Assembly (NCBI GenBank): GCA_035084275.1 | Contig: CM068755.1 | Span: 16,926,001 to 16,990,000 of the forward strand | Reading direction: 5' to 3' | Origin: Hydrolagus colliei | Lineage: Eukaryota | Length of the DNA: 64,000 bases | Shown: positions 1 to 64,000 of the stretch, piece by piece | Layout of the letters: every line of letters starts with the position of its first letter | Position numbering within the stretch: the stretch's first letter is position 1 | Position numbers and translations under genes: made by a program | Notes under the pieces: generated by a model | What the model was told of the DNA's origin: nothing | What the model saw: the letters and a program-made list of their open reading frames with translations, nothing else | Database searches by the model: none

Positions 1-3000
1 CCTGGAGATGTGATCCAATCCGCGACTATCGCTTTATTTAGCTATCGTATTTTCCAACGAGGTTATCCTTAAGATATTTCTGCTCATATTTTGGTCCTTT
101 TTTGTTTAGAAAAGTGCCTAGATTAGAGAACCACGGAATTGAATTATGGCTTTATGGCTGCACCACAGCAGATAACAGCAATAATTTTCTTATTCAGTCC
201 AATCCTTCCTTATTGTTGAGAGTAAACAGAATGAGCTGGGGGTGAAATTCATCCAATTGCTTTTATTGATTCGGTGTAACTTGCGACAGCTGGCGAGGTT
301 GCCCCGATCACATGCAGTTTATCGCTATTGTCTCATTGTAAATTGATTTAACCCTTTACTTAGAATAAAACACAGATTGGTGAAAATCCTTGTTTTACTT
401 GGGCGGTTCTTATTTACCAGTTCACGAAGTGCATGGTGTGTTTTTAAAATATATATCCTTTTAAATTCAATCTGGTGTTACCACAACAAGATGCGTTTAT
501 ACAGTGCCTTTCACATTAAAGGAAACCCTTTGAAATGCTTTGTGACAGCTGATAAATTGCCAATAATTAGATGTCGGGGGAGGGATACAAGCCAGGAAAA
601 TGGGGAAGAGGGAGGGAGGGTCATCTTTCACAATCTGTGAGAGAGAGAGCACATACAGTTAATGGCTAATTGAAACACAGATAAACTTGTGTTTTTAATA
701 CAGAATGTTGCTAGCTATGCAGCAATGAGTATTTGATTAAATCCAGTTGCTAATCAAGTATTAAAAGTCATTAAGTCCTCATGGAAACTATCTTATCGCA
801 GGATGACTGCACAGACTTTTGCAGAGTATTGTCGCCATTGTTCATCACCCAGCTAATTCATACTGCTTTCAACTCCTAAAAGATGGTGCTCCCAGAAATG
901 TGCACAAGTCCCATTCTAATACTAACTCTCCCCAAAAAGGATCAAACCAATTAGCATTGACATTGACTCCCATACCCACACTGGTCTAGCCCATCAGGAG
1001 CTTCTCACTAATGAAACAAGATCCTGTAATCAATAACTTGTGATCGAGTGCGTGCTTGCCTTCTGATGTTTTTGGAGTTGAAAGTTACTTTTGGTTTGGT
1101 TAGCTTGATCTCATTTGACCCTTTGTTGATGGAGGGTTGAGCTCTATATAAATGACCGTGATCACTGCTGCATACATAGCTGCAAGCAACCCAGCTTCCT
1201 GAACATTTTGAGGTTTTCACTCATTCTCGAGTAACGTCGGCCACAGACTTATTTTCAATTTGTTCATCATTGTTTTGTGTTTATTTTAATATGGGTTGGA
1301 CACATCTACTATCACTAGTAATGGCAATGAATTTGTGAGAGTTTATTTCTACCTTGTACAGTATGTTAGATCAAGTTCAGGAGATTAGGCTTTTACAGAA
1401 CTTTCAGCTCCTTTATAGAGTTGGAGTGGAATGTTACAGCAGGTGGTGTCTCCCTATTTGTGGGTTAGTGATGAGCAAGCAACTAACTACACATGGGAAG
1501 GGACTGAGCTGAACCACTTTGTGTGGTCTTTGCACTTACAGGCATAACCAAGCCCAGACCTTGATTTTCTAACTTATTGGTAACATATCATTATTTCATC
1601 AGAGCCAATTTAATATGTGAATCAAGAATAGATTCAAGACTTTCTGCTTGCTCAAATAAGCTTTGTGTAAGCACATTGCAGCCTCAGGTGAAGTTTGTTG
1701 GTGAGCCTACTGGACATGGTGTCCGCAGCTTCTCAGTGGGTAAAGGCCCAGCATTATACACTTGTATGAGCATTTATAATAGATATTATTTTATATATTA
1801 TGAGGAGTTAGTAATTCAATCTACTCGGATTGGGTGAAATACTCCCAAGGAAATCGGCCATGGGTGGCCATGGAGGCTGTTTTTGGAATCCAATGAATGT
1901 TCCCCTGGAACTTTGATTATTTGTGTGTTTATTATAAAAATAATAGTCTTTGCATTTGATATAGCACTGTTCACATCTTCGAGGTGTCTCAAGACACTTC
2001 ACAGAATATACTGTAAAGTGAATTGACTATATTTTGTGAGCGAAATGTTTATCCCATCAACCACCACAATGAAAATCTTCATCCGTGCTTTTAGCACTTT
2101 GAGACAAGTTTTCTCTGATGCATTCCTTGCCGGCCTCCATGAAATCCAACTCCTGGAAATGTTTCCCACTGAACTGCATATGCCCATTACCCCCATCCTC
2201 AACAGTGATCACAGTAGATCAACTTCAAAACCTTTGCTCTTACTCAGATCGTGTACAGATGCACCTCACTGTATCTCTCAATCTGCTCTCCCTCATGTTT
2301 TTTTTCTTCTCTTACTCTACATTCTTCTGTTTTTGATCTGTAGCCTCTTTCTCACTATCCATCTCACTATTGGTGGCAGAACCTTCAGCCACTGTGCCAT
2401 CACTCTCTAGGAATCTCTCCCAAACTCTCTTCAGCTTGCACATTCACTGCCTTCCTTTGAAACGCTTGACCATTTCTTTGATCAGCCACCTCAGCTATGA
2501 ACTGGGCCATTGGGTCATCCATTAAGATGGTCTCTTGTTTGGATAGATGTAAAATGCACCAGTTTGGATTAGTTGACTGAAATTCAGAGGTGACAACTGA
2601 CCTCATCATCGAAAGACTTACATGGAAAGTAATGATGCAACAAATTTTTGCAGCACACCACAGTAATAGTGACTCAAAATCCTTCACAGGTAATTGTTGT
2701 TGAGTGTAGTGACTGTTGGGTAGGCAAACAGGAAGGCTCCACAAATAGCCATGAGGTGAATAACCATTTTGTGTGGGATTGCTGACCACGGTGTTGGGAG
2801 GAGAAACTCCCTTCCCCTTTATGACTCGGACAAGAGTACTGCCAACTTATTCACCTGGTTCCTTTCTATTCTTCCAAACAGGTAGGACACAGGATTTAAA
2901 TCACTTGGAAGTGTTTGAGTGTTCCCTAACACTAGCATGGAGTTGAACATTGAATGAGGCTTGCTTGTACGGCATTGCTGGCAGAGCTATCTGTAACTCA

Positions 3001-4679
3001 GAGAGCCTCTGGTATTGTAAAAGTTAACCTAGTAATTGTTATAATGAACAAAATACCCATCAGAAGAGCAAAGAATAACGAGTGGTGGGGCAGGAATGGT
3101 GCGCACCCTGTAGTGCGGGAGCAATAGCCTTTGCACCTCACCTGTTTGCTGCTTTTAGTAAGGCTCACTCTCTGGCTTAGGCTGTAAAATGGTGGAAGTA
3201 GAGTGCTTTAAAATGGCGAGCTAGGCTTGGCAAAGGACCAGAATCCATGGAAGTTTCTGGAACAGTAACAGCCCGAGCTGCAGTGCTCGCCTTGTTGTTG
3301 TGGATGGAAGAAAGGCAGAGCCTATTGCAGTGCAGGAGGCTTACCAGCAGATGGAGCTTCTGAGTAAAGAAAACACAGCGGGAAAAACTCTTACTGTGTG
3401 TGTGTGATGATTATTCTATAATACTTGATGTGTTTCTATCTGTGATTTTGATATAACATTACAGAACATATTTCTTAATGATCGTCTTAATGATGGGTAA
3501 TAAGTAAAGGATATGACAGATGATACTGGCTGTCATCAGGCACATGTAGTTGGTTCCTTCTGTTGTAAATAGCGGGTGTAGATTGGGAAAGGTGATTTGT
3601 GTATTGACAGATATTCCTTTTCACTCTTTCATTAGATTCCTAGCCTCAAATCAATGTGAGCTGTGTCAAACACACCAACACACACACACACACAGCGTTT
3701 TGCGTAATCTTTTAACAAGACTGATTATGAAAAATATTGGGTTAAGTGGTTACCTATAATGTATTATGGTTATAGATTTTCTTTATATTTCAATGTTATC
3801 GATAATTTGCATGATTCATTCCTTCTTGAAGCATCTACTAACCCCCCACCTGGCTGGTGTAATCAGCAATGTATCTAACTGGGTGTGTGCATGTGCGTGA
3901 CAGTGTGTAGGAGCTGTGCCTGGAGCCCCTTTAATGGATGACTCAGACCCCCTGCTGGCATTGAATAATTAAAACCACTCTCCCGAGTTCCTGATCCGTG
4001 TGTTGGTTGAAGCTTTTCTCTGCTCGTTTTTAAAGAGAGTGAATATTGGGGCAGCAGCTGGAAGATTAAAGTCTTTTACACCAGCTCATTAGGGATGAGC
4101 CATTGAAACTGCTGATTTAAATGCAGGTCAGACTTATTTTCAGCGTTTTGGGACATCTTCCCAACGTGAAAGATGTTATATAAGTGCAATTTTGCTGTTG
4201 TTGTTGTTGGTACCTACACCCTGGGTAGGCAAACATCAGAAAATAACTAAGCTTTGAATTGATAAAACTGTGTTTCGGTCTGTTGGGGGTCTGGGCTGTG
4301 GCGGAGGGAGCTCCAGTGAACTCTCCATCCATCCTTATTTTTCTGGATTTAGATGCTACCTGTAGCATAGTTTGCCCTGTAACCATTTTGAAATCTTTTA
4401 TTTTGACTCCCCTTCATAATGGTTCAGATTGGATATATTCCCTGTCTCATCAAGAGGCCATTTAAAGCATTTCACAGAATATGCTGTGAAGTATAGTGAC
4501 TATATTTTGTAATAATTTTGTAATAAGTGAACAAGGAATGTATCTAGATTGAAACCTTGGAGAAACGGGTCTATGACGAGAGGTTGGGTTTATACTTAGA
4601 ACTGAGTGGTTGGAAGGGTGATTTAATTTTTAAACGCAATGAAGGAAATTGACAGGTAAGAAATTCATGATTCATCATC

Positions 4680-5075
4680 TGGGGGTAATAATTCCCTTTT
4701 TTAAAAAAAAAACGGTTGCTCAATCCACACTGCTGTGTGTAATTGGCTACCAGGTCTCACCAACACAATATACAGTCAACTCGCTTTACAAATCATTCTG
4801 TGAAATGCTTTGTGGCGTCTCAAAGACACGATAAGGCGTTATATCAAATGCAAGGATTATTATTATTATTTTCCCCGGTGGACGGATGGAAAAGGGGGAG
4901 ATTTAATATGAAAATTAGATGGTTAGAAATGAGCTCAAGAAATATATCTTCACTTTTAGAGAATGTGGAAGGCAATAATAATCCTTGCATTTGATACAGT
5001 ACCTTATCACATCTTGTAGACATCTCAATGTGCTTCACAGAATATACTATGAGTGTATTATCTGTGGGCGAAATG
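4680..5075. mobile_element. Two SINE 3' fragments in inverted, tail-to-tail orientation (4680-4870 +, 4975-5075 -)
   Basis: ATATCAAATGCAAGGATTATTATT at about 4841 and its reverse complement AATAATAATCCTTGCATTTGATA at about 4974. Confidence 0.75.
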
Positions 5076-5310
5076 ACCCAGCAGGAGGTGGAGAAAGATG
5101 GTAGATAGTTGAGAAGTGAAGGGCTAAACATGTATAGAGAAAGGGCAGGAAAATTAAAGATCTGTCGTGACCTAATTAATTGGCAGAGTGATCTCCAAGG
5201 TACGTGAAGGTGAGTGTGTGTGTGCGTGCGCGCATGTAGTCTTCTGTGCTCCACGCTAGCATCAAGTGTGACCATGCATTCTCAACCAGTCCTTCTTATT
5301 CCTCCTGCAG

Positions 5311-22516
<17,206 letters not shown>

Positions 22517-25345
22517 AAACACAGGATGTGGGAGGACATGAGGGGAGGAGAGAGACAGGGAGAGAGAGACAAGGGCAGAGAGAGAGAGAGAGAGAGACAA
22601 GGGGAGAGAGGTAGGTGCTGCTAAGCAGGTCTGCCAGCCCAGCGCCGAGAGCCAGGAGCCAACCATCCCGAGGGGAGACCACACACCAAACCTCAACATG
22701 GTGTCAACTGCTCTCAGCAGAGTTAGAATGTATATGGGACACTGCGCGTGCACACACTGTTACACACTCACACAGCTACACACGTAGGACTAGTTACACT
22801 TCATATAGTCACACTGCCACACACACACAGAGCCATACTCTCACACATAGTCACACTCACATAGTTTCAATACACACACAACTTTCATGTTCACAAAGAC
22901 ACATACGTATACAAATACCCAGACAGACAGACACAGAGAATGCTCTCTGCGGGTGAAGGCTCCCAGGGCAGGGGACTTCCAGGTAAAAGGTGTTTTTTGA
23001 ACCAGACCAAGAGATGAGGAGTGTTGTGGACTCTGCTGTGAGGCGTTTGAAGAAAGTGCAATTTAATTCCTCCCCATTTACCGTTTCTGCCAAAAGTGTT
23101 TCTTCAGCCAAGCTCCAGTCTGTGTTCAGTGAATGCCTCGGTGTCAGCCTATCCCCAGCGGGTGGGCAGGGGGTGTGGAGCTCCTCCTGCTCTCACTCTG
23201 GATTATATAGGGGGGCAATAGGGAGTTAATAGAGCAAAGGAAAGTGACTCTCTCTCCCACCCCCCCTCCCCCAAATCCTCCGGGACAATTACTACAATTA
23301 AATCCTGCACAAGTACCAAAAAAATTTGTTGGGGTGGGGGAGTGCGGAGAGACCAGCCTGGATGGTTCTCACTGTCCCCCAAGCCTCACCATTCCCTGTG
23401 TTTGTCACCTTTCTATTGGGGTTTGACGAGAGTGGGACAGAACATTCCCAATCATCACCCACTGATCCCAAATAAACTGCACTTTGTCACCCCCTTCCCC
23501 TCCCCACACACTCTCTTCTCACCCCCCTTTAGTTTCTCTGCTAATGATTCTATGGGAGTGTAAACCCATCCTCCTGTTCTCACGGCTTTGCTCTGAGCAG
23601 ACGACAGTCATTTGTGATGACTACTGGTCGGGCGCTGGGGGGGGAGGTTAACCTTCATGATCTTTGTCATTTGTGCCATTTGCCAAAGGCAGTGTCTCAC
23701 CGTGTGTCTGAGCGAGGAAGCCTGGGTGTGTGGGAAATCTCGTTAAATACCCACCCCCCACACTTTCCAAATGAAATGTCCAACCTCTCAGGGCCCCCAC
23801 CCACCACATAATATGTGAGAGCTCTGCTATAGTGCAGCTCAACATAGGACTCACAAAACTCACCCGCAAAATACAGTTGATTCACTTGACAGTATATTCT
23901 GTGAAGCGCTTGGAGCCGTCTTGTAGACGTGATGAGGCGCTGTATCAAATGCAAGGATTATTATTATTATTAACTCGGTGGGTTTCCACAGGGGAAGGGG
24001 GACATCTAACTAGTAAACAGTATTCAACCACGAGAGACTGAGAGACAGGGTTAGTGCAGGTTTGGGGTGGGTTTTCAACAGGGGCAACATTTCAACCTAG
24101 AAAATAGACGGTTATTGTGTCTATTCCCTCCACGCGCTCACACACTTCATTTTCAAATGAATTTAAATCTTGTACAGTCACCTTTCTCTCTCTTCCCTCC
24201 CCCCCCCCACACACACAGTACCCCCCAACTCACTGAGGAAAATGAATTAAGTGAAAATGTGTAAGTGTAAAAGGGAGGCTGTCGGTAGCTGGGAAGAAAG
24301 GTACTGTCTTGAGGGAAGCTTTATTATGTGTTGACTGCTGCTAGCCAGGATTGGCGTGTCCCCAGCTCAGCCTCCCCCCCCCCCCCCTACACTTGTCCTG
24401 GCCCCCTCCCTGGCCCTGTCACACAGTGGGATGTGTTTACAGTGTTGTTGCCCTGTCTGGTTTTGCACATGTCTGTGTTCTGGGAATGAAGCACATTCAT
24501 TAATTACACAGTATTTATCCTCCAGGTTCACTGGCATGGAGACTGCCCCCTCCCCACCTCCCCGACTGCTCAGTGTGATCGGTTATTAGATGGAGGGGTG
24601 GGTAGGGGGGGAAACCAGCACCACCTGTGGGTGACTCCCAATCCCCCTCCCATGTGTGTAAATGGGCTGTATTTCCCCTCCCACCCGAGGTATTGTTGCA
24701 GCGAGGGCCATATCAGTGGCCAGACTCACCCACTGCCTTCACGCTCCAGGCCAGAGTGTGGCTATTTGGGGAGGTGGGGGGGGGGGCATCTGCATTCCAA
24801 CCTTTCTAACAGTCTCCAATGGGTCCTGGCTGAGCACTGGCAGAGTTGGTCACTAATTTGCTGTCGGCAGAGCCCCGTGGGAACACAGCGAGCGCTGCAG
24901 GATGTTCTCTGGACGTGTGGCGACCGTTTGTGGCTGTGAATATTCTGGGCGGTGAGATCGGGTCGAAGTGTTTGAGCCACATTGTTGACATTTCCCCCAG
25001 CGGCTCGAGGAGGGGGGTGACCCGGTGCCTATTCAGAATGTAACGAGGAGAGGGCAGTGGGTGGGAGGGTCGCCAAATAAGCTATGTTATTCTGGGGGGG
25101 GGGGGGGTAATGATCAGCTGCCAACACACAGTTCACGATGACTTTGCGGAGGGTACAGACAGCGGCTGCGTGGCTCGCTGTCGGCCGGTACGTGGACTTT
25201 TTAAATGACAAAGTAAATATTAATTTATATTTGTGAAGAGGCTGTTAGTGCATTTCGGTGTAAATACTTTGTTTATAATGTATTAAATTTTCCTACACCT
25301 TAAAAAAAATTGTTCTTTAATTACTATTAAAGGCAAACTGTCAAG
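22517..25345 (+). other. Probable CHD2 3' UTR ending at an ATTAAA poly(A) signal (25326-25331)
   Basis: Follows the stop codon. AU-rich terminal block at 25200-25340 with ATTAAA and a downstream GT-rich stretch. The end point is inferred. Confidence 0.55.
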
Positions 25346-27275
25346 AAGGCTGTGGCAGTGGTGTGTGTTCTATCCTCGCCCTCCCAACACAGTCCGTGTA
25401 AAACAGTCACTACACTTGAGTGAAGCTTTAGCCAAATGCAACAGAGCAGCATAAAAGTACTCAACAACAACAACATTACATTTATAGAGCACCTTTCACG
25501 TGGGAGGAATCAATAGGTGGGTCTTGCTGATGGGCTTGAATAGATCCTCTCTCTCCCTGCGAGGAAAGAGAAGGGAGTTTCTCTCTCTGTGTGTGTGTGT
25601 GACCAGGGCTGACAATCTCTCAGATACAAACTGGTCACTCACTCGGTAGTTTGTAGGGTCTGGGATACCGAACACCAGATTCACAAATAACTTGGATTGA
25701 GAGATTCATATCGACAAAGTCACTTTTTTTAAAATCGGTAATAAATAATTTATTATGTACAGGTGAGGTTTAAGCCTCTGTGATAAATCTACTGTTTTTG
25801 TTCATTTATTCAACAATAAAAACACTTAACGGAGTCGCTGTAAAAAAAAAACTATCACAGAAAGACAATAAAGTGCCACAGACCAGAAAGGAAAGTTTCC
25901 CTGACAGGAAACATCGCACCCGTCACAGCAAAGTGTTTGGCCAAATGAAAACCTTGACTCCCTTTTCTCTTTTCCCTTTTTTCTTGGACTTTCTGGTCTC
26001 ACAAAATGAAAAAACAACCCCAACCCCAATCCCCCCCCCCCCCCCCCCCCCCCCCCCAACGTAGAACCAAGTGTGGAGAGAGAAAACTTTCTGATGTTAA
26101 AATACAAGCGAGAAATGACATTCCTCAGACATGTAGCCGCAAACATTCCACGCTTCACCGTCAGTGGATAATAGAAGCCAACTCTTAAATTTGGACATTA
26201 ACGAACGCAAAGTAGGTGCGCGGGCTGGGAATCAACCACAAAAACACAAGTCACTGGGCAGGTCAGGTAGCATCCAGAGGAGGATCTTCATTGTCCCTCC
26301 TACCTCCTCCACCCGCCCCGTCCCATACCCCCCCTCTCTGCTAATCTTTAAAAGCCTCGCCCTCCCGACGTGTCCCAGTTACGACCCAAAACAATGACTC
26401 ACTTTCCTCTCTCTATAGATGCTGCCTGACCTGCTGAGTGTTCCCAGCCATTTCTGTTTTTATCTGAATAACATTCACCCCCCCACCCCAATCCCATTCC
26501 AGTGATTGGCACTAGCTCCACACAGTGTTGGGGCGGTGTGTAGGGTCAGATGCACCCACAGCCTTGACGCTGGTTAAAACTCGGCCGGGCTGAGCGAAAG
26601 CGGTTCTGTCTCCCCCGAGTCCAGCCCTGCCATGTGCTGATCAAAAATGGCTGACGAGCTTGTCCATCGCAGGCATGTACACTTGCTGCCTTTCTCTCTC
26701 TCTCTCTCGTGTGCGGATTTATATTGAGGTTTGAATTACAAACTCCCTCCCTCCCACCCATTGAACACTGGCTGGCTCTGGTGTCACTGTGTGGCTGAGA
26801 CCCAAGCAAATATACCATCGTAAAGTGCAACTACAGAGAACCATAGAGTTGGGATCAGTTAGTGTCTAAATACTTATAAAGGGTTCAGACGTAGTGGGGA
26901 GGGGGGGGGGGGAGGGAATGAGCAGATAGACCTTGTCCTGAGCCAGAATGACACCCACAGAACAGTGCAGTGAGAGCTCTGTATTGTCAGGGTAGGGTGG
27001 GAGGGAGGTAATATTGTCAAAATCTCAGCTCCTGTCTAAGATAGTAACAGTGACCAGAGAGAGGTTTCTCCCCAGTGTCCAGCACTGAATGTCACCTGAT
27101 TGCAAACTTATAAACTTATTTCCTCTCTCGTCTACTGTCTTCATAGAACATTTCCCCTCAGTGAAACCACCCTACTCACCCCCATTCTCACACACACACA
27201 CCTTCTCCCCACCCTCCCACACACACACAACCTTCGCTCTGAGGACAGTTAAACTCAGGGCTCTGACAACTCGGG

Positions 27276-27968
27276 TCAACAGGACTGTAGCTGGCGACAG
27301 CAGCAGCCGAGGCCGATCAGGAGAAGGTGAGTGAGGGGGAGTGTGGCTGGAGCCGGGGGTCTGGGGGCTGTATTGGCCAGGGTGGGGCGCTGGGACCTCT
27401 GGTAGACGTGAACTCTCCCCTGGTCGGCGAGAAGCCTCCTGGCGTCCCTCCAGGGCGTACAGAGCTGCCAGGGTGAAGTTGGTGTCTCCGGTGCTCACAG
27501 GTCGAAGACGCAAGACTTGAAGTATAAATCCTCCACCGCCAGCGTCTCCCTGCACTTGGCTCCAGCTGTCTGTTGGGTGAAGACCCTTGGCTGAGAGGGT
27601 TCAGGTCCATCCGGCCCGAGGGGGGTCTCCGGGACCACCCAGTCCATGCGCTGGTCGGCCGGGCAGCCGCGCACACACAGCTGGAGGCCCTGCCTCTCCT
27701 CGAAGGAGTTGATGATATCCTCGGGCATGCGGACAGCGAACATCAGGTATCTGCCGACCTGCCTCACCACCATGGTGGTCCGGATGTAGGCGGCCAAGAT
27801 CTCCACGTGTTGCCCTCTCACCCTCTCCCTCACCCGCAGGCTGCTTGTCCCCGGACCCTGACCACCCGTCCTCGAGCCGTCCACAAACGCCGCGGGCAGG
27901 TTGTCGCTCTGCGCCTGGTAAACCTTCTCCACCGCGCAGCCGGGGAAACCCTTGAAGATCACGGTGAG
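27276..27968 (-). CDS. RGMA: Repulsive guidance molecule A, last coding exon only; contains two compensating 1-nt frameshifts (about 27497 and 27451)
   Basis: Acceptor ttttgccggcag|CTC at 27968. Translation LTVIFKGFPGCAVEKVYQAQSDNLPAAFVDGS...HVEILAAYIRTTMVVRQVGRYLMFAVRMPED...CVFDL, then STGDTNFTLAALYALE in a second frame, then DARRLLADQGRVHVYQ back in the first frame. This matches the RGM C-terminal domain. Tail-to-tail position with CHD2 indicates RGMA, since RGMB pairs with CHD1. Confidence 0.9.
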
Positions 27969-28712
27969 CTGCCGGCAAAACAGGTACCGAGGTTCAGCCG
28001 CGAGGTCCAGGTCATTCCAAACCACCTCTCCCACCCCACCTCCCCAACCCCAATCAATCCACCTCGCGCTCCCAGCCAACCATCCATTGAAACCCCTTAA
28101 CCACACACTAGTCAAGGAAATTCTCAGGTTAGATTTGTGCTGTTGTTAGCTGATTCCTCCCCACCATCTTGTGCACTGTAATAAGTACATGGCAATACGA
28201 TTGATCCATTGTTGGGAGTTAATCATTTTTTAAAAACCAAACCATAATAATAAAATAGGTCATTTCAATCCACGATTGAAATGACCTATTTCCCCCCCCC
28301 CCCCCGCGTCTGTGTGAGGCGTGGGGGGGGGGGGGGGGGGTGGGGGTAAGGAGGGGGGAGTGTATCAGCTATGACCAGAGCTGATCTGTACCAGCGAAGG
28401 CTGGAATCTGATCTGGGAATAATCCCAGATTGATCCGGTTGATGGTGAGAGTTTTCATGCAAGTTTCCCGATCGATGACAGTCCTGGTCACCAGGTGGAG
28501 CTATTGTCCCAACTCCCAACCATTGTCTCATCTGTTACCACAACATCTGGGCAAATCACTTCAAACCAGGTGTCTCTGGAGCTTGTTACGCGAGCCGGGG
28601 GTGGGGGTGCAGACGTGAAGTGTGTGTGTCTCTGTGTGTGTGTGTGTGTGGGGGGGGTGGGGGGGGGGGGGGTTGGGCGGGGGGACAGGCAAGGATTTCT
28701 CCCCTATTAAAA

Positions 28713-28978
28713 GTAATAATCCTTCTAATTGATATCGCATTTTTCACGTCTTCCAGACTGACTGTGTCTCAAAGCGCTTTCACAGAATATACTGCAAAGT
28801 GAATTGACTGTATATATATCTATAGATATATATATTTATATATTTGTGGGTGAAACGCGGCAGCCGATTGCGCAAACAGCCGTGGGTTGTAAATAACCCC
28901 TTTTTTTATTGCAGAGATTAATTAATATCAGGTGTGTGTGTGGAGTAAGGAAACTTGCCCAAGGGTTTGCCCTGACCA
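28713..28978 (-). mobile_element. SINE truncated by an assembly gap
   Basis: Family tail and core running into Ns. Confidence 0.8.
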
Positions 28979-30506
28979 NNNNNNNNNNNNNNNNNNNNNN
29001 NNNNNNNNNNNNNNNNNNNNNNNNNNNNNNNNNNNNNNNNNNNNNNNNNNNNNNNNNNNNNNNNNNNNNNNNNNNNNNNNNNNNNNNNNNNNNNNNNNNN
29101 NNNNNNNNNNNNNNNNNNNNNNNNNNNNNNNNNNNNNNNNNNNNNNNNNNNNNNNNNNNNNNNNNNNNNNNNNNNNNNTCTCACATTGTGTGGAGAGAGG
29201 TGGAGAGATGTTTTTGAGGTCAGGTTTATCGAGAGATGCTGAGCGAAGTGGGGGTGGGAGGGGATTAATTAGGGTTGAGTGGAGGCCCTGGGTTGGGTGT
29301 CTGAGGGAGGCAGGGAATCATAGGGACAGACCGGGGGAAATTAAACCGCTTTCAATGAACCTCTGAGATCCCGACACTGACACAGTCTCACGTTGTCTTT
29401 GTAACGTCAGCGCTCACACAGTTAGTGACTGGTTATCATCGGAAAATAAACCGAATTAATTGAGTAATTGGTAATGGAGTGAGAGACAGGGTAACATTAC
29501 AGAGAGCCCTTTAATCAACTCCTTTACACACTCACCCACCCACTCACTCACTCAACCACACACCCACCTACTCACTAACTCCCAGATGTTGTCTCTCAGG
29601 ATCGTTAACCCTCTGTTGCTCTGAGAGACCAGGGTGGCTGAGAGAGAGCGAGCTTGTGTGAGTGTGTGTGTGTGTGTGAGGGCAGCGGGTCAGAGCTCAG
29701 GGAAGTTTCCGAGGACATTCGGAAGGGTCTCGGCGCGTCCCCCCCCCCACCCCACCCCACCCACAGCCACACCGCGGCTCACTCAACAAGCACATCTCAC
29801 GTTTACACGAGAGCCTTCGCGCGGAGCAGAGAGTGGGAGCGGCTGGAGAGAGAGAGAGAGAGAGAGTCACAGTAAAGCGTGTCAGCGCAGAGCCAGGGCT
29901 GGGAGAAAAACTAACACGAGTTTCTGTAACACAAGACGCTGAGCTGTGAGTAAGTCTTTTATCTCCTACAGCTTTCCTGGCACAGAGAGATACACTGACA
30001 GACAGACAGGCAGGGGGGCAGGGAGGGAGGGACTTTCTTCAAGCCTGTTTGGTTAGAGGGACTTGATTTGATTCCCAGGCAGGTACAACAGTGAGGTGAG
30101 GGTNNNNNNNNNNNNNNNNNNNNNNNNNNNNNNNNNNNNNNNNNNNNNNNNNNNNNNNNNNNNNNNNNNNNNNNNNNNNNNNNNNNNNNNNNNNNNNNNN
30201 NNNNNNNNNNNNNNNNNNNNNNNNNNNNNNNNNNNNNNNNNNNNNNNNNNNNNNNNNNNNNNNNNNNNNNNNNNNNNNNNNNNNNNNNNNNNNNNNNNNN
30301 NNNNNNNNNNNNNNNNNNNNNNNNNNNNNNNNNNNNNNNACACTCCTCGCTTCACAAACAGCAGTGAACAGAAACCCGGCTGGTTGTGAGTCGATTGGCG
30401 GATCAACTTTCCCGCAGTAATAATCCCACCAATTGTGGTCCCTCAATCCTCCTGTTTGCCTGACTGTTTGTGGGTTACTTTACGCTAGTACACACTACAG
30501 GCAATT

Positions 30507-30875
30507 AATAATAATAATAATAATAATCCTGGCATTTGGATATCACGGCTTTTCACATCTTATCGACGTCCCAAAGCTCTTCACAGAATATACTGTAAAG
30601 TGAATTGACTGTGTATATATATATATATATATTTGTGGGAGAAACGCAGCAGCCAATTGCGCACAGCAGCGTCTCCCCCCCACCCCACACACACACACGC
30701 AAACAGTCGTGGATTGAAAATGACCAATTTTATTAGTGTTTTTTTTTGAGGGATTACTATTATTATTAGGCCTGTGTGTGTGTGGAGTAAGGAAACTCGC
30801 CCAAGGTTTCGCCCTGACCTGCCCGGATTCGAACACAGGTCTCCCCCAGCCTGCAAGACTAACCACAGGAGCTCG
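30507..30875 (-). mobile_element. tRNA-derived SINE, near full length
   Basis: (AAT)n tail, core and GGATTCGAAC (B box on minus). Confidence 0.88.
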
Positions 30876-33729
30876 GTAAGGCGCTGTATCCAATACAAGA
30901 GGTTTAGTTCATTCAAGTGTAAAGTGTGAGCAATGAGAATCATTTACACCTTAATCACAACACGGAGACATTATCTCAAATCGCTGGCCTCAGTCCATGG
31001 TTCAATATCATCATCGCTTCATCTCCTCTCGTTTCCTAGCTCCCCCCCCTCCCTTCCCCCCCCACCTCCCTCCCACACACTCTCCCCAGACACCATAATG
31101 AACACAATGATAATTGCCTCCTTCCACCGCCCCCTCCACCTCCGAGAGCATTATTAGTAAATTATGGACGAGGTTAATTTCATTTTAATGTCAGCAAAAC
31201 AGTACGTAATTAGCATTTCATTCAGTTGCGTTTGCTGTAGTGTTGGGGCGGTCTCTGACTGAGGGGAGAATGTATGGGGGGTGGGGGGGGGGGGGGGGGG
31301 GGGGGGGAGTTTTGAAAGCATTTTGAGGGGGATAGGACATAGTGTTTCAGCCTGGACAATGGACACAGGGTAAAATCTCTTCTCTCTCTCTTTCCCAGCA
31401 GCAGGAAAATCTTTAATATCTTCCTTAACGTCTGTCTATGCTTTGGTCTGTGTGTGTGTGTCTATGTGCGAGTGTGTGCATGTATGTGTGTGTCTGTGTG
31501 TAGTTGGGAGTGGTTGGGAGATGTATAGCCACAGTGAGGGAAACAGATTTCACTGCTATTTAAACACACCAACGCAGTTTATAAATAAAATATTTATAAA
31601 TAAAATATATTTACGACCCCCCCCCCCCCACACACACAATCCCCCTCTCTCCCTTCTTTCTCCCCACAATGTATACAGTCAATTCACTTTACAGTATATG
31701 CCGTGAAGAGCGTTTCAGATGCCTCAGTGATGTGATAAGACGCTGTACCAAGTGTAAGGATTATTATTATTTATTATACCTGCCTCTGCCCGCCACCCCC
31801 CACCCACTCACCCCCGTTCACTCTAACACTGGATGGATTTGAACCCCTGATGTGATGATGGGGGCAGATCAGAGACTAAAATCAGCAGCTTCCAACCCGG
31901 CCACCAACACACAACAGGTGTCACCAACTGAGTGTCACCAACAGCTGCTCACAAGCGATTAACTCCCCCCCACCCCCTCCCACCCCCGCCAGTCACCAGC
32001 CCACTCACACACTCTCGCTCACACTCACACACTCGCTCACTCACACTCAGCCACCCCCCTCCCCCCCCACCACACAGGGGCTTATATTCTCTCCATCTTC
32101 TCCCCATCCAAAGCTGAGAACCAGACTGTCACCCCCATATTACTGCTTCCGCCCCCACCCCCCCCCCCCCTCACGCCAGCCTCTCTCCACCACCAGCCTC
32201 TCCCCACCCTCCCCCCCCGCCCATCGTACACTGACAATCAGAACCAGCTCCTCCACCCCAGAGAGTGAAAGAGAGAGAGAGAGACAGATTCACTTTGCCA
32301 ACATTCTGTCACTAACAGTCCCAGACTGAGGGAGAGAAAGGAGCTGCTGAATGAGTTCCTGTCCATCCCCTGCGGGGCAGTCCATCAGCCTCCCCCCCCC
32401 CCCCCCCCCACCATCACAGTGTCCAGCTGTGTGTTCTTTAAACCTCTCCCCCCCCCCCCCACCCCCCCCCCTCCACCTTTTCCTGGTTCACCCTATTTTG
32501 TGTCGTTAATAAATCACCCTCAGTGGTAAAGGGAACCTTCCTGGTGTCTGTCCTGAAATTGCCCCTTTTAGACTCTGAGCCCAGCGGGGTTAGAATGGGG
32601 GGTGGGGTGGGGGGGGGGGGGAGATGGGGGAGTGAGGAGGGCAGGCGGGAGAGGGGCTGGAGGGCAGGCCGGAGGGGATGGGGGAGTGGGAGGGAGCAGG
32701 GAAGGGGTAGACAGGAGAGGAGGGGTGAGAGGGAGGAAGGAGGGAGGAGGGGAGGGAGGGAGGGAGTGGGGGTTGGGGTGAGGGGGGGAGGGAGGAGGTG
32801 AGGCGAGCACACATCAGCGAATGTGGGAATGTGAGGAGAGTTTATCACATGCCTGCAGCTTTTGTCAAATATAGTCATGTTATTACTGTAACCCAGCACT
32901 CGCCGAGCTCCGTCACCACCAAGAAAGGTTTAACATCTCACACAGGCTTTTTTTACAGACTCCTTATTAATCATGTGTGACAGCAACATACCTACACACG
33001 CACACACACACATAGATACACACACACACAGATACACACACACAGATACATGTACACACCCTTACGCTTACGGGAACTGTCATATAATCTATTCCAAAAT
33101 ATTCCATTCACTGCCTGTTTCAGATCACAAATCAGAGTGGGCGGGAGGGGAGGAGAGGGGAGGAGGGGAGTGAGCTTGAGGGGGGGGAGGGGAGTGAGTG
33201 TGAGGAGGAGAGGGGAGTGAGTATATCAGGGAAGGGGAGGATGGGGGGAAGTGAGTGTGAGGGTGGGGAGTGAATGAGTGTGTGGGTGGGGAGGGGTGAG
33301 GAGGAGGGGAGTGAGTGTGTGGGTGGTGGGGAGGGGGGGGGGGAGGGGGGGGTGTAGGGGGAATATTGTCTCTGAGGTGTGGGAGCTCTGGCTTCCCATG
33401 TTCTGGTGACGCAGCGATAATGGAACCAGACACTGAGAGTCTCTCACAGCAAATTTTAGTGAAATTCTAAATATAGAGAAACCTTGCGTTTGGGCCAACG
33501 CCCAGAATATCAGACACTCACAGAGTTAGACACACACAGAAAATCTACAGCACAGACCAAAGCCATTCCGCCCATCAAGTCCACATCAGCTCACACAGCC
33601 TGGAAAGCTCCAGGCCCCTCTCCACAAGGCTGCAGATGCTCAGTCAGTCCTCGAACATATTCCAGACTGAGATTGAGTGATTTCTTACGGACGGAGGGAT
33701 TCAGGGACATAGGGATAATAATAATCATA

Positions 33730-34041
33730 TTAATAATAATAATCCTTGCATTTGGATGTAGCGCTTTTCGCATCTTCTAGACTTTAGAATACACTGTAAA
33801 ATGAATTGACTGTATATATATTTGTGGGCGAAACTCGTCAGCCGATTGCGCACAGCAGCAATGTCCCCCACAGACAGTCGTGGATTGAAATGACCAATTT
33901 TATTCTTGTTATTTTGTTTGTAGGTGTGTGTGTGTGTGGAGTAAGGGAACTTGTCCAAGGTTTCGCCCTGACCTGACTTGCCTGGATTCGAACACAGGTC
34001 TCACGCTTGTAAAGCGAGTGGCTCTAACCCATTGAGCTACA
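33730..34041 (-). mobile_element. Full-length tRNA-derived SINE
   Basis: Same family, minus strand. Confidence 0.88.
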
Positions 34042-35534
34042 TGACACCGGATAAGGGGTGGGGCAGGCTTGAGGGGCTGAATGGCCTAATCCTGCTCCTA
34101 ATTCCCATGTCCCTCGTGAAAGCCCTCCACCCCCCCTGTGTTTATGGGAGCTACAGTGAGAGAGAACAGTCAGGCTGGGAGTGAAAGCCGGTGATGGGAG
34201 AGAGTGAGCCAGAGTTTGCGGAGGAAACGGAAGTGATTATTCCAGCAAAAAAAAGAAAAAGCTGCTTTCACACCAACCACAATAGCTGAACCACAACTTC
34301 CCCCGCCGAGACCGGGGGGGGGGGGGGGGAGGCCGTGGCTCCGACACAGAGCCACACACAGGAACAACCCAGGGACAGAAAGAGCCGGAATACTCCCCAC
34401 CGAACTGCCATTCAATAGTGACCGACCGGGATAATTATAGCGGCTCAAAGCCAGAGACAAAGTGACTCGGGCACTGAGAGAGACAACTAGAAACAGAGAG
34501 AGAGTGAGCGAGAGATGGAGCGAAGTGGGGGGTGGGAGAGAGAGAGAGAGAGAGAGAGACCTCTCAAAGAGCTTCACAGAATACACTGTAAAGTGCAACG
34601 ATTATAATTTACAAAGAGAGTGTGTGAGTGGGTGGGTGGGGGGAGGTTGGGGGAGGGGGTTGAGTAGCAGCTGGGTATCTTAGAAAAGCTCCACTGAGTT
34701 CAGAAAATTCTCTCGCAACAAAACGATTTGTTAAAATGATTCAAACGATTCGTTAAATCTTTCGTTAGATTCACAGTCGCTTTACAGTGAACCTGGTGAA
34801 GCTTCTTTGAGACGTCCGCCCGACACGAAAGGCTTTGCAATCTGATGAGAGAATTCCTATTGGTTTTATTGGGGTTGGAAAACGGGAGCCGTCATTCGCC
34901 CGGAGGTTCATCGCGTCTCGGATCTACTGGCTGCTCGGTCCTGAACCCATTCTGTGTTACAGTTTATGGTAAAGCAAAATGGAAGAAAAATGAGCTAAAA
35001 TGTAATCTTAATCTTCCCTGATTGCCTGATTGAAAAGGGGGGGGGGGGGGGGCGACGGGCGATGGAAACCGATTCCATAAACCACTTGTAAACAATCGGC
35101 TGCCGTGTTTCTCCCACAAATATATATATATATATATACAGTCAATTCACTTTACAGTATATTCTGTGAATCGCTTTGAGACACAGTCTGAAAGACGTGA
35201 AAAGCTGCATTATCAAAATGCAAGGATTATTATTATTAGTAGTAAGAGAGTAGATAGTTATTTGGGGAGGACAGGTTTGCGGGGTTGTGGGGAGAGAGAG
35301 AGAGAGAGAGAGAGTGGGGAGAGTAGGATTGCTTTGGAAAAGCTCTTATCAAAGAGTCGGCACAGACAGGATGGATGGAATGGCCTCAGTCCCTATTGCT
35401 GGATAATCCTGTGGCTCAGACCGTGTGTCAGGCTGAGAGCCACACAGTGACACACTGCCGCCCTCCGGTGGGCGATATTGAGTATTGCAGCCCAGTGTGC
35501 ATCCAATCAGAGCTTTTAATAATCAGAATACTCT

Positions 35535-35864
35535 TAATAATCCTTGCATTTGAAATAGCGGCTTTTCACGTCTTCTAGACTGTGTCTTAAAGCGCTTCAC
35601 AGAATATACTTTAAAGTGAATTGACTGTGTATATTTGTGGGCGAAACGCGGCAGCCGATTGCGCACAGCAAACAGTCGTGGATTGAAATGACCAATTTAT
35701 TATGGTGTTTTTTTTGAGGGATTATTATTAGGTGTGTGTGTGTGTGTGTGTGTGGAGTAAGAAAACTTGCCCAAGGTTTCGCCCTGACCTGCCTGGATAC
35801 GAAACACAGGTCTTATGTTTCTAAGGCAAGTGTGTGGATCTAACCACTGAGTTACAGGAGCTCC
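35535..35864 (-). mobile_element. Full-length tRNA-derived SINE
   Basis: Same family, minus strand. Confidence 0.88.
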
Positions 35865-36285
35865 ACAAAGATCTCTTTTAAGATTGATTTCACCTCTTGT
35901 CTCCAAGCCTGTGAGATCCTCAGGTTTCTTGTCGATGGTATTTTTTCTACAGTAACTATGTTCTCATGCAGTGACTGTATTTGTGAGCGAGAACAACCGC
36001 ATCCCACAGAACATCTGAAGTGAGCAGTCTGAGACATGTATATGTTTATATATATATATATATCTATATATAGTATATAGGGAGCTATAGAAACAATAGT
36101 TGTTGTTGGTGGTTGTTGATGTGTTTTTCAGTGGGAGAATGTCAGAACCTAATAATAATAACAATAATAATCCTGGTATTTGATATCGCGGCTTTTCACA
36201 TTTTATCGACGTCTCAAAGCGCTTCACAGAATATCCTGTAAAGTGAATTGACTGTATATATTTGTGGGCGAACACAATAATAACG

Positions 36286-36420
36286 AGTAGGAGTAGGCCA
36301 TTCAGCCCCTCGAGCCTGCCCCGCCACCATTCAATAAAATCACATCTGATTTTTCTAATCTAACTCCGCCTGCCCCCACCTTATTCCCCATATAACCTTA
36401 ATCCCTCTACCCACCTATCT
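36286..36420 (-). mobile_element. CR1-type LINE 3' UTR fragment
   Basis: GGAGTAGGCCATTCAGCCCCTCGAGCCTGCCCC matches 63598-63630. Confidence 0.75.
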
Positions 36421-38071
36421 AGAGGGAAGAGGGAGGGAATTATTACCCCCTGGACAACAAACAGACGCATGCAGAGTCAGGAAACTCGGTCAACTTTTCC
36501 TTCCCGCCGGGAATCAATCCCGGGTCTCCCCTCTACTACAGTAACTACGGGACACACGAGAGAGGAGAGGTTTAGCCGGTCGATGAGTTGGTAAAGAGTG
36601 ACTGTCTGAGGACAATGGGCCAGGATCAGGTGTTGGGATCAGTTTGCTGGGAAAACAGCCTGAGAGACAGTGTGAGCAACAGTGACAGCCCATCAATCAC
36701 TGCACAGGACACACACACACACACACTCAGTTTAGCTGACACCTTCACTCTCTCACTCAGGCTGTACAGAATGGTGGGGGGTGGGTAGATGGGGAAGCAA
36801 TCAGAGAGGGAGAGGAGAGAGGGTAAGGGGGAGAGAGGAGAGAGGGGGAGAGATATAGAGAAGAGAGACTGGGGTAGGAGGAGAGATAGAGGTTGAGGAG
36901 GAGGAGGTGCCAGGCTGCCTCCCTGTGGTGGCTCTGCGCTACTGCAGGTCCCCAAAACATCTGTATCTTTCACATTTGCACTGACAACAATTACAACCCT
37001 CGGATTGGCTTTAAATCTCTCGCTCCCCACCCAGCCCCCTCCGGGAAAAGGCACAGAGAGATCAGAGACACTAGGAAAATATCCAGATATAATGGCGGGT
37101 TAGTGAGGGGCGCGGGGGTGGGGGTGTGGGGGTGTGTGTGTAGAGATTCATTTAAAACTCTTCGCTGCGAAGTTGTGGAATTGCCGATGGCATTTCTCTT
37201 CTCTACCCTCACCTCCACTCCCCACCCCCCCTCACCTCCCCCCCCCCCACCCCCCCACACACCCCCCCCCCCACCAAACACAGGTCTCACGCTTGTAACG
37301 CGAGCACTCTAACCACTGAGCTCCAAGAGCTGTGTATAATACACGCAAACGAAAGGATAATAGATGAGTGAGTGAGTGTGTGAGTGTGAGTGAGAGAGGC
37401 GAGTGAGTGAGTGTGAGTGGAGTGAGTGAGTGTGAGTGAGTGAGTGCCAGAGAGTGTACGTGAGGAATAAAGGCAACAGCAAAGTTTCTCGTTGGTGATG
37501 AGACGAAGTATATTAGTCGATGAGAAGTTAAGAATTAATACAAAGATCTTTTCGCTCCAATCTCATTTTAGTTACAAAATACAACAGCATCGAGAGCTGG
37601 CGGAGGGAGTTAAGAGATATCAGCTTCTTAATTTAGGAAACACCCAGCGAGCGAGACACCCGTCACATACATAACACCCGAGATATCACCCTGACTTGGT
37701 AACCACCCCCCACCCATCCACCCACCCACCCACCCTCTCTGTCTGTCTCTCTCCCTCCCTCCCTCCCTCTCTGAGGTTTGTGTGACGGGCGATATATAAA
37801 TACTAAAGTTGTCGGGAATAACATCAGATACCATTGCCTCACACCTGGGGAGAGGGAGGGGAGCGAGGAAAAAAAAAAATCCTCCTCCCTCCCTCCCCCC
37901 TGTGTGGGGTGTGTGTGTGTGGGGGGGGGGGGGGTGTCTGGGGGGGGGGGGTGAGGGGGGGGGGGGGGGAGGGTCCGGCTCAGGGCTGGAGCCTGAGCGA
38001 GGGGTGTGTGTGTGGGGTGTGTGTGTGTGTGTGGGGGTGGGGTGTGTGTGTGTGTGGCGGGGGGTTCTGGC

Positions 38072-41000
38072 TCAGGGCTGGAGCCTGAGCGAGGGGTGTG
38101 TGAACGTCAGGAGGGAGATGAGCGAGGAGAGGAGACCGCAGACGGCCGCCAGTGCGGGGGGGGGTCCGGCAGAGGCCCAGCTTGTCCAGAGGCAGGGGGA
38201 AGTCGCATAGGTTCCTGGTCAGGTCCAGCAGGAGGGGGGGGTGGTCCCGAAGGCTTCCACACACCAGCCCGGCCAGCCGCCCCCCCCTCCCCGCGTACTG
38301 TACCCAGGCGGGGGTCACGGGGAACGGGGGCCGGAGTTTCTGCCCCTCTCCCCCTCCTCCCTCTCCCCCTCCTCGCCCCCCTCCTCCTCCCTCTCCCCTC
38401 TTCTCGCCCTCTCCCCCTTCCTCTCCCTCTCCCCCTCCCCCTCCCCTCTCCTCGCCCCTCTCCCTCTCCCCCTCCTTCTCGCCCCTCTCCCCCTCCCCCG
38501 CCCCCCTCTCTCCGCAGCAGACGGACCAGCTGGTACAGATCTCGGCTCACGCTCAGGGTTAGAGATAGGAGGTAGCAACGCGAGCTGCGCAGGCTCCAGG
38601 CCTCTCGGTCCAGCCCGGCCCCCAGCCCGCACAGCACACCGCGTTGTCGCACAGGTAGGACGCGGCTCTGACCAACTCCATCCCCGTCAGGCAAAGCCTC
38701 AGCGCGGGATCCCTCAGTCCAGCGCTCCGCCGAGCGGACAGCAACGCATCCACACTGCTACCTAAACGCAGGACTGTGTGTGTGAGAGAGAGAGACACAG
38801 AGAGAGTGCGTGAGAGAGAGAGAGACACAGAGAGTGCGAGAGAGAGTCACAGAGAGAGACACACAGAGAGATACACAGAGAGAGACAGAGAGAGTGTGTG
38901 AGAGAGACACACAGAGAGAGACACAGAGAGAGTGTGTGAGAGAGACACAGAGAGTGTGAGAGAGACACAGAGAGAGTGTGAGAGAGNNNNNNNNNNNNNN
39001 NNNNNNNNNNNNNNNNNNNNNNNNNNNNNNNNNNNNNNNNNNNNNNNNNNNNNNNNNNNNNNNNNNNNNNNNNNNNNNNNNNNNNNNNNNNNNNNNNNNN
39101 NNNNNNNNNNNNNNNNNNNNNNNNNNNNNNNNNNNNNNNNNNNNNNNNNNNNNNNNNNNNNNNNNNNNNNNNNNNNNNNNNNNNACAGAGTGTGAGAGAG
39201 ACACACTGAGAGAGACACAGAGAGAGTGTGAGAGAGACAAACAGAGAGTGTGTGTGACAGAGACAACAGAGAGAGTGTGAGAGAGATACACACAGAGAGT
39301 GTGTGAGAGAGACAACAGAGTGTGTGTGAGACACACAGAGAGTGTGTGTGAGATAGACACACACAGAGAGAGTGTATGTGTCAGAGAGACACACAGAGAG
39401 AGTGTGTAAGAGCATCCATCACACTGCACATGGCATGGCCTGGGGGGGTGGAGAAGTGGGGGTGGGGGGGTGAACACGCACATGCCTTCAGTGTGAGACC
39501 AGCTAACACTGTAACCCTGACCCCTGACCAGACCTTAGTTTTCAAAGCCTCTCCCCACCCCAGACCCCTACGCCCCCCATCCCCCCTCCCCACCCCCAGA
39601 CCCCTACGCCCCCCATCCCCACCCCAGACCCCTACGCCCCCCACCCCCCCTCCCCACCCCCAGACCCCTACGCCCCCCCCACCCCCCCTCCCCAACCCCC
39701 AGACCCCTACGCCCCCCATCCCCCCCCCCCACCCTAGTCTGACCTTATACTCACGCTTGCGTCCTGAGCTCATGTCGGCCTCCAGCCGTGTGAGTTTGGT
39801 GACCAGCTCCCGGCTGCCGAGGTCCTGGTTTGGTATTAGACAGCGAAGAGAAGCGCATGCAAACTGAGTGGTCCTGAAACANNNNNNNNNNNNNNNNNNN
39901 NNNNNNNNNNNNNNNNNNNNNNNNNNNNNNNNNNNNNNNNNNNNNNNNNNNNNNNNNNNNNNNNNNNNNNNNNNNNNNNNNNNNNNNNNNNNNNNNNNNN
40001 NNNNNNNNNNNNNGCACGAGCGCTGGGTGAACAAGGGAGTTTGGGTGTTTGTCCACTCGACAGCCCAGACACAGACAGAACCTCTCTGTAGGTGTGTCTC
40101 CCATCCGCGTCTCTACTGAATTCACCCCCCCCCCCCCCCCCCACTTCCCTACCCCCCCCCCCCCCCCCCCCCCCACCGCCGGGGCAAATTTGATGTCTAT
40201 AAATAAAATAATAATAATAATGATCCTGGCATTTGATGTAGTGGCTTCTTCACGTCTTATCGACTGTGTCTCAAAGCTGCTTCTCACAGAACATACACTG
40301 TAAAGTGGATTGACTGTGTATATATGTATATATTTGTATATAAATCTATACATATATATTAGATATATATCTGTGGGACAGCGAAACAGTGGCGCAGCCG
40401 ATTGCGCACAGCAGCGTTCCCCCCCCCCCACCACACACTCGTGGATTAAAATGACCAATTTTTATTTGTTTTTTTTGGGGGGGAGGGATTGTTATTAGGT
40501 GTGTCTGTGTGTGTCTGTGTTAATGTGTACAAGGCTCTGAACTCTGTGAGACGCTTCCCTGTGTGAAGGAGTGTGTAAAAACACGCGTTGTTCTATCGTC
40601 TGATGATGGGAGCTCCTGTAGCTCAACTGGTTTTAAAAGCTGGAGGATCTGGCTTTCAATTCCTGGCAGGTCAGGTCAGAGAAAAAGCTTGGGCAAGTTT
40701 CCTTACTCCACACACACGCGCACACACACACACACACACACGTGCCTGATAATAATCCTCAAGAACAAAAACAATAATAAATTGGTCCACGGATTATTAT
40801 AATTCTAATTATCGTTTACTTGCTCAAAGGAAGAATTCAACCTCCCCCCCCCCCCCACCACCACCACCACCACCACACCACCTCTCCCAAACTCCCACTC
40901 TCCTCCTGCTGGCACAGTGTGTGACACTCAGGCTTGCGTTAGCAAACCTCACCCTCGCCTCCGCGCCCCCCCACCCCCCACCCCCCCACCACGTTTGAGT

Positions 41001-41812
41001 TCACTGTGTTAGGCAGGCCGCAGGTTTTGTGGCGAAATGTCTGGACGAGTGGAAACAAATATTGCGCATGCGAAATGACAAAAATTAAAATAAAATAAAA
41101 TTAAAGTTGCTGCAGCCGTAGCTCGGGCTGCGGGACAGGGGAACAGGGATACGGGGGCAGGGGGTAGGGACAGGGGGCAGGGGTTAGGGAACAGGGGGCA
41201 GGGGTTAGGGATAGGGGGCAGGGGTTAGGGACAGGGGGTAGGGACAGGGGGCAGGGGGGCGGGGCAGGGGGGTGGGACAGGGAGGGGCAGGGAAACGAGG
41301 CGCGAGTTGGAGACCAACGATGCTGGCGCAAAACAAAATCGAGTGAAACCTTTTTTTGCCCCGAAGGGTCGGATTTGATAAAATAAGGAAACATTACAGC
41401 GGCGAGGACACCGCGGAAACAGACAGCTTTCACTAAAACTCATAATCCCCCCCCACACACACACTCCCTCCCTACCCTCACGCTCCTGCCCACAAACTCA
41501 CCTCCCTCACTCCTCCCCACCCCCATATCCAGAGGGAGCTGGAGGCAGCGGGAGCAGATAGTGGACACACACACACACGAGGGGGAGAGATAGACAGAGA
41601 GAGAAGAGAGAGAGAGAGACAGCACACACAATTGCAAAAAAACACACACACAGTACACAGTGCACACAGCCAGTGCGAGGCTGACAGTCACACACTGACC
41701 ACAGTGTATTGTGTACTGTACTGTGAGACTGTGCTGGGCTGTGCTGGAAACACTGACCTGAAACCCTGTCCCTGCCCTGGCTGAGGGACAAGAGGTTACT
41801 GAGTGGCTCCAT
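38072..41812 (-). CDS. PEX11A: Peroxisomal membrane protein 11A; exons 41812-41758, 39873-39755, 38773-38072; about 4 frameshifts as assembled
   Basis: Exon 1 MEPLSNLLSLSQGRDRV; exon 2 TTQFACASLRCL...LVTKLTRLEADMSSGRK; exon 3 LRLGSSVDAL...LRLCLT...YLCDN / GLDREAWSLRSSRCYLLSLTLSVSRDLYQL / SLRDHPPLLLDLTRNLCDFPLPLDKLGL / ALAAVCGLLSSLISLLTFTHPSLRLQP*. These are PEX11 family motifs, splice sites are canonical, and the gene is head-to-head with WDR93 as in human. Confidence 0.9.
38775..39410. repeat. Compound GA/GT/CA microsatellite containing an N gap (PEX11A intron 2)
   Basis: Reiterated GAGAGAGACACAGAGAGAGTGTGT. Confidence 0.9.
39553..39735. repeat. C-rich minisatellite CCCCAGACCCCTACGCCCCCCA, 5 copies
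   Basis: CAGACCCCTACGCCCCC repeated at about 39561, 39597, 39625, 39661 and 39700. Confidence 0.85.
40205..40505 (-). mobile_element. SINE, 5'-truncated
   Basis: Family tail and core. Confidence 0.8.
41131..41292. repeat. G-rich tandem repeat of about 20 bp, GGGACAGGGGGCAGGGGTTA
   Basis: Visible tandem copies with G-quadruplex-forming composition. Confidence 0.8.
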
Positions 41813-43090
41813 GGCCGGGATGAGAGAGGACAGTGGCTGGGAAAGCGAACTTTGAACCCAGCCAGCCAATTGGCAAGATGTCAAGTTCAGGCAGCTCAGC
41901 CACACACACACACAGAGAGAGATAGACAGCGAGTTAGTGAATGAATGGGAGAGAGAGAGCGAACTTCCCACTTGGGCAGATAAGATCTCTCACACACACA
42001 TACACAGAGATAGACAGACAGACAGCCGGGTGGGAGATATCACTGTTGAAAGCACGGGGTGCATGAGAGAGAGAGAGAGAGCGAGGGCGAGCGGCAGATG
42101 GTGAATAAACGTGTTGGTTAATTTAGTAGTTAACCCTTCGTTGACACCCAACACAAACCCATCTGACTAACGCCGCTGACCTCCCCCCCCACCCCGTCGA
42201 AATCCTCATTTATTGATTCGAAACAGTGTTAGTGAGATGGGTGGGTGTCCACCGAAGGATTAACTACTAAATTAACCAACAAAGATTATTCTCTATCTCT
42301 CGCTCGCCTCTCGCTCGATCGCTTGTTGCACTCGGTCTGAGACGCCCGTGTCCGGCGTGGAGGCCGCTATATAAATGTAAGTTTTGATTCATTGATAAAC
42401 CAAGTTCTTGTTGTTCATTTGTTTGTTGTTGAAGGTATAAATATTTAAACAGTTTGCACCCTCCCCCACACACCTTATACCCTTGTCGAGCAAACGCAAG
42501 GGAGAACTTTCCCATCCCACAGACAGAGTGTGTGTGTGTGTGTGGGGGGGGGGGGGGGAGGGGGAGGGGAGTGGGGGGCTATAATAATAATAATCCTTGT
42601 CATTTGATATAACGTCTCAAAGCGCTTCCACAGAATACACTGTAAAGTGAATCAACGGTATATTTGTGGGCGAAATGTTTCATCTGAAAGACTGAGTCGA
42701 TTCTTCACCCCCCCCACCCACCTCACCGATACTGAGTGAGTCAGTGAGTGAGTGAGTTAGTTACTGAATGAGTTAAGACAAATGCACGAGTACACTATTT
42801 GAGTGAATGAGTTAGTGAATCAGTGAGTTAGTTAGTTAATGAGTGATTCAGATACTTAAGTCAGTGAGGTGAATTAGGGGAGTTTAATGGTTGGCAGTGA
42901 TTTAGTGATAATTAGTTATTAGTTAGTGATTAATTAGGATGAATTAGTGATTATTCAGTGAGTTAGTGATTAGCTTATTGTCAGTGATCAATCAGATCAT
43001 TCTGTGAGTTAGTCAGTGAGCTAGTGATTACCGGTAGTTAATGATTAGCCAGTGAGTTAGTCATCAGGACTCAGGAAATGTGCTTGCTTT

Positions 43091-43122
43091 ACTTCCGGTA
43101 TCGTCTCCTAGCAACAGTGACG
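43091..43122 (+). promoter_or_regulatory. WDR93 promoter core: ETS site, RFX X-box and CRE half-site
   Basis: ACTTCCGGT at 43091, GTCTCCTAGCAAC at 43103-43115 and GTGACG at 43117, in the only unique island between two repeat tracts upstream of the WDR93 ATG. Confidence 0.6.
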
Positions 43123-43135
43123 CCAAAACACAGAC

Positions 43136-43755
43136 AGTCAGTGAGAGAGTGTGTGTGTGTATACACTGAGTGTGAGAGGCTGTGTGTGTATACACAGTGA
43201 GTGTGAGGCTGTGTGTGTATACAGTGAGTGTGTGTGTGTACAGTGAGTGTGAGAGCCTGTGTGTGTGTATACAGTGAGTGTGAGAGCCTGTGTGTGTGTG
43301 TGTGTGTATACAGTCAGTGTGAGAGCCTGTGTGTGTGTGTATACAGTCAGTGTGAGAGCCTGTGTGTGTGTGTGTATACAGTGAGTGTGAGGAGCCTGTG
43401 TGTGTGTGTACACACTGAGTGTGAGAGCCTGTGTGTGTGTGTATACAGTCAGTGTGAGAGGCTGTGTGTGTGTGTGTGTATACAGTGAGTGTGAGAGCCT
43501 GTGTGTGTGTATACAGTGAGTGTGAGAGCCTGTGTGTGTGTACACACTGAGTGTGAGAGCCTGTGTGTGTGTATACAGTGAGTGTGAGAGCCTGTGTGTG
43601 TGTATACAGTGAGTGTGAGAGCCTGTGTGTGTGTGTATACAGTGAGTGTGAGAGCCTGTGTGTGTGTATACAGTCAGTGTGAGAGCCTGTGTGTGTGTGT
43701 GTGTATACAGTCAGTGTGAGAGGCTGTGTGTGTGTGTATACAGTCAGTGTGAGAG
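43136..43755. repeat. Minisatellite of about 28-36 bp, (GT)nATACAGT(G/C)AGTGTGAGAGCCT, about 20 copies
   Basis: Directly visible tandem array ending 20 bp before the WDR93 ATG. Confidence 0.9.
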
Positions 43756-43774
43756 GGGGTGGGTGGGGTGGGAG

Positions 43775-44462
43775 ATGATGGCGGTGTACATCAGTGCGAA
43801 TACCCTGGAGGTCCCGGCTGTGTCTGACCACGGCTGGAGTGACGAGGAGAGGGACGAGGAGTATTTCCTGCAGGACCCAGATCAGACCTGTGACCAGCTC
43901 CCCATAGCCCTACAGGATGTTGGACAAGATGGTCACCAAGGTCATCGACCGGGCCTGGGAGGTCATCCTCCAACTCCAGGTACAGCGCGAGGTGGACAAG
44001 ATGAACGCCTTGATACCCCATTACCAGTCCTCCGAGGAGGTGACGGTGAGTGCTAGCTGTCATCCCTCCCCTCTTACCCTTACCCCACTCATCCCACCCT
44101 CACCCCACACACTCACTCACTTGCTCGCTCACTCACTCACGCATAACTCACTCACTCACTCATTCACGCATAACTCACTCACTCATTCACGCATAACTCG
44201 CTCACTCATTCACGCATAACTCACTCACTCACTCACGCATAACTCACTCACTCACTCACACAAACACTCACTCATACACTCACACACACACACACACACT
44301 CACACTTGCCCAAGGTTTCGCCCTGACCCGCCTGGATTCGAACACAGTTCTCACGCTTGTAAGGCCAGCGAATGCTCTTAACCACTGAGCTACAAGGACG
44401 GAGCAAGCCAGCCACCCACCCAACGATCTTCTCTCTCCATCTTTCTCTCTCTCTCTGACACA

Positions 44463-44500
<38 letters not shown>

Positions 44501-47500
44501 CTCTCTCTCAGTTCCCCAGCACGCTAAACTGCCTAGCAAACTCGACGGACAAAAAGTACATATTCGCGGGGCTGGCAAACGGCCTTTCGGCTCTGAACAC
44601 AGAGAGCAACGAGGGTGACGGGAACCTGGTTGGAGTCTGCGGTGGAGATTGTCTCGTTGCAGGCCATGCTGGGTGTCGGCAGTTTATATGTCCTGTCCAC
44701 CATCGATAACATAGGTAACTTCATACTTCACACTTGACACTACTGGCGATAAAATAATAATAATAATCCCTGCTTTTGACGTGGGCGGCTTTCTCTCGCG
44801 TCTTCCAATCTAGACTGCGAATCAAAGGCGCTTCGCACGGGATATATGCTCTAAAGTGACTTGACCGTATATATATATATGTATATTTGTTGGGCGAGCG
44901 AAACACGCACAGCAACAATGTCCACATCCACCCAGCCACACACACACACACACAGTCGTGGATTGAAATGACCAATTTTTTTTTAGGGATTATTATTATT
45001 AGGCGCGTGTGTGTGCGTGTGCGTGGAGTAAGGAAACTTGCCCATGGTTTTGCCCTGACCTGCCTGGATTTGAATACAGGTCTCTCACACTTGTAAGAGT
45101 GAGTGAGTGAGTGCTCTAACCCGACGAGCTGCACAGGGACGGGATGTAGGGAAAGAAAGAGGATCTTGTGAGTTTTGCTCTTTAATCGGCTTGTTTGTCG
45201 TCTGTCAGGTGTGGCTCGGCTGTTTGTATTTTACACCAATAGTTTCTATTTGGTGAAAACCATCAACGCAACTGTGAGTACCCAGGTCCCTGGGAGGTGG
45301 GGGGGGGGGGTAGTGGGGGGGGGGGAAATAAACAGTAGGGGTTTAATTAGCTTCACACTCCACCTGTAATAACCTCATCAAGCCTGAGGTGTTGGGATCT
45401 CCACCGGCTGATGTTTTCACAAGTGTCCGGGGACTGGATGGTGTGAGGGTGGGAAGAGCATGAGATGGAGAACTCCCGACACCTCATCTCTGCCAGTAAT
45501 TAAACCCCAGAACGAGAACCACGCAGAGTCAATAAATAATCAATAATAATAATCCTGGCATCTGAAACAACGGATTTTCACATATTATCAACGTCTCAAA
45601 GCGCTTCACAGAATATACTGTAAAGTGAATTTGACTGTATACATATTTGCGGGCGAAACGCGGCCGACAATTCCACACGGCAGCGTCCCTCCCCCCACAA
45701 ACAGTCGTGGATTGAAATGACCAATTTTTATTATTGTGTTTTTTTTGGAGGGGTTATTTTTAGGCGCGTGTGTGTGTGTCTGTGTGTGTGTCTCTCTGTG
45801 TGTGTGTATGTGGCGTAAGGAAACTTATCCAAGGTTTCGCCCTGGTCTGCCTGGATTCGAACACAGGTCTCACACTTGTAAGGCAGGGGGGTTGAAAGTT
45901 CCTGCAAACTCAAACCTTCCGATGCGGAGACAAGTGTTAGTGACTGAGCCTGGCTGAGAATTTGGGTGAAACCTTTGTTGGGATTCAAGAGGATGTTAAG
46001 GATCTTTCGTTTGAACCCACATCTTTCAGTCTCAGTGTCAGTGTCCTTCCACATTTCCACGAGAAGTTTGTTGTTGATTTGCTTTAGGATGATCCGAGCA
46101 AGAGAAACATTTGCATTGAGTTTCAACTGTCGGCCGGTGGTGAATTTGCCAGCATCACTTTTCAAGGTAATGCACACGCCACAATTCAGTCTGAGGCAGC
46201 TGGCCTCGGACAGTGGATCCCTGACATGACAGCATTGGGGTGGGTGGGGTGGGTATGGGGTGGGAGACTGGGGGGTGAGGGGTGTTGGGGGGGGTGGGGG
46301 GGGGGGGGGGGGGGGGGGAGAGCGAGAGAAAGGTGCCTGAATCCTAGCGTCCTAACCTCATCAGCCACAACCTTCCTGGTGCCCACGTCCCAGTCTCGGG
46401 GGTGGTGGGGGGGGGTAAGCTTTCCCTAGTGTTGGAGGGGTGCGGGTGGGGGGGGGGGGGGGTGGACGGTTTGTGGGAGATGTGTGTGCAGAGCTCAGTG
46501 TGTTTCTCGTGTCCTTTGTGCAGAGAAAGAGGAATATTATCTGGAAATCTATCGGTTGTTGAAGGATGCCTGGTTATCAGACCTAGAGCAGATGCTCGCA
46601 GCTCCCCAGAAACACGTTTCGTTGAAAGACCCACCTAGGGTACGTCCAAGCCTTCATTACTCCTCTTTTAAGGCAATAAAAACCTTGCAATTTGATGTAG
46701 AGCCACATCACGTTGTTGAGAAGTCTCCCAAAACGCTGAATAGGATTTATTATATCACGAAGTGAATTTGAACACACATTTTGTTGGGCGAAAAAATGGC
46801 AGCTAGTTGTCCCACAAACAATTGCGGATTGAGTTCCCAAATTATTCTTTTTATTTATTTATTTATCGGATGGATTATTGCTCCCAGAAAGCAATCGAAG
46901 AACAACCGGGTTTGTACTGAATAAATGTGAATTGTTTTGTGTTGTTATGAGTAGTGACCGATTTTGGTTTCCTCCTCCAGCAAAGCCAAGCCTCAGGCCT
47001 GGATGACATCAAGTTGGCAGCACCAGTTCTAACAATGAGACTGAGGCCTAAAAAATTTCCAGGTAGGATTCGGGAACTGCTGGTACTTGACGGTAGATTC
47101 CTCTCACAGAAACCTCGGCAGAAAAAGGCCATTCACCTCCACGCTACAGCGAATCCCGTGAAGCGCTTTGAGGCGTCCTCCCGATGTGAAAGGCGCTATC
47201 TTATATCAAACGCAAGGATTATTATTCTTGTATTGTATTAATTGTCTGTCTTTCACAATCCCGTGTTCTTTCCCCCCGTTTGCTGCGTGTTCAATACTAA
47301 TAATTACCCTTGCGTTCCGCACAATGACGACGACAAAATTACATATTTAGATACAGGAATCCCGTAGCGGAGTGGTTAACTTAGCGAGATCACCTCGCGA
47401 GTGAGAGGACCTGGGCTTGTACATGTGGGGGTGGGGGTGAAAAATGGCAGCTAATTGCACAGACAAATAGCTGCAAACAGACGTAGATTGAGTGCAATCT

Positions 47501-50500
47501 TTACAGTTCACTAGTACATTCTGTGAAGTATCTTTGAGACATCTCAACAACCTGACAAATGCAGCTATTATTATTATGATCTGCAGGTGAAAAAAATACC
47601 GTGGAATGAAGTTCAAGAAGTATACAACTGCTCTGAGAGCTGCTCTACATAAGGGCTTGACTGGGTGGGAGGGGTGGGGGGGTGGGTGGGGGCGTCTGTG
47701 AGGATAGCACGTTGACTAAAGTTCTATTTAAAGTTCTGATCAGCGCTCGGGACCTCCTCCCTATGTCAACAACAACAACAACAACAAAATTACAATTGTA
47801 TTGTTGACCCCCTCGGGAGGACGGTCCCAAATTGATGGAATTCTCTGCCCCAAAGAGCTGTCGATGCTCGGTCGGTTGTTGAACGTGCGATTGATAAGAT
47901 TTCTTGTGGATAAAGGGATTGAGGGATATGGGGATAAAACAGGTGGGGGAGGGGGGGGGGCAGGTGGAGTTAGATTAGATGATCAGCCATGATCTTATTG
48001 AATGGCGTGGGCCAGGCTCGAGGGGCTGAATGACCTACCCCTCCCTTACTCCTAATTCTTATGTTCATAGGTAAGTCGCTATCCAAGTATAATTTTGCTG
48101 TTGTAATCTCTTTTCTGTGCTCGAATCATTTCAGACTGAAATTTGATGTGTCTTCCCTCTGGGCACCTCACACAAATTCAACTGTACCCAGCCCGGGGGG
48201 ATTTTTTTTTGGTTTCTTTCGTTTTAGTTTTCGTTTTTTTTTTTTCTCTTGTTGTTTGTTGCTGCTGCTGCTGCTGCTTCCTGCAACAGAATCCTCTTGG
48301 AAAACTCTAACGGACGCCCACCAGAAGATTGGAATCACCGCATTGATGGGGACAGGTCATGGACATGCCATCAGCGCCCAGCAATGGAGGGAGGAAGCCA
48401 AGATATTTGAAGAAATGTACAAGAACTCGCTGGCCAAAGACACCACCACAGGGGAAGCAGAGGAATCTCCCAGGTTATTATTTTACTCCACTCCTCCCCC
48501 CCCACCCCCCACCCCTCCCCCACCCACCCCTCCCCGTTCTCAGAGCGCGTAGAGCTGAGGTTCGACAGAGATCTGTCTCCGCACCTTGTTGCCTTCCTCA
48601 CCTCTTTCAAGACTCGGTCTCAAGAACCCCTCCGTTTTTGACCATTTCCTTCGGTCATCCTCCCTCTAGCCCCTCTCACCCTCCCTACAACAACAACAAC
48701 TTCGATTTATATAGCGCCCTCAAAAGCGCCGGATGGCGTCTCAGAGCGCTTGACAATAATGGATCCTGGGGGGCAAGCCAGAGGGTGGTGGGGGGGGGGA
48801 GAAAGGTAACCAAAGGCATGGTCAAAGAGAAACGTCTTTAGGCTGAGACCTGAAACTGGGAAGAGAGAGAGGGGGTGAGGAGAGGGCGAAGGGGGTGAGG
48901 AAGGGAGTTCCTCGAAAGTCCCTACCCTCCCTCCACCCCTCAGCTCAGGTGCAAATCCTTGGACCGTTTAGTGCCTTGGGATGTGCCTCCTGATGTGAAA
49001 GACGCTGTGCCAATGTCATTTGTTGCTGTTGAGATCACATGTTGCAGCTCATTTGATCTCATTCAACCCCCAAATGCCCCCTCTCTCTTGTCATCCACCC
49101 AATACGTCAGGTGAAGAGCTTTGAGGCGTCCTCCCTCCCTCCAGGTGTGAGAGACGCTGTCTGAGGCGTCAGGATTAATCGTACGATTGTTTACTGAGAG
49201 GAAACCTTTTGCTCTGATTTGCAGTCAGCCGAGGTGCTACTTCCTGATGCTGGGACGCGTTCTTCCTGTGTGGATGGACAATAAATCCTACTTTGGTGAG
49301 ATCCCTGACTCACATTACTTCCTCCAGTTTTTAACATTAACTTTTTTTGCGGCCAGGTTAAAGGTTTCCTCGCTATTCTCCTATCTTTTTGCACCCCCCC
49401 CCCTTCCCCCCACTCCCCGAGTCTCTCCCCCCCCCCCCCACCCCCGACTCGTTCGTTGGCGTTAGGAGGGAGCGAAGGTCTATCGAGCGGGCAAGTGAGT
49501 GTGCCAAGGCAGAGTAAAAAGCCAAGAAACTTCAATCCCCGGGTCTTTTTGAGGGTTTTTTTTTTAGCTCCCAGTCGGCCTGGAGGTCGAGGGCTTGGAT
49601 TATTGGAAAAATGCCGTCCTTCACAAAGGATGCAAAGCTTGAGCTCCGATCTTTACTCGGGATGGATGTTAAAGAATCTCACAGACTGGGACCTGAACCC
49701 TCCATCAAGGCCCTAGTCTGTCCACTCCCCCCCACCCACTCCCCCCTTGCGAGCTGACCCGAGGGATTCTCATTACATTGTGCAATTGGAGAAGGAAGTT
49801 TGTTGGCAGGAAGTTCCTGAATTTGTTGTTGTTTTGGTATCTTTCCCGCAGGTACCTTGGGCGTATGGTGGACCGGAAACCAAAACATTTATTTGTATGT
49901 GCTAACAAAGCCAACAGGAAAGGAAAAGCCAGGCAAGAGCACACTTTCTACCATCTTAAGTGAGACCAGTGCTGGTCTTGAAGACTCTCCTGTTGTTTTT
50001 TTTTGACCGATTAAATAATGAAATGCTGTTTCAAAGGTTGAAGAGCTCAGTAAGAGGGTGGGGGCAGGGGGTGGGTGGGGGGCAGGGGTGGGGGGGCAGG
50101 GGGGCAGGGGGTGGTGGGGGGGGGCAGGGGGTGGGGGCGACAGGGGGGTGGCGGCAGGGGGGGTGGGGAGGGTGGCGGATGGGGGTGGGGGGGGGCGGTG
50201 GGGCTGTCTCTGTGCCAGTGTAAATGTTGGTGGTTTCTTCGGAAGGGGTGACTGATGGACGTTTGTGTTTTGTCTGCCGCTCCTCACTGTGTGTTACAGA
50301 TGTGGACCCCAAGCCTGACGTGGTCTGGCCCCACGCACGCCCCATTTGCTGCGCTACCGTCAACAACCAGACCACTCTGCTTGCATCTGGGCTGATAGAT
50401 GGAGTAATCACCATCTGGAATACTAGGCTAGGTACAGTATTCAATAGGTACAGTATATAATAGGTACAGTATATAATAGGTATATAATATTATTTATTAA

Positions 50501-53500
50501 TGGCCTAATAGATTATTTATTATTAGCCGAATGGCCTACTCCTGCTTCTAATTCTTATGTTCTTATGTATTATTATTATTATAACACCTCCTCCTCCAGG
50601 AATGGCGATATCAGTCCTGCCAATCCAGGTGGGAAGTATAATCTCCAGCATGGACTTCCTGGGAGAAGCCCGCACACTTCCCAACAATTCGTACGACAAA
50701 ATCGCCAAACCCCAGATCTTGGTGACCTGCAAAAGCAGCGAGGTCTTCGTGGTGACAACAAGCGGGTACACGGCAGCCAGCATCTGCACACTGAGAGAGA
50801 GGTGAGAGGTGAGGGGTGGTTGGGGGTGGCTGAGAGAGAGGTGAGGGGGAGTGGGATCAGGGTGGGGTGATGGGGTGGCTGAGAGAGAGGTGAAGAGGGG
50901 GGAAGGTGGGGCCTGTAAAGTGAATTGACTGGATATATTTGTGGGTGAAACGCGGCAGCCGATTGCGCACAGCAGCGTCCCCCCCACACAAACAGTCGAG
51001 GGTTGAAAATGACCAATTTTATTATTGTGTTTCTCCTTGGAGGGATTATTAGTAGGCGCGCGCGTGTGTGTGTGTGAGAGTGTGTGAGTGTGAGTGTGTG
51101 TGTGTGTGTGTGTGAGTGTGTGTGTGTGTGTGTGTGTGAGTGTGTGGAGCAAGGAAACTTGCCCAAGGTTTCACCCTGAACCTGATCTGCCTGGATTCGA
51201 ACCCAGGTGGAAATCGCTAATGGCAAATGTTTTTGTTCCAGAACTGAAGATCCCGAGTCCTCCATCACTGCGGTGCAGGTGGTGCCATCCATGTCTACCC
51301 TGGTACGTTCCCCCCTCTCCCCAACCGTCTCCCCACCCGTCTCCCCGGCGGGAACCTTCCCAGATCCCGCCCGTCCCACGGCACCAATGTAAATCATTGT
51401 TGTTGTTGTTCCAATTCAAGATCCTTCGTCCTCACTTTAAAGGCTATTCACGGCCTTGTCCCCGCCTATCTCTCTGACCTACTGTCTCCCTATCAGCCCA
51501 ACCATCCCCTCCGTTCAGCAGACTCAAGCCTGCTCCACGTCCACCACCCTAACCCCCCAACCATCGGTGGCCGGGCTCTCAGCCTCTCTGCTCCCACACT
51601 GTGGAACTCCATCCCGCAGCCCCTCCGCTTCCTTCCTTTCCTCCTTCAAGGCCAGTCTCAAGACCTTCCTCTTCGACCGCGCCTTCTGCTGCCTTCCTAT
51701 CTCTACCCCCTTTTCTACTCTCCATCCCCGCCTGCCCCCTTCCCCGACCCTCCCCCCTCCCCCCCCCCCAAGCTCCACCTAGCTGTTCAGCACCTCGCGA
51801 CGTCCTCCTGTCTGTGTGTATGTGTCTCTCTCTCTCTTCTCTCCTCTCCTCAGATATTTCTGACCTTCAGGAATGGGAGCACTGCGTTGGTGGACGGGAC
51901 ACAGGGAACGATTTGCCATTTTGTCCTCCCCTCCACCCACACCATAGGAACACCCTGGGAACCCACCTTTGCTTTCGATGCTTCGGGTCATTTGTTGTAC
52001 ATCAAAGGTACACAATCAACGTACAAACTGTCACCGCAGTGTTTTGGGGGACCAAGGTTTTTGTTTCTCTCTCAGAGCTCCTGTAGCTCAGTGCTTAGAG
52101 CACTCACTCACTCTCCTTACAGGCGTTGAGACCCATGTTCGAATCCAGGCAGGTTCAGGGTGAAACCTTGGGCAAGTTTCCTTACTCCGCACGCACGCAC
52201 ACACGCGCGCACGCCTAATAATAATCCCTGCAAAAAATAACCCCACAATAATGAAATGAGTCATTTTCAATCCACGGCTGTTTGTGGGGGGACACTGCCG
52301 TGTGCAATCGGCTGCCGCGTTTCGCCCACAAATGTCCAGTCAATTCACTTTACAGTGTATTCTGTGAAGCGCTTTGAGACGTCGAAAATAGCTATATCAA
52401 ATACAAGGATTATCATTATTATTATAGAAACAGTTTGAATGTCTGTTTTGTTCTGTACAATACACTATGCGAGTATCTCGACAGACCCAAGGCAGCCGGT
52501 AAACATAGACATACACACTCACACGCGAATAAACAAACACACAGACACACACACGTTATTATTCGTGATACCTGAATGGAGATGGAAGTGGGTGGGGGTG
52601 GGGGGGTGGGGGCTGAGGATATCTCTCTCTCTCTCTCAGAGCTGCAGTGAAGCTCAGTGACTCGCTGAGACCTCGATTCCCTTCACAGTGGCTGAGAAGC
52701 AGGGCCTGGCGAGCGCCAGCTCGGTGTTTGTCTTCTCGCTGGTGTCCATCCCCCGCCTAAAGGTCTACATCAGGAAACACGAGCAACCTCTGCCGCCGCT
52801 CTCGTTAATCAGCTGCAGCAAACAAAGCGGACTCTTCCTGCAGGAAAGGTGAGGCGTGAACATCGATCGCGAGGGGAGTGGGGGGGTGGAGACGCACAGA
52901 ACCAACGCTCGGTGTTTTTCGTTGAGTAAACAAGAAGAACAACAACTTTGATTTGTATAGCTTTGATTTGTGGGGACGCTGCTGTGCGCAATTGGCTGCC
53001 GCGATTCGCCCACAAATATATACAGTCAATTCACTTTACAGTATATTCTGTGAAGCGCTTTGGGACGTTGATAAAAAAAAATGTGGAAAGCTATATCAAA
53101 TGCAAGGATTATTATTATTATTATAGCTCCTTCCCCTCCCTCCCTCCCCTCTCTCCCTCCCCTCCCCTCTCTCCCTCCCTCTGAAGGCGCGGTCGAACAG
53201 AAAGGTCTTTTAGCCGAGACCTGGAAACTAAGAAGAGAGGGTCGGGGGGCGAGGCCAGGGGGGGTTGGGGGGGAGAGGGGCGTCTGAGGCGAAGGGAGTG
53301 AGGAAGGAGTTCCAGAGTTTCCTGTTGGCAATTGGCTGCCGAGTTTCCGTCAATCCGCTTTACAGTATGATCCGTGAAGCTAAAGAATTAAGAAATCTTA
53401 ACGCGTGCGTTAAATATCCGTCACGCTGACCTGACCGTACGTTGTTGTTGTTTTCTCCCCCAGAATTAAATCATTGAAGAAGAGAAAACGAGGGATTGGC

Positions 53501-53537
53501 CGAGTGTTGGAACCGTCTGAAACGGGAAGCTCTGTAA
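43775..53537 (+). CDS. WDR93: WD repeat-containing protein 93; exons 43775-44045, 44512-44714, 45209-45273, 46088-46166, 46524-46639, 46981-47062, 48290-48473, 49225-49295, 49852-49932 (or 49959), 50300-50431, 50600-50801, 51242-51302, 51854-52007, 52689-52848, 53464-53537; three +1 frameshifts as assembled
   Basis: Peptides matching WDR93 in order: VYISANTLEVP...DPDQTCDQLP/PYRMLDKMV, GVARLFVFYTNSFYLVKTIN, DDPSKRNICIEFQLSAGGEFAS, LEIYRLLKDAWL, DIKLAAPVLTMRLRP, GTGHGHAISAQQW, PDVVWPHARPI...DGVITIWN, PWEPTFA, CWNRLKREAL*. Exon phases are consistent once the frameshifts are allowed. Lies between PEX11A and MESP as in human. Confidence 0.88.
44105..44300. repeat. CACT/CGCATAACT tandem repeat
   Basis: Repeated CACTCA(C/T)TCACGCATAACT units. 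Confidence 0.8.
44752..45133 (-). mobile_element. Full-length tRNA-derived SINE
   Basis: Same family, minus strand. Confidence 0.85.
45338..45508. mobile_element. 171-bp inverted-repeat (MITE-like) element, copy 1, in a WDR93 intron
   Basis: 12-bp perfect terminal inverted repeats GGGGTTTAATTA...TAATTAAACCCC and an internal inverted pair; 169/171 identical to 58889-59059. Confidence 0.6.
45545..45884 (-). mobile_element. tRNA-derived SINE, near full length
   Basis: Same family; its tail abuts the 171-bp element. Confidence 0.85.
47827..48068 (+). mobile_element. CR1-type LINE 3' fragment
   Basis: TGGAATTCTCTGCCCCAAAGAGCTGTCGATGCT...GAGGGGCTGAATGACCTAC...CCTAATTCTTATGTTC, homologous to 63577-63800 in reverse. 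Confidence 0.8.
50914..51206 (-). mobile_element. SINE, internal fragment
   Basis: Family core and B box. Confidence 0.8.
51410..51700 (+). mobile_element. Degenerate L2-like LINE 3' fragment (similar fragment at about 2130-2480)
   Basis: Pyrimidine-rich TTCAAGATCCTT...GGTGGCCGGGCTCTCAGC...CTGTGGAACTCC...TTCAAGGCCAGTCTCAAGACCTTCCTCTT, the pattern of a LINE ORF2 C-terminus (LWNS..P...FK..LKT.LF). Confidence 0.55.
52075..52425 (+). mobile_element. Full-length tRNA-derived SINE
   Basis: TAGCTCAGTG and GTTCGAATCC boxes, family core and ATT tail. Confidence 0.9.
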
Positions 53538-53802
53538 CTCTGCCGGCGGTGAGGCGGGAGGGAGAGGAGGGAGAGGAGGGGGAGGAGAGAGGAGAGGAGG
53601 GAGGAGAGAGTAGGCGCCTGTCACAGAACATAGACAAATAGCAGCGTGAGAGGGGAGGGGGGGGGGGCATAGGCAGAAACTTTCATTCATTCCCTGGAAC
53701 CCAGAAAATTCTCCTACAACCCCCGCCCCCCACCCTTCCCCCCCCACTCCCCCTCCTACTCTCCTAGCACAATCTGAGCCACAGGACAGCGAGTTGGGGA
53801 GT

Positions 53803-53833
<31 letters not shown>

Positions 53834-54171
53834 GGGAGGGGCTGAGGGGGTGGGTGGCGGAGAGGGGTAGGGTGAAGTGAACTGTTTTCTTTACTGGTGA
53901 AGCTTGAAAACACTCCATTCAAATGAAATAAATCTGAATGACACAGGCTTTTATAATTTCGCCATAGTCTGCGATGTGTTATTTCTTGCTTTGTGTTTAG
54001 TTTGTGTATAAATACTGTACGTACACCCCCGACAAAATATAGGTTGAGGCAGTAAAATGTGTCTCCCAAGAGCACCCATCAACACTCCAAAATGTGTCCG
54101 GAAAAATTCATCAAATTTCCCGGCCAGAGTTTTGGCCAAATATTTCTGAAAACGTTTTTATTGTCCTCGCT

Positions 54172-54546
54172 AATCATTCTTGCATTTGATATCGCGGCTT
54201 TTCACATCTTATCGACGTCTCAAAACGCTTCACAGAATATACTGTAAAGTGAATTGAATGTATATATATATATTTGTGGGAGAGCGAAACGCGGCAGCCA
54301 ATTGCGCACAGCAGCGTTCCCCCCCCCCCCCCCCCCCCCCAAACAATCATGGATTGAAATAACCAATTTTCATTATCGTGTTTTTTTTTGACTGATTATT
54401 ATTAGTCGCGCGTGTGTGTGTGTGTGTGTGTGTGTGTGGAGTAAGGAAACTTGCTCAAGGTTTCGCCCTGATCCGCCTGGATTCGAACACAGGTCTCACG
54501 CCTGTAAGGCGAGTCCCTGCTCTAACCACTGAGCTACGGGAGCTCC
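54172..54546 (-). mobile_element. Full-length tRNA-derived SINE
   Basis: Reverse-complement match to the family over head, core and tail. Confidence 0.9.
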
Positions 54547-55023
54547 ATCGCATTGAACAGCAGTGACCGTTTGGGGTGAAGCTCTTTCGGGGGCTGGGGG
54601 TGTCTCAACATGACAGAAGGAGTGTGTAGCAAATGCAACTAACCACAGTATTTTATCAGTGAAAGTTCCTGATCTATAGATACCGCACCCCCTTGTGGTG
54701 TGAAGGCAGAACTGACCTAATGGCAGGTAACTACAGCCACTGTAGTTACCTACAGTAACTACAGTAAAGCTGACAGACACTGAATCAATTAGAGGGGCGT
54801 CTCTAAACCTACACACCATTTGTCAGAGGGCCTACAAACTCTGCCCCTGTGTCTGATTCTGTGCCTTGAAGGTTTAAAGATGGAGCAGAAATTTGTGGGA
54901 AAGTTTATTTGTAAAGTTCGTTCCGAATCTGGAAGCCGATTTCTTTTTTTTTTTAAAAAGCAGAGGAACGACGGCTTTAATAGTCAGGACTGGATTGGTG
55001 AATTTTAAGAAAAATTGGACTGA

Positions 55024-55330
55024 CAGGTCATACGTTTCCTTGCTCCACCCACAAACACACACACACACCACACACACACACGCCTAATAATAATCCATTA
55101 AAAAAAACTGTACAGTAATAAATTGATCATCTCAATCCACAAATGTTCATGGGGTGGGGGGGGGGGGGGGACACGCTCTGTGCGCAATTGGCTGCCGTGT
55201 TTTGCCCACAAATATATATACAGTTAATTCACTTTACGGTATTCTGTGAAGCGCTTTGAGACACAGTCTAGAAGACATGAAAAGCCGCGATATAAAATGC
55301 CAGGATTATTATTATTATTATTATTATTAT
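55024..55330 (+). mobile_element. SINE, 5'-truncated
   Basis: Family core and (ATT)n tail. Confidence 0.8.
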
Positions 55331-55512
55331 ATAGAATTTCAAACCCCCACGAGAGGAGAGAAAGTTGAGTGAAAAAGGTTTGAACAATTTGGTCGCACAC
55401 AGACAGGGTTTATAATAAGAATTGTTTTAATTAAGGAATAAAGTAATATTTTCTATGTACATTACAAAACAATACAAAGGTAGCCGGTGCGTACACATAT
55501 AAGATTTGCCAG

Positions 55513-57966
55513 TTATATTCTCACTGCCTTCAACATCAGGTTAAACAATAAAAGGGCCTGTGGTTGTCCACACATAGCGAGGGGGGTCACTGAGAGGGCC
55601 AGAGCGCAGGTACCACTTCTCCCAGTCAGGGCTGGGAATGAGCTAGTCTGGGCTGGGAATGAGCTAGTCTGGGCTGGGAATGAGCTAGTCTGGGCTGGGA
55701 ATGAGCTAGTCTGGGCTGGGAATGAGCTAGTCTGGGCTGGGAATGAGCTAGTCTGGGCTGGGAATGAGCTAGTCTGGGCTGGGAATGAGCTAGTCTGGGC
55801 TGGGAATGAGCTAGTCTGGGCTGGGAATGAGCTAGTCTGGACTGGGAACAAGCTGGGATTTTGAGCTGGGTAGGAGCTGGGAGTTTGGGCTGGATAGGAG
55901 TTGCCAGTTTGGGCTGCGTAGGAGTTGGCGGTTTGGGCTGGGAATGAGCTAGTCTGGGCTGGGTAGGAACTGGGAGTTTGGCCTAGGAATGAGCTAGTAT
56001 GGGCTTGGAGTGAGCTAGTATGGGTTGGGAATGAGCTAGTCTGGCCTGGGAATGAGTTAATGTGAGCTGGGAATGAGCTAGTCTGGGCTGGGTAGGAGCT
56101 GGGAGCTTCGGCTGGGAATGAGTTAGTCTGGGCTGGAGTTTGGGCTGGGAATGAGCTAGTCTGGGCTGGGTAGGAGCTGGGAGCTTGGGCTGGGAATGAG
56201 CTAGTGTGGGCTGGGTAGGAGCTGGGAGTCAGTGTCCAGGAGCTGGTGGCCTCCATCTCGCAGCCAATTTTCTGCAACAGGAAGAAGAAAAAAATATTTA
56301 ATATCAAGATGAGCAGACAATAAAAACAGCATGCGTCTCATCACAACTTAAATAGTTTATTTAAACCGTCATTAAAATCAGAATGATTTCAATCTGAATC
56401 CGAGGGAGCCTTCGGATGACATGTAACACCAAGCTGTTCATGTGGACATTAAACATCAAATAATAAATAATAATACATAATAATAATAATAATCCTTGCA
56501 TTCTGACACAGCAACTTTTCCCGTCTTCTAGACTGTGTTTCAAAGCGCTTCACAGGATATACTGTCAAGAGAATTGACTGTATATATATATTTGTGGGAG
56601 AGCGAAACGCAACAGACAATTGCGTACAGCAGCGTTCCACCCCCACCCCCCACACAAACAGTCGTGGATTGAAAATGACCAAATAATTATAGGATTTTTT
56701 GGACAGATTATTATTAGGCGTGGACTGGACTCCACAAATGGCTGTAGTGGGAAAGAGGAGGGAGTTTTTTTTCAATCAACCAGATACAATTGGGCATTCA
56801 CTTCATATCTGTTTGTGGAACTTTGCTGCTATCCTCAGCTCAGTTTACAGTGGATCTGGTGAAGCATTTTAGGACATTTGATGCTATGGTAAGGCAAGCG
56901 CTCTATCAAATGCAAGGATTATTATTGTTATAAATATTATTTTTATTATTGATAGGAAACCGCAGAAAAACTGGCTTCCAAATCAGGACTGGAAACGAAG
57001 AACCGTTAAGACCGAATGGTCCAGAGACAACCCAGAGACTGGGCGGGCTCTCAGGTCCTTACCCCGGCAATAAACCACCTGTGCTTTACACCTGACGCCG
57101 ATTAATTTGACCAGTGGCCAAAGGTTCAACAACCGCCCTACAGACTGCGCTCAGTGTCTCAACACAACCTACCTGCAGAGGGGAGAGAGTCAGAGGCTGT
57201 CCGTGGTGCGAGAGAACTCTGCGTTCCGTGGGGAGCGAGGACGAGGCTCGCTGGTGCAAACCCTCTTCCCCGTTGACTCCCAGCAGAGAAGCTTCTCTGT
57301 CGTCGACGTGGCCCTGGCCGGATCCCAGCAGCTTCGTCAGGTGAGCGATGTAGCGGACTGCCAGCTGTAGGGTCTGTAGTTTGGTCAGGTTCTGGTCGGG
57401 GGGCACCACCGAGGGAGGCAGGTACGTCCGCAGGTTGTGGAGAGCGCTGGCCAGGCCCCTCATTCTGAGTTTCTCCCGCTCGCTGGCGCTCTCTCTCTGC
57501 CGGCCCGAGCATCTCCAGCGGCTCTGCCTGCGCCTCCCTCCCCGGCTCGGCGAGGCCGGGCTCCGGTCAGGGCAGTGGGGGGCAGGGGGGGGCGAGGAGG
57601 GGGTCCCCCGGGGCAGCGAAGAGGGTCCGGCTTGGGACCAAAATCGGCAGGACTCGGGAGAAGCCGGTGAGAGGCTGCGGGGAGGGGAATCGGTCAGCCA
57701 CTCGGACTCGGAGCTCAGGCAGCTCCAATCTGTGAGCCCAGGCCAGGCCACGTCCGCGTCCACGTCAGGGCTGGGCTGACTCCACTCGGTCTCGGGGGCT
57801 GGGTGGGACGGTCCCGATGGACGGGGAGGTCGAAAACGAAAGCTTCGATGTCGTCCAGTTCGGAGAGGGCCTGTGGCCAGCAGGGCAGGGGGGAGTCGGG
57901 CGGCTGGGAACGCTGGTCTGAGAAGGTCTTCACACAGTCCTGGTTCTGAGATAATGTCGGCTCCAT
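55513..57966 (-). CDS. MESP: Mesoderm posterior (MESP1/MESP2-like) bHLH transcription factor; exon 1 57966-57173 (one frameshift between the ATG and the bHLH), exon 2 56271-55513
   Basis: b[63 protein letters not shown] is Mesp-type, preceded by an SLSPASPES motif. Donor CAG|GTAGGT at 57173 and acceptor (t-rich)gttgcag| at 56271 are both phase 0. Adjacent to WDR93. MESP1 versus MESP2 cannot be resolved. Confidence 0.92.
55628..56230 (-). repeat. Coding minisatellite in MESP exon 2: 21-nt (TSSFPAQ) and 24-nt (TPSSYPAQ) units, about 27 in total
   Basis: On +, GCTGGGAATGAGCTAGTCTGG occurs in 10 perfect copies at 55631-55840, followed by degenerate 21/24-nt variants to about 56230. Confidence 0.95.
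56478..56722 (-). mobile_element. SINE, 5'-truncated, in the MESP intron
   Basis: Family tail and core. Confidence 0.8.
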
Positions 57967-58109
57967 CTCTAGACTGACTTGAGAGTCAAAGAATCAAGGC
58001 GAGGCACAGACTGAGTGTGTGTGAGTGTCTTGTGTCTCTGTGTGTGTGAGTGTCTGTGTGTGCTCCAGTCAGCGCATGTGTGGAAGTACAGGCCTGAGCT
58101 GAGCAGCTG

Positions 58110-58245
58110 CTGCTTTTATTCCTGACCCTCGGAGGTGTGAAGCGAAACTTCACAGGATAGGAAAGTTGAGCCGTTAGGAAGCTCGGTGTTTCGTACCCAG
58201 GATCCGAGAGAGAGAGCGAGAGAGAGAGAGAGAGAGGTGTGAAAC
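58110..58245 (-). promoter_or_regulatory. MESP proximal promoter with T-box sites and a TATA-like element
   Basis: AGGTGTGAAG at 58133 paired with inverted CTTCACA at 58148; AGGTGTGAAA at 58235; AATAAAA on the minus strand at about 58114-58120. These lie 150-280 bp upstream of the ATG. Confidence 0.65.
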
Positions 58246-58888
58246 CACCACAAAAACAACAGCCTAGATAATTACAATAATAATCATAATAATCCCGGTG
58301 TTTGACAGAGTGCCTCATCAAGCCGTCTCTCACAGAGCTCGTCACAGCAACAACAACAACAACAACAACAGCAAAATTACATTTGTAAACCCACAGAATA
58401 TATTGTAAAGTGAATTTGCTGGCTGGCTGGCTGGGTGGTGGGGGAGGTAGCGGAGGTGAGGTTGGGGGGCGAAAATATTTTATTGATCAGACTCTGAGAA
58501 ATTCCAGATAGGGGCAGATAATCTCTCCAACTCACTCCCACCCTCTCCACTCCCGGCCTCTCCCTCCAATATGATAATAATAATAATAATTTGATGTAAG
58601 GCTTTGTTGAGCTCAGAGATACCACCACCTACTGTAGAGTGAAAGGAAATTCAGTGATTTCAAATTAAAATGATGAAAATGTTAAATCTGTGGTGGGTCA
58701 CAATGTGAATACAGCAGATTCTGAGGCTGAGCGTTAGGCAAGGCAATGGAGGGTGGGGTGGGGGGGGGGGGGGGGGTGGGAACATGTGGGAGTTTACTGC
58801 CAGACTAGGAGGGTGGGAAGCAGGGAGAGGGAGCAGGAGGGGATGGGGGAGAGAGAATACTAGCAGAGGTGGGGAATGCAGGACAGTA

Positions 58889-59059
58889 GGGGTTTAATTA
58901 GCTTCACACTCCACCTATAATAACCTCATCAAGCCTGAGGTGTTGGGATCTCCACCGGCTGATGTTTTCACAAGTGTCCGGGGACTGGATGGTGTGAGGG
59001 TGGGAAGAGCATGAGATGGAGAACTCCTGACACCTCATCTCTGCCAGTAATTAAACCCC
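58889..59059. mobile_element. 171-bp inverted-repeat (MITE-like) element, copy 2, upstream of MESP
   Basis: Direct near-identical copy of 45338-45508. Confidence 0.6.
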
Positions 59060-59107
59060 AGAACGAGAACCGGGAACAACGCAGAGTTAATAAATAATCA
59101 ATAATCA

Positions 59108-59543
59108 ATAATAATAATAATCCTCGCATTTGATAGAGCGGCTTTTTCACATTTTATCGACTGTGTCTCAAAGTGCTTCTCACAGAATATACTATAAAGT
59201 GAATTGACTATATATATATTTGTGGGAGAGCGAATTGCGCACAGCAGCGTCCCGTCCCCCCCACCCCCCTCCCACACACACACACAAACAGTCGTGGATT
59301 AAAATGACCAATTTTTATTATTGTGAGGTTTTTTTTGGAGGGATTATTATTATTAGGCGTGTATGTGTATGTGGGTGTGTGCGTAGTAAGGAAACTTGAC
59401 CATGGTTTCCCCCTGATCTGCCTGGATTCGAACACAGGTCTCTCGCTTGTACGGCGAGTGAAGCTCTCTGAGACGCCCTCCGGCGTGGAGGGCGCTGTAT
59501 TAATCAAAGTTGTTGCTCTAAACCACTGAGCTACAGGACTCCA
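59108..59543 (-). mobile_element. Full-length tRNA-derived SINE with an insertion of about 55 bp in its head
   Basis: Same family; its tail abuts the second 171-bp element; extra sequence at 59461-59515. Confidence 0.85.
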
Positions 59544-60078
59544 CAATTGACTGTATTGTATGTAGTTTACGTTCACTATTACGTCGTTCGCCAGTGGGTG
59601 GGAATGAACTACTGTAGTTTGGGTAGCGTAGGCTACTGTCCGCTATCCTGATGCAGCGTCCCTCCTCAGTCTTAATGTCGCCATTTTAGGCTTGTGCGTG
59701 AGATCGGTAATATTTATAATATGGTGATTTATTTGTGCAAATCCTCTATAAACACGTGTCCAAAATCACCCAGGAAGTGACAGTTATGTGTCTGGGAATA
59801 AAAATAAAACACCAGGAAAACTATTCCTCTCTAAACGAAATTAGATTTTTTAACCCGTGTTGATGCCGTGAGTGTTATGTTATTTAAATTTATATATTTT
59901 TTACATTTTAGATTTTACGTTTATGAATGTACACGTATTTCAACTGATAATGTGTCTGTTTTTAGAAAATTTTGATGAAAAATGTCCAAAAGACCATAAC
60001 TTCACTTTGTACATTGTACAATTTATGGGGAAAAATGTGTTCGCTTCATGTCATTTCACTTAAAGTCGCATTTTTCAT

Positions 60079-60418
60079 GGAGCTCCTGTAGCTCAGTGGG
60101 TTAGAGCCACTCACTCGCCTTACAAACGTGAGACCTGTGTTCTAATCCAGGTAGGTCAGGTCAGAGCGAAACCTTGGGCAAGTTTCCTTACTCCAGACAC
60201 ACACACACACGCCTAATAATAATCTGTCAAAAAAAAATGAAGAATAAAAATTGGTCATTCTCAATCTACGACTGTTTGTGGGGATGCTGCTGTGCGCAAT
60301 TGGCTGCCACGTTTCGCCCACAAATATACAGTCGATTCACTTGACAGTATATTATGTGAAGCGCTTAGATAAGATGTGAAAAGCCGCTATATCAAATGCC
60401 AGAATTATTATTATTATA
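60079..60418 (+). mobile_element. Full-length tRNA-derived SINE (representative copy)
   Basis: A box TAGCTCAGTGG, B-box-like GTTCTAATCC, internal (CA)n, core GCTGTGCGCAATTGGCTGCC, tail TATCAAATGCCAGA(ATT)n. Confidence 0.9.
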
Positions 60419-60704
60419 ACACAACTACGACGTTAAGCGGGGACTAATTGTATATGGAAAGTGATTCGAACGAATTGTTTGTGGCAAGGAATTTTCTGAA
60501 CCCAGGCTATCTGCGATTTCGGTCAGCCTTCAGGTCTCTCATCAAGAGTACCTCAGGGCTCCCCCCTTCTCCCCCCACCCCTTTTCTTTGCGTCCGACAG
60601 TCGGGAGCTTTGATTGATCGCTTGGCATGAGAGTAAATAAGTGTGAGTGTTGGGGTATGCTGTTTACACACACACTCCACCCTTCGATGAGAATGAGCTG
60701 AGCT

Positions 60705-61002
60705 GTGAGGTGTGAAGGCCTCACACGCCACTGAACAACTGGCAGCTAATGGTCTGTGGGTGTCAAGGTGTGAAATGTGGGAGTGACGAGGAATCGATTC
60801 CCTAAACATTCTCCCGATAATTCCATTCCTTTCCACTAGACTCTTAATATTGATAGATTTACTAATAAACAAATGGACATGGATTAGATTTCTGACCAAT
60901 CAAACAGAGGTCTTTTCACCGGCTTCGGATGTCCCCCCGACGTGAAAGGCGCTATACAAATGTAATTTCGTGGCTGCTGTTCTCATTGCCGTGTGTGGGA
61001 AC
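60705..61002. promoter_or_regulatory. Candidate MESP enhancer: T-box site cluster plus RBPJ site
   Basis: Near-palindrome AGGTGTGAAGGCCTCACACG at 60708-60727, GGTGTCAAGGTGTGAAA at 60759-60775, TGTGGGAA at 60994-61001. Confidence 0.55.
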
Positions 61003-61316
61003 CTTGGGAAGTTTCCTTACTCCACACACACACTCACACTCACACACACTCACACACACTCACACACACGCGCGCGCGCCTAATAATATTCCTCCAAAAG
61101 AAAACAACAATAATAAAATTGGTCATTTCAATCCACGACTGTTTGTGTGGGGTGGGGGGGGGGGGGACGCTGCTGTGAGCAATTGGCTGCTACGTTTCGC
61201 CCACAAATATATACTTTACAGTATATTCACTTTACAGTCTATTCTGTGAAGCGCTTTGAGACACAGTCGATAAGATATAAAAAGCCACGATATCAAATGC
61301 CAGGATTATTATTATT
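61000..61316 (+). mobile_element. SINE, 5'-truncated
   Basis: Family core and tail. Confidence 0.82.
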
Positions 61317-61516
61317 TGAAGGACAGCACCTCCGACACAGCGCTGGGGAAGGAGGAAAGAGATGTCCAGTGTGCTTAAGAATGCACTGAAATACCGTGTG
61401 TGTGTGTGTGTGTGGGGAGGGTGGTGGGGGGGTGGGGTAGTGGGGGGCGGGAGAGGCTGGGAGTGGCAGTGATTATCGGAGCTGGTGAGAGATTGTGGCT
61501 GAGGTGTGATTGTTTG

Positions 61517-61757
61517 GAGTCCTGTAGCTCAGTGTTTAGAGCACTCACTTCGCAAGCGAGAAAAGTGGGTTGGATTACAGGCAAGGCAGAGCGAAACCGT
61601 GGGCAAGTTTCCTTACTCCACACGCCTAATAATAACCCTTTCAAAAACAGATATATTAATTTGGTTGCACAATGTGCGACTGTTTGTGTGGGGGACGCTG
61701 CTGTGCGCAATTTCGCCCACAAATATACAGTCAATTCGCTTCACAGTGTATTCTGTG
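61517..61757 (+). mobile_element. SINE, degenerate and 3'-truncated
   Basis: TAGCTCAGTG head and family core. Confidence 0.75.
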
Positions 61758-62192
61758 GTGTACAGTACATCCTATTTGTTGCTTTCAGGTGCACATTAAA
61801 GATTTCAAACGCTATTTAAAAAGGAAAGTGAGCCAGTGGCTCACTTGGGACTTCCTCCTGACGTGAATGTAACGTGTTGTTGTTGTTGTCGTCCTGTTTT
61901 TGTGACCCACTGGTTCGTTCAGTGTAAACACAGCCTCAGGAACTATCCGCTCTGCCAGACGCTGACACCCACAGCCCTGGAGAAAGCTCCCTACGGGGGC
62001 TCCGAGTGTTAAAGTGAGGACGTCCTGCGGAGAGAGAGAGAGAGAGAGAGAGAGAGGCAGCTGGATCAGTCCAGGATTCCGGGAGACTTCACGCCAATGC
62101 CGAGGCCCAGCTCTCTGTCTCTCTGTCTCTGTCTCGGGCTACGGCTGACACAGCCATAGAGAGGTCTTGGGCAGTAATAAATAATAATAAAG

Positions 62193-62405
62193 TAATAATA
62201 ATCCTTGCATTTGATATCGCGGCTTTTCACACCATCTAGACTGTGTCTCAAAGCGCTTCAAGAATATACTGTAAAGTGAATTGACTGTATATACATACAT
62301 ATATATATATAAGTGGGTGAAATGCGGCAGCCAATTGCGCACAGCAGCGTTCCCCCCCCACCACACAAACAGTCGTGGATTGAAAATGACCAATTTTATT
62401 ATTGT
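62193..62405 (-). mobile_element. SINE, 5'-truncated
   Basis: Family tail and core. Confidence 0.8.
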
Positions 62406-63576
62406 GGGTTTTTTCCTGGCCCGCCTACACTCAGCGCAGTCTCTGTACTCAACTCAAAACTGTTCTGAGCGGTATCCAAGCGGTTGTGTGTGCTTGTGGG
62501 CTGTGGATTGATGGCTGGGGTGGTGTGAGGATGAGGTGGAGGGCGGGTGGGGTGGGGTGGGGGGTGAGGTTGGATTGGGTGGCGTAAGTTTTGGGTTTGG
62601 GATGGGGTGAGAGCATGAGCGAGAGTGTTTGTGTGTGGTGTGTGTGTGTGTGTGTGAGTGTGTATGTGAGTGTGCTGGTTTGAGGCAGGACTGACAGAGC
62701 TGAAGCTGTCCGGGGATGAGAGAGGATTGAACAAAGAGCGACTCTCCACCGTGGGGCCAGCCTCACTGTGATTTTTGGCCGCGATTCAGAACAATTTGGG
62801 TCGAACCCAAGCCCAAAGATGTCAAGCAATAACTGGCACTGTTCAACTGGGACAATGTTCTGTTTCATGTAGAAACAAGACTCAGGGCTTGTCTTTGTGC
62901 CAGAATTGATTTATTTTATATTATTTTTATTTTATTTTATTTTAATATTTTATTTTATTTTTATTTTTCTTCTCTTTCTTTATTACAAAATGATTCCCCC
63001 TGCCTCTCCTTGGCTGACTTTCTGACTGGGCGAGTTACTGAGCGTTGCCAACGCGAGCTGAACGCTCCCCATTCACAGGTCTCACTGTAAGTACAACTCC
63101 TCTTTTCAGTTACCAGGGGAAAAAAAAAGTCACCGCAGTACATGAGGTTGAGCCGAGCTCCCCAACGGCCCGGCTCAGAGGAGGGGAAAATCAACCCCGG
63201 ACGGAGACCGAGAGTCGACAGTACAGACATTGATAGCCAGCCCACATTGCCAATGGCTTTTACGCTCGGGGTGAAAATTCCTAACCCCGTTTCAGGCAAA
63301 GTCCCGAAACAATTCTGCCAAAACAAAATGGGAATTTGATAGTTGCTTGAAAAGGAGAGACGTGAATAATGTGTGTGTGTGTGTGTGTGTGTGTGTTTGG
63401 GGTAAAAACGGAGTCGAGTGTGTTTGACTGGGTGGCTCACTGCGCAGGAATGGGGGAGGGGGGGTGGTGGGGGTAGTGTACTGAGTGGGCTGACTTCTGT
63501 GCTGTGATATTCAGTGGTTCTGTGATGTGTTGCTCTGATTGACTTATCTGAAGATGCTTTGGATATAATATTAACA

Positions 63577-64000
63577 TGAACATAAGAATTAGGAGCAGGA
63601 GTAGGCCATTCAGCCCCTCCAGCCTGCCCCATCATTTGATAAGATCGTGGCTGATCTTCTGACCTAACTCTGATTACCTGCCCTATCCCCATATCCCCTA
63701 ATCCCTCTATTTTTTTAAAAAAAACTCTATCAGTCTCAGCCTTGAAAATGTTCAAGGACTGAGCAACTACAGCCTTCTGGGGAAGTGAATTCCATAAACT
63801 CACTACCCTCTGAGTGAAAAAATGTTTCTTCAACTCTGTTTTAAAAGGCTGACCCTTAATTTTAAGACTGTGACCCCTGGTTATAGATTCTCCTACCAGG
63901 GGAAACAGTCCCTCAGTGCCTACTTTATCCAGCCCTTTAAGAATCTTATATGTTTCAATAAGATCCCCCCTAATTCTTCTGTACTCTAGAGAATACAGCC
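63577..64000 (-). mobile_element. CR1-type LINE 3' end (ORF2 C-terminus and 3' UTR), continuing beyond the window
   Basis: Minus-strand peptide KHFFTQRVVSLWNSLPQKAVVAQSLNIFKAETDR is typical of the CR1 ORF2 C-terminus; 3' UTR GGGGCTGAATGGCCTACTCCTGCTCCTAATTCTTATGTTC. Confidence 0.88.

Follow-up and report, generated by a model that had tools for sequence, protein, structure and literature searches.

The 64,000-nucleotide stretch of the Hydrolagus colliei genome analysed here (hereafter the window; part of contig CM068755.1) contains a Mesp gene whose predicted second exon carries a tandem array of 28 short units. By analogy with activation domains described elsewhere, we favour on balance a reading in which this in-frame minisatellite supplies an uncharged, predicted-disordered tail, with a phenylalanine or tyrosine every 7–8 residues, that would serve as a loosely constrained helper activation region. 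Coding minisatellites in the tails of transcription factors, those of Mesp proteins included, are known already; the present array is an unusually long and regular variant.

The gene and its corrected model

The gene had been called Mesp in a preliminary description made from the sequence alone, and that assignment holds. Besides a clear match to the bHLH family (Table 1), for which the nearest solved chains are the bHLHs of NeuroD1, Twist1 and TAL1, a 38-row tree places the window gene within a set of 35 Mesp rows, split with support of 100/100 from three mesogenin-like rows (we take these to be mesogenin from a loop motif; one of them is a long branch). Within this tree the window gene pairs with Callorhinchus milii (support 97/100; 71% identity over 150 columns), and among the matches listed in a protein search the best homologue is C. 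milii XP_007906558.1 (LOC103188387, hereafter P0002; E 3.5e-63). PEX11 and WDR93 lie just past the 3′ end of the gene, the PEX11 Pfam matches being weak and below cut-off, and with that reservation the synteny PEX11A–WDR93–MESP is present in the window; the therian order is PEX11A, WDR93, MESP1, MESP2 in the accessible text of 10.1101/2023.05.22.541847. The gene is a holocephalan Mesp beside WDR93, in the position held by MESP1 in therians. As to orthology with MESP1 or MESP2, the position is that of MESP1, but the chondrichthyan rows (20 of 20) form a group of their own (90/93), apart from amniote MESP1/2. Mesp2 acts in segment boundaries according to the accessible portions of PMC9732429 and PMC13705354; for the window gene such a role would be by analogy.

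Cartilaginous fishes have several Mesp paralogues. By eye, P0007 and P0010 of Chiloscyllium plagiosum, and also P0012 and P0021, combine differing N-termini with a near-identical bHLH and downstream stretch, which suggests gene conversion between shark and skate paralogues. In helix 2 of the bHLH (about 57370–57385), the window gene and C. milii have KLQT, sharks and rays KLET and most other Mesps KIET; the mesogenin-like rows typically have a glutamine here. From about 5200 to 50500 and on to the Mesp gene, the window holds a CHD-type helicase (+), RGM (−), a PEX11A-like gene (−), WDR93 (+) and Mesp (−). The helicase call rests on Chromo, SNF2 and Helicase_C matches, and we take the gene to be CHD2; RGM and PEX11 are about 10 kb apart here, while human CHD2 and RGMA presumably lie megabases from PEX11A. 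No PLIN1 or KIF7 family match was found among the 148 window ORFs scanned. At 62964–63998 (−) there is a stop-free frame of 345 codons with no Pfam match, the first part of which presumably resembles the 3′ end of a CR1-type LINE ORF2.

As it stands in the window, the gene is broken: the frame opened by the start codon at 57966 is not the one that encodes the bHLH and runs into a stop after 83 codons, a frameshift that the preliminary description missed. One base each at the two exon 1 positions in Table 1 and at 55581, all within G runs, is absent from all three covering runs (X1 and X2 from organism A, X6 from organism B; three studies; run X11 is without cover there). These surplus bases are likely assembly errors, a reading that would only be strengthened if one of the organism A runs is the source of the window, as may be the case. 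When they are discounted, the exon 1 frame is restored through the former break and matches P0002. The third surplus base shifts the window frame after the array, and the last 21 residues of the 253-codon exon 2 frame first described are an artefact of it; in the reads, exon 2 has 244 codons, and the corrected protein has 508 aa and a different end. On this corrected model, the Mesp gene resembles a frameshifted pseudogene in the window, yet is intact in runs from three studies.

That outcome bears on whether we are looking at a decaying, redundant Mesp paralogue, one with a genuine frameshift in exon 1 and a repeat that grew because its product had ceased to matter. The frameshift in the window itself and the presence of several paralogues in cartilaginous fishes would fit such a history, which we nevertheless consider highly unlikely given that the surplus bases are absent from every covering run, that the bHLH changes relative to organism B are synonymous and that the protein has kept its identity to C. 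milii.

With three surplus G bases in a span of 2.9 kb, the assembly seems to contain unpolished indel errors, so other apparent frameshifts in the genome need checking against reads. Around the TATA-like element that marks the putative promoter, the DNA is recognisably common to C. milii, as seen where a second C. milii model, P0004, begins off-frame. Further candidate polyadenylation signals came from the pattern scan at 54981 and 54909.

Table 1. Positions in the window of the Mesp gene, its array and neighbouring features
Feature	Position	Strand	Basis
TATA-like element, 5′ of start codon, inferred promoter	58114–58120	−	pattern scan
Mesp exon 1, coding part, 264 codons after removal of two surplus bases	57173–57966	−	end-to-end alignment with C. 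milii XP_007906558.1 (P0002)
Two surplus G bases in homopolymer runs, likely assembly errors	57798, 57801		absent in X1, X2 and X6 contigs
bHLH domain, Mesp-type loop	57335–57499	−	Pfam PF00010, E 8e-14, 51.6 bits
Predicted phase-0 intron, 901 nt	56272–57172	−	GT..AG ends
High-copy interspersed repeat in predicted intron	~56460–56720		many window copies, very high summed read depth
Polypyrimidine tract and CAG acceptor	56272–56300	−	pyrimidine and T counts
Non-repetitive start of predicted exon 2, 14 codons	56230–56271	−	likeness to C. milii P0002
Minisatellite, 28 units, 201 codons	55627–56229	−	TRF and frame translation, unit register
Homogeneous 3′ block, nine identical 21-mers and one differing in last codon	55627–55836	−	unit alignment
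Post-repeat tail and read-supported stop (55538–55536)	55536–55626	−	reads of X1, X2 and X6
Nearest candidate polyadenylation signal, ATTAAA (putative)	55426–55431	−	pattern scan
WDR93 exon pieces, convergent neighbour	46088–50457	+	Pfam PF21030 in 5 of 148 ORFs scanned, 2 above curated cut-off

The array, its predicted splicing and its divergence

TRF places the array at 55624–56223, with period 21 (score 563) and period 42 (score 598). Where about 27 repeats had been described, the array proved real and its count slightly higher: it consists of heptads of TSSFPAQ type and octads of TPSSYPAQ type, with 19 units of 21 nt, eight of 24 nt and one of 12 nt. The same three lengths had been reported before, together with a strict assignment of Phe to 21-nt and Tyr to 24-nt units; this latter part does not hold, as one 24-nt unit carries Phe and one 21-nt unit is without an aromatic. 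Mixed units grade into a homogeneous block at the 3′ end, as described, although the ten perfect copies claimed there are nine plus one variant (Table 1), and the copy number of this block is to be read with the proviso that no listed contig bridges it or spans the array. Among the 201 residues are 49 Ser, 31 Pro, 28 Ala, 25 Thr, 23 Gln, 19 Phe, 7 Tyr and 3 Gly, with a single charged residue and 26 aromatics. An aromatic is kept in 26 of the 28 units, 23 of the 25 gaps between aromatics measure 7 or 8 residues, and not one of 1000 shuffles is as evenly spaced; such evenness is, however, the automatic outcome of any tandem repeat.

Several candidate relatives of the array were set aside. Pfam DUF4744 passes its cut-off on the array and was dismissed as a likely composition match, and four proteins matching in the repeat only (P0122, P0123, P0220 and P0226) lack a bHLH and belong to other, unrelated repeat proteins. 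No longer protein bearing the array repeat was found at E ≤ 0.001 among 7995 candidates of 442–2000 aa, and the structural look-alikes from the ESM Atlas all score at most 0.83, inside the chance range.

The array is stop-free in one of six frames, the other five holding 3 to 20 stops, and this is the frame that the acceptor at 56271 would lead into. The array is more than chance. By itself, the open frame is weak evidence that the array codes, since seven of the eight other arrays of at least 100 nt within the window are likewise open, one of them 615 nt long. That control, a minisatellite at 43141–43755 with a period of 31 nt and one open frame, apparently lies inside the PEX11A-like gene.

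The acceptor at 56271 had been described as strong, phase 0 and in phase with the array, and it does rank top of the 117 AG sites that follow the donor as far as the array's end: 18 of 20 positions are pyrimidines, a count tied for first place with 56741, and it has the most T. The donor (CAG/GTAGGT at 57173) is likewise phase 0. At 56988 lies a rival acceptor, also phase 0, with pyrimidines at 15 of 20 positions; splicing to it would add a single codon before a stop. When the donor is read through, the frame that follows carries a 2-base insertion in X6 and X11 (organisms B and C), which takes it from 28 to 63 codons; this frame is not kept.

Eight of the 29 distinct unit variants are synonymous, against an expectation of 25–29% (p 0.42–0.63), and the amino-acid sequence of the array gives no sign of purifying selection. 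Between the window and X6 (based on 25 coding rows among the 40 substitution rows listed, of 75 in all, and subject to possible misalignment of units between the species), seven of eight listed changes in the array alter a residue, compared with seven of 16 in exon 1; in the bHLH all three listed changes are synonymous, as is a fourth just upstream. None of the seven non-synonymous array changes falls on an aromatic, an outcome that we estimate chance alone would give about one time in three. Divergence from X6 amounts to 3.8% in the array, 4.6% in the intron and 3.6% and 1.3% in two pieces of exon 1, for a run without cover at 56173–56269 and with the first 212 nt of its 443-nt repeat contig unplaced on the window.

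Organism B has one whole extra 21-nt unit, and all observed length changes of the array, this one included, are whole codons, in agreement with the earlier statement that length variants are multiples of 3. Turnover looks ongoing, as the description of the array as still expanding had implied. The joint chance of finding no stop in the 29 variants (0.26) and two non-unit indels that both preserve the frame (1 in 9) is about 0.03, calculated post hoc, and on this basis there is a weak indication (p about 0.03 post hoc) that the reading frame of the array is kept while its residues are not. Neutral-like substitution is equally expected of a repeat in a 3′ UTR.

The repeat in Callorhinchus milii and in other Mesps

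Model P0002 of C. milii has the same phase-0 exon junction as the window gene. Over the opening 15 residues of exon 2 the two agree at 13, which counts as weak support for a shared exon (P = 0.13 at 70% background), since background likeness to C. milii is high even in an intronic piece (8 of 11 residues) and an off-frame piece (13 of 18). P0002 goes on to about nine octads of LTGTSYPA type, compared with the 28 mixed heptads and octads of the window; the S-Y-P-A core is common to both, whereas the C. milii protein has no Phe heptad and its model ends within the repeat, without the post-repeat tail of the window gene. The array frame is open in C. milii also, and the two arrays are likely homologous, as the last unit of the window array runs into P-A-L-T-G, which is the C. 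milii register. Both C. milii proteins are predictions, P0002 being annotated as uncharacterised in RefSeq. The second model, P0004, uses another donor and has no repeat; it looks unreliable, given that it starts off-frame and that its end matches intron DNA of the window.

Taken together with the splice sites, these comparisons make it quite probable that the array is translated via the acceptor at 56271. The alternative is an untranslated array, in which splicing to 56988 or read-through of the donor leaves the minisatellite in a 3′ UTR or in downstream DNA and its open frame is a matter of luck. The phase and pyrimidine content of 56988 would allow this, but 56271 is the stronger acceptor, and read-through would use a frame that is shifted in organisms B and C. 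One of the two C. milii models omits the repeat, but it is the one that looks unreliable. Neutral-like substitutions and intron-like divergence are what an untranslated array would show, and open frames are common among the arrays of the window; against this, the sole open frame of six is the spliced frame, and it is open in C. milii as well. We regard an untranslated array as unlikely, and proceed with translation through 56271 as the preferred reading.

The preliminary description had called the repeat lineage-specific and had proposed a survey of Mesp exon 2 across chondrichthyans. Comparison of predicted Mesp proteins gave the shared junction and the homologous repeat of the C. milii model, and none of the 18 elasmobranch proteins (from sharks and rays) scored, none being among the 30 top rows of the tail-repeat scan; post-bHLH tails measure 42–104 aa in elasmobranchs, 128 aa in C. 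milii and 294 aa in the window gene. Lineage specificity thus survives at the holocephalan level only: the octad of C. milii is homologous, and tail repeats recur in other Mesps. They were scored in 16 of 188 fetched proteins, from C. milii, Esox, Umbra, Dallia, Osmerus, Leptodactylus and ten of a 26-residue bird type, in a periodicity scan that used its own threshold and no shuffled control, included three mesogenin-like rows and drew on database predictions throughout. The scan covered the Mesp set only, so that enrichment of repeats in Mesp is not inferable from it.

The tails of Esox (XP_034143008.1), Umbra, Leptodactylus and bird MESP1-like proteins resemble the window gene in bearing, after the bHLH, tandem S/P/T-rich units with one aromatic each. 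Their units, of 11, 22 and 26 aa in esociforms, frog and birds, respectively, differ in being of unrelated sequence, present in fewer copies, more charged and richer in Ser-Pro, and these repeats likely had independent origins. Esox lucius XP_034143008.1 (P0197/P0244; source name "RPB1-like") has about 14 FSPAGPG-type heptads before the bHLH and a second, independent repeat of 11-residue Tyr units after it, and Umbra P0227 has this 11-residue repeat in common with it. Many sauropsid Mesps of birds and turtle (for example P0209, P0104 and P0132) have a 26-residue Trp-containing repeat after the bHLH, with varying copy number.

The GQ-rich region of human MESP2 is located in exon 1. This dipeptide repeat follows the bHLH closely, contains no aromatics and is unrelated in sequence to the window array. 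Like the array, it sits on the C-terminal side of the bHLH, in a Mesp gene of two exons (predicted ones in the case of the window), as far as the accessible text of PMC9732429 goes. Among 7983 candidates, one match to a Mesp longer than 524 aa was found, a fusion-like lizard model; no chimaerid protein was present among the best 120 of 320 matches or the best 150 of 438. A conserved Mesp C-terminal motif after the array was considered and set aside: the read-supported end is, by eye, loosely like the ends of teleost mespa proteins, but the ends are too diverse for a meaningful comparison. A search of titles and the beginnings of abstracts, which most subscription papers fall outside, found no publication on the Mesp repeat of the window or of C. 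milii.

Aromatic spacing and the possible activity of the tail

The regularly spaced aromatics had invited comparison with the Pol II CTD. Both have a seven-residue period and one aromatic per unit and are S/T/P-rich. CTD heptads are Tyr-led and contain two Ser-Pro kinase sites, unlike the array, which is mostly Phe and has 0 SP, 0 YS and 4 TP in 201 aa, with no Pfam CTD family match. The comparison is not supported beyond this resemblance, and the same goes for proline-directed phosphorylation and hence for the suggested tuning. The other proposed model, a FET-type prion-like domain, has Tyr-dominated stickers in Gly/Ser/Gln spacers and fares no better, as the array has more Phe than Tyr, little Gly and abundant Pro. 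The C-terminus of EGR1 contains S/T/P-rich octad repeats; no EGR1 family match was found in a Pfam scan of the window protein and array. In a single-sequence AlphaFold2 model, 225 of 252 residues have pLDDT <50 and the array is without secondary structure; low confidence is expected anyway when no alignment is used, so the model is weak evidence that the tail is disordered.

A closer parallel is offered by the periodic aromatic blocks described, in the accessible text of PMC11321997, in disordered regions of transcription factors and defined as at least four aromatics with spacers of 4–9 residues. The array has 17 aromatics in a row at such spacers. This is the longest run among 245 tails (a set that still contained six mesogenin-like rows), the next best being 7, with 25 of the 245 reaching 4. 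As far as that text goes, the human blocks mostly have four aromatics, differing in this from the window array, whose 17 are of minisatellite origin; like them, the array is serine-rich and charge-poor. The same text reports that the blocks drive transactivation in GAL4 assays, with aromatics required, and that aromatic dispersion tracks activity in a neutral but not in an acidic backbone. Higher dispersion increased the activity of the bHLH factors NGN2 and MYOD1 (C-terminal region), with no gain for HOXB1 and a loss for the N-terminal region of MYOD1. Transcription factors are said there to keep aromatic spacing sub-optimal in a trade-off with specificity, mostly on the strength of engineered variants, and EGR1 is named the most periodic human transcription factor (PMC11321997). 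MESP1, MESP2 and MSGN1 have 0 occurrences in the searchable text of eight of its supplementary files, and we found no Mesp2 C-terminal activation or degradation regions in the open-access literature. That the array works as these blocks do is an analogy, which we adopt as such.

The analogy invites a stronger claim, namely, that the array works as an activity dial shaped by selection. It would be the natural counterpart of the engineered "AroPERFECT" regions, with aromatic spacing and copy number selected for raising Mesp activity in the brief somite-boundary pulse. The retention of an aromatic in nearly every unit and the evenness of spacing would suit such a dial, but even spacing comes automatically with tandem repetition and synonymous change is not in excess. 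The aromatic survived the change from octad to heptad, and no non-synonymous change in X6 touched one, yet the latter has a sizeable probability by chance. A homologous array persists in C. milii, and S/P/T-rich repeats with aromatics have separate origins in Esox and Umbra, in Leptodactylus and in birds; on the other side stand the short, non-scoring elasmobranch tails and a scan restricted to Mesps, from which no enrichment of repeats in this family follows. The gain in activity of NGN2 and MYOD1 with higher dispersion, in the accessible text of PMC11321997, is a point in favour. On this evidence a selected dial is possible, not indicated, and we judge it rather unlikely. The broader proposal that the chimaera gene is a natural "AroPERFECT" bHLH factor, with an aromatic tail more periodic than any other in the Mesp set surveyed, a copy number that tunes activator strength and a place in a family whose tails repeatedly recruit repeats (in chimaeras, pikes, frogs and birds) as an evolvable dial, seems to us quite unlikely. 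The tuned function put forward in the preliminary description is accordingly not indicated by the sequence, as the array gives no sign of amino-acid constraint.

The most likely mechanism, in our view, is instead a slippage-driven translated tail with some aromatic-dependent activation that drifts freely. Its starting point, an intact Mesp gene with an array whose single open frame is phased with the acceptor, is observed. Exon 1 would be spliced to 56271 and the array translated. The octad would have been present in the common ancestor with Callorhinchus and would have been amplified and turned over by slippage or unequal exchange; the shorter Phe heptad presumably arose within it and was recently homogenised at the 3′ end. 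Selection, as the length changes partly show, would keep the frame and leave the residues free. The spaced aromatics may then touch co-activators weakly and at many points, contributing some transactivation, with copy number and exact sequence mattering little, if the analogy holds.

If the tail is inert, it is an ordinary coding minisatellite. If translated, an array of 28 units would make this developmental bHLH factor a natural extreme case for the trade-off between spacing and specificity outlined in the accessible text of PMC11321997, with ready controls in the shorter repeat of C. milii and the repeat-free shark and skate relatives. The gene would thereby offer a handy natural test case of whether repeat growth changes the activity of such a factor or acts as neutral filler.
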